NCBI GenBank assembly: GCA_041653035.1
Contig: JBAZGE010000002.1
Location: 17,451 to 81,450, forward strand
Reading direction: 5' to 3'
Source of the DNA: Candidatus Omnitrophota bacterium
Lineage (GTDB): Bacteria > Omnitrophota > Gorgyraeia > Gygaellales > Profunditerraquicolaceae
Length of the DNA: 64,000 nucleotides
In this document: positions 1 to 64,000 of the stretch, piece after piece
Layout of the letters: every line of letters begins with the position of its first letter
Numbering within the stretch: position 1 is the first letter of the stretch
Notes under the pieces: generated by a model
The model's input: the letters and a program-made list of their open reading frames with translations, nothing else
Databases searched by the model: none
Told to the model about the DNA's origin: nothing
Position numbers and translations under genes: made by a program

Positions 1-1373
1 ATCTTTTCTACGGGACCGATTATCATTCGCATCTGGGTACGCAGTTCGCGGGCCTGGCGGTGTGGGACGATCGCGGTGAGCTCAAGCGCAAGATCCACGA
101 TATCCGCGGGAGCCAGTTCAAAACTAAATTTTATGAGGATTATTCGAAGATGATCGGCACTAAAGGGATCGGGGTTATCAGCGCGAAAGACGAACAGCCC
201 GTATTCGTGCATTCAAAATTCGGGGCTTTCGCTATCGTCACCAACGGGTATATCGATAACTCCCCTGAACTCGCCGATGAATTATATAAGGAAGGACAGT
301 CTTTCAGCGAAGTGACCAACGGAAGCGTCAATTTGACCGAGCTGGCCGCGAAAATGATCATACGCGGCGAGACGATCGTTGAAGGCATAGAAGATATGTT
401 CTCCCGCATTAAAGGTTCGTGCACCCTGTTGTTGTTGAACAAAGAGGGCATCTACGCCGCGCGCGATAAATACGGTTATTCGCCGCTGATCATCGGGAAC
501 CGTGATAATGACTGGGCGGTGACCACCGAAACGACCGCTTTCCATAATCTGGGTTTTAAGGTCAAGAAAGAGCTGCAGCCGGGAGAGATCGTTTTGATCG
601 AGGAGGGGGGGATGAAGCCGAAGACCAAACCGAATAAGATCCATAAAATATGTTCATTCCTGTGGATCTATACCGGGTTCCCCGCATCTTCGTACGAAGG
701 GATAAACGTGGAAATAGCGCGCGAGAACAGCGGCAGGCTGCTGGCGAAGAACGACCCGGTCAAAGCGGATATGGCGGCCGGTATTCCCGATTCCGGGACC
801 GCGCATGCTATCGGGTACGCCATGGAGTCGGGGATCCCGTTTCGCAGGCCGCTGGTAAAATACACGCCCGGCTTTGACCGCAGTTATACTCCGGCGTCGC
901 AGGAGCGGCGTGATCTCATCGCGCGCATGAAACTCATTTCCATTCCCGAGATAATCAAGGGTAAACGCATAGTTTTTTGCGATGATTCGATCGTGCGGGG
1001 TACCCAGCTGAAGAATTTCACTATCCAGAAAATGATAGAATCCGGGATTAAGGAGATCCATTTCAGGATCGCCTGTCCGCCGCTGATGTTTCCCTGCAGG
1101 TTCAATTATTCCACCCGCACTATCCATGAACTGGCGGCGCGCCGCGCGATCAAAGCGCTTGAGGGGAAAGAGCCCGATGACATCACTCCCTACCTGGATG
1201 AGAAGTCCCCGCAATACAAAAAAATGGTGGGCTGGATCGCCAAAGATATCGGTGTTATGACTTTGAAATACCAGAGTTTGAATGATATGATAAAAGCGAT
1301 CGGCATGCCCCGGCAGGACATTTGTCTGTACTGCTGGACCGGGCAGGAACCGGAGAAAACATGCAAGAGATAA
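1..1373 (+). CDS. purF: Amidophosphoribosyltransferase (glutamine PRPP amidotransferase), 5'-truncated by window edge; reading frame is open from nt 3 (LFYGTDYHSHLGTQFAGLAVWDD...)
   Basis: ORF 60..1373 extends in frame to nt 3 with no stop. PRTase-type C-terminal half and Cys-rich C-terminus as in B. subtilis-type PurF. Immediately followed by purM. Confidence 0.85.
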   Translation, partial: LFYGTDYHSHLGTQFAGLAVWDDRGELKRKIHDIRGSQFKTKFYEDYSKMIGTKGIGVISAKDEQPVFVHSKFGAFAIVTNGYIDNSPELADELYKEGQSFSEVTNGSVNLTELAAKMIIRGETIVEGIEDMFSRIKGSCTLLLLNKEGIYAARDKYGYSPLIIGNRDNDWAVTTETTAFHNLGFKVKKELQPGEIVLIEEGGMKPKTKPNKIHKICSFLWIYTGFPASSYEGINVEIARENSGRLLAKNDPVKADMAAGIPDSGTAHAIGYAMESGIPFRRPLVKYTPGFDRSYTPASQERRDLIARMKLISIPEIIKGKRIVFCDDSIVRGTQLKNFTIQKMIESGIKEIHFRIACPPLMFPCRFNYSTRTIHELAARRAIKALEGKEPDDITPYLDEKSPQYKKMVGWIAKDIGVMTLKYQSLNDMIKAIGMPRQDICLYCWTGQEPEKTCKR

Positions 1374-2383
1374 CTTATAAGAAAGCGGGTGTTGATGTCC
1401 ACCGTATGGACGCGCTGAAGCGGCAGATGAAACCGCTGGTGCGCAGGTCATTCCGTCCGGAGGTTCTTAAAGATATAGGGAGTTTCGGGGCTTTTTTCAG
1501 GTTCCCAAAGGATAAATACCGTGATCCGGTGCTGGTTTCTTCCGCGGACGGCGTGGGCACGAAACTCAAAGTGGCGTATCTGTGCGGCAAACACGATACC
1601 GTGGGTATAGACGCGGTGGCTATGAATGTGAACGATATCCTGTGTACCGGCGCGGAACCGCTGTTTTTCCTGGATTATATCGCATTCAGTGATTTGCGGG
1701 ATACGGTCATTCTTGATATTGTTAAAGGCGTAAATACGGGTTGTGTGGAAGCGGATTGTTCTTTGATCGGAGGAGAGACCGCCCAGATGCCCGGTATGTA
1801 TAAGCCGGGCGAGTATGATATCGCGGGCTTTTGCGTGGGGTCGGGGGAGCGCGGCGCCGTCATTGACGGGTCACGGATACGTCCCGGGGACAAGGTCATT
1901 GGATTGGAGTCAAACGGCCTTCATTCGAACGGTTTTTCCCTGGTGCGTAAAGTCTTTTCGCAAAATGAGCTCAAACGGATGGGCAAAGAACTGCTCCGGC
2001 CTACCCGTATCTATGTTAAACCCGTCCGCTCTCTCTTACGCGATACGCGGTACGCGGTACGCGGTACTACGGTAGTTAAAGGTATCTCTCATATAACCGG
2101 AGGCGCGTTTTATGATAAAATAGCCAGGATACTGCCGGACACGGTGGACGTGCGCATTGATAAAAATTCCTGGAAAGTGCCGGAGATCTTTAAACTCATC
2201 CAGCTCAAGGGCAGGATTAAGGATGAGGAGATTTACCATACGTTGAATATGGGTATCGGCATGGTCCTGATCGCGGAAGCGGATGCCGCTCAGGCGGTGA
2301 CGAAGTTCTTATCCGGGCATAAACTCAAGTCTTGGATCATCGGAGAAGTTATAAAGGGAAAAGGGGAAGTGAAGGTGTTTTGA
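1361..2383 (+). CDS. purM: Phosphoribosylformylglycinamidine cyclo-ligase (AIR synthetase)
   Basis: MQEITYKKAGVDV... DGVGTKLKVA hallmark motifs. ATG at 1361 overlaps the purF stop by 13 nt. Confidence 0.9.
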   Translation: MQEITYKKAGVDVHRMDALKRQMKPLVRRSFRPEVLKDIGSFGAFFRFPKDKYRDPVLVSSADGVGTKLKVAYLCGKHDTVGIDAVAMNVNDILCTGAEPLFFLDYIAFSDLRDTVILDIVKGVNTGCVEADCSLIGGETAQMPGMYKPGEYDIAGFCVGSGERGAVIDGSRIRPGDKVIGLESNGLHSNGFSLVRKVFSQNELKRMGKELLRPTRIYVKPVRSLLRDTRYAVRGTTVVKGISHITGGAFYDKIARILPDTVDVRIDKNSWKVPEIFKLIQLKGRIKDEEIYHTLNMGIGMVLIAEADAAQAVTKFLSGHKLKSWIIGEVIKGKGEVKVF

Positions 2384-2428
2384 AAAGTTTCTTCGTGTTC
2401 AAACACGTGAAAATCCGGGGGGTTGAAA

Positions 2429-3298
2429 ATGAACGTGATGTATGTTATTGTTATCGCAGTCTTCGTTATATTTTTACTTGGTGTCAGGATCGTAAGGCCT
2501 ACGCACCGGGGGTTGATCGAGAGATTCGGTAAGTATAGCCGTTTTGCCCAGCCGGGTTTCAGCTGGATCATGCCTTTATTCGAGCAGATGTATCAGGTTA
2601 ATGTCACTGAACAGATGGTGGACGCGGAGCCGCAGGAGATCATTACCAATGACAATCTGAACGCCCGGGTAGACGCGCAGGTGTATTTCAAGGTCAAGGC
2701 CATTGAAGAGAGTGTTAAAGATTGTCAATACAGCGTTAATAATTACCAGTGGCAGATTGTCAACCTGGCTCGGACTACCTTGAGGAATATAATCGGGACC
2801 CTTACGTTGAAGTCCGCCAACAGCGAGCGGGGTAAGATCAATTCTGAATTGCATAAAACGCTTATGGAGGAGACCGCTACCTGGGGAATAGAAATAGTCA
2901 GGACTGAGTTGAAAGAGATAGACCCTCCGAAAGATGTGCAGGAGACCATGAACAAAGTGGTCAAAGCGGAGAATGAGAAGATAGCCGCTATTGATTTCGC
3001 TACCGCTGCCGAGACCGTGGCTGACGGCCAGAAACGGGCGCAGATAAAAAACGCAGAAGGCATCAAACAGTCGCGTATTCTGCAGGCGGAAGGAGAGGCG
3101 GAGGCTATTCGCCTGGTCAATGAGTCGGCGGATCGTTATTTCGTGGGCAACGCGCAGCTTTTGAGAAGGTTGGAAGCGCTTGAAAAATCATTGTCCGCCA
3201 ATGCCAAGATCGTGGTTTCTTCCGATGCCCAGTTGGTCAACGTGATTGGCGAAATGGCGGGAGTCCTGCCGTTGAAACAGGAAGAAAAGAAAGCTTGA
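2429..3298 (+). CDS. SPFH/band-7 (stomatin/prohibitin/HflC-like) membrane protein
   Basis: N-terminal TM helix followed by an SPFH domain pattern (RIVRPTHRGLIERFGKY...). GGGGGG Shine-Dalgarno lies 8 nt upstream of the ATG at 2429; an alternative TTG at 2423 is possible. Confidence 0.75.
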   Translation: MNVMYVIVIAVFVIFLLGVRIVRPTHRGLIERFGKYSRFAQPGFSWIMPLFEQMYQVNVTEQMVDAEPQEIITNDNLNARVDAQVYFKVKAIEESVKDCQYSVNNYQWQIVNLARTTLRNIIGTLTLKSANSERGKINSELHKTLMEETATWGIEIVRTELKEIDPPKDVQETMNKVVKAENEKIAAIDFATAAETVADGQKRAQIKNAEGIKQSRILQAEGEAEAIRLVNESADRYFVGNAQLLRRLEALEKSLSANAKIVVSSDAQLVNVIGEMAGVLPLKQEEKKA

Positions 3299-3371
3299 AA
3301 GATGCGGATAGATAGGTTCATACGCCGGCAGGACGGTGGAAAAAAATAAAATTCCGGGTTAAAGGGGAAGC

Positions 3372-4673
3372 ATGAAAATATTAGTTATAGGTTCGGGAGG
3401 AAGGGAACACGCGCTGGTTTGGAAACTGTCGCAGTCTACGATGGTGGAAAAGATCTTTTGCGCGCCCGGCAACGCGGGTATCGCCGGCCAGGCAGAGAGT
3501 ATTAATATGAGGCCCGAGGATTTCGGGTGCCTGATCAGTTTCGCTAAACGGGAAAAAGTCGATCTCACGGTTGTCGGTCCGGAGGCTCCTCTGGCCGCGG
3601 GCATCGTGAATGAATTTACCAAGAATAAGTTGAAGATATTCGGGCCTTCCAAAGAGGCTGCCCGGCTTGAGGCGAGCAAAGTGTTTGCCAAGGAGATCAT
3701 GCGTAAATACCGGGTGCCGACTGCTGCTTTTGAGGTTTTTGATAATCCGTCCAAGGCGCGCAGATATATCGACCTTATCGGCACGCCCTGTGTTATAAAA
3801 GCCGACGGCCTTGCCGCCGGCAAGGGGGTTGTGGTTGCGAATACCCGGGAAGATGCTTTGAACGCGGTACAGGAAATGATGGAAGAACGGATTTTTGGGG
3901 ACGCGGGCAAGACGGTGATCATTGAAGAATGCCTTCGGGGTGAAGAAGCTTCCATTTTGGTGATCACTGATTCAGAAGCGGTTATTCCCCTGGCCACCAG
4001 CCAGGACCATAAAAGGGTTTTCGATAACGACCTGGGGCCGAATACCGGGGGCATGGGCGCGTATTCTCCCGCTCCGGTGGTCAGCGCGGAGTTGATGGAT
4101 GAGATCTTAAAGACTGTTATTTACCCGATGATCAACGGCCTTACCAAAGAGGGCATACAATACAAGGGGGTTTTATACGCCGGGGTAATGATCACCGAGA
4201 ACGGCCCCAAGGTTTTGGAGTTCAATGTGCGGTTCGGGGATCCTGAAACTCAGGTTATTCTGCCCCGTCTGCAATCCGATCTGGTGCGCATAATGCTGGC
4301 GGTAAGCGAGGATCGTCTCAGCGAGGTAACTTCTTCCGAGAAGATCGCCTGGGATCCGCGCGCCGGTGTATGCGTGGTGTTGGCTTCGGGTGGATATCCG
4401 GGAGAATATTCCAAAGAAGTGGATATCTACGGTCTTGACGATGTAGCCAAAATGCAGGATGTCATTGCTTTTCACGCCGGGACCAAGATGTCGATCATGC
4501 AAGACCAGCCTTCCCGCGTGGAGTATGTTACGAACGGCGGCAGGGTCCTGGGTATTACCGGGATCGGGAATACCATCAAAGATGCCCGGGATAGAGCATA
4601 TAGTGCGGTTGGAAAAATTCACTTTCGCGGCATGCATTGCCGGAAAGACATAGCGGCGCGGGCGATACGATAG
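3372..4673 (+). CDS. purD: Phosphoribosylamine--glycine ligase
   Basis: MKILVIGSGGREHALVWKL... is the classic PurD N-terminus with an ATP-grasp body. Confidence 0.9.
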   Translation: MKILVIGSGGREHALVWKLSQSTMVEKIFCAPGNAGIAGQAESINMRPEDFGCLISFAKREKVDLTVVGPEAPLAAGIVNEFTKNKLKIFGPSKEAARLEASKVFAKEIMRKYRVPTAAFEVFDNPSKARRYIDLIGTPCVIKADGLAAGKGVVVANTREDALNAVQEMMEERIFGDAGKTVIIEECLRGEEASILVITDSEAVIPLATSQDHKRVFDNDLGPNTGGMGAYSPAPVVSAELMDEILKTVIYPMINGLTKEGIQYKGVLYAGVMITENGPKVLEFNVRFGDPETQVILPRLQSDLVRIMLAVSEDRLSEVTSSEKIAWDPRAGVCVVLASGGYPGEYSKEVDIYGLDDVAKMQDVIAFHAGTKMSIMQDQPSRVEYVTNGGRVLGITGIGNTIKDARDRAYSAVGKIHFRGMHCRKDIAARAIR

Positions 4674-4696
4674 CCCGTGAGTATCAGGGAGGAACT

Positions 4697-5176
4697 ATGG
4701 GGAAGACGGTACGGATCATCATGGGGAGCCGGTCAGATCAGGAGACGGTTAATGAAGCGGTCATGGTACTGAAAGAATTTAACACGGATTTCGAGGTGAA
4801 GATTTTATCCGCGCACCGCACTCCCAAGGAGTTGGTGCGTTACGTTGAGCAGGCCGGACGGGGAGGGGCAAAGGTGTTCATCGCCGCGGCCGGTGGATCT
4901 GCGGCGTTAGCCGGGGTGATCGCCGCGCATACCACGCTGCCGGTTATCGGGATCCCTATGGAGACGACGAGCCTCAAAGGGATGGATTCTTTGTTTTCTA
5001 CCGTGCAGATGCCGGGGGGTATCCCGGTTGCCTGTATGGCTATCGGTAAGGCGGGGGCGAAAAACGCCGCTCTCTTCGCGCTGGAGATACTCGGTGTTTC
5101 CGACTCAAAGACCGCCGCGCGTCTCACCGCGTACAAGAAACGGATGCGGGAGAAGATAGCAAAGATTAAATTTTGA
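4697..5176 (+). CDS. purE: N5-carboxyaminoimidazole ribonucleotide mutase
   Basis: MGKTVRIIMGSRSD... GGSAALAGV... motifs. GGAGG Shine-Dalgarno 5 nt upstream of the ATG at 4697. Confidence 0.9.
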   Translation: MGKTVRIIMGSRSDQETVNEAVMVLKEFNTDFEVKILSAHRTPKELVRYVEQAGRGGAKVFIAAAGGSAALAGVIAAHTTLPVIGIPMETTSLKGMDSLFSTVQMPGGIPVACMAIGKAGAKNAALFALEILGVSDSKTAARLTAYKKRMREKIAKIKF

Positions 5177-5185
5177 AATGTGTTA

Positions 5186-5284
5186 CTAAGGCATCGTTAG
5201 TTTCGTTAGTATCGTTAATTTCGTTATTCTCGTTTGACGCGTTGAACGAAAATAACGCAATTAACAAAAATAACGATACTACGA
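5186..5284. repeat. Imperfect about 95-bp palindrome built from 9-nt-periodic TCGTTA (left arm, x5) and TAACGA/AACGA (right arm, x5) repeats, abutting the start codon at 5285
   Basis: Read directly: TCGTTAGTT TCGTTAGTA TCGTTAATT TCGTTATTC TCGTT-TGACGCGTTGA-ACGAAAAT AACGCAATT AACAAAAAT AACGATACT ACGA ATG. Confidence 0.8.
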
Positions 5285-6358
5285 ATGTTTACAATGGCAC
5301 CCGCAAAAATAGTTAAGATTGATCTTCTTCAACCGGACGAAAAGATCCTCAAACAGGCCGCGGATATTGTTGCCGAAGGCGGGCTGGTGATCATCCCTAC
5401 TGAGACCGTGTACGGCATCGCCGCGAACGCTTCGAATAAGAATGCCCTGGAAAGGCTCTCTGCGGTTAAAGAACGGCCGGAAGGGAAGCCTTTTTCCCTG
5501 CATGTAGATTCCAAGGAAAAAATAGAAAAGATCGCTGATTCTATTCCGGCCGCGGCGTATAAACTTATGAATAAGTTCTGGCCCGGACCGTTAACAATTA
5601 TACTGCGGGCGAAAGACGGTAATACCGTCGGCGTGCGTATGCCGGATAACCGGGTGGCTTTACGGATTATCGCGCTGTCGGGAGTAGCGGTGGTGTGCCC
5701 TTCGGCGAATATCTCCGGCAGGCCGCCGCCAATCAATTTTCAGGAGGCCATTAAAGATCTTAAAGGCGCGGTTGACTTTGCTATCGATACCGGCGCGACG
5801 AAGCTGGGGGTTGAATCTACGGTTGTGGATATGACGGTTGAACCTTGCCGGGTTTTGAGGGAGGGGGCGGTCGGGAAAGAAGCCCTCGATGCAGTCACGC
5901 GTAAAAAGATCATCCTCTTCGTATGCACGGGGAATTCCTGCCGTTCGGTCATGGCCGAAGGTTTATTGAAGAAAAAACTGCAGGAACAGAACCGTCTTTC
6001 GGATATCGAGGTTTTGTCCGCGGGGTTGATGACCCCGGGAAATTCGGGGGCGACGGAAGAGACGGTGGAGATTATGAGGCGGGAAGGGATTGATGTTTCC
6101 CAGCACCGCTCCCGGAAACTTACCCGTGATCTTTTGAACATGGCGGATTTTATCCTGGTGATGGAGCGAGTTCATGAGGCACGGATCCGGGAAGCCGTTC
6201 CTCAGGTGAAGAACCGCTTGTTCCTTTTGAAAGAATTCGCGCGGCTGCGCAATAACCATTTTGATATTCCCGATCCCATCGGTAATTCCCTGGAGTATTA
6301 CGGGGAGACGTTCACCGTGATCCGGGAAGCGGTGAATAAAGTCGCGGAGATCCTGTAA
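5285..6358 (+). CDS. Fusion protein: L-threonylcarbamoyladenylate synthase (YrdC/TsaC/Sua5 domain) plus C-terminal low-molecular-weight protein phosphatase (YwlE-like) domain
   Basis: N-terminal about 200 aa is the YrdC fold (VIIPTETVYGIAANA). The C-terminal about 150 aa carries the LMW-PTP P-loop CTGNSCRS and the D-P motif. Single uninterrupted frame. Confidence 0.8.
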   Translation: MFTMAPAKIVKIDLLQPDEKILKQAADIVAEGGLVIIPTETVYGIAANASNKNALERLSAVKERPEGKPFSLHVDSKEKIEKIADSIPAAAYKLMNKFWPGPLTIILRAKDGNTVGVRMPDNRVALRIIALSGVAVVCPSANISGRPPPINFQEAIKDLKGAVDFAIDTGATKLGVESTVVDMTVEPCRVLREGAVGKEALDAVTRKKIILFVCTGNSCRSVMAEGLLKKKLQEQNRLSDIEVLSAGLMTPGNSGATEETVEIMRREGIDVSQHRSRKLTRDLLNMADFILVMERVHEARIREAVPQVKNRLFLLKEFARLRNNHFDIPDPIGNSLEYYGETFTVIREAVNKVAEIL

Positions 6359-6395
6359 GGGATGAAACAATCTGGAGCACCAGCGAGGTGAGTGT

Positions 6396-6857
6396 ATGGA
6401 GAAGCTTATTATCGGTTCGGATCACGCAGGGTTTAAACTGAAAGAGGAATTGAAACGGTATCTTGAAAAAAAAGGGATCCGGGTTGAAGACGCAGGGACA
6501 TATTCGGAAGAACGCTGTGATTATCCGCGGTACGCGGCGGCGGTCGCGGAAAAGGTTTCGGCAGGCAGGGTTAAAAAAGGGATCCTGATCTGTATGACCG
6601 GGATCGGGAATTCTATCGTGGCTAACCGGTTCCCCGGCGTGCGCGCTTCCCTGTGCTGCAATATAAAGGCGGCGCGTCTTACCCGCGAGCATAACGACAG
6701 TAATGTTCTGGTCCTGGGGGCGGCATTCATTGACGGGAATCTGGCCAAGAGGATCGTGCAGGTATGGTTACATACTTCCTTTGCGGGAGGCAGGCATGCC
6801 CGGAGGCTGAATCTTATTAAAAAGATTGAACGTACGATAAGGAGTAAGAAGAGATGA
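6396..6857 (+). CDS. rpiB: Ribose-5-phosphate isomerase B (RpiB/LacAB family)
   Basis: [19 protein letters not shown]... canonical RpiB N-terminus. Confidence 0.85.
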
Positions 6858-8095
6858 AGTATTTGAAGAAGGTTGATCCGGAGATATACGCGTCTATCGA
6901 GAAAGAGCTCGCGCGGCAGCGCGATAACCTGGAGTTGATCGCTTCCGAGAATTTTACTTCCCCGGCGGTTCTCGAGGCCCAAGGATCGGTTTTGACCAAC
7001 AAATACGCCGAAGGGTATCCGCACCGGAGATGGTACGGTGGATGTGAATTTGTGGATGAAGCCGAGCACTTGGCTCTTCAGCGGGTAAAAGAACTTTTCG
7101 GCGCGGAGTACGCCAATGTACAGCCGCATTCCGGCACCCAGGCCAATATGGCGGTATTTTTTACGCTTCTGGCGCCGCGTGATACGTATATGGCCATGGA
7201 TCTGGCTTGCGGCGGGCATCTTTCTCACGGGCTTGCGCATAATTTTTCCGGTATGTTCTATACCGTTGTCCCGTACGGCGTAGACAGGAAGACTGAAACC
7301 ATCGATTACGACCAGATCGAGGCTAAGGCAAAGGAATGTAAACCGAAGATGATACTTGCCGGCGCTTCCGCGTATCCCCGGCAGTTCGATTTCAAAAGAC
7401 TGCGGCAGATCTGCGATAAAACCGGCAGTTATCTGTTCGTGGACATGGCACACATAGCCGGACTGGTGGCCGCGGGATTGCATCCTTCGCCGGTGCCGTA
7501 CGCAGATATCGTCAGTTCTACGACGCATAAGACTTTGCGCGGGCCGCGCGGTGGATTTATCCTGGCAAAAAAAGAATTCGCGAAAAAAATAGACTCCCTG
7601 GTTTTTCCCGGGATACAGGGAGGGCCCTTGATGCATGTTATTGCCGCGAAGGCCGTTGCTTTTCTGGAGGCAAAAAGCGAGGAATTCAAAGCGTATCAGG
7701 GACAGGTGGTGAAAAATTCCCGCCGTATGGCTTCCGGCCTGCAGGAAAAGGGATTTCGTATCGTCAGCGGCGGGACCGATACGCATCTCCTGCTGGCTGA
7801 TCTGACCTCCAAGAATATTACCGGTAAAGAGGTTTCCGCCTTGCTTGAAAAAGTCAATATTACGGTGAATAAAAATCTCATTCCTTTTGATGTCTTGCCT
7901 CCTGCTTCTGCCAGCGGCGTGCGGCTGGGTACCCCCGCGGTCACCACCCGGGGGATCAAAGAGAAGGAGATCGATATGATCGTTGATTTTATAGACAGGG
8001 CTCTGTCCGCCCGTGACGCCGAGGACAAACTGCAGGCGATAAAGAAAGAAGTCCTGGCGTTGACGAAGAAGTTTCCGCTGTACCCGGAACTATAA
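6854..8095 (+). CDS. glyA: Serine hydroxymethyltransferase
   Basis: [31 protein letters not shown] and the PLP-lysine region ([12 protein letters not shown]). Stop/start overlap with rpiB. Confidence 0.95.
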
Positions 8096-8105
8096 GAGGT
8101 TGAGA

Positions 8106-8573
8106 ATGAAAAAACGTAAGATTGAGTCAAAGCGGATCAGCTGGGACGAGTACTTCATGCAGATCGCTTCCCTGGTTGCCCAGCGGAGCACCTGTGTCCG
8201 CCGGCATGTTGGTGCGGTGGTGGTCAAGGATAAACGCATGCTGGCTACCGGTTACAACGGGGCGCCCAGCGGCATCAGGCATTGTTCGGAGATCGGCTGT
8301 CTCCGTGAGAAACTAAAGATACCGTCGGGACAGCGGCATGAACTGTGCCGCGGCCTGCACGCGGAGCAGAACGCGATCATCCAGGCTTCTTTGTACGGCG
8401 TAAGCGTGAGAGACAGCGTTTTGTATATCACCAACCAGCCCTGCATTATATGCGCGAAGATGATCATTAATGCCGGTATCGGGGAGATCGTTATTTTAGA
8501 CGGTTATCCGGATGAAATGGCGATGCGTTTCCTGAAAGAAGCCGCAGTGAAGATCAGAAAAATGAAGAAATAA
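8106..8573 (+). CDS. dCMP (CMP/dCMP-type) deaminase
   Basis: Zinc-binding HAEQNAI ... [14 protein letters not shown] motifs. AGAGG Shine-Dalgarno 6 nt before the ATG at 8106. Confidence 0.85.
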
Positions 8574-8574
8574 T

Positions 8575-9051
8575 ATGAAATGTCCTTTTTGCGGTTACAA
8601 GGAAGATAAAGTCGTTGATTCACGCGCCACGCAGGATGAAGTCGCGATCCGGAGAAGACGGGAATGCCTGCGGTGCGGCAAGCGTTTTACCACCTACGAA
8701 TACATTGAAGAGCCGTCCATCATGGTGATCAAAAAAGACGGCCGGCGCCAGCCGTTCGACCGCAAAAAAGTCCTGGCCGGGGTCATGAAGGCCTGTGAGA
8801 AACGGCCGATCAGCATGGACAAGATGGAAGACGTTATCCTGCAGGTTGAACGCGCGATCCAGAAAAAGGTGGGTAAGGAAGTTCCTACTTCCAAGATCGG
8901 CGAATTGGTGATGGAAAAGTTGAAAGAGCTCGATGAAGTGGCTTACGTGCGTTTTGCTTCGGTGTACCGGCAGTTCAAGGATGTGGGGCAGTTCATGGAT
9001 GAATTGAAAGGTATTATCAAACGGGAAAGAAGAAGGGGCGGGGATAGATAG
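8575..9051 (+). CDS. nrdR: Transcriptional repressor NrdR (zinc-ribbon plus ATP-cone)
   Basis: MKCPFCGYKEDKVVDSRATQDEVAIRRRRECLRCGKRFTTYE is near-canonical NrdR. Confidence 0.95.
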   Translation: MKCPFCGYKEDKVVDSRATQDEVAIRRRRECLRCGKRFTTYEYIEEPSIMVIKKDGRRQPFDRKKVLAGVMKACEKRPISMDKMEDVILQVERAIQKKVGKEVPTSKIGELVMEKLKELDEVAYVRFASVYRQFKDVGQFMDELKGIIKRERRRGGDR

Positions 9052-9107
9052 CCGGTGCGCTGTCCATCAAAATTAATATAACGGCGCACTACGCGGAGGA
9101 GCCGGAT

Positions 9108-9518
9108 ATGATCGAGATGGAATTGAACAAGATAGTGATTGACGAGAAAAGGCACGATCAGTTGATTGTTTTAAAGGAAAAAAGCGGGAGCCGTCTTTTG
9201 CCTATCGTGATCGGCTTGAATGAGGCTTCGGCAATCAAACTGAAGCTGAGCGGATTCCAACCTCCCCGGCCGCTTACCCATGATCTTCTCTGTTCCGCCA
9301 TACAGAGCCTGGATGCTGTTATCGATAAGATCGTGATCGATAAGTTGGAAGATAATACGTTCCACGCCAAAATAATCGTTAAGACCGAAACCGGCAAGAT
9401 AAAGATAGTCGATGCCCGTCCTTCCGATAGCATCGCGTTATCGGTGCGCACGCAGGCGCCTATTTTCGTGGAAGAGGCTGTTTTGAACCAAATGGATGTA
9501 TTTAATCCCGAAAAATGA
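9108..9518 (+). CDS. Bifunctional nuclease family protein (BFN/DUF151)
   Basis: IVLKEKSGSRLLPIVIG..EA.AI...L....PPRPLTHDL pattern typical of BFN-domain proteins. Confidence 0.7.
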   Translation: MIEMELNKIVIDEKRHDQLIVLKEKSGSRLLPIVIGLNEASAIKLKLSGFQPPRPLTHDLLCSAIQSLDAVIDKIVIDKLEDNTFHAKIIVKTETGKIKIVDARPSDSIALSVRTQAPIFVEEAVLNQMDVFNPEK

Positions 9519-9988
9519 AGATCGGTATTCTTTCCGATACGCACGATAACCTGTCCCAGGTAGAAAAAGCGGTGATTTTTTTTAACCGTAAAAAAACCGG
9601 TTTTGTTTTTCACGCCGGCGATTTTGTCGCGCCTTTTACCGTACTCAGGCTGAAAGAACTTTTCTGTCCCTGGCAGGGGGTATTCGGCAATAACGACGGG
9701 GAAAAAAAAGGTTTGCGCTTGGTATCCGAAGGAAAGATCGGTCCCGGCCCGCTCCGGCTGAGCGCCGCGGGTACGGATATTGTCGTAGTCCATGATATCC
9801 AAACGCTTGATCTCAAAAAAGAGAAGGCGCGGCTGATCATTTTCGGCCATTCGCATAAGCCGGAGATTATCAATGAACCCGGCCGGCTCTTGGTCAATCC
9901 CGGAGAGTGCGGAGGGTGGCTGACCGGCAGATCAACGGTTGCCGTCGCGGATACGGAGAAAATGTCCGCCCGCATATTTACCCTATAA
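9515..9988 (+). CDS. YfcE/MJ0936-family metallophosphoesterase
   Basis: MKIGILSDTHDN...FHAGDF...GNNDGE...HDI...GHSH calcineurin-like motif series. Confidence 0.8.
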   Translation: MKIGILSDTHDNLSQVEKAVIFFNRKKTGFVFHAGDFVAPFTVLRLKELFCPWQGVFGNNDGEKKGLRLVSEGKIGPGPLRLSAAGTDIVVVHDIQTLDLKKEKARLIIFGHSHKPEIINEPGRLLVNPGECGGWLTGRSTVAVADTEKMSARIFTL

Positions 9989-10002
9989 AAATTGTTACAT
10001 AT

Positions 10003-10089
10003 TTCGTTAATCCCCTCCGCGCTCTTTTAAGATTTGGGCGGAATCAACGATATTAACGATATTAACGGAACCAACGACAATAACGATCC
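10003..10089. repeat. Array of five 9-nt-periodic AACGA repeats (AACGATATT AACGATATT AACGGAACC AACGACAAT AACGATCC) immediately preceding the start codon at 10090, with one upstream TCGTTAA
   Basis: Read directly. Same repeat unit and phasing as the 5186-5284 element. Confidence 0.8.
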
Positions 10090-11562
10090 ATGAGCATTTC
10101 TCCCGAATGGTTATCTAAGAACCGCCGGTTTCTGCAAGCCATCCTTGCTGTCGCGGCGAAGAAAAAAAAGACCCTCTACCTGGTGGGGGGGATCCTCCGC
10201 GACTCCTTTCTGAAACGGGAAAGAGAAAATCCTGATATTGATTTTTGCCTTAAACGGGGCGCTATCGCGCTGGCCGGAGAAACGGCCAAAGTATTGCGGG
10301 CGGGGTTTGTCGTTTTGGACGAAGAACACGGGTGCGGCCGGGTGGTGAAGAAAATGGGACGGCAGGTGTATACTTTTGATTTTACCGATTTCCGCGGTAA
10401 AGACCTCGCGGAAGATCTTCTTCACCGTGATTTCACCGTGAACAGTATGGCAATGGAACTGGAGGCTTTATTTCGTGCAAAGAAAATTTCCAATGGTCTG
10501 CTTATTGATCCGTGGGGAGGCCTCCGCGATATCCGTTCTCGTACCATCCGCCTGGTGCATAAAGACGGGTTCGACGAAGATCCGTTACGGATCCTGCGCG
10601 CGTTCAGTTTTGCCGCGCTGCTGGGGTTTCAGATCGAAGAGGGAACGTTGAAGCTGGCCTGTTCGAAACGCGGCAAGATCGCTTCCGTTTCCGGGGAGCG
10701 GATACGCGATGAATTTTTTAAGATTTTATCAACGCAACGGACGTACGATTTTCTGTGCCGGCTCGATAAATACGGGATCCTGGAGCTTCTTTTCCCCGAA
10801 ATAGTGCCCATGCGTACTATGAAACAAGGGGCGTATCATCATTTGGATGTGTGGGGGCATACCCTGGAGACAGTCAGGCATCTGGAGCTGTGCGTAAAAA
10901 GTTTCGAAAGGAAGCCGGAGATAAGCGCGTATCTGGAAGAGGAAATATCTTTCGGGCGCCGCCGGCGCGAACTGTTAAAACTGGCCGCCCTTTTGCATGA
11001 CATAGGGAAGCCGAAAACCCTGCGCGTCGAAAAGGGGAAAGTGCAGTTTCACGGGCACGAACGGGTGGGGTCGCAGATGTTCAGGGATGTCGGAGAGCGC
11101 ATGAAACTTTCCAATGAAGAGGTGCGGTTGATACGGCAGATAATTTTTCTGCATCTGCGTCCGGGGTATCTGGTGACTAATGCAATGGTCACGCCGCGCG
11201 CGAAATTCAGATTCTTCCGTGACGCGGGCACAGAGGCGGCCGGTATACTCCTGCTTTCACTGGCGGATCAGCGTGCTACCAAGGGGTATCCGATGCTTGA
11301 AAAAACGCGCGGCCGCCACGAGCGGACCGGGCAGGCTTTGATCCGGGAATATTTCCATAAGCAGAAAGAGGAGAAACTCGAACGTCTGGTGAACGGGCAT
11401 GATATCATAAAAGCGTTCAGCCTGGGATCGTCGCCGGTGATCGGGAAAATTTTAAGAGATCTGGAAGAGTTACAGGCGATCGGAAAAATCAAGACTAAAG
11501 AGGAGGCGTTACGAACCGCTGCCAAATTGCTGCAAAAACATTCTCCTTCGCAAAAGAAATGA
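10090..11562 (+). CDS. cca: CCA-adding tRNA nucleotidyltransferase (class II PolA-like head plus HD domain)
   Basis: LYLVGGILRDSFLKRE..DIDF nucleotidyltransferase motif. HD domain (HHLDVWGHTL ... LHDIGK). Confidence 0.7.
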   Translation: MSISPEWLSKNRRFLQAILAVAAKKKKTLYLVGGILRDSFLKRERENPDIDFCLKRGAIALAGETAKVLRAGFVVLDEEHGCGRVVKKMGRQVYTFDFTDFRGKDLAEDLLHRDFTVNSMAMELEALFRAKKISNGLLIDPWGGLRDIRSRTIRLVHKDGFDEDPLRILRAFSFAALLGFQIEEGTLKLACSKRGKIASVSGERIRDEFFKILSTQRTYDFLCRLDKYGILELLFPEIVPMRTMKQGAYHHLDVWGHTLETVRHLELCVKSFERKPEISAYLEEEISFGRRRRELLKLAALLHDIGKPKTLRVEKGKVQFHGHERVGSQMFRDVGERMKLSNEEVRLIRQIIFLHLRPGYLVTNAMVTPRAKFRFFRDAGTEAAGILLLSLADQRATKGYPMLEKTRGRHERTGQALIREYFHKQKEEKLERLVNGHDIIKAFSLGSSPVIGKILRDLEELQAIGKIKTKEEALRTAAKLLQKHSPSQKK

Positions 11563-11667
11563 AAAGCATTTCTTTTGCTTCGGAGAATCATTCAATAGTC
11601 GATATTCTGCGAAGCAAAACCAACAATTCTATCGGTTTTGCGCAGCGGAAAACTTCCGGAGGCCGAT

Positions 11668-12309
11668 GTGGAAAAAGAAAAACTTAGCGTAATGGATAAA
11701 GATATCCTTACGGAGATCGGCAGTATTTGCGCCGGCAATGCCGCCACTGCGCTCGCCCAGCTCTTGAATAAGAGTTTTTCACTGCAGTTTCCCGGCGTTA
11801 AATTCGTCAATATCGCCAAACTGCCTTATTATCTGGGGGGGGATCCCGAGGAGGTTATTTTGGGCCTCCATATGCAGATACTGGGAGGTATCCGCGGCAA
11901 CGCCCTGATGATTTTTCCCCGCAAGGAAGCTTTCGCGCTGATCGGCATTCTAATCGGGCCTCTGGAGGAAAAATCCTATAATCCTACTGAACTTGGTATT
12001 TCGGCTTTGAAAGAGATGGGCAACGTGGTTATCTCTTCATATCTATCCGCGCTCTCCGCGTTTACCGGTGTATCCGCATTTTCTTCGACCGTGAACCTTG
12101 CCAGCGGCGCTTCACGCTATCTGGTTAATCTTATCTTCACGGGTTTGGGAAAGGCCGAGATTACGGATGTATTGTTTATTGAAGCGGTATTCCAGGAGAA
12201 TACGAGGGCTCTGGCCGGGAAATTTTATATCATTTTTGATGCCAAGTCTATCGTGACTATATTGAAAAAAGCGAAAGGCCTGCTTGAAAAGAAGAGAAAA
12301 AATAAATGA
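11668..12309 (+). CDS. CheC/CheX/FliY-family (chemotaxis phosphatase-like) protein
   Basis: EIGSICAGNAATALAQLL and later GNVVISSYLSALS repeats typical of CheC-like folds. GTG at 11668 has a GGAGG 5 nt upstream; an ATG at 11692 is the alternative start. Confidence 0.55.
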   Translation: MEKEKLSVMDKDILTEIGSICAGNAATALAQLLNKSFSLQFPGVKFVNIAKLPYYLGGDPEEVILGLHMQILGGIRGNALMIFPRKEAFALIGILIGPLEEKSYNPTELGISALKEMGNVVISSYLSALSAFTGVSAFSSTVNLASGASRYLVNLIFTGLGKAEITDVLFIEAVFQENTRALAGKFYIIFDAKSIVTILKKAKGLLEKKRKNK

Positions 12310-12434
12310 GCGGGTTTTTGCAGATCGCCCGGTATCTTCAGGAAGCCGGTTTTGAAATAGGGTATATAGATTGTCTGGATCGGTTCCACCCCGCGCTTGG
12401 ATCTTTTTTAGGCTCTCAGTGGCTTCCTGCCCGT

Positions 12435-12513
12435 AAAAAAAGGGGACGGTTCTATTTTTTATTTTTTAACTCCCGGTCGAGAGCGAAAAAATAGAACCGT
12501 CCCCTTTTTTTTT
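12435..12513. terminator. Palindromic A7-GGGGACGGTTCTAT-T6 / A6-ATAGAACCGTCCCC-T8 hairpin, bidirectional intrinsic-terminator architecture (copy 1, 25-nt loop)
   Basis: Perfect about 20-bp inverted repeat flanked by an A-run on one side and a T-run on the other. Near-identical copy at 24616-24674. Confidence 0.75.
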
Positions 12514-12631
12514 ACCCTTGTGCCTTTGTGCCTTTCCCGTTCCGAGGATTTTCCGTGCAATTATCTAATGAGGGTATTTAGGTTGCTTTGCGGAATGATT
12601 TGGGATACAATGATATCCCTTGGAGGCAATT

Positions 12632-13129
12632 ATGGATGCGTTGGAACTGATCCGGGAACGGCGGTCAATCCGGGAATATAAGGAAAAAATGCCCGCGGAT
12701 AAGGATATTGAGAAAATCCTTGATGCCGGCAGGTGGGCGCCTTCGGGATTGAATAACCAGCCGTGGAAATTCAAGGTGATCAAAGACCGCAAGCAGAAAG
12801 ATAAGCTTGCGGAGTTCACCAAATACGGGGATATTATCGTATCCGCGCCGGTTGTCATTGCGGTATTGATGGATACGGCCGATTCTTATAACCGCGACAA
12901 GGACTTGATGGCCATCGGAGCCTGCATACAGAACATGCTGCTTCAGGCCTCTTCCGTAGGCGTAGGGACATGTTGGCTGGGAGAGGCGCTGAACCGGAAA
13001 GAGGAAATTAGAGAGTTTTTACGCCTGGATAAGGATCTGGAACTGATGGCTCTGGTAACTCTTGGATATTCTAATGAGGATATGACTGAGAGCTGCCGCA
13101 GATCCCTTAAGGAATTGATCATAGAATAA
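12632..13129 (+). CDS. Nitroreductase-family flavoprotein
   Basis: LIRERRSIREY...RWAPSGLNNQPWKF motif. GGAGG 5 nt upstream of the ATG at 12632. Confidence 0.8.
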   Translation: MDALELIRERRSIREYKEKMPADKDIEKILDAGRWAPSGLNNQPWKFKVIKDRKQKDKLAEFTKYGDIIVSAPVVIAVLMDTADSYNRDKDLMAIGACIQNMLLQASSVGVGTCWLGEALNRKEEIREFLRLDKDLELMALVTLGYSNEDMTESCRRSLKELIIE

Positions 13130-13159
13130 TAAAGCTGCACAAACAGGAGGAGGGGAGAC

Positions 13160-13498
13160 ATGGAACAGAAAGATCTGGGGAAAAGCTCTCTGGGGATGGA
13201 TGCGAACGTGGCGGCGTTGTTGAGTTATCTGCTGGGTTTTATCACCGGGATCATTTTTTACGTTTTGGAAAAAGAGAATAAATTCGTGCGTTTTCACGCT
13301 ATGCAGTCTATCATTGTTTTTGGTTTCTTATTTGTCGTGGGTATGGTAGCGTTTGTGGTGCCGTTCATCGGGCCGTTTATTTCCGTTCTGGCGAATCTTG
13401 CCGGGTTGGTTTTATGGGTGATCCTCACGATAAAAGCGTACCAGGGTGAAAAATTCAAGCTGCCGGTGGCGGGAGATATCGCGGAACAAAAAGCATAA
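13160..13498 (+). CDS. DUF4870-like small membrane protein
   Basis: MDANVAALLSYLLGFITGIIFYVLEK...FVRFHAMQS pattern. Three TM helices. AGGAGGAGG Shine-Dalgarno. Confidence 0.6.
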   Translation: MEQKDLGKSSLGMDANVAALLSYLLGFITGIIFYVLEKENKFVRFHAMQSIIVFGFLFVVGMVAFVVPFIGPFISVLANLAGLVLWVILTIKAYQGEKFKLPVAGDIAEQKA

Positions 13499-13573
13499 GT
13501 ATTTCCTCAACCGTTCATCTGAATTCGATATACGGCTTCGGAATAGGCATGTGGCGGCGTAATCGAGCTGAAT

Positions 13574-13963
13574 ATGACCTCTCTGTTGAAACTGATAAAA
13601 CTCTGGGTTCCTGTCCTGCTGTGGGGGGCGTTGATTTATCACCTTTCCGGTATCCCCAATTTGTGTATTTCTACCGGGATATGGGGTTTTGTATTAAGGA
13701 AAGCCGCCCATATCGCTGAATTTTTTGTTTTAACCCTGCTTTTGTACCGCGCCTTCGGGGAAACATTCGATTTGTCCCCGTTGTATCTGTTTATTTATCC
13801 CGCGGGATTATCTATCCTTTATGCTGTTTCGGATGAGATCCACCAGTTTTTTACTCCTTCCAGGGTCTGTTCTTTCTGCGATGTAATTGTTGATTCTGCC
13901 GGGATCCTTTTTTTCTTTATCATTATCAGATTTAAGAAGATACAGCTCTCAAAAGCCGCGTAA
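13574..13963 (+). CDS. VanZ-like family membrane protein
   Basis: About 130-aa four-TM protein with KAAHIAEFFVLTLLLYRA and DEIHQFF motifs typical of VanZ-like proteins. Confidence 0.55.
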   Translation: MTSLLKLIKLWVPVLLWGALIYHLSGIPNLCISTGIWGFVLRKAAHIAEFFVLTLLLYRAFGETFDLSPLYLFIYPAGLSILYAVSDEIHQFFTPSRVCSFCDVIVDSAGILFFFIIIRFKKIQLSKAA

Positions 13964-14284
13964 TTAGCAGATAAATAAGCGTGCCCCGATAGAGAAATAT
14001 TCTTCAACGGGGTAAACTTTCTTCTTCCTTTTTGTGTCTAATATATAGGAAGGAATGCTGGATTATTCGTTTTAAATAGGTTATAATAAAAGAGAATTCA
14101 TGTTTCGATTTGCCCCTATAGCAGAGCGAAAAACGGTGGCCATTGATTTCGATATGCAGAGGGAGATGATTTTTGATTCTGCTCCCGAATTTCAGGCAAG
14201 AGTATATATGGATGGATTGCAGCTTGCGTTTTAGCAGAATCAAAGTTCTTAAGGGGGCCAGCGGTCGCAGTCTTCAAATTTCCT

Positions 14285-14313
14285 TGACCGTAGCCGGTTC
14301 TTATGGTAAACTT
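14285..14313 (+). promoter_or_regulatory. Candidate sigma70 promoter (TTGACC-17-TAAACT) for the sugar-uptake/hydrolase locus
   Basis: Hexamers with 17-nt spacer, 62 nt upstream of ATG 14375, which has an AAGGAGG Shine-Dalgarno. Confidence 0.4.
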
Positions 14314-14374
14314 TTAATCTATTTTCTTTAAACGGGCAACCGGAAATTTAAGGGCATATTTAAGGAGGAAGAAA

Positions 14375-15718
14375 ATGCAAGCCGCGGCTTCTTGGGGAGG
14401 GAAACGAATACTGGGATTATTGGTTTTTGTCTTTATCGCGTTCATTGCAGGGGGATGTTCTTCAGGGATTTCTGACACGAGAAAAGCACCCGGTGAGCAG
14501 TTGGTTACGGTCTGGCATTGGATGACCGATAGACAGGCCGGCTTGGAAGAGTTAGGGAAAAGGTATACTGAAAAAACCGGAGTTAAAGTCAATTTCGAAC
14601 TTTACGCGCCTTCCGATGCGTATACACAAAAAGTCCGCGCGGCCGCGCATGGTCAGAATCTTCCGGATATATTCGGCATACTCGCTGAGAAGAGGGATTT
14701 CGCTTCATTTATCAAAGCCGGGCATGTTGCAGATCTTACTTCTTATGTGGATGCGGATGGAGGTAAATGGCGGGAGAGATTTTTCCCTAAGGCTTTGGCA
14801 GTAAATGAGTTTTTGCCGAGCAATAGTTTCGGTGTGAAAGCGGGAATATACGGGGTTCCTATAGACGTTTCTACCATTCAAATGGTCTTTAATAAAGATT
14901 TATTGAAGCAGATCGGAGGCAATCCGGAAAAACCGCCGGTAACCTTTGATGAGTTTTTAGCCCTTGGCCCCAAGATAAAGGGCGCGGGTTTGCAAGGTTT
15001 GGTTTCAGGGTGGGCGGAAATATGGATGATCGATTGTTTGGCAAATAATTATGCCTTTAATATCATGGGAAAAGACAAAGTTATGTCGACCTTACGAGGG
15101 GAGGTCCCTTATACCGATCCCGACTGGATTCGGGTATTTGGGCTGTTTAAAAAGATGCAGGATTCCGGTATATTGGCAAACGGGATTGTTACTATGATCA
15201 ATAAAACCTCTGAACAACTGTTTGCTAATGGGAAAGCGGTTTTTGCTTTTAACGGGTCCTGGGGAGTGAACGTGTATAAGAACATGAATCCCAATTTAAA
15301 TTACGGGGTTATGCTGCCGCCCAAGGCGTCTGAGAAATACCCTATGGCTGTCTGGGGCGGGGCGGGATCTTCTTTTTTGGTCAGCGAACGTTCGAAAAAT
15401 AAAGAAGAGACTATAAAATTCCTGGAATGGCTGACGGATAGAGACCAGCAGGCATATCTTTCTGAAGTTACGAATAATCTGCCTGCGAATAAGGAGTGTT
15501 TAACCGTTATTCCGGGTCCCCTGGCGCAGTTTGCCGATGACATGGACTTTACCACGCATCCGAATACGTGGGATGTTTCGGAATTTCCCGCTGTCACTGA
15601 GGCATTCAACAAGGGCATCCAGAGGATAATTCTTGGAGAGAAAACCCCTGAACAGATCGGACGTGAAGTCCAAGAGGTAAAAGAAAGAGAACTGGCAAAA
15701 AATAATAAACAGCAATAG
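14375..15718 (+). CDS. ABC transporter extracellular solute-binding lipoprotein (CUT1 sugar family)
   Basis: Lipoprotein signal (…FIAGGCSSG) and overall family-1 SBP pattern. Followed by two MalF/MalG-type permeases. Confidence 0.8.
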   Translation: MQAAASWGGKRILGLLVFVFIAFIAGGCSSGISDTRKAPGEQLVTVWHWMTDRQAGLEELGKRYTEKTGVKVNFELYAPSDAYTQKVRAAAHGQNLPDIFGILAEKRDFASFIKAGHVADLTSYVDADGGKWRERFFPKALAVNEFLPSNSFGVKAGIYGVPIDVSTIQMVFNKDLLKQIGGNPEKPPVTFDEFLALGPKIKGAGLQGLVSGWAEIWMIDCLANNYAFNIMGKDKVMSTLRGEVPYTDPDWIRVFGLFKKMQDSGILANGIVTMINKTSEQLFANGKAVFAFNGSWGVNVYKNMNPNLNYGVMLPPKASEKYPMAVWGGAGSSFLVSERSKNKEETIKFLEWLTDRDQQAYLSEVTNNLPANKECLTVIPGPLAQFADDMDFTTHPNTWDVSEFPAVTEAFNKGIQRIILGEKTPEQIGREVQEVKERELAKNNKQQ

Positions 15719-15738
15719 GATTAGAGGATTTAAAACGC

Positions 15739-16617
15739 ATGAAAATAAAATCCGTTTTAGAAAATTACCTTTTTATCCTTCCCGCAGTCACCATTTTTCT
15801 GATATTTTACATTATTCCGTTCATCTGGGTTTTTCAACTGGGATTTTATGACTGGAACGGCATCGATCTTTCCAAGTCTTTCGTGGGGGTGGCGAATTTT
15901 AAAGAAGTTTTGGTGCAAGACCCCAGCTGGTGGCAGTCGGTGCTGAACGCCGGGTATATCACTATTATTGCGCTTATTTTTCAGAATATCCTCGCGTTCC
16001 TGCTGGCGGTTGCCTGTGACCGGGAAATACGCCTAAAGAATTTTTACCGGCTTGTATTTTTCATACCGCCGGTTTTATCGGAGATCGTGGTCGGTATGGC
16101 ATGGAAGTTTATCATTAATGACATAGACGGGGCCAATATCGTCAACCGGATGTTTATATCGATGGGGTTATCGCAGTGGGCGCATAACTGGCTTTCTGAT
16201 CCTAAGACTGCTTTGACCACGGTGGCGCTGGTGCATTGTTGGAAAGGGTTCGGCTGGGGTTTCCTGATCTTTCTTGCCGGCCTGCAGACTATTCCCAAGG
16301 AATTGTATGAGGCCGCGCGTGTCGACGGCGCGAATGCCTGGCATAGTTTTAAGCATATTACAATTCCTATGATGGTTCCGGTTATTGCCCTGGTGGGAAT
16401 CCTGACTATTCTGGGGTCCATGCAGGCGTTTGTTTTGATCATGGGCCTGGTGGGAGGGGAATTTGCCGGGCATACTTCGGTACCGGTTCTGAGGATCCTG
16501 GCCTCTATGCAGGGTTCTTCCCGTTTTGGGTACGCCTGCACGCAAGGGATTGTCTTTGGGGTCATTCTCATGATGGTTTCATTTATTCAGTATCGTTTTT
16601 CAAAAAAAAGGGCATAA
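15739..16617 (+). CDS. Carbohydrate ABC transporter permease (MalF/UgpA-like)
   Basis: Six TM helices and an EAA-like loop (ELYEAARVDGANAWHSFKHITIP). Confidence 0.85.
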   Translation: MKIKSVLENYLFILPAVTIFLIFYIIPFIWVFQLGFYDWNGIDLSKSFVGVANFKEVLVQDPSWWQSVLNAGYITIIALIFQNILAFLLAVACDREIRLKNFYRLVFFIPPVLSEIVVGMAWKFIINDIDGANIVNRMFISMGLSQWAHNWLSDPKTALTTVALVHCWKGFGWGFLIFLAGLQTIPKELYEAARVDGANAWHSFKHITIPMMVPVIALVGILTILGSMQAFVLIMGLVGGEFAGHTSVPVLRILASMQGSSRFGYACTQGIVFGVILMMVSFIQYRFSKKRA

Positions 16618-16627
16618 GGCAGCTCAT

Positions 16628-17476
16628 ATGAAAACTCAGGTTTATTATCAAGCTAAGAAGATTGGGATTAACGCGCTTATTCACGCGTTTTTAATTTCGG
16701 TGGTCATTACCTGCCTGTATCCGTTATTATGGATGGTGGCTTCCAGCCTTAAGACGCAGGATACTATTTTTAAGGATATTTCCCTCATTCCCAAAGAATT
16801 CCATTGGGAAAATTATCCGCGCGCCTGGCAGGAAGGCGGTTTCGGGAGGTATTTTTTAAACAGTATTTTTTATACTATATCGGTGGTCACAGGAATAGTG
16901 CTTGTTTCTTCTCTGGCGGCATACGCGTTTTCCCGCCTGTCCTTTCCCGGGAAAAATTTCATTTTTTATATATTTATAGCCGCTATGATGATTCCCCTCC
17001 CGGGGAGTTTTGTGGCTTTGTACGTTCTGCTCAATAAACTGCACCTGCGCAATACCGAGGTGGGGTATATCTTGTGTATGATAAACGTGGGTTTATCCAC
17101 GAGTATATTCCTCTTAAAGACTTTTTTTGATAAACTGCCCCATGAACTGGAGGATGCCGCGCGCATTGATGGATGTTCTAAATTCGGTATCTGGTGGCAT
17201 GTCGCTTTGCCGCTGGCAAAACCGGTATTGGCGGTGGTTATTGTTTTCAATACTCTCAACGTATGGAATGAGTATGTCCTTGCGTTGATCATATTTGATT
17301 CACGGGCTAAGATGCCGCTTCAGGTTGCCATAAACAGATTCTGGGGAGAGTTCGCCACCAATTATCCTCTCTTGATGGCCGGGTTAACCATAACCGCTCT
17401 TCCTATTATAATCGTGTACCTCTTGATGCAGAAATATATCGTTAAAGGGGTGACACAAGGGGCTGTGGTTGGATGA
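16628..17476 (+). CDS. Carbohydrate ABC transporter permease (MalG/UgpE-like)
   Basis: EAA motif ELEDAARIDGCSKFGIWWHVALPLAKP. Confidence 0.85.
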   Translation: MKTQVYYQAKKIGINALIHAFLISVVITCLYPLLWMVASSLKTQDTIFKDISLIPKEFHWENYPRAWQEGGFGRYFLNSIFYTISVVTGIVLVSSLAAYAFSRLSFPGKNFIFYIFIAAMMIPLPGSFVALYVLLNKLHLRNTEVGYILCMINVGLSTSIFLLKTFFDKLPHELEDAARIDGCSKFGIWWHVALPLAKPVLAVVIVFNTLNVWNEYVLALIIFDSRAKMPLQVAINRFWGEFATNYPLLMAGLTITALPIIIVYLLMQKYIVKGVTQGAVVG

Positions 17477-19776
17477 AAAACCTATTTTTGAAAAGGCGCA
17501 GAGCGCGCAGTATCCTGTTCCCGTTGTTTTTGTTTGTATTGACGGCCGGTGCCGCTTCCGGAGCGGAGAAATTACCCGCACCTGAGCTGATCGCAAAGGC
17601 CTGGGATATGCAGGGGAAGAGGCAGTTTGACAAGGTCTTTGATTTTACCCAGGCTTGTATCGATACCTATAAACAGGAAGCCGACCGGCAGCACGCGGCG
17701 CTGACAAGTTATCCCTCTACGGTAACTGAACCTTTGACCAGCGTTGCGCTTTCTTATTTTATCCAGGCAGAGGCGTTAATGCGCCAGCAGAAGTGGGAAG
17801 ATGCGGTCAAGAAATTCCAATTCGTCGGTGATCATTATCGTTTCGCGGTCGCGTTTGATCCTTCCCGGGGGGTTTACTGGAAGATCGCCGAGGTCGCTCA
17901 GGAAAGTATAATCAAGATTAAAACGATCGTGAATGGAGATACCTTCGGAGACGAAGCGGGAGTCAAAATTTCCGTTCCCCGGATTCCGATCACGCTCTTT
18001 GACGGCGGAACCGAAGAAGCGGTTGATTATAATAAGTACGGAGAATTCTCCGGCGTCGGCACCCGTGAGTATACGTATTGTATCAAGGATCAGGAGGGCC
18101 TGGCCAAAGCCGTCGGCGAAGGTATTTATCCAAATACGGTTTCCGTAAAAAAAGACCCTGTGTTCATCAGGGCGATTAAGGAGAAACGGCTCGAGGGCAG
18201 CCATTGGGATTTTGTTAATTCTCATGATTACCAGGCCGCTTTTCTGAAATGGGCGAACGCTCCTGAACCACCTGGTGTGCGGTTGTTTTACACGGGGTTG
18301 ATTCTGGAAAAGGCGGGGCTTATACAACACGCTATTAAGTGTTATTATGCGATTGTCATACATTTCCCGGGCAGTTATGGCTGGACATATTGGCATACGC
18401 CGTGGTATGTGGGACAGGCGGCAATATCCAAGATCAATTTTTTGCTGCGCCGGAATCCTCAGTTGGGATACAAATTGGAAGGCGCGGATATCACTGTTAT
18501 TAATGGTTTTGATAATGATGTCTCCAACGATGTCGTGATCACCAAACCGGGTATTTTCGTTAAAACAGATTCGGGATCGGCGGCTGAGGTTGTGTGCGAT
18601 CTCTCGGGCATTGAGAAAACCGTGGGTACCGGCAGGGTTAATCTTGTGCAGTTGAAGAACGGGGACTGGCAGTTGATGGTGGACAAAAAACCCTATGTGG
18701 TCAAAGGGGTGACCTACGCCCCGGTAAAAATAGGTCAGTCTCCGGATGAGGGTACGTTGGGTAATTGGATGGAAGAAGATTTTAACCGAAACAGGAAAAT
18801 TGACGGGCCCTATGATGCTTTTGTAGACAAAAACGGGAATAATCTGCAGGATAAGGAAGAACCTTCGGTGGGGGATTTCGCCCTTATGAAAGAAATGGGG
18901 GTCAATACTTTGAGGATGTACCATATGCCCAGCACGCCGAACAAGGAATTGTTGCGGGATCTTTACAAAAATTACGGCATTATGGTGATTATGGGCGATT
19001 TCCTGGGAAAGTATACTATCGGTTCGGGAGCGCCGTGGAACCCCGGGACCGATTATAACAATGAAGAACATAAGAAGAATATGCTGCAATCCGTGACTGA
19101 GATGGTTCGGGAGTTTAAAGATGAACCTTATATTTTATTTTGGCTGCTGGGGAATGAGAATGTGTACGGGGTAGGGTGTAATGCCGATAAAGAGCCTGAA
19201 GTTTTCTTCCGGTTCGCGAATGAGGCCGCCCGGCAGATCAAAACGATAGACCCTAACCATCCGGTGGCGATCTGCAGCGGCGATGTTTTATTCCTGGATC
19301 GTTTCTCAAAAAATGCCCCGGATATAGATATATTCGGGACGAACGCGTACCGGGGCGGGTACGGGTTTGGTTTTTTGTGGAGGCAAATAAAGGACTTGGC
19401 TGATAAGCCGGTATTCATCACTGAATATGGCTGTCCTGCGTATGCGGAAGGGAGCTCTCTGGAAGAAGCGGAAGACATGCAGGTTGAGTATCACCGCGGC
19501 TGCTGGGAAGATATCGAATTGAACATGGCGGAATCCGGGGGCGCGGGAAATTCCATCGGCGGCGTGATCTTTGAATGGCTGGATGAATGGTGGAAAGCAT
19601 ATGAGCCTTGGATCCATGACCGTAAGGGGTATTTCACCGGGCCGTTTCCGGACGGATATATGCATGAAGAATGGCTGGGTCTCTGCGGCCAGGGGAAAGG
19701 AAAAATGAGCCCGTACCTGAGGCATTTACGCAAGGTTTATTTTTCGTATAAAGATATGTGGAGTAAGTATAAATAA
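17473..19776 (+). CDS. Secreted 767-aa protein: N-terminal helical/repeat region plus C-terminal clan GH-A (GH2/GH5-like TIM-barrel) glycoside-hydrolase-like domain
   Basis: Signal peptide. C-terminal half has MKEMGVNTLRMYH, acid/base-type LGNEN and nucleophile-type ITEYG motifs, and a W-rich FEWLDEWWK. Paralogous to 21121..22464. Confidence 0.6.
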   Translation: MKNLFLKRRRARSILFPLFLFVLTAGAASGAEKLPAPELIAKAWDMQGKRQFDKVFDFTQACIDTYKQEADRQHAALTSYPSTVTEPLTSVALSYFIQAEALMRQQKWEDAVKKFQFVGDHYRFAVAFDPSRGVYWKIAEVAQESIIKIKTIVNGDTFGDEAGVKISVPRIPITLFDGGTEEAVDYNKYGEFSGVGTREYTYCIKDQEGLAKAVGEGIYPNTVSVKKDPVFIRAIKEKRLEGSHWDFVNSHDYQAAFLKWANAPEPPGVRLFYTGLILEKAGLIQHAIKCYYAIVIHFPGSYGWTYWHTPWYVGQAAISKINFLLRRNPQLGYKLEGADITVINGFDNDVSNDVVITKPGIFVKTDSGSAAEVVCDLSGIEKTVGTGRVNLVQLKNGDWQLMVDKKPYVVKGVTYAPVKIGQSPDEGTLGNWMEEDFNRNRKIDGPYDAFVDKNGNNLQDKEEPSVGDFALMKEMGVNTLRMYHMPSTPNKELLRDLYKNYGIMVIMGDFLGKYTIGSGAPWNPGTDYNNEEHKKNMLQSVTEMVREFKDEPYILFWLLGNENVYGVGCNADKEPEVFFRFANEAARQIKTIDPNHPVAICSGDVLFLDRFSKNAPDIDIFGTNAYRGGYGFGFLWRQIKDLADKPVFITEYGCPAYAEGSSLEEAEDMQVEYHRGCWEDIELNMAESGGAGNSIGGVIFEWLDEWWKAYEPWIHDRKGYFTGPFPDGYMHEEWLGLCGQGKGKMSPYLRHLRKVYFSYKDMWSKYK

Positions 19777-19922
19777 AGGTTAGCATTACTATGGTAGCAG
19801 AAATGAGACAGAAAGGAGGCGGGAAGCGCGGGTATAAAATTTTTTTAAAGAGGTTGGAATTCGCGGTCTCTTTAAATATTTTCTAAACTTAAACGGAGGA
19901 AGTCAACAAGGAGGTATTTAAA

Positions 19923-21140
19923 ATGAAAAAACTGTTTTTCATAACCATGCTTATGTTTGCGTGCGTGGGGTGTGCGGCGGCCGAGGATAAAGAGGCGGTA
20001 TCGGCGGAAGGCGGCGAAGCGGCAAAGGCCGTTGTTTCGGCTCCTGATGCCTCGAATGTTCCGGCGGACCAGGTCAAAGAGTTTTTTGTGTATACCGATA
20101 AGAACGCGCGCGGCAGTCACTATTTCCCTTCGGGATGGATCGGTGATTTCGGGGATCTTAAGTTGAACGACCAGTACGCGAACAATCCGCATTCGGGCAC
20201 TACTTGTATCCAGTTTGTCTATTCGGCGAAAAAATCGCAGAATCAGGGGTGGGCAGGATGTTATTGGCAGAATCCCGCGAATAACTGGGGAAGTAAGAAG
20301 GGCGGGTTTGACCTTACCGGAATGAACAAATTGACTTTTTGGGCTCGCGGAGAAAAGGGCGGCGAGCTTATCAAGAAATTTTCCGTTGGCGGGATCAAAG
20401 GGGTGTATCCGGATTCTCTGAGCGTTGAAATGGGGCCTGTTGAATTGACGGATACCTGGAAGCAATATGAGATCAACCTGGCGGGTAAAGATATGACGTA
20501 TGTGAACGGCGCGTTTTGCTGGGTGACTACCTCTGATTTGAATTCTCAAGGGTGCACATTCTATCTTGATGATGTCAAATTCACATACGATCAAAATATG
20601 AAGCCGGAGGGCCCGAAAAAAGAGGTCATGCCGTTTTACGTGTATGCCGATAGTTCTTCCGCCAACAATCACTATTTTCCTTCGGGATGGATGGGGGATT
20701 ACGGCGATCTGAAGCTGGAACAGTCTTCCAAGGAAGATCCTTATTTGGGAGATACCTGCGTAAAGATTATCTATAACGGGAAAGCCACTCAGGGAGCGCG
20801 TTGGGCGGGAATGTATTGGCAGGATCCGCCGAATAACTGGGCGACTATCGATAAAGGGTTTGACCTTTCTGCGGCGGACAAGCTTACCTTCTGGGCGCGC
20901 GGCGCGAAAGGCGGCGAGAGAATAGAGGAATTCAAAATCGGCGGACTGATGGGAGAATATTCCGATTCGGATACCGCGGCTATAGGCCCGGTTATCCTGA
21001 ATAAGGAATGGACTCAGTATACGATCGATCTAAAAGGCAAAGATATTTCCAAGATCATTGGGGGATTTGCTTGGGCGACCAATATTGATGTTAATCCTGA
21101 AGGAGCGGTTTTTTATCTTGATGAGATCAAGTACGAATAA
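19923..21140 (+). CDS. Lipoprotein with two tandem about 180-aa homologous beta-rich domains (putative carbohydrate-binding modules)
   Basis: Lipobox MLMFACVGCAAA. Internal duplication: FFVYTDKNARGSHYFPSGWIGDFGDLKL...KLTFWARGEKGGE vs FYVYADSSSANNHYFPSGWMGDYGDLKL...KLTFWARGAKGGE. Confidence 0.6.
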   Translation: MKKLFFITMLMFACVGCAAAEDKEAVSAEGGEAAKAVVSAPDASNVPADQVKEFFVYTDKNARGSHYFPSGWIGDFGDLKLNDQYANNPHSGTTCIQFVYSAKKSQNQGWAGCYWQNPANNWGSKKGGFDLTGMNKLTFWARGEKGGELIKKFSVGGIKGVYPDSLSVEMGPVELTDTWKQYEINLAGKDMTYVNGAFCWVTTSDLNSQGCTFYLDDVKFTYDQNMKPEGPKKEVMPFYVYADSSSANNHYFPSGWMGDYGDLKLEQSSKEDPYLGDTCVKIIYNGKATQGARWAGMYWQDPPNNWATIDKGFDLSAADKLTFWARGAKGGERIEEFKIGGLMGEYSDSDTAAIGPVILNKEWTQYTIDLKGKDISKIIGGFAWATNIDVNPEGAVFYLDEIKYE

Positions 21141-22464
21141 CGGTATAGGAACGGGTAAACGCGAAAGAGCACCGCGATCCCGGCATAGCCGAGGACGCCG
21201 GTTCATAACCGGCGTCCTCGCCGCCGGCATCGCGGTGCTTTTTGTTTTTTGGGGAGTGTCCTTCCGGTTCAAGCCTGCGGTGTACATCCAGAAATTGAAG
21301 AACAGCCGGTATCGGTTGATCGTGGGGAATAAACCTTATATCGTCAAAGGTGTCTGTTATAATCCTGTTTCGGTCGGGGGGGGGCACGACTACGATTGGT
21401 GGTCAAATCCCTATAAGCCCTGGCTGGTGGACGGGGAACTGATGAAGGCAATGGGCATCAATACGGTGCGCATTTATCAGTCCGGTGAAAATCCCGAACA
21501 GGTGAAAAAAGTTATCGAAGATCTATTTAATCTCTACGGAATACGCATGGTTATGGGGAACTGGCTGGGGTTTTGGGAATACCCCTGTCCTTTTTACGGG
21601 GATAAGGATTTTCAGGAGAGAGTGAAGAATGAAGTCCTGGGAATGGTAAAAACCTATAAGGACGAACCCGGGATCCTGATGTGGATACTGGGTAACGAGA
21701 ATAATTATTCCTGCCTGGGGACCGTGAATGCCTGGTCAACGGAAGAAATAGATGCCGAGCCGGATCCTCAGAAACAGAGAATCCTGCGGTCTCAAATTTA
21801 TTATTCTTTTATAAATGACCTGGCACAAGAGATTCATAAGATAGATCCGAACCATCCGGTCGCGCTGGGAAATGGGGAACTCATTGGTCTTGATGTGGCG
21901 AACCGGTTTTGCCCGGATGTGGATCTGGTTGCCTGCGTTATTTATCGCGGCAAAACATTCGGCAATCTGTTCAGATCTCTGAAAGCGACGTTTGATAAGC
22001 CCTTGTTGATCTCCGAATTCGGGGCGGATAGTTATGATGCCGAGCTGTTAAAAGAAGACCAGAATATGCAGGCTTTTTTCCTGGAATCGCAATGGCGGCA
22101 GGTTTACGAAAATCTCGCAGGTAATCCTAAAGGAGAAGGTAATTGTATCGGGGGAACCATTTTTGAATGGACCGACGAATGGTGGAAACATAATAGCTAT
22201 GATTATGAGAGCTGGAAAACTCATGATACCGAATCCAATTGGTCGAACGGGAGTTATTATTTCGATATTAAGGCAAAAGGAAATAAGAATATGAATGAAG
22301 AGTGGTTTGGGATCGTTGCCGTTAATCCCGAAATAAAAGAGGCAGGGTTGGATAAACGGGTGCCCCGTAAGGCATACTATGTGTTAAGAGAATTCTGGAA
22401 AAATCCCGCCGCGTACCTCAAAAAAAACAGCGCTAACGGAAAGAAAAAAAAGAGTGTGAATTAA
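21121..22464 (+). CDS. Membrane-anchored clan GH-A glycoside-hydrolase-like protein (paralog of the C-terminal domain of 17473..19776)
   Basis: N-terminal basic segment plus one TM, then MKAMGINTVRIYQ, ILGNENNY and ISEFG motifs and FEWTDEWWK. ATG at 21121 overlaps the upstream gene by 20 nt. Confidence 0.6.
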   Translation: MRSSTNNGIGTGKRERAPRSRHSRGRRFITGVLAAGIAVLFVFWGVSFRFKPAVYIQKLKNSRYRLIVGNKPYIVKGVCYNPVSVGGGHDYDWWSNPYKPWLVDGELMKAMGINTVRIYQSGENPEQVKKVIEDLFNLYGIRMVMGNWLGFWEYPCPFYGDKDFQERVKNEVLGMVKTYKDEPGILMWILGNENNYSCLGTVNAWSTEEIDAEPDPQKQRILRSQIYYSFINDLAQEIHKIDPNHPVALGNGELIGLDVANRFCPDVDLVACVIYRGKTFGNLFRSLKATFDKPLLISEFGADSYDAELLKEDQNMQAFFLESQWRQVYENLAGNPKGEGNCIGGTIFEWTDEWWKHNSYDYESWKTHDTESNWSNGSYYFDIKAKGNKNMNEEWFGIVAVNPEIKEAGLDKRVPRKAYYVLREFWKNPAAYLKKNSANGKKKKSVN

Positions 22465-22467
22465 AGA

Positions 22468-24111
22468 ATGATAAAAAAACGGATTTATCTCATAGTGATT
22501 ATTTTTTTAACCGCGCTGCCCTTCGGCAGTCCGTTTCTTTGCGCCCGGGATAATCCCGCCGCGGCAGGCGTTTGCAAAACGATAGAAGAGGCCAGGACTC
22601 CCGCCGACCGGATAGCGGCTTTTGAAAAACTGAAGGATGAATATTTCCCGGATAACCGGTATGATGAATTCATCCGGCTTATAAAAAGTTTTTCCCAGGG
22701 GGATAAAAAGCAAGCGCTTTATGTCAATTATTATACGGCTTTAGCCCGGTATGAGCAGTTGGCATATTTGGAGAAAGAACAAAAATGGGATGAATATTTC
22801 GACCAGGGCAATGAGTATAAAACCGATATAGAGAATAATGCCCGGCAGGCCGTTGAGAGTGTTCAGCCGAAGGATCCGCTGAATATATATGGCAGGGTTC
22901 TGCTGTGGCGTTTTCACCGGGAACAGCAGGGTGTTTCGCATCAGCAGGAGTTTCAGGAGCTTCTGAAAACTATCCAGGAATACGCACAAAATTCGCAGGA
23001 TATGGCTCCGCTTAAACATGCCGGAGATGTCATATTATCATACGGGGAGACGGCAAAGGCAGAGGAGGTTTACCGTCTTTATGCGGAGAAATTGGCACGG
23101 ACCTCGGGGGGCGCGGAAGAAGTGAGGAAATTTGCCCGTCGGGTTTATGGGGATGGCAACTTTGAATTCGCGCAGGTATTGTATACCGCGTATATCGATA
23201 ATATCGTGAAGGAATATCCATTGGAACAAGTGATTGCCGATCTGAACGATATCGCCGGGCTGTTTCTTATCCGGAAAGATTCCATACCGTATGCCGTTAA
23301 GGTTTACGACAAGATCGAGGAGGTCGGCGGTAACGCGGTCTTTACCGAATCTATGCTGCTCCAGCGTGCTTTTGCGCTCGTCAAAGCGAAAGAATATCTG
23401 CGGGCAAAGGATGTGTACCAGGATTTCATAAAAAAATATCCCTGTAGCGGTCATTATGACGAAGCGCTTTTTAAATTAGGCATCATATATATTTATATTT
23501 TAAGGGATATCGATAAAGGAAAGCTGTGTTTCGAGCAGGTGGTGCAGAAAAAAGATTCCATCTCTTTGAAAGAATGCGGAGAGGAATCTTTGAAGACGAC
23601 TCCCTGGTCTATTTCCAGCTTTTACCAGTTAGGCCTCCTCGCACAATGGGATAAAGAGCTGACTAAGGCGAAGGAATATTATACCCAGCTTCTGGAAAAA
23701 GCGAAAAACGGTTTCCGGGATACGGTTGAGCTGTCCCATGAGAGACTTAAGGAGATCGGAGAAGGGAATCAGATCGAATATGGTTTGAAGATGTTTTTGG
23801 ATGTTTCCCTGAAGCCCGAGAATGAGCGATATGATATGTCGCGGGTTGATCTGAATTCGCCGGTCGTGCGCGGGAAAAATAAAGAACCCGTGAAGGTATT
23901 CTCAAACTACGCTCTGTCGGATACCGGGTCCATGCAGTCTGATGTACAGTATCTTTGGTCGGGAAATATCGGTACGAAAAAATCTTCGTTTGAAGAGAGC
24001 GTGCTGGATACGTCGTATGACTACAGCGGGACAAAAGAAATAAATCTTGTAGTGGTCTCTCCGCAGGGTGTGCTCGACCGCAGTATTTATCTGTTGGATA
24101 TAGAGAAATAA
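22468..24111 (+). CDS. Secreted TPR-like/helical-repeat protein of unknown function
   Basis: Signal peptide. Alpha-helical repeat composition. Last gene of the locus. Confidence 0.4.
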   Translation: MIKKRIYLIVIIFLTALPFGSPFLCARDNPAAAGVCKTIEEARTPADRIAAFEKLKDEYFPDNRYDEFIRLIKSFSQGDKKQALYVNYYTALARYEQLAYLEKEQKWDEYFDQGNEYKTDIENNARQAVESVQPKDPLNIYGRVLLWRFHREQQGVSHQQEFQELLKTIQEYAQNSQDMAPLKHAGDVILSYGETAKAEEVYRLYAEKLARTSGGAEEVRKFARRVYGDGNFEFAQVLYTAYIDNIVKEYPLEQVIADLNDIAGLFLIRKDSIPYAVKVYDKIEEVGGNAVFTESMLLQRAFALVKAKEYLRAKDVYQDFIKKYPCSGHYDEALFKLGIIYIYILRDIDKGKLCFEQVVQKKDSISLKECGEESLKTTPWSISSFYQLGLLAQWDKELTKAKEYYTQLLEKAKNGFRDTVELSHERLKEIGEGNQIEYGLKMFLDVSLKPENERYDMSRVDLNSPVVRGKNKEPVKVFSNYALSDTGSMQSDVQYLWSGNIGTKKSSFEESVLDTSYDYSGTKEINLVVVSPQGVLDRSIYLLDIEK

Positions 24112-24115
24112 GAGA

Positions 24116-24550
24116 TTATGAGGAATACAAAAGCCGCTGCCTGAGGATAGGCAGCAATCCCACCAAATCAGGCCTGTTTAGTTTTATTCCCGCGTGATAT
24201 TCAGAGAACCATATCGTTTTCGACCAGACTATTTTTCCCTGGGAATATACCGATTCTCCCCGGCCGGGAACAGGCAGCCATAGTTCCAGGGGAGTGTTGT
24301 GGGGGATGCGGTCTTTCGATACAAGGCCGATCCCTTTCGCGCTGATATCGCGGGTTTGCAGCAGCCCCCATTCTTTAGACTGGAGGTTTCGGTAGCGGAT
24401 GGTGAGTTTTGCCGGGACTCGCTCGAATATGCGTTCGTCGCCGCGTTTTTTGGGAATAAGGTTCAGGAAGAAACGGCGCGCCCAATGAAAAAGCCGCGGT
24501 TTATTTTCTGTGTGTATCCGCGGCCCTGCTTTTTTTTCTCCGTTCCCCAT
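24116..24550 (-). CDS. PilZ-domain (c-di-GMP-binding) protein
   Basis: RxxxR (KRGDER) and D/NxSxxG (DISAKGIG) PilZ signature pair. Confidence 0.65.
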   Translation of the reverse strand: MGNGEKKAGPRIHTENKPRLFHWARRFFLNLIPKKRGDERIFERVPAKLTIRYRNLQSKEWGLLQTRDISAKGIGLVSKDRIPHNTPLELWLPVPGRGESVYSQGKIVWSKTIWFSEYHAGIKLNRPDLVGLLPILRQRLLYSS

Positions 24551-24615
24551 GGGAAGTGATTATAGGGCTTTTCCACGTCGATGTCAAGCAAAATGAATTT
24601 CGGATCCCCGCAGGC

Positions 24616-24674
24616 AAAAAAAGGGGACGTTTCTATTTTTAAATTTCGAAAAATAGAAACGTCCCCTTTTTTTT
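24616..24674. terminator. Palindromic terminator element, copy 2 (A7-GGGGACGTTTCTAT-T5 aaatttcg A5-ATAGAAACGTCCCC-T8), immediately 3' of tRNA-fMet
   Basis: Near-identical to 12435-12513. The single arm difference (G to T) is compensated in the other arm (C to A). Confidence 0.8.
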
Positions 24675-24679
24675 AAAAA

Positions 24680-24753
24680 TTGCGGGGACAGGATTTGAAC
24701 CTGTGGCCTTCAGGTTATGAGCCTGACGAGCTACCAAGCTGCTCCACCCCGCG
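24680..24753 (-). tRNA. tRNA-Met (CAT), initiator type (unpaired C1/A72), no encoded CCA
   Basis: Reverse complement reads CGCGGGGTGGAGCAGCTTGGTAGCTCGTCAGGCTCATAACCTGAAGGCCACAGGTTCAAATCCTGTCCCCGCAA, about 85% identical to E. coli tRNA-fMet. Confidence 0.9.
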
Positions 24754-24835
24754 ATTCTTTCTATTCGATTGAACGTGTTTCCAATAAAAGAACGGAATAT
24801 ATTATAACACAGAAGCCGGGTTTGTATACCGGAAT

Positions 24836-25153
24836 TTAATAATTGTTCTGTTTATTTTCATTCTTTTTTTCTTCCGGTATGACCTTAACCGGCAGTTCGT
24901 TCTTGCGCACCACTCCCATCTTGTCGCGCAGGATTCGTTCCTGGTAGAGGGCGTCGTTTTCAACGCGTTTGAGTTCTTGTTCCAAAAGCGCGTTTTCGAT
25001 CTTCAGCTTTTTGGTTTTCTGCTCCAGGTCGCGGTTCCGGTCCCGGAGTTCCTGGATTTTGGAATACCCGGGCAGGAATAGAAAAATCAATATAATTCCC
25101 CCTCCTAAAATCCAAGCGGCTTTTTTAATTATGCCCTTTGTCAGAGAGACCAT
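24836..25153 (-). CDS. ftsB: Septum formation initiator FtsB/DivIC-family protein
   Basis: Single TM followed by a coiled coil (IQELRDRNRDLEQKTKKLKIENALLEQELKR). Conserved eno-ftsB synteny. Confidence 0.7.
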   Translation of the reverse strand: MVSLTKGIIKKAAWILGGGIILIFLFLPGYSKIQELRDRNRDLEQKTKKLKIENALLEQELKRVENDALYQERILRDKMGVVRKNELPVKVIPEEKKNENKQNNY

Positions 25154-25156
25154 ACG

Positions 25157-26503
<1,347 letters not shown>

Positions 26504-26572
26504 TTATGGTGGGCGTCAAGGGGAAACTCCACTAAACTCAACTAACAAATCCATTGACTTGGAAAGACTTAT

Positions 26573-28303
26573 ATGATATCTTTAATTTCACAACAGAAAG
26601 GGGTTTCTATGAATATCCGAAGAATGAAATATTACCTGAAAATAGGGTTTAAACTTTACTGGATCCGTTTCCTGGTTATTACCGGGCTTCTGGCGCTTGC
26701 TATTTCTCTTGTTTTCCTTGTTGTCAGCGGCCTTAAGGCCTGGAATGAAGCTGAGTCGTATTTGCGTCAGTCCCAGATGGCGGTTTTCCCTCTGCAGATA
26801 TATATGCAGATCGTCATGGGGTTCATTTTCGCGCTTATTTATACCACGCTTTGGTATTGGATGCTTTATAAAAAAGGCGGCGGATTTTCTCAGGTGGTTA
26901 AAAAGGCGGTGGGAGGCAAGGCCCTGGGCATTACCTGGAATGACGTTATCGGCATGGATGAAGCCAAACAGGAGGCCTTGGAGATCGTTAAACTCATCAA
27001 GGACCGCGCCGAGCTCCAGCGTATCGGCGGCAAGATCCTGCGCGGACTGCTCATGCTGGGGCCGCCGGGCTGCGGCAAGACGTATCTTGCCAAGGCTATC
27101 GCCACCGAAGCCGGGCTTCCGTTTATTTCCATGTCCGGTTCGGAGTTCGTGGAGATGTTTGTGGGCGTGGGAGCGGGGCGCGTGCGCAGTTTGTTCACTA
27201 AGGCGCGTATGCTCGCGGAACTGGAAGGCGGCTGTATAATCTTTATAGATGAAATAGACGCAGTAGGAGCTTCCCGCAGTGTGGATTCCGGCTTTGGCGG
27301 GCAGACCGAACACAACACCACCGTGAACCAGTTGTTGGTGGAAATGGACGGTTTGAAAGAGAAGGATACGAACATCATCATTATCGGCGCCACCAATGCC
27401 CCCATGTCGTTCCTTGACCGCGCGCTTTTAAGGCCCGGACGGTTTGACCGCAAGATCTACGTGGACAAACCCAATCTCGAAGACCGGCAGAAGTTATTGG
27501 AGTATTACCTGAAAAAGATAAAATATGACGAGCAGGATGTCAAGATAGACCGGCTGGCGCGTATCACCGTCGGCAGCAGCCCGGCGGATGTCTCCAACCT
27601 GGTCCGGGAAGCCGCGCTTATCGCCGTACGGAATAAGAGAGTGCTGGTTACCATGCAGGACATAGACGAGGCGCGTGAAAGAATTGCCCTGGGTATCAAA
27701 CGCAGGATAAAGCTTCGTAAGGAAGAGAGGCTGCAAACCGCTTATCATGAAGCAGGTCATGCGATCGTTACCTACCTTTTGATCCCCACGCAGGATGTGT
27801 TTAAGATCACCATAACCCCGCGCGGCCACACCGGGGGCGTTACCTGGACCCCGGAAACGGAGGAAATCTTCATTCGCGACCAGAAACAATTGTTAGGCAC
27901 TATCAAAACGTATCTGGGGTCGTACGTGGCGGAGAAGTTTCAATTCGGGATGACTACCGTGGGAGTGGACACGGATTTTGCCGAGTCCCTCTATATAGCC
28001 CACAGCATGGTCTGGCGTTGGGGCATGGGCAAGTCCGGCATTATCGGGAATTACGAAGAGCTTGTTTCGTATTTGAGGTCCAGCCGCGGCATTCTTATAT
28101 CCGAAGAAGTGAAACGGCGGCTCGATGAGGATGTGCAGGATATCATGCAGACGTGTCTCAAAGATGTCACCAGGCTTTTGGAATCGGAAAAACCCCTGCT
28201 TGACCGGTTGGCCACGGAGCTGGTTGTCAAGGAAGAACTTAATTTCGACGAAATCGAGGCGATCTTTAAAGAATGCGGAAAAACACGGCCAGTCCAGTCC
28301 TGA
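26573..28303 (+). CDS. ftsH: FtsH-family AAA+ zinc metalloprotease
   Basis: Two N-terminal TM helices, Walker A GPPGCGKT, Walker B IIFIDEIDA, SRH region and zinc site HEAGHAIV. Confidence 0.85.
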   Translation: MISLISQQKGVSMNIRRMKYYLKIGFKLYWIRFLVITGLLALAISLVFLVVSGLKAWNEAESYLRQSQMAVFPLQIYMQIVMGFIFALIYTTLWYWMLYKKGGGFSQVVKKAVGGKALGITWNDVIGMDEAKQEALEIVKLIKDRAELQRIGGKILRGLLMLGPPGCGKTYLAKAIATEAGLPFISMSGSEFVEMFVGVGAGRVRSLFTKARMLAELEGGCIIFIDEIDAVGASRSVDSGFGGQTEHNTTVNQLLVEMDGLKEKDTNIIIIGATNAPMSFLDRALLRPGRFDRKIYVDKPNLEDRQKLLEYYLKKIKYDEQDVKIDRLARITVGSSPADVSNLVREAALIAVRNKRVLVTMQDIDEARERIALGIKRRIKLRKEERLQTAYHEAGHAIVTYLLIPTQDVFKITITPRGHTGGVTWTPETEEIFIRDQKQLLGTIKTYLGSYVAEKFQFGMTTVGVDTDFAESLYIAHSMVWRWGMGKSGIIGNYEELVSYLRSSRGILISEEVKRRLDEDVQDIMQTCLKDVTRLLESEKPLLDRLATELVVKEELNFDEIEAIFKECGKTRPVQS

Positions 28304-29097
28304 TAGCGTTTCTCTCCTGTTTGCTTCTTGCCGGCTGCGTAAATGTCAAGCCGACCTTTATCAAAGAACACGCCGCGGAGTCGATAATCGAGCTCTGCCG
28401 TAAAGAATACACTATCGACGTGAAGTCGTGGCTGGGAGGAGAGACGGTATGGATTTATATGCCTCTGCCGCGCATATTCGGCAAAGACCTGTTGATAGAT
28501 AAAACCCAGTTGGAGAAAGTGAACAAAGTCATGATAGCCTCAAGCCGGGTTATGTTGAGCATGAATCCCCGCCCGCAATTTATGGTTATCGTGGCCTCGG
28601 ACACGCAGGAATACGGGTTGGATTACACCTTTATTACCTGCATCGCGGATATTCTGAAACTGCAGAATCAATTTATTTCCCGGGATGAATTCTTGCGCCG
28701 CAACGTTATCCAACTGGATAATAACCACCGGGCGCTGGGGGATACCGAGGGCAGCCATATAAATAAAAAAGAACTTTCCCTTGAGTTTTTTGTCTGCGAA
28801 CAGATATCTCAGCGCGTCCAACAGCATTTTACTAACGAGCCGCAGACCAAAGATAAATTCAAGGTTGAGAAAATACTCTCGCGTTTCAACGGAGACATCC
28901 TTAAAGTCTCGTATAATATCAGGCTCAAGGCCGGCCAATCATCGGCGGTAGATGTCTTGAAAGATGTCAAAAAAACCATCGCCTACGTGGTAAGCGCGTA
29001 TGAACTTAAGAACCTGTTTGCCGTAAAAATCGAGAATTTAAAGACGAAAGAAGAGTTTTTGGTGAGCAGGGTGGAGTTACGCGAGCTTCTTAAATGA
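28273..29097 (+). CDS. Lipoprotein of unknown function
   Basis: Lipobox LLLAGCVN. No recognisable domain by eye. Overlaps the ftsH 3' end by 31 nt. Confidence 0.4.
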   Translation: MRKNTASPVLIAFLSCLLLAGCVNVKPTFIKEHAAESIIELCRKEYTIDVKSWLGGETVWIYMPLPRIFGKDLLIDKTQLEKVNKVMIASSRVMLSMNPRPQFMVIVASDTQEYGLDYTFITCIADILKLQNQFISRDEFLRRNVIQLDNNHRALGDTEGSHINKKELSLEFFVCEQISQRVQQHFTNEPQTKDKFKVEKILSRFNGDILKVSYNIRLKAGQSSAVDVLKDVKKTIAYVVSAYELKNLFAVKIENLKTKEEFLVSRVELRELLK

Positions 29098-29707
29098 TCC
29101 GTACTTTCCTTCCGGCAACTTTCAGTTTTTCTTCAACAAAGAGTTTTACCGCTTGCGGGTAGAGACGGTGTTCAACTTCGTGGACCCGCTTTTCGAGCGT
29201 TTCTGCGGTATCATCCTCCCGTATCGGTACCGTCTGCTGGAGTATGATGGGCCCGTGGTCCATTTCTTCATCCACAAAATGTACGGTAACCCCGGTAGTT
29301 TTTACCCCATAGTTTAAGGCATCCTGTATCCCGTGTTCTCCTTTAAAAGAAGGCAGGAGAGCGGGGTGGATGTTGAGTATGCGGTTTTTGAATTCACGCA
29401 CGAATGCGGGGGAAAGCAGGCGCATGAATCCCGCCAGAACGACCACATCCGTTTTTTCTTTCCTGATGAGCGCGATGATCTCGCGTTCAAAAGCCTCTTG
29501 GGAAGGGAATTTTTTCCGTTCCACGAGCACGCTTTTCACTCCCGCGCGTCCGGCTTTGTCCAGTACCGCCGCCTGAGGGTTATCGCATATCAGCAGGGCA
29601 AGGTCGGCTTTGAGCATCCCCTTTTTAACCGCTTTGGCCAGCGCGGCAAAATTACTTCCTCTTCCTGAAGCGAGAACCGCGATCTTTTTGTTTTTTTTGA
29701 TTTTCAT
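29090..29707 (-). CDS. purN: Phosphoribosylglycinamide formyltransferase
   Basis: KIAVLASGRGSNFAAL ... formyltransferase core. Start ATG (29705-29707) overlaps the rnfB stop (ATGA-type coupling). Confidence 0.85.
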   Translation of the reverse strand: MKIKKNKKIAVLASGRGSNFAALAKAVKKGMLKADLALLICDNPQAAVLDKAGRAGVKSVLVERKKFPSQEAFEREIIALIRKEKTDVVVLAGFMRLLSPAFVREFKNRILNIHPALLPSFKGEHGIQDALNYGVKTTGVTVHFVDEEMDHGPIILQQTVPIREDDTAETLEKRVHEVEHRLYPQAVKLFVEEKLKVAGRKVRII

Positions 29708-30504
29708 CGTATTGGCGAGCGCGTTTTGATAATTTTGACCGGGCAAACCTTGACACAGCTGTAGCAGGAAGTGCATTTTTTGTAGTCGATGACCGCCAGA
29801 TTATCGATAATATGTATGGCGTCGAATTTACAGGCCCGTTCGCATGATTTGCAGGCAATGCATCCTGCCGGGCAGAAGTTCTTGGTGTCTTTGCCGGTGT
29901 CGTGCGAACTGCAGGCTACGTATACCTTGGCGGCAGGAGGGCGCAGGACGAATAATTTTTTCGGGCATACCTCCACGCATTTATTGCAGGCGCGGCATTT
30001 CTCCTGATTGACCATCGGCAGGTGATCGGGTTTGGACATGGTGAGAGCCCCGAATGGGCAGGCTTTGACACAACTGCCGTACCCCAGACACCCGAAAATA
30101 CATTCTTTTTGTCCGCCCAGGACGAGGTTGGCGGAAATGCAGTCTTCCAGTCCGTAATAGAGGAATCTGTTTTTTACTTTCGCTCCCCCGTTGCACAAAA
30201 GCATTGCCGATAATTTCTCTTTTTGCTCGACCTTTTTGCCCAGGATCCCGGTTATCTTCTCTTGGGCCGCGAGATCCGCGGATTTACAGGAGGCGATGTT
30301 CGTTTTTCCGGCCAGCAGTTCTTCCGCGAATCCTGAACACCCCGGTTTCCCGCAAGCCCCGCAATTCACGCCCGGAAGCAAAGCCAGGATTTGTTCCATC
30401 CGCGGGTCGGACTGTACGGCCAGTTTCTTGGACGCGATAGCCAACCCTATGCCGAAAATAAGCCCCAGGCCGGCCAGTGTAAGTATAGGTAGAAGTATGG
30501 TCAT
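29704..30504 (-). CDS. rnfB: Rnf electron-transport complex subunit B
   Basis: N-terminal TM, CGACGKPGC cluster motif and multiple CxxCxxCxxxCP ferredoxin motifs. Confidence 0.85.
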   Translation of the reverse strand: MTILLPILTLAGLGLIFGIGLAIASKKLAVQSDPRMEQILALLPGVNCGACGKPGCSGFAEELLAGKTNIASCKSADLAAQEKITGILGKKVEQKEKLSAMLLCNGGAKVKNRFLYYGLEDCISANLVLGGQKECIFGCLGYGSCVKACPFGALTMSKPDHLPMVNQEKCRACNKCVEVCPKKLFVLRPPAAKVYVACSSHDTGKDTKNFCPAGCIACKSCERACKFDAIHIIDNLAVIDYKKCTSCYSCVKVCPVKIIKTRSPIR

Positions 30505-30508
30505 AATC

Positions 30509-31117
30509 TTAAAATTTGAACCCGTTAAACCCCATGAATGCCAGTCCCATAAGGGAGGCGATCACGAATCCCAGGGGGAAATCCTTCATGCTTTTGGGGA
30601 CATTGCATAGTTCAAGTCGTTCCCGGATCCCCGACATCAGGAACATGGCCAGGGTATACCCTATCCCGACGCAGATCCCTTGAAATACGGAATAGCTGAA
30701 ACTCCCGGCCACCGCTTTATTGTTCACGAAGAACATATCCGAATTCAGCACCGCCACCCCCAGTACTGCGCAGTTGACGGTGATCAAGGGTAGGTAGATC
30801 CCGAAGAATTTATACAGCGGAGGGGCGAATTTACGGATGAACATTTCCACCAGCTGGACGAACGCGGCGATGACCAGGATAAACGATATCGTGCGCAGAT
30901 AGGTCAACCCGAACGGAATGAGCAGGTACCGGTAAATAACCCAGGTGATTATGGAAGACATGGTGGTGACGAACATTACCGCCAGCCCCATGGAAAGCGC
31001 GGGTTTTGTCTCTTTTGAGATGGCAATGAATGAGCAGAGCCCGAGGAACCGCGAAAGGATGACATTATAGATAAAAACCGCGGAAATAAAGATCGAGAGG
31101 AATTGTCCTGCGTCCAT
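30509..31117 (-). CDS. rnfA: Rnf complex subunit A
   Basis: Strong similarity to E. coli RsxA (FLGLC..., LPLITVNCAVLGVA, GIRERL). Confidence 0.9.
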   Translation of the reverse strand: MDAGQFLSIFISAVFIYNVILSRFLGLCSFIAISKETKPALSMGLAVMFVTTMSSIITWVIYRYLLIPFGLTYLRTISFILVIAAFVQLVEMFIRKFAPPLYKFFGIYLPLITVNCAVLGVAVLNSDMFFVNNKAVAGSFSYSVFQGICVGIGYTLAMFLMSGIRERLELCNVPKSMKDFPLGFVIASLMGLAFMGFNGFKF

Positions 31118-31725
31118 TATTTATTATGATTCTTTAACAGGTTAAAAAATCCCAGCAAGAGACCTATTACCAGCAAAGCCCCTGCGGGCAGGCCGATCAT
31201 TAGGATCGGTTCGAATCCGCGTATGACCAGGAAATTGAAAAACCTTCCGAATCCCAAAATTTCGCGTATCCCGCAAATAAGCAGCAGTGCCAGCGTGAAG
31301 CCGATCCCCATGCCGATACCGTCCAGGATGGAAGAGAATACCGAGTTTTTGGAAGCGAATGCTTCAGCCCTGCCCAGCACCATACAGTTGACCACAATGA
31401 GAGGTACGTATATACCCAGCGCGCGGTTTAATCCCGGGCTGTAGGCTTTTAAGGTCATTTCCGCGATGGTGACAAACGTGGCAATGACCACGATATAACA
31501 GGGGATGCGTATCTCCGCCGGGATGAATTTTTTGATCAGGGAAATAATAATATTGGAACCCAGCAATACAAAAGTGGCGGTTATGCCCATGCCTAACCCG
31601 TTGGTCATGGACACGGAAACCGCCAGCGCAGGGCAAAGCCCCAGCGCGAGCACAAAGATAGGGTTCTCACGTATGACGCCCTTGATAAGTTCCGTAACCG
31701 CCTGATTATTTTTTCTGTCAGTCAT
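31117..31725 (-). CDS. rnfE: Rnf complex subunit E
   Basis: LGLCPALAVS..., IYVPLIVVNCMVLGRAEAFA motifs as in RsxE. Confidence 0.9.
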   Translation of the reverse strand: MTDRKNNQAVTELIKGVIRENPIFVLALGLCPALAVSVSMTNGLGMGITATFVLLGSNIIISLIKKFIPAEIRIPCYIVVIATFVTIAEMTLKAYSPGLNRALGIYVPLIVVNCMVLGRAEAFASKNSVFSSILDGIGMGIGFTLALLLICGIREILGFGRFFNFLVIRGFEPILMIGLPAGALLVIGLLLGFFNLLKNHNK

Positions 31726-31743
31726 GTTTGTTCGTGTGTTCGC

Positions 31744-31770
31744 GTGTTTGTGTGTTTGTGTGTTTGTGTG
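31744..31770. repeat. Hexanucleotide simple-sequence repeat (GTGTTT/TGTGTT)x about 4.5 inside the 87-bp rnfD-rnfE intergenic spacer, bracketed by inverted repeat GTGTTCGCGTGTT (31734-31746) / AACACGCGAAC (31802-31812)
   Basis: Read directly. On the transcribed strand the leader of rnfE is CA-rich (AACACACAAACACACAAACACAC...). Confidence 0.8.
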
Positions 31771-31812
31771 TTCTCGTGTTCTTGCGAACTTAAGAACGCG
31801 CGAACACGCGAA

Positions 31813-32751
31813 CTAACTCCCATACACCCTGTTACCCGTGAACCGGTCGATCACCGGAGCGGCCGCGTTCATCATCAGTATGGCGTAGGAAACTCCCTCC
31901 GCCGAACCGCCCCAGATACGCAGGACCGCCGTCAACAAACCGCATCCCGCGCCGAAAATAACCTGTCCTTTCCGGGTCAGGGGGCTGGTTACGTAATCCG
32001 TGGCCATAAAAAAAGCCCCCAGGATAAGGCCGCCGCTGAGGATATGCAGTAACCAGTTCCCGCTGAATAACGCTTTTTCCCCGAATATCCAGATCACCAC
32101 GGCATTGGCCGCGATAAAGGTCAACGGGATATGCCAGGTAATGTATTTTTTATACAGGAGATAGGCCGCCCCGATAAGCAAAGCCAGGATACAGACTTCG
32201 CCGATACAGCCGCCTTTTTTTCCCAGGAAAAGATCCATATACGAAAGATTGTCCAGTACTTTGCCTTCTTTCAGCAAAGTCAGCGGCGTAGCGCAGGTGA
32301 CTGCGTCACCGGTAAATGGAGCGGTGAACGTGGTCACGTATTTCGGCCACGATGCCACGAGGAACGCTCTTCCTGTCAGCGCGGGGTTGAAAATATTTTG
32401 ACCTAATCCGCCGAATACCTGTTTGCCTATGGCAATGGCGAAAAAAGATCCGGCAATGGGTATCCAGAAAGGCACCTGAGGCGGTAGATTGAAAGCGAGA
32501 AGCAGCCCGGTCAAAAAAGCGCTTCCGTCTGAAACTGAGACCTTCCGGTGTGTCATTTTCTGCAGTATGGCTTCGCCGGCAACCGTTGAGAGAATGCATA
32601 AGGCCATGACCCATGCCGCGCGGGCGCCGAAAATAAGCACCCCGGCAACAACCGTCGGAAGCAGGCTTATGTTTACCGCCCACATTATCCGGCGCACGGA
32701 TTCTTTCTTATGCAGGTGGGGAGATGACGTGACTATGAATTTGTTATCCAT
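31813..32751 (-). CDS. rnfD: Rnf complex subunit D
   Basis: SSPH start, ALLTGLLLAFNLPP, GGLGQNIFNPAL, WHIPL and C-terminal FMN-attachment region shared with RsxD/NqrB. Confidence 0.9.
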   Translation of the reverse strand: MDNKFIVTSSPHLHKKESVRRIMWAVNISLLPTVVAGVLIFGARAAWVMALCILSTVAGEAILQKMTHRKVSVSDGSAFLTGLLLAFNLPPQVPFWIPIAGSFFAIAIGKQVFGGLGQNIFNPALTGRAFLVASWPKYVTTFTAPFTGDAVTCATPLTLLKEGKVLDNLSYMDLFLGKKGGCIGEVCILALLIGAAYLLYKKYITWHIPLTFIAANAVVIWIFGEKALFSGNWLLHILSGGLILGAFFMATDYVTSPLTRKGQVIFGAGCGLLTAVLRIWGGSAEGVSYAILMMNAAAPVIDRFTGNRVYGS

Positions 32752-32754
32752 GAA

Positions 32755-33342
32755 CTAATTATTTTTGTTTACCAGGTTTAATATCTCGATCGCCCGTTTT
32801 TTGACCGATTCGATGACCGCGCGGGAAGATATGGTCGCGCCGGTGATCGCCTGTACCTGGTCCAACTCCGCGGCTTTCTTTCCGCTGAACTGCTGCTGGA
32901 ACCACGGTTTCTGTTCGGAGCCCTGCTTTGCCCCCTTGAGCACATCGCCGATAGTTTTGTCGTCTTTCACTTCGCAGATGCGCGCGCCCAGCCCCGGGGT
33001 TTCGTTCTGGTTGAGCACTTTTATCCCGGTAATCGTCCCCTCCGGCGTGATCCCTGCCACGGTCTCGATAACGCTTGCATATCCCTTGCCGCTGGCCCTG
33101 AAAACATATCCTGCGGTTTCCCGGCGGGCATTTCCCCCTGTATAGTAGACAACCGCATCATTCTCCTTGACCGGTTCAAATATGTCCGCCCCCGGCAGGA
33201 CTTCTTTCAGGCTGTTCATCTCCTCGCTCTGCGCCTGGGCTTGGATACGGTCCTGGGTGAGCATATTCATCCCTGCTAAAAGGCCGGCGGCTATCAGGCA
33301 GATGAATGCGAGTGTGGATCCGTATCTGATAAGTTCCTTCAT
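32755..33342 (-). CDS. rnfG: Rnf complex subunit G (FMN-binding)
   Basis: Single TM, ETPGLGARI and ITGATISSRAV FMN-binding motifs. Confidence 0.85.
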   Translation of the reverse strand: MKELIRYGSTLAFICLIAAGLLAGMNMLTQDRIQAQAQSEEMNSLKEVLPGADIFEPVKENDAVVYYTGGNARRETAGYVFRASGKGYASVIETVAGITPEGTITGIKVLNQNETPGLGARICEVKDDKTIGDVLKGAKQGSEQKPWFQQQFSGKKAAELDQVQAITGATISSRAVIESVKKRAIEILNLVNKNN

Positions 33343-34616
33343 GATTTTATCGCCTCCATTTTAGCCCTGCGTATCGACTGTACGAGCCTGCGGTTTGCCG
33401 GGCAGACATACGAGCAGATGCCGCATTCGATGCAATCTATGCATCCGTAGGCTTTGGCCTGCGCCCAGTTGCTTTTTTCACTTGCCATATTGATGAGGCA
33501 GGGCATAAGCCCGCTGGGACACTCTTTTACACAGGCCCCGCAGCGGATGCAGTATTCTTCTTCCCGGATCTCCGCCTCTTCTTTGCTGAACAGGACTATT
33601 CCGGTGGTGGATTTTATCACCGGGACCATGTCCGAAGATTTGGAGACCCCCATCATCGGGCCCCCGAAAATTATTTTCACAGGCGGGCATTTTAACGGCC
33701 CGCAAAACCCCACCAGTTCCTTTATGGGAGTGCCTATGCGCACTAAAAGATTCTGAGGGTTGGACAGGCAGCTGCCGGTTACCGTCACCACCCGTTCATA
33801 GAGCGGTTTCTTCTTGTATACCGCTTCGAAGACGGCGAAAACCGTAGCCACATTCTGTACCACCACGCCTATATCGAAGGGGAGTTTTCCCCGGGGGATC
33901 TCTTTGTTCAGGACGTTCTTAATGAGCTGTTTCTCTCCTCCCTGCGGATACTCGGATTTTAAAGATTTTACGGTGAACTGGCCACTGTTAACTGAAAACT
34001 GTTTTATTGCTTCAGGTTTATTGTTTTCTATAGCTATATATATTTCTTTTACTTTCAGGCATTGAGCAACTATTTTGATTCCCAGGCATATTTCTTCTGT
34101 CCGTTCTACCATCAACCGGTAATCCCCGGTCAGGTACGGCTCGCATTCACAACCGTTAATGATAAGGATATCTACCGGTTTGGGCGGATTAAGCTTGATG
34201 TGGGTTGGGAACGACGCTCCTCCCATGCCGACGATACCGGCTTCAAAGATAATGGCGCGTATTTGGTCCGGCGTCAGAGCGTTTATTTCGGCCTGCGTCC
34301 GCGCAGACATCGGCACCGGCGTATCTTTGCCGTCATTCTCGATGACGATAGCCCGGGATTTTCCCATAAGCGGGTGGAACCAGTTCTGGATGCCTGCCAC
34401 CTTGCCTGAGATCGAGGCGTGAACGGGTGCAAAGACATTGCCGTCGGAAGCCGCCAGCCGCTGGCCGCGCAATACAGTATCTCCTATATTTACTTCTACC
34501 TTGTTGCAGATCTTGCCGATATGCTGGCTGAGGGGGATATAGGCTTTATCCGGCAGGCGCGCCGCTTCTATGGTTTCGTGTTCGGTTCTTGATTTGAGTT
34601 CTGCGAGTTTTACCAT
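33339..34616 (-). CDS. rnfC: Rnf complex subunit C
   Basis: GMGGASFPTHIKL, INGCECEPYLT and two C-terminal 4Fe-4S motifs. The probable start is MVKLAELKS at 34616; the listed ORF extends further 5' into the MFS gene's 3' end. Confidence 0.85.
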   Translation of the reverse strand: MVKLAELKSRTEHETIEAARLPDKAYIPLSQHIGKICNKVEVNIGDTVLRGQRLAASDGNVFAPVHASISGKVAGIQNWFHPLMGKSRAIVIENDGKDTPVPMSARTQAEINALTPDQIRAIIFEAGIVGMGGASFPTHIKLNPPKPVDILIINGCECEPYLTGDYRLMVERTEEICLGIKIVAQCLKVKEIYIAIENNKPEAIKQFSVNSGQFTVKSLKSEYPQGGEKQLIKNVLNKEIPRGKLPFDIGVVVQNVATVFAVFEAVYKKKPLYERVVTVTGSCLSNPQNLLVRIGTPIKELVGFCGPLKCPPVKIIFGGPMMGVSKSSDMVPVIKSTTGIVLFSKEEAEIREEEYCIRCGACVKECPSGLMPCLINMASEKSNWAQAKAYGCIDCIECGICSYVCPANRRLVQSIRRAKMEAIKS

Positions 34617-35860
34617 GTTATTTTGTGATGCAGAAAAAGATTTACGCCCCCGACTCCTATAATAATCCATCCCACAGACGTAAGAATGATTTGGGGAGAG
34701 TACACTTCCGCCAGGCGGCTGCTTACGAACATGCATAGTAAAAAACCGAGGTGCATGATGATTTCGAAGGCGCTAAAGACCTTGCCCAGCATATTGTTCT
34801 CGCTGACATGGTGTATGATCGTGTTGGAAGCGATCATAATAGGAGAAATTGTCAGTCCAAGAACGAAAGAAAGCAGTGCCGCAGTTGTGAAATAGGGGTG
34901 TGTGTTTAAAACTGACGCGAAAACAATAAGCATTATACCACTCAGTATCAAAGTCACAAATATTATTTTATAGGGAGATATTCGCTGCCCGAACCTGCCG
35001 TATATTAAAGCCCCTCCCAGTAAGCCCGTTCCCAGGAACATGATCAACAGGCCTAGTTCCCCGGTCACCGTTTTGAGCGTTTGTTGTATAAAAACGATAG
35101 ATACCACATATACCGCGCCCAGCGCCGACCATAAGATGAAAGTAATGATTGACGTGAAACGCAGGTTTTTGTTCTTAGCGAAATAGACAAACCCTTCTTT
35201 AATTTCGTCCCAGAGTGATTTTCTGATCAGTTCTACCAGTTCTCTTCCTCTTTCCCTGCGGTGTCCTCCCGTGCGGACGGCCCGTATGGAGATCAGGAAA
35301 ATAAAGATGCCGGAAATAAGGAAGCTCAAAGCGTCGAAATAAAACCCTTTTTGCGCGCCCAGCCATTGTACCAGTAGACCGCTTATCCCGAATCCTACGA
35401 TTGCGGCGATCATTCCGGTGGTGTTTACCAGCGAGTTTGCCAGGAGCAGATCTTTTGGCTCTACCAGTTCCGGGATGATGGAGAGTTTCGCGGGGACGAA
35501 AAACCTGCCGATACAGAAGGTAAGAAAGATGATGATATATATAGGAAGGAAGCTTTGCCGGTAAAACAGGAACAACGGTATGCACAGGATCAATCCCGCC
35601 CTGAGGAGATCGCATATGTACATGGTACGGCGCCTGTCCCAGCGGTCGACATACACGCCGGCCACCGGCCCGATGAGGAATACCGGGATGATGGTGAAGG
35701 AAAGGATTTTGGCTATTTGCATGGATGATCCGGGCGCCCGCTGGTACACCAATCCGATGAGTGCCATCTGGCTTAATCTGTCTCCAACTTGGGAGATGAT
35801 CTGCCCTATCCACAGAAGGGAAAAATTACGGTTCCGGAGGATCTTTCTGAATCTGGCCAT
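34610..35860 (-). CDS. MFS transporter (EntS/macrolide-efflux-like)
   Basis: Twelve predicted TM helices. N-terminal NRNFSLLWIGQIISQVGDRL motif typical of MFS. Confidence 0.75.
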   Translation of the reverse strand: MARFRKILRNRNFSLLWIGQIISQVGDRLSQMALIGLVYQRAPGSSMQIAKILSFTIIPVFLIGPVAGVYVDRWDRRRTMYICDLLRAGLILCIPLFLFYRQSFLPIYIIIFLTFCIGRFFVPAKLSIIPELVEPKDLLLANSLVNTTGMIAAIVGFGISGLLVQWLGAQKGFYFDALSFLISGIFIFLISIRAVRTGGHRRERGRELVELIRKSLWDEIKEGFVYFAKNKNLRFTSIITFILWSALGAVYVVSIVFIQQTLKTVTGELGLLIMFLGTGLLGGALIYGRFGQRISPYKIIFVTLILSGIMLIVFASVLNTHPYFTTAALLSFVLGLTISPIMIASNTIIHHVSENNMLGKVFSAFEIIMHLGFLLCMFVSSRLAEVYSPQIILTSVGWIIIGVGGVNLFLHHKITW

Positions 35861-35947
35861 GTTAGTTCACCGATAACAGTTTACAGCCCACAGTCCGTAG
35901 TGCGGCCGTTAACTATGTACCGTGGTTGTTCTTAGGAAAATAAAAAA

Positions 35948-36020
35948 AGCCGGCGGAGGGAATCGAACCCACGACCCACGATTTACGAAACCGTTGCTCT
36001 ACCAACTGAGCTACGCCGGC
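35948..36020 (-). tRNA. tRNA-Thr (CGT)
   Basis: Reverse complement reads GCCGGCGTAGCTCAGTTGGTAGAGCAACGGTTTCGTAAATCGTGGGTCGTGGGTTCGATTCCCTCCGCCGGC with anticodon loop TTCGTAA. One T:T mismatch in the T-stem as I fold it. Confidence 0.75.
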
Positions 36021-36032
36021 AAATTTAATCTG

Positions 36033-36232
36033 TTGAAAAAGCCTCATCTGCTGCGTTGCGCAGAAAGCGCACGCCGGTCTTTCCAATAAGGCCGGGTGCT
36101 GCTGCGCCGCGCTCCGTTGTGCGGCGTATAGATATCATACGCCTGCGCAGAAGCGCGTACCAAACCATCTTTATAGGTTTTGGTGCTCCGCCGTCGCTTG
36201 GCGCGCGCCTTGCATCTGAGGCTTTTTGAGCG
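36033..36232. repeat. About 200-bp intergenic repeated element, copy 1, with internal near-palindrome GGCGTATAGATATCATACGCC
   Basis: Three blocks are shared with 42551-42662: TGAAAAAGCCTCATCTGCTGCGTTGC; GCGCTCCGTTGTGCGGCGTATAGATATCATACGCCT; CCGCCGTCGCTTGGCGCGCGCCTTGCATCTGAGGCTTTTTGAGC. This copy has two extra inserts. Confidence 0.75.
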
Positions 36233-36377
36233 GATTAATCACACGTCATAGATTGTAGTATTGTATTACCGATGACAATTATAGCAATATTTTAGTAATA
36301 GTCAACTAAAAGGGGAGGGAAGAGCATTTTTCTTTTAGAAGGTACTTTTTCATGATACTTTTTCATAGTAAAAACAC

Positions 36378-36406
36378 TTGACTTGTGATATTATTGATAG
36401 TATAAA
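36378..36406 (+). promoter_or_regulatory. Sigma70-type promoter TTGACT-17-TATAAA upstream of the ROK regulator gene
   Basis: Near-consensus hexamers with exact 17-nt spacing, about 100 nt upstream of ATG 36505. Confidence 0.55.
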
Positions 36407-36504
36407 TAGTAACTAATAATGCGGGAATCCGTGTTAATTTAATTCCCTTCGCAAAATCCCCGGTCTTTAGTCCGAGGGGGCTCCATTACAACAAAGGATT
36501 TGTC

Positions 36505-37740
36505 ATGCAGGCTGCGGATTTTAGAAAAGAAGATCTCTCCGAACGTGAACGCCGCAACATCGATATCCTGGAAATACTGAGGAGGCACGGTCCTATAAGC
36601 AGGCCGGATATCTCCAAGGAGATCGGGATCAATGTTGTAACCGTCTCCAATTATATCGACGATTTCATTCGTCATAAACTCGTGTTTGAAAAAGAGCTCG
36701 ACGTTTCCGAAGGCGGCAGGCGCCCGGTCCTCTTGGACCTGAACCCGCAGGGAGGCTATATTATCGGCACCGGTTTGAACCTGATGAATATGGTCGGACT
36801 GCTGGTGGACCTCAAAGGCAATATTATAACCAAGACGCAGATCGCGCGGCCCAAGTTTACCGTGAAAGATGTTACCGAATCCCTGTTAGATATTATCCGC
36901 GAGATATTCAGGCGTTCCAAAGGATACGCAGGTAATATAAAAGGTATCGGAATAGGGCTGGCCGGATTAGTCAGTAAGCAGGACGGTTCTATTCATTGGC
37001 CGCAGAAGATGGATCATTATTATACGTATGCCTCGGTTGATCTTCCCCTGCGTGAGCTTATCGAACGCGAATTTAACCTTCCGGTATTGATTGAGAACGA
37101 CGCCACCGCCGCCTGTTTCGGAGAATACTGGCTGGGGGCGGGGACGGAGTTAAAGAATCTGGTGTATATGTTTTCCGGCGTGGGATGCGGGATTGTTATC
37201 GACGGTCATATTTACCGCGGATCCCGGGGGTACGCGGGAGAAGTTTCTATTTATAATTATAAAGAGAACGATTTGTTCAACTGTGAAGCCGGCAATCCCT
37301 GTTTTTTAAAGCGCTGGGAAGTGGATCTGGGGATCGTTGAGGATGTGAAAGCCGCGCTTTCAAAAGACGCGGAAGCCGCCAAAGTTTTCTCACAAGTCTC
37401 CGGCGGAGATATCATCACTCTCGACCTCAAAGCCGTTTTTACCGCCGCCCGTCTGAAGAATCCGGCCGCCGCCGCCGCGCTCAAAAAAGCGGCAAAGAGA
37501 TTGGGCATACGGGTCGCCTATATCGCCAACCTTCTGAATCCGGAGATGATCGTCATCGGAGGAGGTTTCGAGGATGCGGGGGAAGATTTTCTGAACGAAG
37601 TCGCCGCGACCATTAAGGCCTGGGCGTTTAGGGAAGTCACCGAGGACCTCAAGATAGTGTATGCGCAGTTACGGGAGAACGCGGTAGCCTTAGGCACGGC
37701 GAGCCTCGTGATGCAGAGAGTATTCGCTCATTTATTATAA
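36505..37740 (+). CDS. ROK-family transcriptional regulator (N-terminal wHTH plus sugar-kinase-like domain)
   Basis: HTH region (ILEILRRHGPISRPDISKEIGINVVTVSNYI) and ROK body with the zinc motif region (CFGEYWLGAG....GVGCGIVIDGHIYRG). Confidence 0.8.
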   Translation: MQAADFRKEDLSERERRNIDILEILRRHGPISRPDISKEIGINVVTVSNYIDDFIRHKLVFEKELDVSEGGRRPVLLDLNPQGGYIIGTGLNLMNMVGLLVDLKGNIITKTQIARPKFTVKDVTESLLDIIREIFRRSKGYAGNIKGIGIGLAGLVSKQDGSIHWPQKMDHYYTYASVDLPLRELIEREFNLPVLIENDATAACFGEYWLGAGTELKNLVYMFSGVGCGIVIDGHIYRGSRGYAGEVSIYNYKENDLFNCEAGNPCFLKRWEVDLGIVEDVKAALSKDAEAAKVFSQVSGGDIITLDLKAVFTAARLKNPAAAAALKKAAKRLGIRVAYIANLLNPEMIVIGGGFEDAGEDFLNEVAATIKAWAFREVTEDLKIVYAQLRENAVALGTASLVMQRVFAHLL

Positions 37741-37802
37741 TCCCGGAATTCCGATGCAAACTCCGGGGTATGATATCATTATCATCATATAAAGGAGAGT
37801 GA

Positions 37803-38996
37803 ATGCAGAATAAAATCAAATTCATAATCATTGCCGTCGCGGCCGTCCTGCTCATCAGTATCATCGTGAATGTGCAGACGTTCCGGGCAAAGAAAGAGGT
37901 TGAACGGCAACGGGATGTTTTAAAAGAAGAGAATTCGGCGCTCCAGAAAAAGATCGATAAGGCGTTGGATGAGAATAAGCGCCTGGATGCGAAATTGAAT
38001 CTGCTCCAGAAAGATTTCGAGAAACTCACCTTGGAAATGACCGCCATTACCGCAGCCAAAGGAGAACTCCAGAAACAGTTTGAGATCGTCAAGAAAGAGA
38101 AAGAAGACCTCGCCGATAAACTAAAGGCGCTTACCGCCGAAGATTCGGGGTTGGTAAAACCCTCCGCGGTCAATGCCATGGCTGATTCCTATTGGGCGAG
38201 CATCTTGAAAAAGAAATCTGATTTGGAATTGCAGGTGGAGAGCTTGAAGAATGAGATTAACAAGATCCGCCTTTCCAGCGCCCAGTTGCAGTCCGAAAAA
38301 GGCGACCTCGAACTGGAAGTGAGCAATTACACCCGCCAGAACGACGACCTGAAACGCCAAATTGAATATATCGGTTCAAATCAGAAATCCATAGACACCC
38401 TTACCCAGGATTTGGTCCGGGAAAAGAACGATAAGTTCCAGATACAGAATTCCCTGAGCCTGGTAAAAGGGGAGAACAGCCTCCTCCGCCGGCAATTGAA
38501 AAGCCTCGGGAAACGCAATATCTCCCTTGAGAAAAAGATGGTGGAATACCAGGGGAAGAATAGGAACCTGGAAGACAGCTTCGCCAAGGTGGAAACATTG
38601 TTAAAAGACCAGATGCTGAAGATGTCTAGTTTAAAAGGCCAGTTGGAAGTCGAGAAAGACGCGGTGAATCAGGCCGCCGCGGAAGTTTCCGAGCAAGGAA
38701 TGTCCGATTCCGTGGAATTGCCGCCTATCGTGGTAAGCCCGCGGGAAGGCGTGAACCAGGGCCAGCTTGGCTCTATAATCGTGCTCGGGAAAGTTCTTTC
38801 CGTTGACCGGGAGAATAACTTTGCCGTTATCGATCTGGGCGATAACGCCGGGGTTAAAAAAGGGGATATGTTCCAGGTTTTTCGGGGAGATCGGCCTATT
38901 GGAGAATTATCCGTCATGGAAACGCGCCGCAATTATTCGGCGTGCGACATACGCAAAGAGACCTCTACCATTCAATCGGGGGATAAAGTTAAATAA
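37803..38996 (+). CDS. Membrane-anchored long coiled-coil protein with a C-terminal small beta domain
   Basis: N-terminal TM, about 270 aa of heptad-rich coiled coil, then a C-terminal about 90-aa domain (GSIIVLGKVLSVDRENNFAVIDLGDNAGVKKGDMFQVF). Confidence 0.4.
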   Translation: MQNKIKFIIIAVAAVLLISIIVNVQTFRAKKEVERQRDVLKEENSALQKKIDKALDENKRLDAKLNLLQKDFEKLTLEMTAITAAKGELQKQFEIVKKEKEDLADKLKALTAEDSGLVKPSAVNAMADSYWASILKKKSDLELQVESLKNEINKIRLSSAQLQSEKGDLELEVSNYTRQNDDLKRQIEYIGSNQKSIDTLTQDLVREKNDKFQIQNSLSLVKGENSLLRRQLKSLGKRNISLEKKMVEYQGKNRNLEDSFAKVETLLKDQMLKMSSLKGQLEVEKDAVNQAAAEVSEQGMSDSVELPPIVVSPREGVNQGQLGSIIVLGKVLSVDRENNFAVIDLGDNAGVKKGDMFQVFRGDRPIGELSVMETRRNYSACDIRKETSTIQSGDKVK

Positions 38997-39021
38997 CCGC
39001 CAGGGCAACGTTTCGATTCTC

Positions 39022-40050
39022 ATGGTCCGATCCCGAAAAAAACTCTCCAAGAATATTTCTATCGAAGACGTCGCCCGGGCAGCCGGAGTTTCCATATCCA
39101 CCGTTTCGCGCGTCATCAATAAATCCCCTTCAGTTAAAGTGGATAACCGCGTCAGCGTCCTGGAGGCCGTAAAAAAACTCAAGTTTCAGCCGTCTGTCCT
39201 GGCTCAGCGTCTGGCCACCGGCAGGACCAACGTGGTGACCCTCGTGATACCGCGCTACGAAGGTATTTTTTATTCATACTACGCCCTGGAACTGATCAAA
39301 GGCATCGGTACGCTGTGCGAAGTGTTGAAACTGGACCTCCTGCTTCATCTGACCGATGGGCACTCTCCCCTGAACGTGAAAGGGGTGGGCGGGGTTATTT
39401 TCGCCGATGTCATCGGCAACGGCCATCAATTGGAAGAAGTTTTGGACAGCGAAGTCCCGGTCATCGTCATCAATCACTACGTTGAAGACAATGAGGTGAG
39501 TTGTATCTCGGTGGACAATGTCGGCGGCGCCGAAAGCGCGGTGAATTATCTCGTCGGTCTCGGCCACCGGAAGATCGCGCATATAACCGGCGACTTGATC
39601 TCGCAGGCCGCCACCCAGCGTTTGGAAGGGTACAAGCGCGCGCTGGCTAAAAATAATATCGAACTGGAACAGGAATATATAATTCCCACGGATTACTCAA
39701 GAGGGCAAGCGCGTTCAGCGGCTGAGAAACTGATCAAAATGCCCCATCCACCGACTGCGGTATTCGTCGCTTCCGACTCCATGGCCCTGGAGGTCATGGC
39801 ATTCGCGCGGGAACACGGGGTGAAGATCCCCGCGGATCTCTCCATAGTCGGTTTTGACGATAATCCTTCCGGGCTCTATGGGCCTGTGGCATTGACGACC
39901 GTCAGACAGCCGTTCATCAAAATGGCTCAGGACTCAGTCAAGGAATTGGCTCTTTTGATGAGCCGCGTGAAAAACGTCCCCATCAGAAAAGTTGTGCTTC
40001 CTGCTGAATTGGTTATCCGTGAATCCTGTCAGTTCCTCGAGCATTCGTAA
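39022..40050 (+). CDS. LacI-family transcriptional regulator
   Basis: HTH ISIEDVARAAGVSISTVSRVIN followed by a periplasmic-binding-protein-like effector domain. ATG at 39022. Confidence 0.85.
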   Translation: MVRSRKKLSKNISIEDVARAAGVSISTVSRVINKSPSVKVDNRVSVLEAVKKLKFQPSVLAQRLATGRTNVVTLVIPRYEGIFYSYYALELIKGIGTLCEVLKLDLLLHLTDGHSPLNVKGVGGVIFADVIGNGHQLEEVLDSEVPVIVINHYVEDNEVSCISVDNVGGAESAVNYLVGLGHRKIAHITGDLISQAATQRLEGYKRALAKNNIELEQEYIIPTDYSRGQARSAAEKLIKMPHPPTAVFVASDSMALEVMAFAREHGVKIPADLSIVGFDDNPSGLYGPVALTTVRQPFIKMAQDSVKELALLMSRVKNVPIRKVVLPAELVIRESCQFLEHS

Positions 40051-40091
40051 ATCGTACCAGCCACAACAAATAGTGCTTTATCGATAAAAAA

Positions 40092-40107
40092 ATACAATAT
40101 CTTGTGT
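40092..40107 (+). promoter_or_regulatory. Candidate NrdR box (ATACAATATCTTGTGT) just upstream of the nrdJ promoter
   Basis: 14 of 16 positions match the acaCwAtATaTwGtgt NrdR-box consensus as I recall it; lies 9 nt 5' of the -35 hexamer. Confidence 0.45.
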
Positions 40108-40115
40108 TTTTTATG

Positions 40116-40144
40116 TTGACAGCTTTTTTTACCGGTGATATACT
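40116..40144 (+). promoter_or_regulatory. Sigma70-type promoter TTGACA-17-TATACT for nrdJ
   Basis: Consensus -35, 17-nt spacer, good -10; 100 nt upstream of ATG 40244, which has an AAGGAGG Shine-Dalgarno. Confidence 0.55.
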
Positions 40145-40243
40145 CTGCGTAATAAGGGGAACGAGGAAAAGTTTATCTGGTCAAACAAAGCAGTACTGGC
40201 ATAATAGCTTTTTTATCATACCAAGGCTATTAAAGGAGGCAGA

Positions 40244-42541
40244 ATGGGTCTAAGACTTTCCGCGAATTCAATGAAAGTTCTGGAAAGAAGGTATCTAAAG
40301 AAAGACAACGCCGGCACAGTGACCGAGACTGCGGAAGATATGTTCCACAGAGTAGCGCGCGCGATAGCCCAGGCGGACAAGCAGTTCGGTAAGACCGAAA
40401 AAGATATCTGCAAGGTTGAGGAAGCATTTTACCGGATCATGACCTCGTTGGAATTCCTTCCTAATTCTCCGTGCCTGATGAACGCCGGCCGGGAACTCGG
40501 GCAGTTAAGCGCCTGCTTTACCCTTCCCATCAATGATTCCATGGATTCTATTTTCGAGACCCTGAAAGCCACCGCTATGATCCATAAATCCGGCGGCGGC
40601 ACCGGTTTTTCTTTCTCGCGCATTCGTCCGAAGAATTCGGTGGTGAAGACCACCGGCGGCATCGCCTCCGGGCCCGTATCTTTCATGAAAGTTTATGACG
40701 CGGCCACCGAAGCGGTCAAACAGGGCGGCACGCGGCGCGGCGCGAACATGGGTATCCTGCGCGTGGACCATCCCGATATACTGGAATTCATCGCCTGCAA
40801 AACCGACAATAAACAGATCACCAATTTTAATATCTCGGTCGCCATTACCGACGATTTCATGCGCAAACTTAAAGACAACAAAGAATACGACCTCGTCGAT
40901 CCCCGGACCAAAGAGATCGTCACCCGTCTTAATACCAAAGATGTTTTTGACGTGATCGTCAAACAGGCGTACAAGAACGGCGAGCCCGGCATCATTTTCA
41001 TAGACAAAGTCAACGCCGATAATCCCACCCCGCAGTTAGGGGATATTGAAAGCACGAACCCCTGCGGTGAACAGCCTCTTTTGCCCTATGAAAGCTGCGA
41101 CCTTGGATCTATCAATTTGGCGAGAATGTACAAGCAGACTGCTGCCGGTTTCGAGATCGACTGGGAAAAACTTCGGGAAGTGATCCGGCTGGCCGTGCAT
41201 TTCCTGGATAACCTCATCGACGTGAGCAAATTCCCCCTTTCTGAAATAGAGAATGCCACTAAGGTTACCCGTAAGATCGGCCTGGGAGTGATGGGGTGGG
41301 CGAGCCTGCTCATCGGGATGCAAATTCCCTATAACAGCGAAGAGGCGATACAACTGGCGGATAAAGTCATGGCTTTTATCCTTGAAGAGTCGACTAAAAA
41401 ATCGCGTGAGCTGGCCGCGGAAAAAGGCGTATTCCCTTCATATAAAGGGAGCAGGCTGGAAAAACAGGGACAGCGGTTGAGGAACGCCACCCTGACTACC
41501 ATCGCGCCCACCGGCACCATCAGCATTATCGCCGGCCCCTGTTCGTCGGGAATCGAGCCTATATTCGCCGTTTCCTATTACCGCAACGTCATGGATAACG
41601 ATAAGCTCGTTGAAGTCGATCCTCAATTTGAAGAAACCGCCCGCCGGCGCGGATTTTACAGCAGGCAGTTGATGGAGAAGATCGCGGAGAACAGTTCTCT
41701 GCAAAAAATAGAAGGCATCCCGGAGGACGTGAAACGGGTCTTTGTCACTGCCCATGATATCAGCCCGGAATGGCACGTGCGTATGCAGGCGGTGTTCCAG
41801 AAGTACACCCATAACGCGGTGAGTAAAACCATTAATTTCCCGCACGAAGCGACCATCGAGGATGTGCGTAAGTCCTACATCCTGGCTTATGATTCCGGCT
41901 GTAAAGGCATCACTATCTACCGTGACGGCAGCAGGGAAGAGCAGGTGCTTAATATCGCCGGTAATAAACCGAGAGAGGACAAAAAATCCCCGGAATCGGC
42001 AAAAGAAATAGCTCCCCGGCCCCGGCCGGAAGTTATCTCCGGCACCACTACTAAAGTACCCACCGGTTGCGGGAATTTATACGTGACCATCAATATCGAC
42101 GCTGAAAACAGGCCTTTCGAACTTTTCACCCAGATGGGAAAAGCCGGCGGCTGCGCCGCTTCACAGCTGGAGGCTATCGGCAGGCTGGTTTCCATGGCAG
42201 TTCGTTCCGGCATTGAAGTCAAAGCCATCATCGAGCAGCTGCGTAATATCCGCTGCCCTTCGCCTTCCTGGGAAAAGGGCCAGCGTATCTTTTCCTGCGC
42301 CGACGCCATCGCCCGGGTTATTGAAAAACGGCTGGTTAATAACCAACCGCAGACGGTTCATCATTCGGCTCCCGCGGAAAGCGTAGATGTTCCCATGAAG
42401 CATTCCCGCAGTGAAGACGTATCTTCCTCTTACAGCGGAGCGCGCGGAGACATCGTGGGAGTCTGCCCTGATTGCGGCGGCGCCCTTCGCCACGAAGAAG
42501 GGTGTATGAAGTGTCATGCCTGCGGTTTTTCCCGATGTTAG
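40244..42541 (+). CDS. nrdJ: Class II adenosylcobalamin-dependent ribonucleotide reductase
   Basis: FLPNSPCLMNAGRELGQLSACF, thiyl-radical loop region TNPCGEQPL, and C-terminal zinc ribbon CPDCGG...CMKCHACG. Confidence 0.9.
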   Translation: MGLRLSANSMKVLERRYLKKDNAGTVTETAEDMFHRVARAIAQADKQFGKTEKDICKVEEAFYRIMTSLEFLPNSPCLMNAGRELGQLSACFTLPINDSMDSIFETLKATAMIHKSGGGTGFSFSRIRPKNSVVKTTGGIASGPVSFMKVYDAATEAVKQGGTRRGANMGILRVDHPDILEFIACKTDNKQITNFNISVAITDDFMRKLKDNKEYDLVDPRTKEIVTRLNTKDVFDVIVKQAYKNGEPGIIFIDKVNADNPTPQLGDIESTNPCGEQPLLPYESCDLGSINLARMYKQTAAGFEIDWEKLREVIRLAVHFLDNLIDVSKFPLSEIENATKVTRKIGLGVMGWASLLIGMQIPYNSEEAIQLADKVMAFILEESTKKSRELAAEKGVFPSYKGSRLEKQGQRLRNATLTTIAPTGTISIIAGPCSSGIEPIFAVSYYRNVMDNDKLVEVDPQFEETARRRGFYSRQLMEKIAENSSLQKIEGIPEDVKRVFVTAHDISPEWHVRMQAVFQKYTHNAVSKTINFPHEATIEDVRKSYILAYDSGCKGITIYRDGSREEQVLNIAGNKPREDKKSPESAKEIAPRPRPEVISGTTTKVPTGCGNLYVTINIDAENRPFELFTQMGKAGGCAASQLEAIGRLVSMAVRSGIEVKAIIEQLRNIRCPSPSWEKGQRIFSCADAIARVIEKRLVNNQPQTVHHSAPAESVDVPMKHSRSEDVSSSYSGARGDIVGVCPDCGGALRHEEGCMKCHACGFSRC

Positions 42542-42550
42542 CAGTTTGCT

Positions 42551-42662
42551 GAAAAAACCGCATCTGCTTCGTTGCTGCGCTGCGCTCCGTTGTGCGGCGT
42601 ATAAATATCATACGCCTCCGCCGTCGCTTGCGCGCGCCTCGCATCTGCAGCTTTTTGAGCAA
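42551..42662. repeat. Intergenic repeated element, copy 2 (about 112 bp), between nrdJ and apgM
   Basis: Contains the three conserved blocks of 36033-36232 without its inserts, ending ...GCATCTGCAGCTTTTTGAGC. Confidence 0.75.
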
Positions 42663-42691
42663 ACTGTAAGTTACTTTTGACGATACCAATT

Positions 42692-43978
42692 ATGAAAAAA
42701 ATAGTCTATATCGTACTTGACGGCCTTGGCGACGCGCCGATTAAGGAACTGGATAACAAGACTCCCTTAGAGGCCGCCTATACGCCGAATATGGACGCTC
42801 TTGCCCGTAAAGGCAGTACCGGCCTGCTGTATCCGGTGGCAAAAAATATCGCTCCGGAATCAGATGTGGCTGTGCTGGCCTTATTGGGTTATGATGCTCA
42901 GCAATATTATACCGGTAGAGGCCCGATTGAAGCTTTTGCCGAAGGCCTGAGCATCGATGCCGGCAGCCTCGCCTTGCGTTTCAATTTCGCGACCGTCGAA
43001 CCCGACGGGAAAACGATCAAAGACCGGCGGGTTGGCAGAGATTTGACCGGGGAAGAAGCGGCTGCCCTGGTAAAAGAGGTCAATGTTAAAGTAACGCTTT
43101 CCAGCGCCACCTTTGAGTTAAAAAGCACCGTCGGCCACCGCGGGGTGCTTCTTCTCAAAGGTATGCATTCCCGCCTTTCCAGTTGGATAACCAATACCGA
43201 CCCCGCCTATGCGCGGCTGGGGTTGTGGGGCTTGGCCAAAGAATCCTTTACCAGCGTTGTGGAAGAATCCATTCCCATGCCGGGGTATGAGCAATCCATA
43301 CCGGTCAAAGAGACCGCTGTCGTAATCAACGAGTTCACCCAAAAAGCGCAGAAAGTCTTAAACGAATCCGGGGTCAACAGGAAACGGATAGCCGAAGATA
43401 AACTGCCGGCGAATATACTGCTGGTGCGTGACGCCGGGCGGGACCTTCCCGATTGCCCTACCCTGGAAAGTAAATATAACGTTAAATTCGGCTGTTTCGT
43501 GGATATGCCGGTTGAAAAAGGCATCGCTCTGTTGACGGGCATGGATATTATCGAAGTACCCTCCGCGACCGGGCATCTGGAGGTGGATTATTCTATCCGC
43601 GCCAAGATCGTCTGTGAATCGGTCAAAAGTTACGACGGCATTTACGTTCATATCAAAGGTCTTGATGAACCCGGCCACGACGGAGATTTTCAGAAAAAAA
43701 AAGAGATGATCGAAATGATAGACCGGTATTTTTTCTCCAATCTCATTTCCTCTATATCGCTGGATGACCATATTATCTGTGTCACCGCCGATCATGCCAC
43801 GGTTTGTTCTAAAAAGGCGCATTCCGTGGAAGCCGTCCCGCTGTTTATTGCCGGCGGCGCCGTAAAACCCGACGGCACCCGTTCTTTTTCCGAGAAAGCC
43901 GCTAAACGCGGATCCCTCGGCGAACTTACCGGCATCGGCCTTCTTCCCTTGCTTATATCTTTCGCTAAAAACCAATAA
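42692..43978 (+). CDS. apgM: 2,3-bisphosphoglycerate-independent phosphoglycerate mutase, archaeal type (ApgM)
   Basis: MKKIVYIVLDGLGDAPIKELDNKTPLEAAYTPNMD is the characteristic ApgM N-terminus; metalloenzyme core present. Confidence 0.8.
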   Translation: MKKIVYIVLDGLGDAPIKELDNKTPLEAAYTPNMDALARKGSTGLLYPVAKNIAPESDVAVLALLGYDAQQYYTGRGPIEAFAEGLSIDAGSLALRFNFATVEPDGKTIKDRRVGRDLTGEEAAALVKEVNVKVTLSSATFELKSTVGHRGVLLLKGMHSRLSSWITNTDPAYARLGLWGLAKESFTSVVEESIPMPGYEQSIPVKETAVVINEFTQKAQKVLNESGVNRKRIAEDKLPANILLVRDAGRDLPDCPTLESKYNVKFGCFVDMPVEKGIALLTGMDIIEVPSATGHLEVDYSIRAKIVCESVKSYDGIYVHIKGLDEPGHDGDFQKKKEMIEMIDRYFFSNLISSISLDDHIICVTADHATVCSKKAHSVEAVPLFIAGGAVKPDGTRSFSEKAAKRGSLGELTGIGLLPLLISFAKNQ

Positions 43979-44128
43979 CTCCAAGTCTGCAAAGCTGTAC
44001 CCCGGCCAGGGGAGGCCGGGTGCAGAGTTGATCGGGAATCTGTCCCCTTAGGCACCCGCTTATAGTTTTTGCATAAATGCCGGCGTGAGGGTATAATTGA
44101 TGTATTGTGCAAAAGGAGCTCAATAACC

Positions 44129-46030
44129 ATGAAAGATTTTGAAGTCATCGTGATCGGAGCCGGGCATGCCGGCATAGAAGCGGCGCTTGCTTCAGCCAGA
44201 ATGGGCCGGCGCACACTCATGATGGTCATCAACGCGGATACCATCGGCGCGATGAGTTGTAACCCGGCCATCGGCGGAGTAGGCAAAGGGCAGTTAGTCA
44301 AAGAGATCGATGCCCTTGGCGGGCAGATGGGGATAGCCGTGGATGTCTGCGGGATCCAATTCAGGATCCTCAACGCTTCCAAAGGCGAAGCAGTACAATC
44401 CTCGCGCGCGCAGATAGATAAATACCGGTATACCGCATATATGAAAAAGACGGTCAGATCCCAGGATAACCTTTTTCTGAAAGAAGGGACCGTTATCCGT
44501 CTTTGTGTCGAAAATAAGCAAATACGCGGCGTCATCACCGGCACGGGAGACCGGATCAATGCCCGGTGCGTGGTGCTGTGCCCGGGAACTTTTCTCGACG
44601 GTATCATACATGTCGGATTGAAACATTTTTCCGGCGGCAGGATTGGAGAGCCGGCATCCGTGGATCTGGCGCGCGGCCTCAAAGAACTCGGGTTTACCCT
44701 TCTGCGTTTCAAAACCGGCACCTGCCCGCGTTTAAACAAAAAGACCATAGATTTTTCAAAATGTATCGCCCAAAACGGGGACGAACCGCCGCACCCATTT
44801 TCTTTTTCCACCACAAAACTTAAGCTGAAGCAAGTGCCGTGTTATATCACGCATACCAACGAAACCACCCACGCCGTCATCCGCGCGAATTTGGATAAAT
44901 CCCCCCTGTACGCAGGCGTTATAAAAGCCGCCGGCGTGCGTTACTGTCCTTCCATAGAGGATAAGATCGTAAAATTCGCCGACCGGACGCGGCATCAGAT
45001 ATTCCTGGAACCGGAGGGATTGGATACCGACGAGATATACCCGAACGGACTGTCTACCAGCTTTCCCGAGGAAGTACAGGACAAGATTCTGCATTCTATT
45101 GCCGGGCTTGAAAAAGCAAAAGTGGTCCGCTACGGCTACGGCATCGAGCATACCGTGTCTGAACCCACGCAATTATTCCCGACCCTGGAAACAAAGAGCA
45201 TCAAGAGCCTTTTTTTCGCCGGCCAGATCAACGGCACAACCGGCTACGAGGAAGCGGCCGCGCAGGGCCTTGTCGCCGGCATAAACGCCGCCCTGTTTTG
45301 TACAGGTAAAGAACCGTTTATTCCAGACCGCTCAACCAGTTACATCGGGGTCCTTATCGATGACCTGGTGACTAAAGGCACCGCCGAACCCTATCGCATG
45401 TTCACCTCGCGCGTCGAGTATCGTCTCATCCTCCGCGAAGATAACGCGGATATACGCCTGCGTGAAACCGGCCATCATCTGGGACTGATCTCCAAGCGCG
45501 AGTATCAGAAAACGGAAAAAAAGAAACAAGGGATTAAAGACGGAATCATTCTTTCTCGCGCGCGCCGCCTGAAACCGTCCGCGGCATTGAACAAAGAACT
45601 CGAACGTTTAAACACCGCGCCCCTGCGCAAAACCGTCACTCTTGAAGAACTGCTCAAAAGGCCGCAGATAGCCTGGAAAGAACTAATCACCCTGTGTAAA
45701 CGCGCAAAAGAAAACCTCGGCATCGCGCGCATTCCGGAAACTGTTGCCAAACAGATAGAAATTGAGGTAAAATATAGCGGATTCATCGAACGCCAGCAGA
45801 AAGAAGTAGAGCGGTTCAAAAACCTGGAAAAAATAAAGATACCCGCGGATATCGATTATGCCGCCCTTTCAGGCCTTTCCCGCGAGATACGGGAAAAACT
45901 GAACAGGATCAAGCCGCTCACCCTGGGCCAGGCTTCACGCGTCTCCGGCGTAACCCCCGCAGCCATCTCCCTGCTGATGGTTTACCTGAGAAAACTGCAC
46001 CCCGGCCCGCCCGTTCGTTCAGTCGTTTAA
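44129..46030 (+). CDS. mnmG: tRNA uridine-5-carboxymethylaminomethyl modification enzyme MnmG/GidA
   Basis: FAD-binding MKDFEVIVIGAGHAGIEAALASARMG and MnmG body including the conserved C-terminal region. Confidence 0.95.
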   Translation: MKDFEVIVIGAGHAGIEAALASARMGRRTLMMVINADTIGAMSCNPAIGGVGKGQLVKEIDALGGQMGIAVDVCGIQFRILNASKGEAVQSSRAQIDKYRYTAYMKKTVRSQDNLFLKEGTVIRLCVENKQIRGVITGTGDRINARCVVLCPGTFLDGIIHVGLKHFSGGRIGEPASVDLARGLKELGFTLLRFKTGTCPRLNKKTIDFSKCIAQNGDEPPHPFSFSTTKLKLKQVPCYITHTNETTHAVIRANLDKSPLYAGVIKAAGVRYCPSIEDKIVKFADRTRHQIFLEPEGLDTDEIYPNGLSTSFPEEVQDKILHSIAGLEKAKVVRYGYGIEHTVSEPTQLFPTLETKSIKSLFFAGQINGTTGYEEAAAQGLVAGINAALFCTGKEPFIPDRSTSYIGVLIDDLVTKGTAEPYRMFTSRVEYRLILREDNADIRLRETGHHLGLISKREYQKTEKKKQGIKDGIILSRARRLKPSAALNKELERLNTAPLRKTVTLEELLKRPQIAWKELITLCKRAKENLGIARIPETVAKQIEIEVKYSGFIERQQKEVERFKNLEKIKIPADIDYAALSGLSREIREKLNRIKPLTLGQASRVSGVTPAAISLLMVYLRKLHPGPPVRSVV

Positions 46031-46149
46031 CCCTGGCCAGGGCAGGCCAGGTACAGACCTAAAGCTGTACCAGGTACCGTCCCAAAGCTGCACCTGTCCC
46101 CGGCAGGGAATTTTACGAGACGGGGAGAGACATTAATAAGGAAGCGATA

Positions 46150-46824
46150 ATGGACAAGAAAAATAATTATCTTCAACTGAAAAGATTCTGCTTCCGGCAG
46201 GGAGTCGATCTATTCGGCGTGGCGGATATAACAAAAGAGAAAGGCGATATAAAACTCAATCCTCAGATCCTGGATAAAGTTGATCAGGCTGTTTGCCTGG
46301 GCATACGATTGTCGGCTGGGATCCTGGGGGAACTGGAACAGGCGCCTACCCGTTTGTACTTTCACCACTACCGGGCCCTCAACGGCTTACTTGACCAGAC
46401 CGCCATCAAAGTCTCTAACTTTATACAGAATAAAGGCTTTTGCGCCATTCCCATTCCCGCTTCCCAGATCGTGGATTGGCAGAAACAGACTGCGCATCTC
46501 TCCCATAAAAAGATCGGGTTATTGGCCGGCCTCGGCTGGATCGGCAGGAATAATCTCCTGGTGAATAAGAGACTGGGGGCACAGTTCCGGCTTATTACCA
46601 TACTTACCGATATGCCATTGAAAACCGATAAGCCGTCAAAAGGTAACTGCGGCGATTGCGTTTTGTGCGCCGCGGTCTGCCCGGCGAAAGCCATTCATAA
46701 AGACCCCGCGCAGTTTGGCCACATCGCTTGTTTCGAAAAATTAAAAGAATTTCAGAAGCAGCATCTCGTCGAACAATATATCTGCGGAGTATGTATCAAT
46801 GTCTGCAAAGGCAAAATTCCCTAA
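46150..46824 (+). CDS. Short QueG-related (epoxyqueuosine-reductase-like) 4Fe-4S protein
   Basis: AGLGWIGRNNLLVN....F.LITILTDMPL..D.P....CGDCVLCAAVCPAKAI matches the QueG core motif, but the protein is only 224 aa against about 380 aa for QueG. Confidence 0.5.
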   Translation: MDKKNNYLQLKRFCFRQGVDLFGVADITKEKGDIKLNPQILDKVDQAVCLGIRLSAGILGELEQAPTRLYFHHYRALNGLLDQTAIKVSNFIQNKGFCAIPIPASQIVDWQKQTAHLSHKKIGLLAGLGWIGRNNLLVNKRLGAQFRLITILTDMPLKTDKPSKGNCGDCVLCAAVCPAKAIHKDPAQFGHIACFEKLKEFQKQHLVEQYICGVCINVCKGKIP

Positions 46825-47950
46825 AAAGATCATAGTCAGCCTCTCTGTTATTTTTCTTCTTGCCGCCGCCGGTGCCCTTGTATTCAAGCCTCTGATCATC
46901 TCGGCGGCAGGCGCCCAGCTGCGCCGGACATTCCCGGACAGCGTTGTTTCTATCGGCGGCTGTGTGGTAAAGCCGGATTCGTTTTCTTTGATCGATCTAA
47001 AGGTTATTAATAAAGAAGCATACGACCTTACCGTTAAAGAAGCCGCGGCGCGTTTTTCATTCCTTTCCCTCTTCAGGGGAAAGATCGCGAATGTCGAAGC
47101 GCGCGGAATAAGCATCAATATCCACGCCCCGCACAAGAGAGCGTCCGACCTTCAGCGCCTGGTCAGTCTTTCTTCCGGGAAAAGCCTGTTTTCCATCGGG
47201 AGCGTCCTATTGAGTGAAGTGGATACTCGCGTTGCAACAAAAGAAGTAGAAGCGAAAGCCCTTTTTTCTATCGAATTTAACCTTTTGGCGCGGACCGTGT
47301 CCGCGCTTGACCTGCGGATCGATTCATTCAGGGGGTATAATCTGGAGGTGTCTGGAGCGGAGCTTTCGGTGAGAGAAAAAGCTGAAAATGGGCGGTTGAC
47401 TGTACAGAAAATATGTTATAATAAACTTGCGATCACTGATATCGAGAGCGCCGTATCCCTGAAAAAAGAGATCCTTTCTCTGGACCGCTTGACAGCCCGT
47501 TCCCTGGGCGGGGATATCAGTGCAGATGTAAAACTGCGGCTTGATAAAAGCCCGGATTACCTGGTGAACATGAGTGTCAGGGAGATATCTCTTGACCGGG
47601 TGACCGGTGATTTGGAGCTGAAGAGCCGGGTGCGGATGAGCGGCACGCTGGGAGGAGAGATCGGCCTGCGCGGACAGGGGCAGGTTATCAGTTTTCTGAA
47701 CGCCGATTCTTCGGTTGTTGCCCCCGGCGGAACCCTGATCATCACCGACGCCGGATTCCTGGACGCCATCGCCAAAGGCTCAGGGCAGTATTTGGAAACG
47801 GTGACCGAAAGTTTCAAGGATTACCGTTATGCCGAGGGAAAAGCGCGCGTGTATAAAGAAGGTGAAGATTACGTTTTGGAAGTTTTCCTCGATGGAGAAC
47901 AGGGAAAACGTGATTTTAAGATAACCGTCGGTTTTAAATCAGGAGAGTGA
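46799..47950 (+). CDS. N-terminally anchored AsmA/YdbH-like protein, compact (383 aa)
   Basis: Single N-terminal TM, beta-rich repetitive body. Assignment rests mostly on the adjacent YnbE/YdbL-like gene. Confidence 0.35.
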   Translation: MSAKAKFPKKIIVSLSVIFLLAAAGALVFKPLIISAAGAQLRRTFPDSVVSIGGCVVKPDSFSLIDLKVINKEAYDLTVKEAAARFSFLSLFRGKIANVEARGISINIHAPHKRASDLQRLVSLSSGKSLFSIGSVLLSEVDTRVATKEVEAKALFSIEFNLLARTVSALDLRIDSFRGYNLEVSGAELSVREKAENGRLTVQKICYNKLAITDIESAVSLKKEILSLDRLTARSLGGDISADVKLRLDKSPDYLVNMSVREISLDRVTGDLELKSRVRMSGTLGGEIGLRGQGQVISFLNADSSVVAPGGTLIITDAGFLDAIAKGSGQYLETVTESFKDYRYAEGKARVYKEGEDYVLEVFLDGEQGKRDFKITVGFKSGE

Positions 47951-47954
47951 AGCC

Positions 47955-48548
47955 ATGAAAAGAATTGCAGCGGTTCTTATGATAGGCACGGTTTTATTCT
48001 TGGGTTGTGCCCGGGTTAAAGTGGGCGGGACCAAAGATCCCATCAAGGTGGATATGAATGTCACCATGCGGGTGGATGTCTATCAGCACGTGGAAAAAGA
48101 TTTGAGCGATATCGATAGTATCGTGTATGGCAATAAGCCGGCCCAGCCCGCACAGAAAGATGGCCAACACAGCCTGCTTGGATTGTTGGTTCCTGAAGCG
48201 TATGCCCAGCAGGGGTTAGGCAAGGAAGTTGAAGATGCTGCCTTGCGAAGAAGGGACCGTCTCTCGGCGTTATTCGCCCTGCAGGGGCAGGGTATCGCGG
48301 GAGAGACCCGGTCGGGTTTGGTTGAAATACGCGCTGCGGATAAAGCCGACAGCAGAACGCAGGAGTTGGTTAATGCCGAGAACGCCGACCGCATGGTGAT
48401 CTATCGGGCAGTAGCCGTTAAAAACGGAATCAGCGTGGAAGAAGTGCAAAAACAATATGCCAAACGCACTCAGCAGGAAGCTCCGCCGGGGGCTCCCCTG
48501 GAAGTTTTAAATCAGTCGTCCAACACTTACGAATGGAAAATTAAATAA
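47955..48548 (+). CDS. YnbE-like lipoprotein fused to YdbL-like (DUF1318) domain
   Basis: Lipobox LFLGCA followed by DPIKVDMNVTMRV, which resembles the YnbE EPIxIxMNV motif. C-terminal DUF1318 signatures: LVEI....LV.AENADRMVIYRAVAVKNGISVEEVQKQYAKR and terminal W-K. Confidence 0.55.
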   Translation: MKRIAAVLMIGTVLFLGCARVKVGGTKDPIKVDMNVTMRVDVYQHVEKDLSDIDSIVYGNKPAQPAQKDGQHSLLGLLVPEAYAQQGLGKEVEDAALRRRDRLSALFALQGQGIAGETRSGLVEIRAADKADSRTQELVNAENADRMVIYRAVAVKNGISVEEVQKQYAKRTQQEAPPGAPLEVLNQSSNTYEWKIK

Positions 48549-48549
48549 T

Positions 48550-49539
48550 ATGCATCTGTTTTTTGTCGGGATCACTGTTTTAATGGGCCTTGCCGTCGGC
48601 TGGTCTATCGGCGCCAACGACGCCGCCAATTCTTTAGGCCCTGCCGTTGGATCGCGGGTTTTAAATCTTAAACAGGCGATTATTCTGATTTGCATATTCG
48701 GTTTCCTGGGCGCGTATTTGCAGGGTTGTTATGTTACCCGGACCATAGGAACGGGGATCGTTCCCATACATCAATTGCCGAGGGATATGGCTATGTATCT
48801 GGCGCTGGTAACCTGTTTCGGCGCCTGCGCCTGGGTGGTTTTGGCAACTTACTGGAAAATGCCGATTTCTACCAGTCATTCTATCGTCGGCGCGGTTGCC
48901 GGATCGGGGGTGGCTATCGGCGCTCCGGTACAATGGCGTTGTCTCCTTGATATCTTCATCTGTTGGATATTCACGCCTTTGGGCGCGGCGGTATTAGGGT
49001 ATATATTTTTCCGGATCTTTAAAAATATACTGCCCAGGATCATTCCCCGGAAATATTTAAGATCCGTTGTCGCTTTCCTGATCGTTGTCAGCGGCTGTTA
49101 CGTGGCTTATACCTGGGGTGCCAATGACGTGGCCAATGGCACCGGTGTTATCGTTGGCGCGGATATTATCGACGCCAGAATTGCGGTTATGATCGGAGGA
49201 CTGGCTATCGTGGCCGGCATACTCACGTGGGGATATAAAGTCATTGAGACCATCGGCTCCGAAATAACCAATCTTCTGCCGATTATGGCTTTTTCCGCGC
49301 AATTGGCCAGCGCTATTAACGTGCACATTTATACCGTATTCGGCATTCCGGTTTCTACCAGCCATTCCATCGTCGGCGCTATTTTCGGGGTGGGATTGGT
49401 GAGAGGATTGCGGGTTTTGAACATAAAGATCATGAGGGAAATAGTCGTCTGCTGGTTAGCCACACCATTTGTATCCGGGCTTATCAGCTTTGCGGTATTT
49501 AAGTTTATCCTGGTTTTTTTATGGTATAGGAAAGTATAA
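48550..49539 (+). CDS. Inorganic phosphate transporter, PiT family
   Basis: GANDAANSLGPAVGS and the repeated GANDVANGTG signature. Confidence 0.9.
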   Translation: MHLFFVGITVLMGLAVGWSIGANDAANSLGPAVGSRVLNLKQAIILICIFGFLGAYLQGCYVTRTIGTGIVPIHQLPRDMAMYLALVTCFGACAWVVLATYWKMPISTSHSIVGAVAGSGVAIGAPVQWRCLLDIFICWIFTPLGAAVLGYIFFRIFKNILPRIIPRKYLRSVVAFLIVVSGCYVAYTWGANDVANGTGVIVGADIIDARIAVMIGGLAIVAGILTWGYKVIETIGSEITNLLPIMAFSAQLASAINVHIYTVFGIPVSTSHSIVGAIFGVGLVRGLRVLNIKIMREIVVCWLATPFVSGLISFAVFKFILVFLWYRKV

Positions 49540-49656
49540 AACACTTTCCTAACCACTGAAAATCGCCGGCTGGTTTGCCTGCCGGCAAGGAAGTTATCGC
49601 TGAACGATTCGTGCGAAGCGATTTTCTTGAAAACGTAATTTTGCGCGGAGGGTGAA

Positions 49657-50325
49657 ATGAAAGAAATAAGGAATATCCTGGGATGGCTGGGGATGGAAGA
49701 AGAGAGGTCTATTCTGGAGGATGCCCGTAAACATGTCGATGAGACCTATAAGACTGTTACTTATTTTGGAGAAGCGGTCAAAGCTTTTATCTCCGGAGAC
49801 TTGAATACAAAAGCCAAAGCTATTGAAAATGTGAGAGAAAGCGAGCATCAGGCGGATATCCTGCGTTCGAAAATGGTCATCGAGTTATCCGAAAGCCTGC
49901 TTATGCCTCCGGACCGGGCGGACCTTATGCATTTTGTCACTACCTTGGACAAGATCGCCGATTGGACCAACGGTGCGGCGCGTCTCCTGGGTTTTATTGA
50001 ACAGAGACTGCCCGATAATGTCCTCAAGAATATTTCTACCGCCACCGAATTGATCGTATCCTCCATCTCCAAGCTTCAGGATGCTATCAAAGCGATCATA
50101 AAAAACGACCTCAAAAAAGCCATCGTCGATTGTGAAGAAGTGGCGCGCATCGAACATGACGCCGATGATCAGAAAAAGGCGCTCATCGAGGCTATCATTC
50201 ATACCAAGCTCGAACCGGTCAGCCTGCTTTTGACTTATCAGCTGGCTGAATACCTCGAAGGTGTAACCGATAAGATCGAGGCCGCCGCCGACTTCATCAA
50301 GATATTGGCCATTAAATCAAAATAA
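49657..50325 (+). CDS. DUF47/PhoU-like PiT-associated regulator
   Basis: All-helical, about 220 aa, immediately 3' of pit. YkaA/TIGR00153-like pattern. Confidence 0.7.
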   Translation: MKEIRNILGWLGMEEERSILEDARKHVDETYKTVTYFGEAVKAFISGDLNTKAKAIENVRESEHQADILRSKMVIELSESLLMPPDRADLMHFVTTLDKIADWTNGAARLLGFIEQRLPDNVLKNISTATELIVSSISKLQDAIKAIIKNDLKKAIVDCEEVARIEHDADDQKKALIEAIIHTKLEPVSLLLTYQLAEYLEGVTDKIEAAADFIKILAIKSK

Positions 50326-50355
50326 CAAAGCGGTATCGGGTGCACCCTCGAAGCT

Positions 50356-50403
50356 GCACCGGGTACCGTTTACGATTTTTGTTCTTGTACCCGGTGCGTT
50401 TTT
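50356..50403 (+). terminator. Intrinsic terminator: perfect 11-bp stem GCACCGGGTAC / GTACCCGGTGC followed by GTTTTTA
   Basis: Read directly; 30 nt downstream of the DUF47 stop codon. Confidence 0.75.
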
Positions 50404-50563
50404 AAGGCAGTATCTATCTCCCATTTTTACCTTGACCGCGGCTTTCCTCCGGTATATAATTCTATATCTGGACGCTATTTACCCCATTAGAAATTGTTCC
50501 GCAGAGCTTCAGCAACAGGTGTTTCTAACGGGGTAAAGCTAATACCCCCGGAAAGGGATTTTT

Positions 50564-51280
50564 ATGCGTAAAAAGATAGTAAACTGGTTGAAGAAACAGG
50601 TTTGCACAAGCGGGGCAAAGGGTATTGTTTTGGGGTTGAGCGGGGGTATAGATTCAGCGGTAGTCTCCGCTTTGGCAAAAGAAGCTGTTGGGAAAAATAA
50701 AGTTTTGGCCCTGATCCTGCCCTGTTACAGCCAGGCGCAGGATAGGGAAGACGCATTGTTAGTTTCGCGTGGGCTTGGCATTACTACCAAAATCGTTGAT
50801 TTGAGTGCCATATACGATATTTTTATCAAAGGTATGCCTAAGGGCAGCGAGCTTGCTTTGGCTAATTTGAAGCCTCGCCTGCGCATGGTTACTTTGTATT
50901 ATTTTGCCAATACCTTGAATTATCTGGTTTGCGGCACAGGCAATAAATCAGAACTCTCAGTCGGCTATTTTACCAAATACGGAGACGGCGGAACCGATAT
51001 TTTGCCCATCGGGAACCTTTTAAAACGCGATGTCCGGCGTTTAGCCCGGGAATTGAAGATTCCGGAAAAAGTGATCACTAAACCTCCCACTGCCGGGTTA
51101 TGGGCGGGGCAGACCGATGAAGGGGAGATGGGGATAACCTATGAGGAATTAGACGGGATACTTGAACGCATGGAAATAAAGAAAAAACAGGTTTTTCCGC
51201 GGGCAAAGGTTGATAAAGTCGCGTGGATGATGAAACGCTCGAAGCATAAGCGTCAGGGTCCGGTAGTCTGTAAGATATAA
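50564..51280 (+). CDS. nadE: NH3-dependent NAD+ synthetase
   Basis: PP-loop GLSGGIDSAV, about 240-aa single-domain NadE. Confidence 0.85.
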   Translation: MRKKIVNWLKKQVCTSGAKGIVLGLSGGIDSAVVSALAKEAVGKNKVLALILPCYSQAQDREDALLVSRGLGITTKIVDLSAIYDIFIKGMPKGSELALANLKPRLRMVTLYYFANTLNYLVCGTGNKSELSVGYFTKYGDGGTDILPIGNLLKRDVRRLARELKIPEKVITKPPTAGLWAGQTDEGEMGITYEELDGILERMEIKKKQVFPRAKVDKVAWMMKRSKHKRQGPVVCKI

Positions 51281-51292
51281 CCGGAGATTGAA

Positions 51293-51412
51293 TGACAAAT
51301 GTCAAAATCAAAATCCCGAAATTAATCCAAATGTCAAATGCTAAAATTAAAAACGGAATAAACGTTTTGACATTTGATATTGGTGTTTTGAATTAATTTT
51401 GTCATTTGACAT
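51293..51412. promoter_or_regulatory. Array of four ATGTCAAA-core sites (two per orientation, about 32-37 bp apart) upstream of the Lrp/AsnC gene; likely autoregulatory operator
   Basis: gaCAAATGTCAAAAtc (51294), cCAAATGTCAAATgc (51328), ttTTGACATTTGAta (51364, reverse) and tTTTGTCATTTGACAtt (51397). The first site is the palindrome TGACAAATGTCA. Confidence 0.6.
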
Positions 51413-51430
51413 TATAACAGGGAGGGGTTT

Positions 51431-51916
51431 ATGGACGAGATACTCGAGATACTGGAAAAGAACGCACGCGTGCCCGTTGGAGATATCGCTAAGATGACCA
51501 GAAAAAAAACAGACGCCGTGAAAAAGGCGATCGCGAAGTATGAGAAGGATGGTATAATAGTGGGGTACAAAACGGTCATCAATAAAGAATTGGTCAAAGA
51601 CGATAACGCCGCGGTGCGGGCCCTTATCGAGGTGAACATCGCCCCGCAGAAAGACGTCGGTTTCGAAAAGATCGCCGAGCGTATTTATTCATTCCACGAA
51701 GTCTCCAGTTGTTATCTGGTTTCCGGGACATTCGACCTGCTTCTGATCGTGGAAGGCCGGGATATGCATACCGCCGCCCAGTTCGTGGCCGAAAAGCTCT
51801 CGCCTCTTGAAGGCGTCAAAGGCACGGTCACCCATTTTTTGCTTCGGAAATACAAGGAGAACGGCATAGTGCTGAAACACAAAGAAGAGAATAAACGGAT
51901 CGCAATCTCATATTAA
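51431..51916 (+). CDS. Lrp/AsnC-family transcriptional regulator
   Basis: HTH (ARVPVGDIAKMTRKKTDAVKKAIAKYEKDGII) plus RAM domain (AVRALIEVNIAP...VTHFLL). Confidence 0.9.
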   Translation: MDEILEILEKNARVPVGDIAKMTRKKTDAVKKAIAKYEKDGIIVGYKTVINKELVKDDNAAVRALIEVNIAPQKDVGFEKIAERIYSFHEVSSCYLVSGTFDLLLIVEGRDMHTAAQFVAEKLSPLEGVKGTVTHFLLRKYKENGIVLKHKEENKRIAISY

Positions 51917-51917
51917 C

Positions 51918-53096
51918 GTGGACATCTCCATTTCAAAATGCGTTGACAAAATGAAACCCTCCGGCATCCGGGCTTTTTTCGACCTGGTGCTGGGAATGGA
52001 AGACGTGATCTCTCTCGGCGTGGGCGAACCTGATTTCGTGACCCCCTGGCAGGTGCGTGAAGCAGGGATTTATTCCCTTGAACAGGGATTTACCTCCTAC
52101 ACTTCCAATAAGGGGCTGTATAAATTACGCCTGGTCCTCCAGCGTTTCTTGAAGAAGACGTACGGCCTCGACTATGATCCCCATGAGGAGATGCTTATCA
52201 CCGTCGGCGTGAGCGAGGGCGTGGACTTGGCCTTGCGCGCGATCTTGAACCCGGGCGATAAAGTTCTGATCCCGATGCCCTGCTATGTTTCATACGGCCC
52301 GGTCACCGAACTGGCCGGCGGGATCCCGGTGTACATCGATACCCGAAAAGACCATTTTCGCCTTACTCCCCAGGCGCTCGAGAAAGCGGTGGACAAAGAT
52401 ACTAAAGCCCTGCTGTTCAACTACCCGGTGAACCCCACCGGAGTTTCCTATACCCGGAAAGAACTGGACGTCATCAAAAAAGTAGCCCTCAAACATAAAT
52501 TGCTGTGTATCACCGATGAGGTTTACGGGGCATTGACCTACGACTTTGACCATATCCCGTTCGCGACCTTGAGCGGCGCCAAAGAAAAAACGCTTTACCT
52601 TGACGGTTTTTCCAAAAGCTACGCTATGACCGGCTGGCGCATCGGTTTTGCCTGCGGCCCCAAAGAGATCATCGCGGCCATGACCAAGATCCACCAGTAC
52701 ACCATCATGTGTGTTTCCATCACCAGCCAGATGGCCGCCTGCGAAGCGTTACAGGCCGGCAGTGATTCCGTTAATGAGATGAAACGCGAATACCGCCGCC
52801 GCCGCGAACTGATCGTCGACGGCCTGAACCGCATCGGCCTGGAATGCCGGAAGCCGCAGGGCGCGTTCTACGCGTTCCCGTCCATACGCTCTACCGGCAT
52901 GTGTTCGCTGGATTTCTGCAAGAAACTCCTGCAGGAACAAAAAGTGGCGATCGTGCCCGGCACCGCGTTCGGCGACGAACTGGTTGACCGCGTGCGCATA
53001 TCCTACGCCTCCAGCTATGAAGACCTCAAAGAAGCGCTGGCGCGCATGGAATTGTTTCTTAAAACCAAAACACCGGGAGGAAGACGTGGCAAATAA
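51918..53096 (+). CDS. PLP-dependent class I/II aminotransferase (aspartate-aminotransferase family)
   Basis: GEPDF, NP.NPTG, and the lysine region SFSKSYAMTGWRIG. Confidence 0.85.
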   Translation: MDISISKCVDKMKPSGIRAFFDLVLGMEDVISLGVGEPDFVTPWQVREAGIYSLEQGFTSYTSNKGLYKLRLVLQRFLKKTYGLDYDPHEEMLITVGVSEGVDLALRAILNPGDKVLIPMPCYVSYGPVTELAGGIPVYIDTRKDHFRLTPQALEKAVDKDTKALLFNYPVNPTGVSYTRKELDVIKKVALKHKLLCITDEVYGALTYDFDHIPFATLSGAKEKTLYLDGFSKSYAMTGWRIGFACGPKEIIAAMTKIHQYTIMCVSITSQMAACEALQAGSDSVNEMKREYRRRRELIVDGLNRIGLECRKPQGAFYAFPSIRSTGMCSLDFCKKLLQEQKVAIVPGTAFGDELVDRVRISYASSYEDLKEALARMELFLKTKTPGGRRGK

Positions 53097-54417
53097 AACA
53101 AAATCGGAAATTTTAAAACTGGTAAAAGAACACAAGATTAAGTTCGTGCGCCTGTGGTTCACCGACGTACTCGGGTTCCTGAAAGGGTTCGCCATAACCG
53201 TGGATGAGCTTGAAGGCGCCCTTGAAGAGGGCATGGGCTTTGACGGTTCCTCGATAGAAGGTTTTGCGCGCATCGAAGAGTCGGATATGATCGCCCGTCC
53301 TGATCCCGGTACGTTCGCGATCATCCCCTGGCGCTCAGGCGATGAACATGCTGTCGGCCGTATGTTTTGCGATATTTACGAACCAAGCGGCAAGCCCTTT
53401 GAAGGCGATCCGCGCAACGTCCTGAAACGCAACCTGGCTAAGATCAAAGAAAAAGGGTTTACTTTTAACGTCGGCCCGGAATTGGAATATTTCTACTTTA
53501 AAGATTCTCAGGTTCCCCAGCCGCTGGACCAGGGAGGATATTTTGACTTGGTTCCCCTTGATGTCGCGCAGGACCTGCGCCGGGACACCATCCTGACACT
53601 CCAGGCTTTAGGCATTCCCGTGGAATACAGTCACCATGAAGTCGCGGCCAGCCAGCATGAGATCGATCTGCGCTATAACGACGCGCTTACCATGGCCGAT
53701 AACGTGATGACCTACCGCCTGGTTGTAAAAGAGATTGCCCGCCGGCACGGCGTGTACGCTACCTTCATGCCGAAACCCATTTTCGGCATTAACGGTTCGG
53801 GCATGCACGTGCACCAGTCGTTATTCAAAGGCGGCAAGAACGCCTTTTATGATAAGAACGATAAGTATCATATCTCACCGATGTGCAAGGCCTATACCGC
53901 CGGCCTGATAAAACACGCACGGGAGATATCGTCGGTTACCAGTCAGTGGGTGAATTCATATAAGCGCCTTGTTCCCGGATATGAAGCTCCGGTGTACATC
54001 TGCTGGGCGCAGATGAACCGTTCCGCGCTCATTCGTATTCCGATGTACAAACCGGGAAAAGAAAAAGCCACGCGCATTGAATACCGTTCTCCGGATCCGG
54101 CATGCAACCCGTACCTGGCTTTTTCGGTGATGCTTGCCGCGGGCCTGGAAGGTATCAAGAAAAATTACCGCTTGCCTGAGCCGGCGAACGACAATATCTA
54201 CCACATGGCGGAAGAAGAGCGCAAGAGCGCGGGCATTTATTCCCTGCCTGAGGATCTGCTGGAGGCCATTCGTTTGACCGAAGAGAGCGAACTGGTGAAA
54301 GAGTCCCTGGGCAAGACCCTTTTCGAATATTTCATCCGTAACAAAAAGATGGAATGGGATGAATACAAAGCGCAGGTGACCCAGTACGAAGTGGATAAAT
54401 ATTTGCCGATTCTGTGA
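53086..54417 (+). CDS. glnA: Glutamine synthetase type I
   Basis: GTG at 53086 preceded by GGAGG. GS-I motifs (FDGSSIEGF..., KPIFGINGSGMHVHQS, NSYKRLVPGYEAP). The long listed ORF start (52984) overlaps the aminotransferase and is rejected. Confidence 0.9.
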   Translation: MANKTKSEILKLVKEHKIKFVRLWFTDVLGFLKGFAITVDELEGALEEGMGFDGSSIEGFARIEESDMIARPDPGTFAIIPWRSGDEHAVGRMFCDIYEPSGKPFEGDPRNVLKRNLAKIKEKGFTFNVGPELEYFYFKDSQVPQPLDQGGYFDLVPLDVAQDLRRDTILTLQALGIPVEYSHHEVAASQHEIDLRYNDALTMADNVMTYRLVVKEIARRHGVYATFMPKPIFGINGSGMHVHQSLFKGGKNAFYDKNDKYHISPMCKAYTAGLIKHAREISSVTSQWVNSYKRLVPGYEAPVYICWAQMNRSALIRIPMYKPGKEKATRIEYRSPDPACNPYLAFSVMLAAGLEGIKKNYRLPEPANDNIYHMAEEERKSAGIYSLPEDLLEAIRLTEESELVKESLGKTLFEYFIRNKKMEWDEYKAQVTQYEVDKYLPIL

Positions 54418-54447
54418 TAAGATACGCCGCATCATCTTGTTGATATT

Positions 54448-55167
54448 ATGAGATCAAAAAAAAATTACGAGATCTACCTCAAACAAATTGACGCTCTATC
54501 CAAGGTCGCCAGCCTGATCACCTCCGGGATGTACCTCGACGAGCTTTTGCGTCTTATCGTCCAGGTCACCGCCGAAATCATGAACTCCAAGATTTGTTCC
54601 CTCTTGCTGGTCGATCTCGAAACACAGGAACTGATGGTCAGGGCCACTCAATCCATCTCTGAAGCCTATAATAAAAAGCCCAACGTTAAAAAAGGGGAGG
54701 GGATAGCGGGATTGGTGGCAAAAGAAAATAAGATTATCTGTGTGCTGGATGTGCGTAAAGACTCCCGGTACCTGAATCGGGATATCGCAGAAAAAGAAGG
54801 GATCGTTTCCCTTGCCAGCGTCCCCCTGGCCGTGAAAAAACGGGTGATCGGGGTGCTGAACTGTTACACTTCCGCCAAGCATAAATTTAGCGCGCCGGAA
54901 CTGGCGGTGCTTACTACTCTTGCCGGCCAGGCGGCAGTGGCCATTGAGAACGCGGAACTTGATTTGCGCGCGCGCAGCGCGGAAGAAGCGCTGGCCACGC
55001 GCAAAGTCATAGAACGCGCCAAGGAGATCCTCTCTCTGGATGCCAATGTTCTGCCTTCAGAAGCATACCGGCTTATCCAGCGGCAAAGCATGGACAGCCG
55101 TAAATCGATGCGGGAAGTCGCTGAAGCGATCATTCTTGCCAGGGATATCAGGAACAAAAAACAATGA
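54448..55167 (+). CDS. GAF-ANTAR RNA-binding regulator
   Basis: N-terminal GAF domain. C-terminal ANTAR helices (ALATRKVIERAKEIL..........EAYRLIQRQSMDSRKSMREVAEAII). Confidence 0.75.
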   Translation: MRSKKNYEIYLKQIDALSKVASLITSGMYLDELLRLIVQVTAEIMNSKICSLLLVDLETQELMVRATQSISEAYNKKPNVKKGEGIAGLVAKENKIICVLDVRKDSRYLNRDIAEKEGIVSLASVPLAVKKRVIGVLNCYTSAKHKFSAPELAVLTTLAGQAAVAIENAELDLRARSAEEALATRKVIERAKEILSLDANVLPSEAYRLIQRQSMDSRKSMREVAEAIILARDIRNKKQ

Positions 55168-56516
55168 ATGAGTCTTTCCATATCGATATCGCCGCCGCGG
55201 ATAAATTAGGTATAGGTATTTTCCGTTACGCCCTTAGCCCCGCGCAGAAATTCATCTCCGTGAATTCCGTGCTTACCCGGCTGCTTGAATATCCCTCCGT
55301 GGAAGAGTTTCTTAAGGTGACAATGGATTCCATATTTTTTAACCTCGACGAAAAAGAGGTATTCCTGAAAAAACTGCGCGAACAGGGAAATATTACTTCA
55401 TATGAAACCCTCTTCCGCACTTTTCCCGACCGCAGGGCCTGGGTGGCTATTAAAGCGCGTTACACCCGCGTGAAAGATACCGGCGTGGAATATCTCGACG
55501 GTATCATCGAGGATATCTCATCGCGCAAGATACTCGAAGAACAGCTTTCTCTGGAAAAAGACTTTTTTCAGAGCCTCCTGGACAATATGCCGGACGCCAT
55601 ATATTTTAAAGACAGCGCCAACCGGCTCATCAAAGTGAATAAATTCTACGCCCAGGGAGCCCGCCGTCCCGCCGAAGAGATCATCGGTAAGACCGACTTC
55701 GATTTTTTTTCCAGGGAACAGGCTGAGAAGATGTTTGCCGACGACAATTACATCTTGAAGACCGGCCGGGCCATTGTGGGGAAAATAGAACGCACTTTGC
55801 TTATCGACGGAAGCTGGAATCAGGTTATCACCACTAAGATCCCCATGTACGACCGCACCGGCGAGATTATCGGTACCATGGGCATTACCCGCGACATGAC
55901 CGCGTACGCCAACCTGGAAAAAGAACGCTTGAGCATGATGTTGAGCACGCTGGCGGTGCTGGGTAAGGCCCTTGAAATGCGCGACCCCTATACCTTCAGC
56001 CATGTGCGCCACGTAGCCGGTATCGCCGAGCGTATCTGTAAAGAACTGGGCTGGGACGAGAACCGCCTCCTGGGTATGAAACTCGCCGGAGAACTGCATG
56101 ATCTGGGCAAGATCAGTATCCCGTTGGATATTCTGAATAAACCGGGCAAGTTGAGCGACCTCGAATATTCGCTGGTGCAGGAACACGTGGTCAAATGCTA
56201 CAACCTTATTAAAGATATTGAATTTCCTTTTTCTCTCGCCGAGATCGTATATCAGCATCACGAACGCCTGGATGGTTCCGGTTATCCCCGTCAACTGAAA
56301 GGCGAAGAGATCCTTCCCGAGGCGAGGATCATCGCCGTCAGCGATGTTTTGGAATCCATGACGTGCTATCGTCCGTACCGGGAGGCGCTGGGCGTGGAAA
56401 AAGCCATGGAAGAACTCAACGGCGGCTGCGGCTCCAAATACGATTCTTATATCGTAGGCATCGTGCGCGGCCTGGTCGAACAGAACAACGGCAAAGCCTT
56501 CTGGGAAAACAACTAG
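55164..56516 (+). CDS. PAS-domain HD-GYP c-di-GMP phosphodiesterase
   Basis: PAS region followed by HD...HDLGKISIP...HHERLDGSGYP. Confidence 0.85.
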   Translation: MNESFHIDIAAADKLGIGIFRYALSPAQKFISVNSVLTRLLEYPSVEEFLKVTMDSIFFNLDEKEVFLKKLREQGNITSYETLFRTFPDRRAWVAIKARYTRVKDTGVEYLDGIIEDISSRKILEEQLSLEKDFFQSLLDNMPDAIYFKDSANRLIKVNKFYAQGARRPAEEIIGKTDFDFFSREQAEKMFADDNYILKTGRAIVGKIERTLLIDGSWNQVITTKIPMYDRTGEIIGTMGITRDMTAYANLEKERLSMMLSTLAVLGKALEMRDPYTFSHVRHVAGIAERICKELGWDENRLLGMKLAGELHDLGKISIPLDILNKPGKLSDLEYSLVQEHVVKCYNLIKDIEFPFSLAEIVYQHHERLDGSGYPRQLKGEEILPEARIIAVSDVLESMTCYRPYREALGVEKAMEELNGGCGSKYDSYIVGIVRGLVEQNNGKAFWENN

Positions 56517-56535
56517 GCGTCCGGCCGGCAGATGA

Positions 56536-57231
56536 GTGATTTTCCGTCCGCGGCGTGAAAGGCGCATAATGCTTGTTCAACAGAGATGTTTTACTCTTGG
56601 CCATTCTACCCACACGAATGATTATCTGGCGGGTTTATTGAAGCTTCATGGCATCGAGTTGCTGATTGATATTCGAAGCGTCCCGTATAGCCGGTATAAT
56701 CCCCAATATAACAGAGAAAATATCAAGGTGTTCTCGGGGCAGAACGGTATCGCGTATGTTTTCATGGGAGCATCGTTAGGGGCGCGGTATCAAAACCGGG
56801 AATTATATTTTTCAGACAGGGAAACAGCCGATTTCAAAAAAGTCAGGGAGACGGCGGTTTTTAAACGGGGCATCGAGAAGGTCGTAAACGGAATACGGAA
56901 GGGGCAAAAGATCTGCCTTCTATGTTCTGAAAAAGACCCTTTTGATTGCCACCGGTTTGTTCTGGTTTCATATGCCTTGGTAAAAAAGGGGATCGATGTC
57001 CGGCACATCCTTGAGAAAGGCGAACTTATATCGAATGACATCCTGGAAGAACGGCTGCTTCAAAAATACAAGATTGAATATGGCCGGCTTACTCTTTTTG
57101 GCCGGCCCGTATCTAAAGAAGAAGCGATCGATGAAGCGTATGAAAGAAGGAACCGGGATATCGGCCGCGAAAAAATAGAAACGGCGATCAATGCCCCTCG
57201 AGAGGCTTTGGATGCAAAAGTCCTCACATAA
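56536..57231 (+). CDS. DUF488-family protein
   Basis: TLGHS...LIDIRSVPYS... and CSEKDPFDCHRFVL motif. The likely true start is 56569 (MLVQQRCFTLGHS). Confidence 0.55.
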   Translation: MIFRPRRERRIMLVQQRCFTLGHSTHTNDYLAGLLKLHGIELLIDIRSVPYSRYNPQYNRENIKVFSGQNGIAYVFMGASLGARYQNRELYFSDRETADFKKVRETAVFKRGIEKVVNGIRKGQKICLLCSEKDPFDCHRFVLVSYALVKKGIDVRHILEKGELISNDILEERLLQKYKIEYGRLTLFGRPVSKEEAIDEAYERRNRDIGREKIETAINAPREALDAKVLT

Positions 57232-57337
57232 ATCCCGATCCAAGACCGGTTCCCTCTTCGGTTCCCGTTATTCAACCGCTGCTCCCGCGAGTATAAAAAA
57301 CGCGATTTCTTTCGGCTTGGCCGGCAGATTTTAGATT

Positions 57338-58744
57338 ATGCTTAAAGAATATACCAAAGTATTCAGAAAGCTTCTTGTTTTTGCCGATGTCTGCGTTATC
57401 TCGTCGGCTTTTTATTGTGCCTGCCGCATCGGGCTCAGGCTTAACCTCCTCAGAGGCGGCGAGCCGGCATTGCAGTTTCTCGGCGGGACGCTGGTCATAT
57501 GGCTGAGTTCCCTGTACGTGTTCGGCATGTACAATTCTTTCCGCATAAAACCATTCAAGGAGATTGTCTTAGTTATTTTTCAGGCGGCGGTGATCGGGTT
57601 TGTGGTGCCGGTAAGCGTGAGTTATATATTTAAACCGCATACTTTCAGCCGGGATTTTATCGTTTTGACCGTTGCTTTCATCACTCTGTTTCTGTTCGCG
57701 GAAAAAGCCGTGCTTGTTTTTATCTTCCGTTACATCCGCAGGCAGGGCCTTAATTATCGCAGGGTGCTCATCGTGGGCACTAACAAACGGGCGCAGAGTT
57801 TCGTGGAATTAATCGAGGGCCACAGCGAATGGGGTTTCCGCGTTTTGGGGTTTATAGACGAAGACAGGTCAAGAACCGGCCGGGATGTCGGTAAATATAA
57901 AGTGCTGGGGGGGTTTGACGATGTCCCCGATGTCATCCACGAAAAAGTAGTTGACCATGTTGTTTTTGTGGTGCCGAGGGTATGGTTCGACAAGATCGTC
58001 GGCCTGATCACTTTTTGCGAGACTGAAGGCATACCGGTGAGTTTGGCGGTGGATATGTACGACCTGAAAATCTCCCGTGCTAAGCAGACCGATCTGTACG
58101 GGTTTCCTTTGTTGACTTTCGAGAGCACTCCGGATAAATTATGGCATTTACTGGTCAAACGGGTCATGGACATAGTTTTATCCGGGGTGTTCCTGCTGGT
58201 ACTGGCGCCGTTTTTCGCGGTGATAGCCGTCCTGATAAAGCGCGGCTCGCCCGGTCCGGCCTTTTTTAACCAGGAGCGCTGCGGTTTGAACGGCAGGAAA
58301 TTCATCATGTACAAGTTTCGTACCATGGTTCAGGGCGCGGAAACCAGGCTGGAAGAACTGCGGGCCGGAAATGAAATGACCGGCCCTGCGTTTAAGATGA
58401 GCAATGACCCCCGGGTGACCGGAATCGGCAGGTTCCTGCGTAAATTCAGCGTGGATGAATTCCCGCAGTTATGGAATGTTTTTAAGGGCGATATGAGCCT
58501 GGTCGGCCCGCGCCCTCCCCTGCCGTCGGAAGTGGTTAAATACGACAACTGGCAGAGGCGGCGCCTGAGTATGAAGCCCGGCTTGACCTGTTTGTGGCAG
58601 ATACGCGGCAGGAACGCCATAACCGATTTTGACGGATGGATGAGGCTTGACCTTGAATATATAGATCGCTGGTCGCTCCTGCTTGATTTCCGGATTATCT
58701 TAAAAACCATCCCGGTAGTACTTCTGGGCCGGGGAGCTAAATAA
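57338..58744 (+). CDS. Undecaprenyl-phosphate sugar phosphotransferase (WbaP/WcaJ-like bacterial sugar transferase)
   Basis: Multi-TM N-terminus and C-terminal catalytic domain RPLLPSE...LSMKPGLTCLWQIRGRN. Confidence 0.85.
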   Translation: MLKEYTKVFRKLLVFADVCVISSAFYCACRIGLRLNLLRGGEPALQFLGGTLVIWLSSLYVFGMYNSFRIKPFKEIVLVIFQAAVIGFVVPVSVSYIFKPHTFSRDFIVLTVAFITLFLFAEKAVLVFIFRYIRRQGLNYRRVLIVGTNKRAQSFVELIEGHSEWGFRVLGFIDEDRSRTGRDVGKYKVLGGFDDVPDVIHEKVVDHVVFVVPRVWFDKIVGLITFCETEGIPVSLAVDMYDLKISRAKQTDLYGFPLLTFESTPDKLWHLLVKRVMDIVLSGVFLLVLAPFFAVIAVLIKRGSPGPAFFNQERCGLNGRKFIMYKFRTMVQGAETRLEELRAGNEMTGPAFKMSNDPRVTGIGRFLRKFSVDEFPQLWNVFKGDMSLVGPRPPLPSEVVKYDNWQRRRLSMKPGLTCLWQIRGRNAITDFDGWMRLDLEYIDRWSLLLDFRIILKTIPVVLLGRGAK

Positions 58745-58948
58745 TACCTCATCGCCCTTGCGGGGCGCCTTTCGGATGAACAGACGCAACAACGTCCGGT
58801 TCGTTTACAGCTTCGTATTCTTATGGAAAAAATTATATTCTTTCTTTTTGGAAACGAAATTCGTGAGGGAAAACAGGGAGAATATAAAGATCATTCCTCA
58901 GTTTGATATCGGTAAATACATTTTAGTGTATTCCGAACGGATTCCGGA

Positions 58949-58975
58949 AATTCGCCACATTGGATGTGGCGAATT
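58949..58975. repeat. Perfect 11-bp inverted repeat AATTCGCCACA-ttgga-TGTGGCGAATT in the AT-rich junction
   Basis: Read directly. Confidence 0.85.
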
Positions 58976-59421
58976 GAAAGAAACTCCAAAACACCACATT
59001 AAATACTTCATAACAAACAAGTTACAAATTAATTATTTCTCCTTAGGCCGTCGATAATCTCTTTATATTTCAGCGCAAACTTCGTTTTTCTTACGTTTCT
59101 ATTTCAATTCACAAACTTAATATTTATATTGCAACATATATATTTCCAGTGGCTTATCGAGTTTTCCATTTCTTTCGACTACAAGTCGAAGCTGGATCCG
59201 GAGCGCAACACCGATTGGCATATCGGAGGTAAGCAGAAGTTTGTCACGGAGTTGGTGATCATCTACTTCAACGCTCGTTAATAATATAAGTATTAAAAAA
59301 GAAACCTTCGCTGGTCAGCATGGCTGGCGGAGGTTTTTTGCTTTACTGGGAGAAATTTTTTATTGTTATCTCAAATCGTTGTGGTAAAATATGGGTTAAA
59401 ATGTAACAGGGGGAATTTTCC

Positions 59422-59625
59422 ATGAAAGAGCTCGTTAAAGCATTTAACGCAGAAGAGATAGCGGAATATCTTCGCCTGCATCCATATACAATACGCCGTC
59501 TAGCCAGAGAAGGGAAAATACCGGCTTTTCGCGCCGGCGGCCGGTGGCGTTTTCGTAAGGATGATATTGACCAGTGGTCGAAGTCGTATCCGTTTGCGCA
59601 TGGCAATAAGAAAACGAAGGGGTAA
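59422..59625 (+). CDS. Excisionase/MerR-type HTH (HTH_17-like) small DNA-binding protein
   Basis: EEIAEYLRLHPYTIRRLAREGKIPAFRAGGRWRFRKDDIDQW is the typical excisionase-family HTH. Stop lies 8 nt before the helicase start. Confidence 0.7.
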   Translation: MKELVKAFNAEEIAEYLRLHPYTIRRLAREGKIPAFRAGGRWRFRKDDIDQWSKSYPFAHGNKKTKG

Positions 59626-59633
59626 CGGCATAA

Positions 59634-62600
59634 ATGATACAAAGCTTTAATAACAAAACCGAAAAAGCCGGCGATGATTTTAAAAAGAACCTCGGTAAAG
59701 ACAGCCGTTTACAAGTCGCGGCTGGTATTTTTACGATATATGGGTTTGAATGTCTCAGCGCCGAATTGAAAAAGATCGATAAATTGAATTTTATTTTCAC
59801 AGATCCCACTTTCATCGAAGTTGACAAAAATCGGCGCGAAAAGAAACAATTTCAAATCAAGGCCGACTTCCGGCAAAAAGCTATCAGCGGATCAGAGTTT
59901 GAAATACATTTAAAGAATGAACTCAAGGGGAAGGCGATCGCAAGGGAATGCAAAAAATGGATTGAGGAGAAAGCATCTTTTAAGGCAAATATTGCCAATA
60001 AATATATCCAGCCGCATATAACCCTTGAGAACGGTGAGAATAAATATGTGTACATGGGGATTAATGAATTTAGCAGTGCCGGGTTCGGCTACGAAAAAGA
60101 CAATTCCGTTCTGCATCAGATAATTAAGACAGACGATTATGAAGCAACTAAGCAGTACATCCAAAACTTTGAAGAAGTATGGAATGATGAAAAGATAGTA
60201 AAGAACGTAACCGACGAGGTTCTCGGATATATCGCGGACCTTTATAAGGAAAACTCCCCGGAATTTATCTATTACTTGACGCTCTATAATATTTTTGATG
60301 AGTTTTTGGAGGACATTTCCGAGGATGAACTCGCAAATGAGAAAACCGGCTTTAAGAATTCTGTAATTTGGAACAAGCTCTACGATTTTCAAAAAGACGC
60401 CGCTTTAGGAATTGTTAACAAATTAGAACGGCATAATGGGTGTATTCTTGCAGATAGTGTTGGCCTCGGGAAAACTTTTTCAGCCATAGCTGTCATTAAA
60501 TATTATCAGGAGAGAAACCGCACTGTACTCGTGCTTTGTCCGAAAAGGCTGGGAGATAATTGGCGGACTTTCTTGAACAATTATGATGACAATCCCTTGT
60601 TTAGGGATCGCTTGAATTATCATGTCCTGTATCACACGGATTTATCCAGAGATCAGGGGCAATCAAACGGTATTGATCTGTCCAGAGTCAATTGGGGTAA
60701 TTATGATCTGGTCGTGATCGATGAATCGCATAATTTTAGAAATAATGACCCTCGAAAAGATAGAGTGACACGATACCAGAGACTGCTGAACGATGTCATG
60801 AAGGCCGGGGTTAAGACAAAAGTTCTTATGCTTTCAGCGACGCCGGTCAACAACAGGTTTACGGACTTAAAAAATCAGATCGCTCTGGCCTGTGAAGGCG
60901 AAACAAATATTGCTGACGGGAGGATGGATACAGATAAATCGATTGATACCATACTGACAAATGCGCAGAGGGTTTTCAATGATTGGTCAAAATTGCCGGT
61001 TGAAGAACGCACCAGTCAAGAGTTGTTGAAGCGGCTTAATGCGAATTTTGATTTCTTCAAGTTGCTTGACAGCGTCACAATAGCCCGAAGCCGGAAACAT
61101 ATAGAAAAGTATTACGATATCAATAAGATCGGGAAATTTCCCAACAGGTTAAAACCGATTACCCACCACGCCGATATTACAGACCTTGAAGGGTTTATTG
61201 AAATATCGGAGCTTTACAAAGAACTCTCAAGGTTGTCAATGGCCATCTACTCTCCGACTGAATATATTTTGGACAGCAAGCGGCAATTTTATAGCGATCT
61301 TTATGATACAAAGCTGGAACAGGCAAGCTTTAAGCAGGCCCATCGCGAGAAGAACCTCCAAACCCTTATGAGGGTAAATTTCCTTAAACGGCTTGAAAGT
61401 TCAGTGGATTCATTCAGGATCACTCTTGGCAAATTTATCAGTGAGATCGAGCGGATTATCAATAAGATTGGGGAGTTCGAAAAAAACGGGGCTCAAGGAT
61501 CGGTTGAGGCTATTCAGTTCGGCGATATCAATCTCGATGCTGATAGTGACGACTGGTTAAACGATGAATTTAGCGTCGGAGGTAAGGTTAGGGTTAACTT
61601 GGAGGATATGAATACAACAGGGTGGAAGCAGGATTTGGAGGCCGATGTTTTTGTTGCCAACGCAATATTCAGAGAGATGGAAAAGGTAACCCCCGAACAT
61701 GATACGAAACTCCGAGATCTGAAAGCATTCATCAAAAACAAGCTGAGATCCCCTGTCAATCCCGGAAATAGAAAAATTCTGATATTCAGTGCTTTTGCGG
61801 ATACGGTGAATTATCTATACGAAAATCTTGCCGGGTACAATAAAACGCTTGGCCTTGAGACCGCAAAATTGACAGGATCAGATGAGAACAAGACCACACT
61901 AAAGTTAAACAACAACTTCAATAATATTCTGATCAATTTCTCCCCGCGATCCAAGGAGCGCAGAGATAAGTCAGCCCCGGAAATAGACATCTTAATAGCG
62001 ACGGACTGTATTTCCGAAGGGCAGAACCTGCAGGATTGCGACATGCTGATTAATTATGATATTCATTGGAATCCAGTGCGCATTATTCAGCGGTTTGGCC
62101 GTATAGACAGGATCGGGTCAACGAATAAAGATATTCAGCTGGTCAACTTCTGGCCGCAGTTATCCCTTGATGATTATATAAATCTGAAAAACCGGGTTGA
62201 AAACAAGATGTTTATCGTCGATGCGACAGCAACCGGTGAAGATAACGTTCTGACCAATAAATCTTCGGATCTGTTATTTAGGAAGAAACAGCTGGAAAGA
62301 TTGCAGGAAGAGGTTGTTGATATCGAAGATATGGGCTCAGGCGTTTCAATTACCGATCTAGGGCTGAATGATTTCCGCATGGATTTAGTGAACTACATCA
62401 AAGAGAATGGAAGTCTTGCGAACGTTGCTAATGGGATGCATGCGGTTTGCAAAAAAGACATAGAGCGTGGTATAGAAGAAGGAGTTATTTTTGTTTTAAA
62501 AAATATAAACAACGAAGTAAATATTGATAAAACCAATCAGCTTCATCCGTTTTATTTAGTGTACATAACTGCCAATGGGGAGATTTCTTCAAATCATTTG

Positions 62601-62876
62601 GACGTGAAAACCACGCTGGATATCCTTCGCGCGCTTTGTAAAGGCAACAGCGAACCCCTAAAAGACGTATACGAAGTGTTTAACGATGAGACTGACGACG
62701 GCAAGAATATGGCCAAGTATTCCGGATTGCTGAACAAGGCTATCGAATCCGTGCTTCATGTGAAGGATGAAAGCGACGTGGACAGTCTTTTTACGGCGGG
62801 AGGCACCACCGCGCTCATGAACAATATAAAGGGCCTTGAGGATTTTGAACTTTTGACTTTTGTGGTGATCAAATAA
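59634..62876 (+). CDS. SNF2-family (SF2, DExH) helicase, 1080 aa, with uncharacterised about 240-aa N-terminal and about 250-aa C-terminal domains
   Basis: Motif I LADSVGLGKT, II VIDESHNFRN, III LSATPVNN, VI QRFGRIDRIGS. Confidence 0.85.
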   Translation: MIQSFNNKTEKAGDDFKKNLGKDSRLQVAAGIFTIYGFECLSAELKKIDKLNFIFTDPTFIEVDKNRREKKQFQIKADFRQKAISGSEFEIHLKNELKGKAIARECKKWIEEKASFKANIANKYIQPHITLENGENKYVYMGINEFSSAGFGYEKDNSVLHQIIKTDDYEATKQYIQNFEEVWNDEKIVKNVTDEVLGYIADLYKENSPEFIYYLTLYNIFDEFLEDISEDELANEKTGFKNSVIWNKLYDFQKDAALGIVNKLERHNGCILADSVGLGKTFSAIAVIKYYQERNRTVLVLCPKRLGDNWRTFLNNYDDNPLFRDRLNYHVLYHTDLSRDQGQSNGIDLSRVNWGNYDLVVIDESHNFRNNDPRKDRVTRYQRLLNDVMKAGVKTKVLMLSATPVNNRFTDLKNQIALACEGETNIADGRMDTDKSIDTILTNAQRVFNDWSKLPVEERTSQELLKRLNANFDFFKLLDSVTIARSRKHIEKYYDINKIGKFPNRLKPITHHADITDLEGFIEISELYKELSRLSMAIYSPTEYILDSKRQFYSDLYDTKLEQASFKQAHREKNLQTLMRVNFLKRLESSVDSFRITLGKFISEIERIINKIGEFEKNGAQGSVEAIQFGDINLDADSDDWLNDEFSVGGKVRVNLEDMNTTGWKQDLEADVFVANAIFREMEKVTPEHDTKLRDLKAFIKNKLRSPVNPGNRKILIFSAFADTVNYLYENLAGYNKTLGLETAKLTGSDENKTTLKLNNNFNNILINFSPRSKERRDKSAPEIDILIATDCISEGQNLQDCDMLINYDIHWNPVRIIQRFGRIDRIGSTNKDIQLVNFWPQLSLDDYINLKNRVENKMFIVDATATGEDNVLTNKSSDLLFRKKQLERLQEEVVDIEDMGSGVSITDLGLNDFRMDLVNYIKENGSLANVANGMHAVCKKDIERGIEEGVIFVLKNINNEVNIDKTNQLHPFYLVYITANGEISSNHLDVKTTLDILRALCKGNSEPLKDVYEVFNDETDDGKNMAKYSGLLNKAIESVLHVKDESDVDSLFTAGGTTALMNNIKGLEDFELLTFVVIK

Positions 62877-62903
62877 TTGTGAATGGTGAGTTATGAATTA
62901 TAA

Positions 62904-63272
62904 ATGGGTAAAATTATGAGAGAAAACGTTATAAAGAATAAGAGTTTTAATTTTGCACTGAGGATTGTGAATCTATTTAAGTTTTTGCAGGATAAGAAGG
63001 AATTTGTGCTGTCAAAGCAGATCTTGAGAAGTGGGACAGCCGTTGGGGCTATGGTTCGGGAAGCGGAACACGCTGAAAGCAAAGCCGATTTTATTCATAA
63101 AATGTCAATCGCCCAAAAGGAAGCAAATGAAACTTTGTATTGGTTGGAGCTTTTATATCAATCAGATTATTTAGAAAAAAACATGTTTGACTCGGTGGAA
63201 TCGGATTTAATCGAAATACAAAAATTGCTTTCATCAATTCTTATCAGTTCTAAAGCTAAGGTGAATGAATGA
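62904..63272 (+). CDS. Four-helix-bundle protein (23S rRNA intervening-sequence-protein family)
   Basis: FNFALRIVNLFKFL....EFVLSKQILRSGTAVGAMVREAEHAESKADFIHKMSIAQKEANETLYWLELL matches the family pattern; such genes are commonly embedded in restriction-modification operons. Confidence 0.7.
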   Translation: MGKIMRENVIKNKSFNFALRIVNLFKFLQDKKEFVLSKQILRSGTAVGAMVREAEHAESKADFIHKMSIAQKEANETLYWLELLYQSDYLEKNMFDSVESDLIEIQKLLSSILISSKAKVNE

Positions 63273-63922
63273 AGGATTCACAATTTACAATTCATAATTT
63301 ACCATTACCAAAAGAGGCTTTTGTAAATAAGTTTATCGCCAAGACTAAGTTTTACGAAAAGGCGGCTTTAGGGGCAAAGTTACAGAAAGAATTTATAGAT
63401 AAAATTCAAAAGATCACATGGAAATATAAACTGGCGGAAAGCACCATAGGCATCACAAAGACAGCCAAGGTGACCGAGATACAGATATTTGAAATTGAGC
63501 TTAAAGAGCAAGTGATACCCAAAAATGTCTTACGGATCATTGATAAAACGATTCCTTATCAGATATTGTACCGGTTTATTTATAAAGAAAATGTCGCCTA
63601 TGCGGTCACATTAAAAGAGAGCGGTATAGAGAATTATTATTTTTCCGGCTGGAATGAGGGCAAGAGCTTTGATTTTACCGGCATTGATCTGGAGAAGGTG
63701 TACCAGAAGATCATCAAGGCGTTTATAACAAGTGAGGCAAAAGCAAAAACCAGTTTCAATGAAATTATAGACACCGACAATAAGATAAAAGCGATAGAAA
63801 ACGAGATAACCGCTTTAGAGAGCAAAATATCAAAAGAAAAGCAGTTTAACCGCAAGGTTGAGCTGAACAAAATATTGCTGGAGAGAAAAGCCCAGCTTAA
63901 GAAGATTAAAGAGGAGTTATAA
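63269..63922 (+). CDS. DUF4391-like protein
   Basis: Identification from memory of the family and its recurrent helicase/methyltransferase neighbourhood, not from a search. About 217 aa, C-terminal coiled coil. Start overlaps the previous stop by 4 nt. Confidence 0.45.
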   Translation: MKDSQFTIHNLPLPKEAFVNKFIAKTKFYEKAALGAKLQKEFIDKIQKITWKYKLAESTIGITKTAKVTEIQIFEIELKEQVIPKNVLRIIDKTIPYQILYRFIYKENVAYAVTLKESGIENYYFSGWNEGKSFDFTGIDLEKVYQKIIKAFITSEAKAKTSFNEIIDTDNKIKAIENEITALESKISKEKQFNRKVELNKILLERKAQLKKIKEEL

Positions 63923-63925
63923 GAA

Positions 63926-64000
63926 TGGATAAAATGAAGATGCGTACCCCGGATATGACAGATAAGAATATCGAGCGCCTCGCCGAACTTTTCCCGAATA
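63926..64000 (+). CDS. Start of a DNA methyltransferase-like gene (N-terminus MDKMKMRTPDMTDKNIERLAELFPN), truncated by window end
   Basis: The N-terminal NIE+L+ELFP motif is characteristic of large Eco57I-like N6-adenine methyltransferases as I recall them; only 25 codons are visible. Confidence 0.35.

Follow-up and report, generated by a model that had tools for sequence, protein, structure and literature searches.

Phased repeat arrays before sua5 and cca in an Omnitrophota genome are probably ORF-less copies of an insertion cassette

Introduction

In a 64,000-nt stretch of a Candidatus Omnitrophota genome (the window), the spacers before two tRNA-maturation genes, a tsaC-like sua5 gene and cca, end in tandem 9-nt repeats that run directly into the start codon. 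The locus raises the question of whether such arrays regulate the genes behind them or are elements of another origin. The initial annotation had proposed a dedicated cis-regulatory element for tRNA maturation. The analysis described here instead favors, with a probability of roughly 0.7, the reading that both arrays, termed W1 and W2, derive from an insertion cassette as copies without an ORF, IVS- or STRR-like hairpin insertions in operon spacers.

Arrays upstream of sua5 and cca

W1 lies between purE (AIR carboxylase, Pfam PF00731; 4637 to 5176, forward strand) and a TsaC-type gene in which Pfam recognizes a Sua5/YrdC domain fused to an LMW phosphatase (5285 to 6358, forward strand) and whose homologs are, by their source names, from Omnitrophota. 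The G/T-rich 5' arm (5194 to 5243, forward strand) holds five TCGTTAnnn units, with TCGTTA at 5194, 5203, 5212, and 5221 and TCGTTT at 5230, followed by a degenerate sixth unit, GACGCGTTG, that doubles as a 9-nt loop. The A/C-rich 3' arm (5244 to 5284, forward strand) keeps the 9-nt period, with AACGA at 5245, AACGC at 5254, AACAA at 5263, AACGA at 5272, and ACGA at 5281, and ends at the ATG at 5285. The two arms pair in the predicted RNA fold (−39.2 kcal/mol, z = −5.2), and both the phased TCGTTAnnn/TAACGAnnn arrays filling this spacer and the imperfect palindrome of about 95 bp are as the initial annotation had described them. A second ATG at 5294, 9 nt past the array, may be where sua5 truly begins, judging by relatives whose proteins start with MALTK.. 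or MATTK...

W2 occupies the spacer between a metallophosphoesterase gene and cca, a gene with PolyA_pol and HD domains of the CCA-adding/poly(A) polymerase family (10090 to 11562, forward strand). Its 3' arm (10046 to 10089, forward strand) consists of five (C/T)AACGAnnn units in phase, with AACGA at 10046, 10055, 10073, and 10082 and AACGG at 10064, flush against the ATG at 10090. Alone on the 5' side stands a residual unit, TTCGTTAAT (10003 to 10011, forward strand), which pairs with AUUAACGGAA in the RNA fold; the spacer as a whole has no significant fold (z = −0.3) and, unlike W1, no palindrome. The repeat phasing and the identities of both downstream genes agree with the earlier description.

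Searching the window for AACGAN4AACGA with at most one mismatch gave 15 matches against 4.9 expected, 11 of them in the W1 and W2 spacers. A motif-agnostic repeat detector (at least four units and at least five invariant columns) was positive in the 64 kb at the W1 and W2 spacers, at 31725 to 31784, and at 2035 to 2068, and nowhere else; shuffled sequence produced 0 to 1 hits. W1 and W2 are, as first proposed, the same kind of element, an SD-less leader reaching the start codon. The accompanying claim that most other genes have strong GGAGG sites did not survive a count, as a Shine-Dalgarno-like 4-mer was present at only 15 of 56 ORF starts (27%), or at no more than 28 of 56 when any nearby in-frame start was allowed. 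At its gathering threshold, Rfam recognized only two tRNAs in the window, with no rRNA and no family match for the arrays.

Orthologous junctions in related genomes

A leader dedicated to coregulating the tsaC-like gene and cca, whether through a protein, a tRNA, or its own structure, would fit the shared motif, period, flush ATG junction, and missing SD site at both genes, although SD sites are commonly absent in this window. Such a conserved leader RNA should be present upstream of orthologs across species, and the arrays are not. At the syntenic locus L122 (Sua5 83% identity), the purE-sua5 spacer is 40 bp long and contains no array, and the 18-bp spacer before cca has two units only, against five in the window. 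At L124 (Sua5 85% identity), the purE-sua5 spacer carries a different repeat, CCTATAGCC. In eight of nine other Omnitrophota loci with >50% Sua5 identity, purE abuts or overlaps sua5, and most of the more distant Omnitrophota lack the array. Downstream of glyA, L122 also carries a GAGCT-type element at a position that in the window is a spacer of 4 nt.

Elsewhere, TAACGA arrays were found in other genomes upstream of Obg-, NusB-, RpsN-, LigT/ThpR-, PurE-, and HemL-like genes, and within Omnitrophota, other genomes have identical arrays before an obg-like and a nusB-like gene. Some of these targets (obg-like, nusB-like, rpsN-like, LigT) are related to translation or RNA, as a tRNA leader might predict, but purE, hemL, and an rnfE-like gene (see below) are targets as well, the arrays have no Rfam match, and their arms belong to a gene cassette. 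The dedicated leader is largely refuted by missing conservation and is in our judgment very improbable; on the cassette reading, the position of W1 and W2 before two tRNA-maturation genes is coincidental.

The elements are lineage specific in their presence, and whole units are gained and lost; for example, the orthologous elements at L119 and L062 differ by an exact two-unit (18-nt) indel. Two TAACGA copies occur in the 64 kb, and the Omnitrophota MAGs JBAZKL01 and CAZPNW01 have at least three pattern matches each. Some matches taken as related are unrelated, because the bare pattern of three TAACGAN3 units is common everywhere in coding repeats and VNTRs.

PF05635 cassettes with inverted repeat arms

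At two loci selected from the DNA pattern alone (L023 and L061), inverted TCGTTA/TAACGA arms bracket a gene of the PF05635/TIGR02436 family, which encodes a four-helix-bundle protein of ~125 amino acids. In the reverse test, four loci selected by protein homology alone (L325 from Omnitrophica, L331, L327, and L326) all had such arms, those of L326 with a GTTTAG/CTAAAC core that is not TAACGA-like. Genes annotated as "four helix bundle protein" with inverted 7- to 8-nt arms were also found in Nostoc (two), Riemerella, Bernardetia, and Treponema. Among 12 independent PF05635 loci from at least six phyla, arrays flanked both sides in 11 and the downstream side in all 12, compared to 6 of 148 control ORFs with arrays on both sides; five of the 12 loci had TAACGA-like arms. 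One cassette, L341, is antisense to its neighboring genes.

Duplexes between the two arms were predicted in six of seven cassettes (z = −3.0 to −6.6), and whole-cassette folds of L325 (z = −3.9) and L331 (z = −3.4) placed the terminal arms in a stem around the ORF. The arms of W1 and W2 are identical in kind to these cassette arms and are predicted to pair; their unit consensus equals the cassette-arm consensus at positions that the search had left free. The motif comes close to the generic repeat that the initial annotation had named as its counter-case, but its association with gene starts, which that counter-case denied, is real.

No transposase was recognizable in the cassettes, the ORF-bearing form encoding the PF05635 protein alone, and neither a reverse transcriptase nor a template/variable repeat pair was present beside any cassette examined. 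Across nine elements, no flanking direct repeat exceeded shuffle expectation as a target-site duplication. The W1 flanks, AATGTGTTAC and AATGTTTAC, are suggestive of one at most.

W3 and W4 in the same window

W3 is an ORF-less element on the reverse strand (31726 to 31812) with a predicted hairpin (z = −6.2). Its 5' arm (31782 to 31812) is made of 8-nt units of the GTTCGCGT type directly past the stop codon of an rnfD-like gene, and its 3' arm (31726 to 31781) has seven (G/A)AACACNN units with a period of 8, flush with the ATG at 31725 of an rnfE-like gene that has no SD site. W3 shares the build of W1 and W2 with a different core.

W4 (62877 to 63306, forward strand) is a full cassette. Its 5' arm of TGTGAAT, GTGAGTT, and ATGAATT units (62877 to 62903), which fell below the threshold of the repeat detector, lies upstream of a PF05635/TIGR02436 gene (62904 to 63272) for an Avd-like four-helix-bundle protein of the 23S rRNA IVS type (Pfam E = 1.3e-28; NCBIfam E = 1e-29; PDB 2RLD, five chains, E = 7e-40). 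The 3' arm, ATTCACA ATTTACA ATTCATA ATTTACC with a period of 7 (63276 to 63306), overlaps the first ~12 codons of a DUF4391 ORF, and the two arms are predicted to pair with each other (z = −3.4). The window thus contains one full cassette and three ORF-less elements, W1, W2, and W3; when all its ORFs were scanned with HMMs, the one in W4 was the only PF05635-type ORF.

Slippage and protein-binding explanations

Ordinary VNTRs born by slippage in A/T-rich spacers, resembling cassettes by chance and having no common origin or function, would account for the whole-unit indels, for the two-unit version before cca in L122, and for the abundance of period-9 TAACGA repeats in unrelated DNA, including that of giant viruses. 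The spacers between cores are variable, however, and the arrays are therefore not recent slippage copies. Core, period, inverted layout, and a comparable loop-like center (GACGCGTTG versus GACGCCTTA) recur in different Omnitrophota genomes, the A/C-rich reading of the units faces outward in 18 of 18 elements, and the window has four elements against 0 to 1 in shuffles. We consider chance resemblance of this kind improbable.

Somewhat less improbable, but still unlikely, is the proposal that the phased units serve beyond a mere stem. They would be sites in DNA, single-stranded DNA, or RNA to which a multimeric protein binds, the most plausible candidate being the four-helix-bundle protein, which is pentameric and positively charged. 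The arrays would then act as an operator or as a platform for assembly or recognition, for instance in spread or in the control of neighboring genes. The conserved core and varying spacers look like selection on the core, and in one protein clade spanning three phyla TAACGA-like arms and ORF occur together in five of six cassettes. About five units are frequent in the arrays, family members are known as five-chain PDB entries, and Avd forms a positively charged, pentameric barrel contacting a specific RNA element (10.1101/2023.10.23.563531). On the other hand, arrays contain 4 to at least 12 units, with unequal numbers in the two arms, and L326 has a differing core at the same protein distance, showing that the core can vary within one clade. 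The protein encoded by W4 falls into a different clade, whose arms are also different, so that no cognate protein for TAACGA arms was seen in the 64 kb, and Coxiella probably does not produce its S23p protein in vivo at all (PMC4990558).

Proposed mechanism and significance

Shared core, period, and architecture suggest that W1, W2, and W3 descend from cassettes. Mobility of the elements is suggested by their patchy distribution only, because there is neither a consistent target-site duplication nor a known transposase.

Under the insertion-cassette reading, the cassettes occupy operon spacers and are predicted to be cotranscribed with the flanking genes. W1 would have retained both arms as a 95-nt hairpin, whereas of the 5' arm of W2 hardly anything would be left. 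In a transcript, the arms could pair into a long stem and be cut there by RNase III, as in a classical IVS, and the cistrons on either side would thereby be uncoupled. Facing outward, the 3' arm, A/C-rich, G-poor, and predicted to be unable to fold on itself, would act as an unstructured SD-less leader for the downstream gene. A structure-based role at the RNA level is our best guess for the arrays.

A wider version of this reading is tentative and less likely than not. PF05635 genes with repeat arms might be widespread, unrecognized selfish intercistronic elements ("IVSs of messenger RNAs") of which rRNA IVSs would be a special case, with the window arrays and many STRR hairpins as nonautonomous, ORF-less derivatives; a pentameric Avd-like protein might recognize the phased repeats as RNA or single-stranded DNA and aid processing or spread.

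The evidence ties 23S rRNA IVSs, the S23p/four-helix-bundle family, and STRR hairpins into one cassette architecture, which at least six phyla have in spacers of their operons; the three had been described separately and without explanation for decades. Function becomes testable through RNase III mapping, protein-arm binding, and expression of flanking genes. The arrays imitate regulatory leaders and can supply or displace start-codon contexts and, in W4, even N-terminal codons; they should not be annotated as regulons.

Comparison with known systems

The closest known system is the 23S rRNA IVS of Coxiella burnetii and Leptospira, in which a four-helix-bundle ORF of ~125 amino acids is enclosed by a long stem of terminal inverted repeats. 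In Coxiella, the stem is 28 bp, RNase III excises the IVS, the S23p ORF lies inside, and the 5' arm has tandem heptamers whose copy number differs from strain to strain (PMC4990558). The folds of the L325 and L331 cassettes reproduce this architecture, the L119/L062 indel and the two units of L122 against five in the window parallel the copy-number variation, and stable stems are predicted for W1, W3, and the W4 arms, although not for W2. Distribution is patchy and selfish looking in both systems, and ORF-less forms occur in both, many IVSs having no ORF. IVSs differ in sitting in helix 25 or 45 of the rRNA, whereas protein-coding genes flank all four elements of the window; cassette arms consist almost wholly of phased 7- to 9-nt units; the ORF is present in W4 but absent from W1, W2, and W3; and excision by RNase III, demonstrated for IVSs, would here follow from a predicted stem of sufficient length.

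STRRs are likewise intergenic or intercistronic short tandem repeats capable of forming hairpins, for example, between hupS and hupL of cyanobacteria, where an effect on the transcript was suggested (PMC2670836). Arrays of precisely this kind, with 7- and 8-nt units, border the Nostoc four-helix-bundle genes examined here, and the literature searched contained no link between STRRs and PF05635 genes. STRRs usually have a 7-bp period, as in W4, while W1 and W2 have a period of 9 (six core positions plus a variable 3-nt spacer) and W3 one of 8, and STRRs are known from filamentous or heterocystous cyanobacteria rather than Omnitrophota.

Avd of diversity-generating retroelements is related in fold and family: according to published descriptions, PF05635 resembles Avd and the two are apparently homologous (PMC10053308), and the Avd barrel, which contacts structured RNA, is "similar to S23 ribosomal proteins" (10.1101/2023.10.23.563531). 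Unlike Avd, the cassettes examined stand alone, with no retroelement parts beside them.

MITEs and REP/BIME elements share with W1 and W3 (about 95 and 87 bp) the form of small, imperfect palindromes of ~100 bp with inverted arms, located in operon spacers, with several copies per genome and presence/absence differences between close relatives. The ORF-less and ORF-bearing forms resemble a MITE and its parent. Unlike in MITEs, target-site duplication is not consistent and the arms are tandem arrays instead of unique terminal inverted repeats, and the ORF-bearing partner has no recognizable transposase or RAYT.

SD-independent, A/C-rich translational leaders are known from TMV omega, with its ACAAUUAC repeats and CAA tract, and from CA-repeat enhancers. 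By analogy only, the 3' arm is similarly repeated, A/C-rich, and G-poor and abuts the start codon of an SD-less gene; in W1 and W3, however, a stem is predicted to sequester this arm as long as the transcript is not processed.

Phased repeat arrays in two operon spacers

The spacers upstream of sua5 and cca both contain 9-nt-phased arrays whose sequence checks out as first described in the initial annotation. Between purE and sua5, an array of five TCGTT(A/T) units with 9-nt spacing (5194–5235) is faced by AACGA-type units in mirror-image order (5245–5284), which stop at the ATG at 5285, and homology with relatives indicates that the sua5 start may be the second ATG, at 5294. Ahead of cca, five (C/T)AACGAnnn units (10046–10089) continue in register up to the ATG at 10090, with a single TTCGTTAAT at 10003. 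AACGAN4AACGA, allowing at most one mismatch, occurs 15 times in the window compared to 4.9 expected, with 11 of the 15 matches in these two spacers. A motif-agnostic detector placed phased repeats at only four places in 64 kb, versus 0–1 in shuffled sequences. RNA folding agreed with the palindrome claimed for the sua5 spacer, predicting a strong hairpin (−39.2 kcal/mol, z = −5.2); the cca spacer had no significant predicted fold (z = −0.3).

The arrays had been proposed to lack Shine-Dalgarno (SD) sites where most other genes carry GGAGG. This distinction did not hold, as only 27–50% of window ORF starts have an SD-like motif ahead of them, making an SD-less start unexceptional. A promoter reading was set aside, as no sigma-70-like site was present in the arrays, and the search for a known RNA family gave no match. 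Possible resemblances to an H-NS nucleation site, LytTR, omega/MetJ/ParR-type operators, and the epsilon enhancer gained no support.

The sua5 spacer element is flanked by a near-identical direct repeat, AATGTGTTAC (5177-5186) and AATGTTTAC (5284-5292), which includes the ATG. This could be a target-site duplication with a copied start codon. As an exact match the repeat is not significant (p about 0.2), none like it was seen at the other elements, no consistent target-site duplication was found across elements, and no transposase accompanies them.

Arrays are not conserved at sua5 or cca in relatives

Pfam searches bore out the identities of the downstream genes, a Sua5/YrdC–LMW-phosphatase fusion and a PolyA_pol plus HD enzyme, on which the proposal of a dedicated cis-regulatory element for tRNA-maturation genes was based. 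Such a leader should be conserved at its genes. Sua5 homologs came from sources labeled Candidatus Omnitrophota, and one locus (L001) was identical to the window, so that the search for strain-level variation found none there. The closest relative on a long contig (L122; Sua5 identity, 83%) shares its gene order with the window over a stretch that runs from purine-synthesis genes upstream, via cca, to a CheC-like gene, with a 40-bp purE–sua5 spacer lacking any array and an 18-bp spacer before cca, acgagaaTAACGAcacatATG, equal to two units. At 85% identity, L124 has another repeat between purE and sua5, CCTATAGCC, and most of the more distantly related Omnitrophota have a purE stop codon that abuts or overlaps the start of sua5. 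Absence or replacement of the array in these genomes shows that spacer content is lineage specific, and leaves the reading of a tRNA-maturation regulon unsupported.

Other insertions were also seen. L122 carries a pair of inverted GAGCT-type arrays behind glyA, a position at which the window has a spacer of 4 nt. Another Omnitrophota contig (L131, about 90-200) carries a ~110-nt insertion of a different kind at the purE-sua5 junction, a conventional inverted repeat (gtcattctgaagg ... cctcagaatgac) without phased units. Insertions seem to have landed at this junction repeatedly.

Short tandem DNA repeats also occur within coding sequence. In PurM, repeats with periods that are not multiples of 3 fall in one hypervariable loop in three loci, immediately before a ..KGI(A/S)HITGG motif and with a core that differs per lineage: TACGCGG x4 in the window (2035-2068, in the purM-like ORF at 1322-2383), ACTAAGA with period 7 in L125 (5616-5649), and CGCGAACT with period 8 in L133 (2478-2515). 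The PurM loop of L122 is 7 residues longer at this site, and an in-frame GAGCACCG-type repeat (x4, period 8) lies within the purQ-like GATase coding region of this closest relative (4046-4082).

Inverted arrays flank PF05635 genes

Two loci picked through the DNA pattern only, L023 (Planctomycetota, between purQ and purE) and L061 (WOR-3), had inverted arms separated by a ~125-amino-acid ORF. Both ORFs belong to PF05635, "23S rRNA-intervening sequence protein" (E = 1e-30 and 3e-26, respectively), and to TIGR02436, "four helix bundle protein." In the reverse test, homologs were selected on protein similarity alone before their contigs were examined. Over all loci combined, arrays were present on both sides of the PF05635-family gene in 11 of 12 cases and downstream in 12/12, compared to 6 of 148 control ORFs from the same loci with arrays on both sides.

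Among the homologs chosen by protein, L325 (Omnitrophica), L331, and L327 have an upstream TCGTTA-type array and a downstream TAACGA-type array beginning from or over the stop codon, and in L331 the terminal …TAACGAATAAATG is flush against the ATG of the next gene. L326 (Omnitrophota) is arranged in this way too, its units being GTTTAG/CTAAAC. Inverted 7–8-nt tandem arrays also surround each of the plasmid genes annotated as "four helix bundle protein" in Nostoc punctiforme, Nostoc edaphicum, Riemerella, Bernardetia, and Treponema, every cassette having its own core. Pairing of the arms across the ORF was predicted in six of seven cassettes (z = −3.0 to −6.6), and the ends of the full L325 and L331 cassettes were paired around the ORF in both MFE and centroid structures.

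Gene tables and ORF calls placed the cassette ORF codirectional with the downstream gene in 11/12 cases. The exception, on Nostoc edaphicum plasmid pNe_5 (L341, 1501-1869), reads antisense to its neighbors, a pair of ribonucleotide reductase genes that both lie on the strand opposite to the four-helix-bundle ORF.

Within a clade of proteins at least 55% identical and spanning three phyla, TAACGA-like arms occurred in five of six cassettes, and distant clades had unrelated cores, which argues that the ORF and arms travel as a unit. A strict protein-to-core code was rejected because L326 has another core at equal protein distance. Arrays contain 4 to at least 12 units, with counts that are not equal in the two arms, so the idea that five units match a pentamer is speculation. 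In 18/18 elements, the units read A/C-rich in the outward direction, a polarity that is intrinsic to the element and identical on both strands. A G/T-rich 5' arm and A/C-rich 3' arm were thus discarded as a sign of orientation to transcription.

An HMM built from the four-helix-bundle family recovered a full cassette in the window itself (62877–63306). Its ORF (62904–63272) matches Pfam (E = 1.3e-28), NCBIfam (E = 1e-29), and PDB 2RLD (E = 7e-40), with a TGTGAAT-type upstream arm, seen by eye and below the detector threshold, and an ATTCACA-type downstream arm. An SNF2-type helicase (59634-62876) lies on one side and a DUF4391 gene on the other, which looks like a restriction/defense-type pair. 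The cassette ORF stop overlaps the next ATG (ATGA), and the 3' arm supplies the N-terminal ~12 residues of the DUF4391 ORF (MKDSQFTIHNLP..), whose Pfam match starts at residue 12.

Elements without an ORF

The detector also found an element on the minus strand between rnfD-like and rnfE-like genes (31726–31812). Read on that strand, a GTTCGCGT-type arm is followed by seven (G/A)AACACNN units up to the ATG, without an SD site (predicted fold z = −6.2). The window therefore contains four elements of one architecture, one with a gene and three without.

Period-9 TAACGA arrays in other Omnitrophota metagenome-assembled genomes (MAGs) have the same stop–arm–loop–arm–ATG layout, between L21-like and obg-like genes (L068) and between ribH-like and nusB-like genes (L119 and its ortholog L062). 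The L119 and L062 elements differ by exactly two 9-nt units adjoining the ATG. The ribH-like and nusB-like genes and the element of L062 are near-identical to those of L119, from Omnitrophota MAG JBAZKL01; CAZPNW01 (L014, L050, and L062), labeled "uncultured Planctomycetales," is probably a mislabeled Omnitrophota member.

At L039 (4685-4772), a six-unit TAACGA array followed immediately by a ATAGACCAA-type array (x4) into a hemL-like ATG is a compound element with two different cores. Identical-unit arrays of TAACGAAGC (x3-9) stop one base short of the ATG at several Patescibacteria/Saccharibacteria genes (L009, 2572-2603, 6159-6235, and 7694-7725; L091, 3483-3505; L098, 1020-1051), preceded in L091 and L098 by inverse units, GCTTCATTA. 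These CPR arrays appear to have the same stop-arm-arm-ATG build.

Most listed matches to TAACGAN3TAACGAN3TAACGA were coding repeats or identical-unit VNTRs, and viral contigs also matched. Taxonomic breadth of the bare pattern was therefore dropped as evidence, and the analysis relied only on arrays that were intergenic, inverted, and variable in their spacers.

Proposed mechanism

The best explanation of the window arrays is that they belong to an IVS-/STRR-like family of hairpin insertions with repeat arms, as members that lack an ORF. Established for these elements are their architecture, the link between ORF and arms, predicted arm pairing, patchy presence among close relatives, and evolution by gain or loss of whole units. 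In the proposed mechanism, the arms would pair within the operon transcript and be cut by RNase III, as for rRNA intervening sequences (IVS), and the A/C-rich, G-poor 3' arm could give the gene downstream an unstructured leader that has no SD site. ORF-less forms would derive from cassettes. Of most value is the general association of PF05635 genes with inverted short-tandem-repeat arms, which is directly testable.

Relation to known systems

In Coxiella burnetii, helix 45 of 23S rRNA contains an IVS described as selfish, which carries an S23p ORF of the PF05635 family and has in its 5′ arm tandem GACAGAT heptamers in strain-dependent copy number (PMC4990558). The Xanthomonas homolog is a homopentameric toroid (2GSC; PMC4990558), an entry also matched by the L023 protein. 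PF05635 is described as similar to the DGR accessory protein Avd and as its apparent homolog (PMC10053308). Avd forms a positively charged, pentameric barrel in contact with a specific RNA element (10.1101/2023.10.23.563531). Cyanobacterial STRR are hairpin-capable tandem repeats, usually of 7 bp, found, for example, between hupS and hupL, with unknown function (PMC2670836). A literature search found, within the library covered, no paper tying PF05635 genes to flanking tandem repeats or STRR, which is not proof of novelty. The window arrays combine features of both the IVS and STRR but lie in Omnitrophota operon spacers and are built from 9-nt units.

What the first reader, a model, noticed from the sequence alone, without database searches (positions are those of the whole stretch)
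59422..64000. Low-GC island encoding HTH, SNF2 helicase, four-helix-bundle protein, DUF4391-like protein and a probable methyltransferase: candidate uncharacterised defence or DNA-modification system
After 59.4 kb of compactly arranged core genes, a 675-bp AT-rich non-coding junction (58745-59421) is followed by genes with visibly lower GC, roughly 38-40% against 50-60% in the core. The cassette is tightly spaced:
- an excisionase-type HTH protein, 8-nt gap;
- a 1080-aa SNF2/DExH ATPase with extra N- and C-terminal domains;
- a four-helix-bundle gene of the kind that sits inside RM operons;
- a DUF4391-like gene with a 4-nt overlap;
- and the start of a gene whose N-terminus (…NIERLAELFP…) looks like large Eco57I-type N6-adenine methyltransferases.

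A helicase/DUF4391/methyltransferase trio recurs across genomes as far as I recall. I know of no mechanistic description of it and did not recognise DUF4391 as a component of Zorya, Hachiman, Druantia, DISARM, BREX or later named systems. I could not identify a canonical nuclease motif by eye (no clear PLD HxK...D, no obvious PD-(D/E)xK), so the effector may sit in the uncharacterised domains or downstream of the window.
Basis: partly seen in the sequence, partly recalled or inferred. Interest (0 to 1): 0.85.

Follow-up and report, generated by a model that had tools for sequence, protein, structure and literature searches.

The report
Type III restriction cassette with SNF2/DUF4391 add-on
The low-GC island is the front end of a horizontally mobile Type III restriction-modification operon that always travels with two extra, unstudied genes (a motor protein with a dead nuclease domain and the orphan protein DUF4391), so the anti-phage core is ordinary but the conserved add-on has no published function that I could find.

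Summary
Five + strand ORFs lie where stated, and the island has 40.3% GC against 49.8% in the core.

Pfam confirms the HTH_17, SNF2 ATPase, four-helix-bundle and DUF4391 assignments. The truncated fifth gene is not an Eco57I-type methylase. It is the N-terminus of a Type III Mod.

In about 60 related loci from many bacterial phyla, CPR and DPANN archaea, and on plasmids of E. coli, Listeria, Lactococcus, Providencia and Shewanella, the order is SNF2, DUF4391, Mod, Res. Linkage is 55/57, 55/59 and 37/38, and divergence is correlated (rho 0.78-0.94). The missing nuclease is therefore the PD-ExK domain of Res, downstream of the window.

DUF4391 has no detectable relatives. One subclade fuses it to ASCH, a PUA-superfamily domain related to modified-base readers. 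Two-gene Mod-Res versions exist, one with Res 98% identical to a four-gene copy, so the pair is a dispensable add-on.

The HTH (5/52 loci) and the four-helix-bundle gene (an insertion) are not core parts.

Verdict: a new variant of a known kind, of moderate interest.

The parts
59173..59421 (+). Upstream leader that travels with the cassette. It holds a terminator-like hairpin (about 59303-59345) that closes the upstream unit, and a promoter-like site (TTGTTA-16-TAAAAT with TG, 59363-59390) ahead of the HTH gene.
   Evidence: Nucleotide homology to the Omnitrophota contig L004 (89.9%) starts at 59173, and to L001 (91.4%) at 59342. Pattern scan; sequence. Consensus matches only; function is not shown.
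59422..59625 (+). Small HTH_17 / excisionase-type DNA-binding protein (67 aa). Probably an optional transcriptional controller of the operon.
   Evidence: Pfam HTH_17 3.5e-17. TIGR01764 excise 54 bits. MADS MAD1 model 55 bits, below its cut-off of 80. Found directly upstream of SNF2 in only 5 of 52 related loci.
59634..60233 (+). SNF2 protein residues 1-200: a PLD-fold domain without the catalytic HxK...GSxN motif (pseudo-PLD).
60369..62183 (+). SNF2 protein residues 246-850: SNF2-type ATPase core, two RecA-like lobes with a roughly 280-aa helical insert.
   Evidence: Pfam SNF2-rel_dom, ResIII and Helicase_C. Motifs GLGKT (282), DESH (371) and QRFGRIDR (827) are present and are conserved, apart from one variable motif-VI position, in 17 family members from 50 to 96% identity.
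62184..62876 (+). SNF2 protein residues 851-1080: conserved C-terminal domain of unknown fold, then the stop codon.
   Evidence: No Pfam hit even at E<=10. It is covered by PADLOC profile PDLC01075 'HKD+Snf2'. Conserved motifs include ITDLGLNDF and DFEL.
62904..63272 (+). Four-helix-bundle protein (23S rRNA IVP / TIGR02436 family). An inserted passenger gene, not a core part.
   Evidence: Pfam PF05635 1.3e-28 and TIGR02436 1e-29. The segment 62886-63293 is absent from the closest relatives L001, L004 and L040. Homologous genes sit at other intergenic sites of the same cassette in L003, L017 and L036.
63269..63922 (+). DUF4391 protein (217 aa). An alpha/beta N-terminal part plus a C-terminal helical hairpin that carries the conserved motif KEKQFNRKVELN.
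   Evidence: Pfam PF14335 2.4e-43. Family alignments. Helices 163-189 and 193-216 fall in 10-residue blocks with mean pLDDT 74-90; the rest of the model is poor. No relative in PDB sequences or in other Pfam families.
63925..64000 (+). First 25 codons of the Type III methyltransferase gene (Mod), cut off by the window end. Res is expected further downstream, outside the window.
   Evidence: 20 of 25 residues are identical to the L001 Mod N-terminus. PADLOC MTase_III 4.3e-4 on 25 aa. The nucleotide match continues into the Mod genes of L001, L003, L005 and L007.

Best explanation
**What it is.** The island is the 5' end of a mobile operon: [optional HTH regulator], SNF2 ATPase with a dead PLD domain, [inserted four-helix-bundle passenger], DUF4391, Type III Mod, Type III Res.

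**Core mechanism.** This is inferred from family membership and from established Type III biology.
1. Mod recognises a short asymmetric site through its variable central domain and methylates adenine on host DNA.
2. Mod-Res complexes bound to unmethylated sites on incoming DNA use the Res ATPase to switch into a sliding state.
3. They cut with the Res C-terminal PD-ExK nuclease.

**Origin of the add-on.** The SNF2 protein and DUF4391 form a co-inherited, translationally coupled accessory module.
- The SNF2 motor descends from HKD-nuclease/SNF2 restriction enzymes.
- It has lost the nuclease active site and keeps an intact ATPase.

**Proposed role of the add-on.** This is my inference.
- The pair acts as an auxiliary double-stranded-DNA translocase.
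- DUF4391 serves as its adaptor or DNA-status sensor. In one subclade DUF4391 is fused to ASCH, a PUA-superfamily domain related to modified-base readers.
- The module feeds into the Mod-Res nuclease to strengthen or broaden restriction. It could do this by clearing protein roadblocks, or by supplying a collision partner on DNA that escapes canonical two-site Type III cleavage.
- The module is not needed to keep Mod-Res in a cell.
For: **Composition**
- Searches give the domain calls in the window.
- Searches show that the closest full cassette is L001: 96% identity in SNF2, 92% in DUF4391, about 91% at nucleotide level. It continues with Mod and Res.
- L001 Mod is PF01555 and matches PADLOC MTase_III at 1.5e-228.
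- L001 Res has ResIII plus RE_endonuc and matches PADLOC REase_III at 1.8e-282.

**Linkage**
- SNF2 lies directly upstream of DUF4391 in 55/57 loci.
- Mod follows in 55/59 and Res in 37/38.
- Identity ranks of the four proteins correlate at 0.78-0.94 in 29 loci.

**Same four genes elsewhere**
- Annotated plasmids of E. coli, Listeria, Lactococcus, Providencia and Shewanella.
- Extra metagenomic representatives show the parts their short contigs reach; L097 shows the whole cassette.

**Active parts**
- Res keeps GTGKT and PDW...ETK. Mod keeps DPPY.
- The SNF2 ATPase motifs are conserved across the family.

**Dead PLD**
- The fold is shown.
- Motif loss is confined to the DUF4391-linked clade.

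**Reader link**
- DUF4391-ASCH fusions occur in at least 37 clusters.

**Add-on, not essential**
- The two-gene Lactococcus pLLUC029D has a Res 98.2% identical to the Res of the four-gene Listeria cassette.
- S. hominis and S. epidermidis two-gene versions are 78% identical.

**Mobility**
- The flanks of related loci are unrelated.
- Integrases, recombinases and IS elements lie nearby.
- The GC content drops across the boundary.
Against: - The window stops after 25 codons of Mod. Mod and Res of this particular copy are not seen and could be damaged.
- No experiment bears on any member of the four-gene form. In particular, nothing shows that SNF2 or DUF4391 touches Mod-Res.
- The DUF4391 structure model failed (mean pLDDT 56), so its fold and any DNA binding are unknown.
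- Two-gene versions persist, so the add-on could have a role unrelated to restriction efficiency.
- The specific ideas (roadblock removal, collision partner) rest only on what SNF2 motors and Type III enzymes are known to do.
Confidence: 0.62

Rival explanations
1. SNF2-DUF4391 is a self-contained two-gene system, for defence or another DNA transaction. It merely hitch-hikes next to a Type III R-M system, as neighbours in defence islands often do, and has no functional coupling to Mod-Res.
For: Mod-Res of the same clade exists and persists without the pair. Unrelated genes are often inserted between cassette genes: Bro-N, RhuM, four-helix-bundle genes and a 410-aa ORF. This shows that the operon tolerates modular change.
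Against: No SNF2-DUF4391 pair was seen without Mod next to it, or Mod remnants, wherever flanks allowed. The nearest exceptions are the Pseudoxanthomonas loci L067 and L079, where large unknown genes intervene and, in L067, only a Mod fragment remains. Gene order is fixed, and start and stop codons abut or overlap. The divergence of all four proteins is correlated (rho 0.78-0.94). The pair has no effector of its own, because the PLD site is lost exactly in this clade.
Confidence: 0.12
2. The pair is a safety or regulatory device rather than an enhancer. It would control when Res may cut, for example during establishment in a new unmethylated host, after DNA damage or during replication. It might read methylation status and displace Mod-Res from host DNA.
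For: The cassette is highly mobile (plasmids, integrative elements, many phyla), so establishment is a recurrent problem. SNF2 motors strip proteins from DNA. The ASCH fusion is compatible with reading of modified bases. Only a minority of copies carry an HTH controller.
Against: Two-gene versions survive with an intact Res that is 78-98% identical. Self-protection therefore does not depend on the pair. Canonical Type III systems manage establishment without such a module.
Confidence: 0.14
3. The cassette is a DISARM- or BREX-like multi-gene system that excludes phage without classical Type III cleavage. The SNF2 protein would be a DrmD or BrxH equivalent.
For: PADLOC DrmD and BrxH models hit the SNF2 protein (3.4e-38 and 1.5e-26). 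The parts list looks similar on the surface: SNF2, a small DUF protein, a methylase and an SF2 helicase.
Against: The NCBIfam DrmD score is 155.6 against a cut-off of 610, and the hits cover only the helicase lobes. No DrmA, DUF1998, DrmC, PglZ, BrxC or DUF499 gene lies in any related locus examined. Mod and Res match Type III profiles end to end.
Confidence: 0.04
4. One reading: a wholly uncharacterised system built on an Eco57I-type N6-adenine methylase, with an unidentified effector.
For: DUF4391 and the SNF2 terminal domains are indeed uncharacterised.
Against: The methylase is a beta-class Type III Mod (PF01555). The effector is identified as the Res PD-ExK nuclease.
Confidence: 0.03

Closest known systems
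Canonical Type III restriction-modification systems (EcoP15I, EcoP1I, StyLTI; LlaFI of Lactococcus)
   Same: - Mod is a PF01555 methylase with DPPY and a variable central region.
- Res is an SF2 ATPase with a C-terminal PD-ExK nuclease, of similar size (641 and 1002 aa).
- The mod-res gene order is the same.
- PADLOC Type III profiles match end to end.
- Kuenne et al. 2010 (PMC2932693) describe a Type III system on pLisIII-type Listeria plasmids as related to LlaFI. I did not check that it is the copy examined here.
   Different: - Two extra conserved genes (SNF2 with a dead PLD domain, and DUF4391) precede mod.
- Res belongs to a separate clade. It scores 364 bits on the NCBIfam Type III Res model against a cut-off of 564.
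- PGAP annotates this Res only as 'DEAD/DEAH box helicase family protein', whereas EcoP1-like Res genes are named.
HKD-nuclease/SNF2 effectors of BREX-related Type-2 'BR' systems (Rakesh & Krishnan 2026, PMC12839542), and the HKD-SNF2 + large methylase pairs on Pelobacter and Rhodococcus plasmids
   Same: - An N-terminal PLD-fold domain is fused to an SNF2 core and a shared C-terminal region.
- PADLOC profile 'HKD+Snf2' matches at 1.7e-129.
- A small stand-alone partner protein (DUF3780 there, DUF4391 here) is sometimes fused to ASCH.
- A methylase lies in the same operon.
   Different: - Here the HKD motif is lost.
- There is no DUF499 ATPase and no DUF3780.
- The methylase is a Type III Mod, and a separate Res nuclease is present.
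- Homology between DUF4391 and DUF3780 was not tested.
SauUSI (ATP-dependent Type IV restriction enzyme)
   Different: - SauUSI has an active PLD site and a DUF3427 reader domain.
- It is a single-chain enzyme that targets modified DNA.
- The motor here is SNF2-type and the PLD site is dead.
Class 1 DISARM (DrmD SNF2 helicase with the DrmMI methylase) and ARMADA II
   Same: An SNF2-family ATPase is encoded next to an adenine methylase and a second SF2 helicase. There are weak HMM hits to DrmD.
   Different: No DrmA, DrmB (DUF1998) or DrmC is present. The methylase class differs. The DrmD model scores far below its cut-off.

Membership tests
Type III R-M system | Mod: a beta-class N6-adenine methyltransferase (PF01555) with DPPY and a variable target-recognition region | tested here: inconclusive
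   Only 25 residues lie in the window. They are 80% identical to the L001 Mod N-terminus and hit PADLOC MTase_III at 4.3e-4. In relatives the feature is met: PF01555 2.6e-30, MTase_III 1.5e-228, DPPY at residue 127.
Type III R-M system | Res: an SF2 ATPase with a C-terminal PD-(D/E)xK endonuclease, encoded next to mod | tested here: inconclusive
   Res lies outside the window. It is present in 37/38 related loci with enough flank. It has ResIII plus RE_endonuc, REase_III 1.8e-282, and conserved GTGKT and PDW...ETK. The NCBIfam PRK15483 score is below its cut-off (364 against 564).
Type III R-M system | ATP-dependent cleavage that needs unmethylated sites, and hemimethylation by Mod | not testable with these tools
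   This needs a methylome (SMRT or nanopore sequencing) and restriction assays.
DUF4391 (PF14335) | Score above the Pfam gathering threshold over the whole domain | tested here: met
   149.1 bits against a cut-off of 29.9; residues 12-210 match profile positions 2-232 of 232.
SNF2-family ATPase | SNF2-related N-lobe and Helicase_C lobe with motifs I, II and VI | tested here: met
   PF00176 scores 48.9 (cut-off 24.9) and PF00271 scores 54.9 (cut-off 23.5). GLGKT, DESH and QRFGRIDR are present and are conserved, apart from one variable motif-VI position, in the family.
PLD/HKD nuclease superfamily | PLD fold | tested here: met
PLD/HKD nuclease superfamily | Catalytic HxK(x)4D...GSxN motif | tested here: not met
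   The window has PHITLEN...MGINEFS. His occurs only in a subclade, and Lys and Asn occur in none of 22 DUF4391-linked sequences. Six siblings keep the motif.
DISARM (class 1) | DrmD equivalog, plus DrmA, DrmB (DUF1998) and DrmC | tested here: not met
   NCBIfam DrmD scores 155.6 bits against a cut-off of 610. No DUF1998, DrmA or PLD gene lies in the related loci.
BREX-related Type-2 BR system | DUF499 ATPase, N6-methylase, active HKD-SNF2 and DUF3780 | tested here: not met
   The HKD motif is lost. Neighbours are DUF4391, Mod and Res, and none is DUF499 or DUF3780.
MADS (methylation-associated defence system) | MAD1 HTH equivalog, plus the mad2-mad8 genes | tested here: not met
   The MAD1 model scores 55 bits against a cut-off of 80. 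None of the other window proteins hits a mad model.
Eco57I-type / Type IIG N6-adenine methylase | A large fused enzyme with N6_Mtase/Eco57I-type domains | tested here: not met
   The orthologous full-length protein (L001, 641 aa) matches only PF01555 and Type III Mod profiles.

The most novel reading that the evidence does not exclude
The SNF2/DUF4391 pair turns a Type III enzyme into a new kind of two-motor restriction machine. A nuclease-dead HKD-SNF2 translocase would be guided by DUF4391, which in one subclade carries an ASCH domain of the PUA superfamily. The pair would track along DNA and license the Res nuclease on substrates that classical Type III enzymes cannot cut: single sites, sites all in one orientation (as in T7-like genomes), protein-coated DNA or modified DNA. 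DUF4391 would then be a new class of adaptor or sensor, possibly related to DUF3780 of BREX-related systems.
Probability: 0.25. Interest if true: 0.75.

Novelty: new variant of a known kind. Interest (0 to 1): 0.55.

Why it matters
**How annotation treats it.** Type III R-M systems are treated as two-gene systems. The Type III models tried here cover only Mod and Res, and PGAP gives the other two genes only generic names.

**What this study shows.**
- A whole clade of Type III systems carries a conserved two-gene add-on.
- The clade is spread across bacteria, CPR and DPANN archaea. It also sits on plasmids of E. coli, Listeria, Enterococcus, Bacillus cereus, Acinetobacter and dairy Lactococcus.
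- I found no publication that studies the add-on.
- DUF4391 comprises about 1,700 clusters at 50% identity and has no functional or structural annotation.

**Evolutionary interest.**
- The HKD nuclease site of the SNF2 partner was lost exactly where a separate Res nuclease is present.
- This is a clear case of a nuclease role passing from one subunit to another.
- It links Type III systems to the HKD-SNF2 effectors of BREX-related systems.

**Testability.**
- The cassette exists in cultivable hosts, on plasmids in 9 of the 10 E. coli genomes that carry it.
- Natural two-gene counterparts exist, with Res up to 98% identical.
- The function of the add-on can therefore be tested directly.

Tried and rejected
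**Extending the contig**
- Exact-protein look-ups found nothing for DUF4391 or SNF2.
- The sugar-transferase look-up gave a contig that stops at the island boundary.

**DUF4391 structure and relatives**
- The alignment was shallow (69% identity or more). The model had mean pLDDT 56.
- A profile search of PDB sequences gave only a coiled-coil chance hit.
- Scanning 24 members against Pfam at E<=10 gave no second family.

**Possible PD-(D/E)xK motif in DUF4391 (E77-L-K79)**
- Rejected. E70 and K79 are conserved, but E75 and E77 are not.

**SNF2 terminal domains by sequence**
- No Pfam hit for residues 1-249 or 851-1080.
- PDB sequence hits cover only the ATPase lobes.

**DUF3780/DUF4391 homology**
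- Not tested. No DUF3780 seed turned up in six sibling plasmid loci.

**Named defence systems considered and rejected**
- DISARM, ARMADA II, Hma, MADS, Zorya, Dpd and BREX.

**Other checks**
- Literature searches for a prior description found none.
- The LlaFI paper (PMC91080) is not held.
- No tRNA or Rfam element lies at the junction.
- The afdb50 fold library was unavailable.

Full report
**1. Observation**

- 59422-59625, 67 aa
- 59634-62876, 1080 aa, after an 8-nt gap
- 62904-63272, 122 aa
- 63269-63922, 217 aa, with a 4-nt overlap
- an ORF from 63925 that runs off the window (MDKMKMRTPDMTDKNIERLAELFPN)

Pfam assigns HTH_17, SNF2-rel_dom plus Helicase_C, the 23S-rRNA-IVP four-helix bundle and DUF4391. 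DUF4391 scores 149 bits against a cut-off of 29.9.

The island has 40.3% GC and the junction 37.8%. The core has 49.8%. Core windows of the same size have sd 2.0% and a minimum of 44.9%.

The junction has no tRNA or Rfam element. It contains a terminator-like hairpin and then a promoter-like site just before the HTH gene. A contig from another sample is identical to the core and ends at window position 58774.

**2. What the cassette is**

The window ends too early to show the rest of the operon, and exact-match look-ups could not extend it. I therefore fetched 80 loci that encode DUF4391 relatives at 28-93% identity.

The closest locus is the Omnitrophota contig L001, which shares about 91% nucleotide identity from 59342 onward. 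It reads as follows:
- HTH
- SNF2, 96% identical
- DUF4391, 92% identical
- a 641-aa PF01555 methylase (PADLOC MTase_III 1.5e-228)
- a 1002-aa ResIII plus RE_endonuc protein (PADLOC REase_III 1.8e-282)

The window's 25 visible residues of gene 5 are 80% identical to that Mod N-terminus.

Across loci with enough flank:
- SNF2 lies directly upstream of DUF4391 in 55/57.
- Mod follows in 55/59. The four exceptions are insertions or a fragmented copy.
- Res follows in 37/38.
- The identities of the four proteins to the reference rank-correlate at 0.78-0.94 in 29 loci.

The hosts span Omnitrophota, Desulfobacterota, Pseudomonadota, Bacteroidota, Bacillota, Elusimicrobia, CPR lineages and Woesearchaeota. 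Their flanks are unrelated to the window's core.

Annotated plasmids of E. coli, Listeria monocytogenes, Lactococcus lactis, Providencia and Shewanella carry the same four genes under generic names. The Listeria 185-aa 'hypothetical protein' is a divergent DUF4391 (hhalign probability 98.8%). Ten of 5,426 complete E. coli genomes carry the cassette, nine of them on plasmids.

**3. The two non-core genes**

- The HTH_17 gene sits directly upstream of SNF2 in only 5 of 52 loci. A few other loci have an XRE-type gene there instead. It scores below the cut-off of the MADS MAD1 model.
- The four-helix-bundle gene is an insertion. Nucleotide homology to L001, L004 and L040 breaks at 62886-63293.
- Homologous four-helix-bundle genes sit between Mod and Res in L003, L017 and L036.
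- Other passengers (Bro-N, RhuM, a second Mod, a 410-aa ORF) occupy the same intergenic sites elsewhere.

**4. The SNF2 protein**

The ATPase motifs are present (GLGKT, DESH, QRFGRIDR) and conserved across 17 family members, apart from one variable motif-VI position.

The N-terminal 200 residues have no sequence-level annotation. An AlphaFold2 model with block-mean pLDDT of about 80-95 in its core matches PLD-superfamily nucleases:
- vaccinia F13, 12.3
- NucT, 12.2
- NgoAVII, 11.9
- BfiI, 11.1
- Zucchini, and also the pseudo-enzyme FAM83

The catalytic motif is absent. At the HxK and GSxN columns the window has PHITLEN and MGINEFS. His is confined to one subclade, and Lys and Asn are absent from every DUF4391-linked sequence examined.

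Six sibling SNF2 proteins are not next to DUF4391 or a Type III pair. In four of them the adjacent gene is a large DNA methylase or an MmeI-type enzyme. They come from Pelobacter, Rhodococcus, Planktothrix, Haloquadratum, Microcystis and Halorubrum. All six keep H.K...GSSN(L/F)(T/S) at those columns.

PLD inactivation thus coincides with the presence of DUF4391 and Mod-Res. The pseudo-PLD domain is also the fastest-evolving part of the protein.

The best PADLOC match is the profile named 'HKD+Snf2' (1.7e-129). DrmD, BrxH, HmaA, ZorD and DpdE models hit only the helicase lobes, and the NCBIfam DrmD score is 155.6 against a cut-off of 610. The C-terminal 230 residues are conserved but unassigned.

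**5. DUF4391**

- The family has 1,736 clusters at 50% identity with E<=1e-3 among 1.84 billion representatives. Almost all are stand-alone proteins of 200-230 aa.
- It has no PADLOC or NCBIfam model, no relative among PDB sequences and no second Pfam family.
- Conserved features are PK.K.YE, ItW.YKL, EIq.F.i.LK, ID.aIPyPI, and a conserved KEKQFNRKVELN motif in a C-terminal helical hairpin.
- My structure model was poor outside those helices (mean pLDDT 56), and a fold search with it gave only noise.
- DUF4391 diverges roughly 1.5-2 times faster than its SNF2 neighbour.
- One subclade, with at least 37 clusters at 90% identity, fuses DUF4391 to an ASCH domain. In locus L097 that fusion sits in the usual place between SNF2 and Mod/Res, beside an integrase.
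- ASCH belongs to the PUA superfamily, whose members include modified-base sensors of modification-dependent restriction enzymes. That statement rests on the abstracts of PMC6765204, PMC7897488 and PMC7641849 and on my own knowledge.
- Rakesh & Krishnan (PMC12839542) describe DUF3780 as the small partner of HKD-SNF2 helicases in 'Type-2 BR' systems and report ASCH and RAMA fusions for it. This is a close analogy. I could not test homology.

**6. Is the pair needed?**

Two-gene Mod-Res versions of the same Res clade exist:
- Lactococcus pLLUC029D has a Res 98.2% identical to that of the four-gene Listeria cassette, with an ISS1 element directly upstream of Mod.
- S. hominis and S. epidermidis plasmids have Res 78% identical.

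The R-M core can therefore be kept without the pair. This argues against an essential self-protection role and marks the pair as an add-on.

Conversely, I never saw the pair without Mod next to it or Mod remnants. The nearest exceptions are L067 and L079, where large unknown genes intervene and, in L067, only a Mod fragment remains.

On plasmids, this Res clade occurs at full length in 144 records, and the SNF2 family in 115.

**7. Mechanism**

Shown:
- the composition, linkage and co-divergence of the cassette
- intact catalytic motifs in Mod, Res and the SNF2 ATPase
- a PLD fold with a lost active site
- the ASCH fusion
- dispensability of the pair for keeping Mod-Res

Inferred from established Type III biology (Rao et al. 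2014, PMC3874151; Gupta et al. 2015, PMC4490356):
- Mod methylates one strand of an asymmetric site.
- Mod-Res on unmethylated DNA uses ATP to slide.
- It cuts on collision.

My inference, not shown:
- SNF2 plus DUF4391 forms an auxiliary translocase/adaptor unit.
- The unit passes its output to the Res nuclease, strengthening or widening restriction.
- The alternatives are a regulatory or safety role, or an independent hitch-hiking system.

**8. Comparison with known systems, and novelty**

- The core is a member of the Type III kind. For this window itself that conclusion is inconclusive, because Mod is truncated and Res is unseen.
- The cassette is not DISARM, BREX or a BR system, MADS, Hma, Zorya or ARMADA.
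- Full-text searches found no description of DUF4391 or of the four-gene form. One of the two papers that mention 'DUF4391' lists it in an enrichment table. The other appears to mean DUF7941.
- A survey of lactococcal R-M systems treats Type III systems as R plus M, without mentioning these genes.
- The library lacks most subscription journals, so an earlier description cannot be excluded.

I rate the finding a new variant of a known kind. The defence core is ordinary. The conserved, widespread and experimentally accessible add-on is the interesting part.

Noticed in passing
window 62886-63293; L003 4707-5093; L009 9636-9992: The four-helix-bundle (23S rRNA IVP/TIGR02436) gene behaves as a mobile passenger. 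It is absent from the closest relatives. Homologues at 79-83% identity occupy different intergenic sites of the same cassette: between SNF2 and DUF4391 in some loci, between Mod and Res in others.
   Followed up: partly
L097 10001-11107 (also L092 3868-5010): A sizeable subclade of DUF4391 proteins (at least 37 clusters at 90% identity, 368-389 aa) carries a C-terminal ASCH domain. In L097 the order is integrase, HTH_17, SNF2, DUF4391-ASCH, a 410-aa unknown ORF, two Mods, Res.
   Followed up: partly
L067 9965-17146; L079 9962-20591: In two Pseudoxanthomonas genomes DUF4391 is fused to an unannotated extension of about 500 aa. In L067 it is followed by two large ORFs with no significant Pfam match (582 and 949 aa), and only a 121-aa fragment of Mod remains. 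This may be a rearranged or different system built on the same SNF2-DUF4391 pair.
   Followed up: partly
L099 3214-8152; L090 5462-10444; L100 6069-11117: Two-gene Mod-Res versions of the same Res clade occur on small Lactococcus and Staphylococcus plasmids. The pLLUC029D Res is 98.2% identical to the Res of the four-gene Listeria cassette, and an ISS1 element sits directly upstream of Mod. This suggests recent loss of the SNF2-DUF4391 pair through the IS element.
   Followed up: yes
L086 7536-14132; L094 8440-14456: Sibling proteins with an intact HKD motif fused to SNF2 are each paired with a very large DNA methyltransferase (916-1088 aa) on Pelobacter pPRO1 and Rhodococcus pRJH4. These are two-gene R-M-like modules, possibly the ancestral state of the SNF2 protein studied here.
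   Followed up: partly
L001 15732-18707: A 991-aa TrlF-family AAA-like ATPase lies directly downstream of Res in the closest full cassette. It scores 576 bits on the NCBIfam model and is related to the anti-phage protein Ppl. This points to a defence-island context.
   Followed up: no
L081 12522-14861 (E. coli plasmid pJH51-3): The E. coli carriers are IncFIB replicons. One examined here encodes a 779-aa RecA interrupted by an intein with a LAGLIDADG domain, next to an exonuclease. This looks like a phage-plasmid backbone.
   Followed up: no
window 58745-59172 and 59129-59281: The AT-rich stretch between the sugar-transferase gene and the conserved cassette leader is unique to this genome among the loci compared. 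It holds a 50-codon ORF that ends just before the terminator-like hairpin, possibly a gene remnant. An independent assembly of the same core (L082) breaks at 58774.
   Followed up: partly
L039 7185-14255; L042 6740-13771: Copies of the cassette in Gracilibacteria and Peribacteria MAGs appear as many short fragments under translation table 11. The cause could be an alternative genetic code or gene decay.
   Followed up: no
window 56536-57231 and 57338-58744: The last core genes before the island are a DUF488 protein and a Bac_transf/CoA_binding_3 sugar transferase. Upstream of them the matching contig L082 also carries glutamine synthetase and GAF/ANTAR and PAS/HD regulators. None of these relates to the cassette.
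   Followed up: no

Follow-up and report, generated by a model that had tools for sequence, protein, structure and literature searches.

The window analysed here, a stretch of 64,000 nt, carries at positions 59634..62876 of the plus strand a gene for a SNF2-family ATPase of 1080 aa (ORF list, translation, Pfam and PADLOC), which is the first large gene of an operon. The question raised by this locus is what the two ends of the protein are for. A sequence-only reading had placed the helicase motifs between two large termini without a motif that could be named, and had proposed these termini as the likely sites of an effector or a regulatory module.

Helicase core and terminal regions of the SNF2 protein

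The gene is a single uninterrupted frame with the N-terminus quoted in that reading (ORF list and translation); the database copy identical to it is P0001, and a 97%-identical homologue, P0002, is encoded at locus L166. Pfam matches SNF2-rel_dom/ResIII at residues 248-412 and Helicase_C at 711-828, both with scores above the cut-offs for the SNF2 family (PF00176, 48.9 bits against 24.9; PF00271, 54.9 against 23.5). The first RecA-like lobe (residues 248-412, 60375..60869; plus strand, as are all features given below) holds motifs I-III, with GLGKT at 277, DESH at 363 and SATP at 401, and the second (residues 711-835, 61764..62138) holds motifs IV-VI, with QRFGRIDR at 819. All of these ATPase motifs are intact and lie between two large termini as had been described, and the protein is a putative active dsDNA-dependent ATPase. 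In the gap between the Pfam lobes lies an insertion that is conserved family-wide (residues 413-710, 60870..61763), at the place where SNF2 enzymes have helical lobes. A helical linker leads into the helicase from the N-terminal side (residues 191-247, 60204..60374; helices 193-205 and 209-229 in the model), and it is strongly conserved (mean conservation 0.90), with P209, Y213, L217 and F221 in invariant or near-invariant columns.

The termini did prove to be without a nameable motif, since Pfam is empty on residues 1-247 and 830-1080 even at E<=10. For the isolated N-terminal end, Pfam, PADLOC, NCBIfam and phmmer/profile searches against PDB sequences gave no named match, and for the isolated C-terminal end the same searches (Pfam at E<=10) gave only the PADLOC HKD+Snf2 profile, PDLC01075, which covers residues 164-1078 of the whole protein (E 1.7e-129). 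The family is very large (18,473 proteins at E<=0.001 in a representative search), and most of the best 150 homologues align from about residue 5-20 through to residue 1080. Conservation of both terminal regions across so large a family indicates that they are real domains and not chance extensions.

The C-terminal end consists of two parts. A conserved helical segment past motif VI (residues 836-905, 62139..62348) is partly common to DrmD-type SNF2 proteins, as PADLOC DrmD alignments extend to residue 896; modelled alone it has low confidence (pLDDT 39-56), with helices at 845-866 and 879-899. It is followed by an alpha+beta domain specific to the HKD+Snf2 family (residues 906-1080, 62349..62873), for which the model has four to five strands and three helices, the extreme C-terminus forming the last strand. 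No neighbour, and none that is nuclease-like, was found for this model among solved structures; its confidence is moderate (pLDDT 71), so a fold match could have escaped detection. The family alignment has no conserved acidic/His/Lys constellation and no conserved catalytic residues in this domain, and no PD-(D/E)xK or degenerate REase fold of the HmaA/RapA kind lies C-terminal to the helicase. The C-terminal domain is common to the clade of the window protein and to the HKD-bearing clade described below. As the helices and the alpha+beta domain are unchanged from the HKD-SNF2 ancestor, their function is most likely intrinsic to the motor and not specific for a partner.

A degenerate PLD domain at the N-terminus

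The N-terminal domain (residues 1-~190, 59634..60203) has the fold of the PLD/HKD nuclease superfamily and has lost its active site. Eight catalytic columns (H, K, G, S, N, N, E, N) are invariant in 39/39 HKD-bearing representatives of the family, while they vary among 49 HKD-less representatives. The window protein retains none of the eight residues: its H-x-K...G-S-x-N motif has a gap in the H column, and P127, I143 and E145 in place of K, S and N. The HKD motif is likewise absent from all 120 of the closest homologues and from 85 loci checked. Pfam PLDc_2 and RE_NgoFVII are matched by 16 of 53 family N-domains, every one of them HKD-bearing, and PLDc_2 gives no match on the window domain even at E<=10. 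Moreover, PDLC01075 is matched by the window protein at profile positions 149-946 only, residues 1-195 alone matching nothing, and by the HKD-bearing relative P0136 at positions 20-946. A profile search against PDB sequences also gave a weak match to Zucchini at the HKD region (E 0.4). On our best reading, the domain descends from an HKD nuclease, the cutting head of the sister HKD-SNF2 restriction proteins. In a neighbour-joining tree built on the helicase plus the C-terminal region, HKD-bearing and HKD-less proteins fall into large pure blocks, which is compatible with one or several losses of the motif.

The decay of the active site does not seem to have released the domain from constraint: its mean column conservation is 0.80, that of the helicase insert being 0.78, and alignment of the family suggests that it is still under purifying selection. 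This, together with its true nuclease fold, speaks for the proposal that one or both termini act as effectors, through a non-canonical nuclease at the N-terminus (H92/K94 or H128) or a nuclease in the C-terminal domain. The H-x-K pair noted earlier as present outside a canonical HKD motif does exist (H92-L-K94), away from where PLD proteins have their HKD motif; as H92 is found in just 3 of 118 close homologues, 104 of which have N, we do not accept the pair as a motif. H128, considered as a replacement for the catalytic His, is found in 107 of the 118, but it occupies a hydrophobic core column that is M/L in the HKD-bearing clade and F/M/L/I/V in other HKD-less proteins, and we reject it as well. 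With eight of eight invariant active-site columns lost, a C-terminal domain lacking both a nuclease-like neighbour and a candidate catalytic constellation, and a complete nuclease already held by the Res subunit (see below), an effector at either end is very improbable. The earlier proposal is supported in part: the N-terminal end has a nuclease fold, and its catalytic residues are gone.

By analogy with non-catalytic PLD-fold proteins, the pseudo-PLD domain or the C-terminal alpha+beta domain might be a regulatory module that controls the motor or Res on sensing a ligand, a phage protein, or an end or a modification of DNA, and a degenerate PLD fold could have acquired a new ligand-binding or catalytic activity invisible to sequence analysis. 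However, no conserved polar pocket was seen in the family alignment, where the conserved columns of the N-terminal domain are mainly hydrophobic, and fold comparison found SRA, YTH, PUA and Tudor folds at neither end, so that we consider a sensor rather unlikely. The FAM83 DUF1669 domains, pseudo-PLD scaffolds of eukaryotic signalling, have no sequence relationship to the window domain (9% identity).

We instead regard it as probable that the SNF2 protein works as the accessory motor of a four-gene Type III-like restriction-modification (R-M) operon without itself cutting DNA, and that the pseudo-PLD domain is kept as a structural module. Such a module may serve in dimerisation, DNA contact or docking of a partner. 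In single-HKD PLD nucleases the HKD loops are situated at the dimer interface, hence their decay could also have ended dimerisation.

Gene order and partners of the HKD-less clade

It is the genomic context that decides how the SNF2 protein is read. Downstream of it in the window are a gene for a four-helix-bundle protein of the 23S rRNA-intervening-sequence family (122 aa, 62904..63272; Pfam and NCBIfam), a gene for a DUF4391 protein (217 aa, 63269..63922; Pfam PF14335, E 2.4e-43) and, truncated where the window stops, the first 25 codons of a gene for a Type III Mod methyltransferase (63925..64000). The last of these was recognised by comparison with L166: the window Mod start, MDKMKMRTPDMTDKNIERLAELFPN, is 80% identical to the N-terminus of the L166 Mod, MDKMKMRTPDLTEENIKRLAALFPN, which PADLOC MTase_III matches over its full length (E 4.4e-220). 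The rest of Mod, and Res, are presumed to be present at the window locus from this relative, which is 93.6% identical in nucleotides. Res proteins of relatives are matched over their full length by PADLOC REase_III (E 9e-286), and the downstream Type III genes match NCBIfam PRK15483 (E 1.2e-115). Across 60 sequences, conservation of the Res motifs ETGTGKT, DEPQ, QExGRGxR and PD934...E952-x-K954 is 95% or higher, and the ATPase motifs and PD..ExK nuclease of the relatives' Res are complete.

This arrangement is strict in the HKD-less clade, of which 121 loci were sampled and 79, with at least 8.5 kb downstream, were used for synteny counts. Mod is present in 79/79 of these, Res in 76/79 and a DUF4391 gene detectable by tblastn in 69/79. 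The HKD-bearing clade (42 loci sampled) has none of these partners in its 15 loci with long flanks, and instead 40 of 47 loci examined have an Eco57I/TaqI_C methyltransferase of ~1190 aa about 26 nt past the SNF2 gene. DUF4391 is the partner that marks the HKD-less SNF2 clade. It was also considered as a hidden PD-(D/E)xK nuclease on account of its invariant E70, D92 and K116, an idea that is unsupported, as a profile search of PDB sequences was empty and hhalign against the Res nuclease gave a probability of 0.6%.

The order SNF2, DUF4391, Mod, Res is constant over many bacterial phyla and one archaeal MAG, and in L001, L002 and L166 each gene either abuts the next or shares 1-4 nt with it. 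The operon is very common (>8000 clusters scored at 90% identity), and its carriers include many bacterial phyla, 135 plasmids, natural E. coli plasmids among them, and a few phages. Our literature search found no paper on a SNF2-accessorised Type III system and no functional treatment of DUF4391/PF14335. The SNF2 gene is best read as the first gene of a widespread, undescribed four-gene version of Type III R-M.

It could be argued that SNF2 and DUF4391 form a two-gene module of their own and simply accompany a Type III system, as a second line of defence, an anti-anti-restriction device that clears away phage inhibitors or proteins bound to DNA, or a safeguard removing Res-Mod from host DNA. 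Mod and Res alone make a complete Type III pair by homology, and some loci accommodate unrelated genes (four-helix-bundle, Bro-N, DUF1016) within the operon, which argues against an absolute requirement for translational coupling. However, no HKD-less SNF2 gene lacks a downstream Mod among the 79 long loci, the gene order is fixed across the phyla, and the loss of nuclease residues from the SNF2 protein is easiest to understand if another subunit of the same machine cuts. We find such a separate module improbable.

Under the accessory-motor reading, SNF2, DUF4391, Mod and Res would act as one machine, in which the PD..ExK nuclease of Res would cut DNA in trans and Mod would give self-protection; the active site of the HKD-less clade would have decayed, and the PLD fold been retained as a structural module, once Res supplied cleavage, while the C-terminal helices and alpha+beta domain would keep a motor-intrinsic role. 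We also put forward, as a tentative extension that falls a little short of an even chance, that the pseudo-PLD SNF2 protein and DUF4391 are obligate subunits making Mod-Res a two-motor, four-component restriction machine, a distinct R-M subclass that would have arisen when an HKD-SNF2 protein ceded cleavage to Res, with the dead nuclease domain as coupling module.

Relation to known defence systems

The closest known proteins are the HKD(PLD)-SNF2 proteins of the sister clade (PDLC01075), which have the same architecture and N-domain fold and are homologous in helicase, inter-lobe insert and C-terminal domain (31-53% identity). They differ in their invariant H.K...GSxN...N.E.N motif and Pfam PLDc_2 match, the motif being lost in the window clade, and in their partner, one large gamma-class methyltransferase as opposed to DUF4391 with Type III Mod and Res. 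SauUSI (PDB 7clg) similarly joins a PLD nuclease to an SF2 helicase in an ATP-dependent restriction enzyme. It is a single-polypeptide Type IV enzyme whose HKD site is active, whose helicase is not of the SNF2 type and whose C-terminal domain reads modifications, whereas the window protein has a dead site, a SNF2 motor and a C-terminal domain matching nothing known. Canonical Type III systems (EcoP1I/EcoP15I, Mod2Res) resemble the downstream half of the operon, whose Mod and Res match Type III models and whose Res keeps the ATPase and PD..ExK motifs; however, they consist of two genes and function without a SNF2 partner, while the window-type system has in addition, upstream of these genes, a DUF4391 protein and a SNF2 ATPase whose PLD domain is dead.

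DISARM class 1 (DrmD SNF2, DrmMI, DrmA helicase, DrmB DUF1998 and DrmC PLD) runs parallel to this operon in its components: each combines a SNF2 ATPase and a second SF2 helicase with an N6-adenine methyltransferase, a PLD-fold domain and a small DUF protein. Among named models, those for DrmD match the helicase part of the window protein best, but the NCBIfam DrmD model NF038317 scores 155.6 bits against a cut-off of 610, and the adjacent genes encode DUF4391 and the Type III subunits Mod and Res. In contrast to DISARM, there are no adjacent DrmA, DrmB or DrmC homologues, the PLD domain is fused and inactive, and the second helicase, Type III Res, has its own nuclease. In Hma and BREX-related systems, HmaA is a SNF2 protein with a C-terminal PD-(D/E)xK nuclease (PMC11232893, PMC12839542) and Type-2 BR helicases carry an HKD domain at the N-terminus (PMC12839542). 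These systems share with that of the window a SNF2 motor with a fused nuclease-type domain and a link to N6-methyltransferases, but their fused nuclease is active and accompanied by DUF499 or Hma ATPases, and the window protein matches HmaA in the helicase core only.

SNF2 motors recur in bacterial defence (DISARM, BREX type 3, Hma, Zorya and Dpd), and to our knowledge their contribution has rarely been understood. The window-type operon joins such a motor to Type III enzymes, among the best-understood restriction enzymes, and the two clades form a natural experiment, in which nuclease-keeping sisters have one type of partner and nuclease-lost proteins another. Its occurrence on natural E. coli plasmids makes genetics and biochemistry feasible at once; one such operon spans NZ_CP029688.1 17214-26242 on pLKJULY7989 and encodes WP_104730525 to WP_104730528. 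DUF4391 gains a first functional context, and "helicase-related protein" annotations in this clade would denote a predicted PLD-derived, non-nucleolytic restriction accessory.

Two small genes accompany the window operon. The four-helix-bundle gene sits between SNF2 and DUF4391; it is missing in L166, where homology breaks exactly there, and it occurs in about a dozen other loci at varying positions in the operon. Upstream, a gene for a 67-aa excisionase/MerR-like DNA-binding HTH_17 protein (59422..59625; Pfam HTH_17, E 3.5e-17) ends 8 nt 5' of the SNF2 start; its product is a candidate regulator of the operon. L166 has this gene too, ahead of its 97%-identical SNF2 homologue, as do a few other loci.

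Terminal domains of the SNF2 protein

The ORF at 59634-62876 (+) encodes 1080 aa, including the N-terminus quoted in the sequence-only reading (ORF list and translation). Pfam recognises one lobe as SNF2 and ResIII (residues 248-412) and a second, at 711-828, as Helicase_C, and the ATPase motifs are intact (GLGKT 277, DESH 363, SATP 401 and QRFGRIDR 819). The ends, in which that reading could name no motif, also drew a blank in Pfam: neither residues 1-247 nor 830-1080 gave a match, even as isolated queries at E ≤ 10. The parts list of DISARM class 1 runs parallel to that of the operon, but the tests of membership were negative; the SNF2 protein reached no NCBIfam equivalog cut-off, the top model being DrmD (155.6 bits, where 610 are required).

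This is a very large family: more than 8000 clusters (90% identity) were scored, and an exhaustive search found 18,473 representatives at E ≤ 0.001. The 120 best clusters originate from very different phyla and are 71-100% identical to the window protein. In most of the best 150 representatives the alignment starts near residue 5-20 and runs to 1080, and both ends are therefore conserved domains. The homologues P0002-P0120 include Omnitrophota, Dependentiae, Synechococcus, Ignavibacteriales, Spirochaetes and Desulfobacterales proteins with 71-97% identity over all 1080 residues; for a defence gene, this is an unusually high degree of identity across phyla, pointing to fast horizontal transfer.

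When the window protein was aligned with 88 full-length representatives (31-53% identity), about half of these possessed the canonical PLD nuclease signature FLHGKMYHI...VGSSNFTxxGLG...N[IL]E in the columns of window residues 120-162; neither the window protein nor its nearer relatives have it. All 39 HKD-bearing representatives share identical residues in the H, K, G, S, N, N, E and N columns, which vary among the 49 others; the window protein has a gap, P127, G142, I143, E145, S158, L160 and Q162 at these positions. An active non-canonical nuclease is an unlikely rival explanation. When 53 N-domains were searched in isolation, 16 matched PLDc_2 and RE_NgoFVII of Pfam, every one of them from an HKD-bearing member; the window N-domain had no Pfam match. 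The N-domain table contains SauUSI (13.1), NucT (11.6), FAM83B (11.3), NgoAVII (11.2), Nuc (10.8), Zucchini (10.8) and BfiI (10.7). Single-HKD PLD nucleases dimerise, and the pseudo-PLD may still do so.

Two other histidines were considered and rejected. The pair H92-x-K94 lies off the HKD position, with H92 present in just 3 of 118 close homologues, in agreement with the earlier view that it is not a canonical HKD motif. H128 is frequent among close homologues, but its column belongs to the hydrophobic core.

Mean column conservation is similar in the N-domain and the helicase insert (0.80 versus 0.78), and because the N-domain is still conserved it does serve some purpose. A sensor domain is another, less likely rival explanation. 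The predicted structure of residues 836-1080 (pLDDT 71) has two parts: low-confidence helices at 836-905, a conserved stretch covered in part by DrmD profiles (up to residue 896), and a confidently modelled alpha+beta domain from about residue 906 to 1080, whose final strand is the extreme C-terminus. This region matches the C-terminal part of the PADLOC 'HKD+Snf2' profile (E = 4.8e-26). It is common to the HKD-bearing and HKD-less clades, which speaks for a function of the motor itself and against one tied to a single partner set. The ends had been proposed as the likeliest places for an effector or regulatory module; both are genuine domains, one of them derived from a nuclease, but neither seems to be the effector.

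Partner genes and loss of the nuclease site

We compared 167 loci, drawn from scans of genomes and metagenomes, from contig look-ups and from a single plasmid record. The HKD-less clade comprises 121 loci, and the 79 with at least 8.5 kb downstream contain the methyltransferase Mod in 79, the restriction subunit Res in 76 and DUF4391 in 69 cases, whereas none of the three occurs in the 15 HKD-bearing loci (of 42) with as much downstream sequence. Instead, an Eco57I/TaqI_C methyltransferase of about 1190 aa lies ~26 nt downstream in 40 of the 47 HKD-bearing loci examined. In this sample, HKD-site loss and the change of partners go together without exception.

Mod and Res of these operons match the PADLOC Type III models at full length, and the Res motifs ETGTGKT, DEPQ, QExGRGxR and PD934...E952-x-K954 are kept at ≥95% in 60 sequences. 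Our best reading is an accessory motor of the Type III Mod-Res enzyme, derived from an HKD-SNF2 restriction protein. An ancestral protein of this kind would have been recruited as the motor; with Res supplying the nuclease, its own nuclease site would have decayed and the PLD fold would have been retained as a structural module. The motor might add directed translocation or the removal of DNA-bound proteins. DUF4391, found only with the HKD-less clade, is the obvious candidate adaptor. A less likely rival explanation is an independent two-gene module. No match was obtained for the DUF4391 profile among PDB sequences, and hhalign gave a probability of 0.6% against the Res nuclease domain. Its invariant residues among 30 diverse members are K25, I49, W51, K54, E70, D92, K116 and Q192, and its C-terminal tail, KEKQFNRKVE, is coiled-coil-like.

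HKD-helicase fusions are well-known restriction components (PMC10853773, PMC12839542), and there is experimental work on SNF2-nuclease fusions such as HmaA (PMC11232893). Our literature survey found no paper on a Type III system with SNF2 and DUF4391 additions, nor one treating DUF4391 functionally. RefSeq names the four proteins 'SNF2-related' or 'helicase-related protein', 'DUF4391 domain-containing protein', 'site-specific DNA-methyltransferase' (Mod) and 'DEAD/DEAH box helicase family protein' (Res). The terminal domains are of interest less for themselves than for what they reveal: a four-gene form of Type III restriction-modification that is very common but uncharacterised, and a clean evolutionary link between nuclease-site loss and change of partners.

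The sister clade (L086-L131 and L138; e.g. L122, 4311-7883) has an intact HKD in a compact two-gene unit with the Eco57I/MmeI-like methyltransferase (~1190 aa), which bears a TaqI_C specificity domain, and an SMC/AAA_23-type ATPase lies ~4 kb downstream in seven of its loci. One HKD-bearing-clade member (L114, 1576-4899) has Asn in place of the catalytic His (LLNGKMYHV...GSSNFT) and may represent an independent, recent inactivation; its short contig does not reach the partner region.

Origin and spread of the cassette

GC content falls from ~0.50 to ~0.40 at 58.5-59 kb (region 58500-59300), and from position 59173 onward the window is 93.6% identical in nucleotides to the metagenomic contig L166, where HTH_17, SNF2, DUF4391, Mod and Res directly follow phage-tail genes. 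Acquisition of the cassette was probably recent, and phages may carry it. In L166 (9549-13970), the genes immediately upstream of the operon encode phage-tail (GpJ-like, Phage-tail_3) and radical-SAM proteins.

In the window, the HTH_17 (excisionase/MerR-like) gene (59422-59625, +; 67 aa) stops 8 nt short of the SNF2 start. A copy likewise lies upstream of the 97%-identical SNF2 homologue in L166 and in a few further loci, and enterobacterial plasmid copies have a WYL-domain gene at or beside the match in its place; its product is a possible operon regulator. Between SNF2 and DUF4391 (63269-63922, +) lies a four-helix-bundle gene of the 23S rRNA-intervening-sequence protein family (62904-63272, +). 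This gene is not present in L166, and in about a dozen further loci its homologues occupy varying positions of this operon; Bro-N and DUF1016/YhcG genes are likewise inserted in L004. Small selfish genes appear to use the intergenic junctions of the operon as landing sites. The first 25 codons of Mod occupy the last 76 nt of the window (63925-64000, +), and the remainder of Mod, plus Res, probably lies just beyond its end.

In a 3.8-Mb genome with homologue P0044 (L001, 18970-22217), an AbiEi/AbiEii pair precedes the operon and a McrBC pair follows it; this setting is a defence island. The operon was found on 135 plasmids and a few phages. The E. coli plasmid pLKJULY7989 (IncFIB/IncHI1B; NZ_CP029688.1, 17214-26242) carries the whole operon (SNF2, DUF4391, Mod, Res) adjoining an ISKpn26 element, with SNF2 ~51% identical. 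Of 5426 complete E. coli genomes, 10 have a near-identical copy, which is on a plasmid in nine of them.
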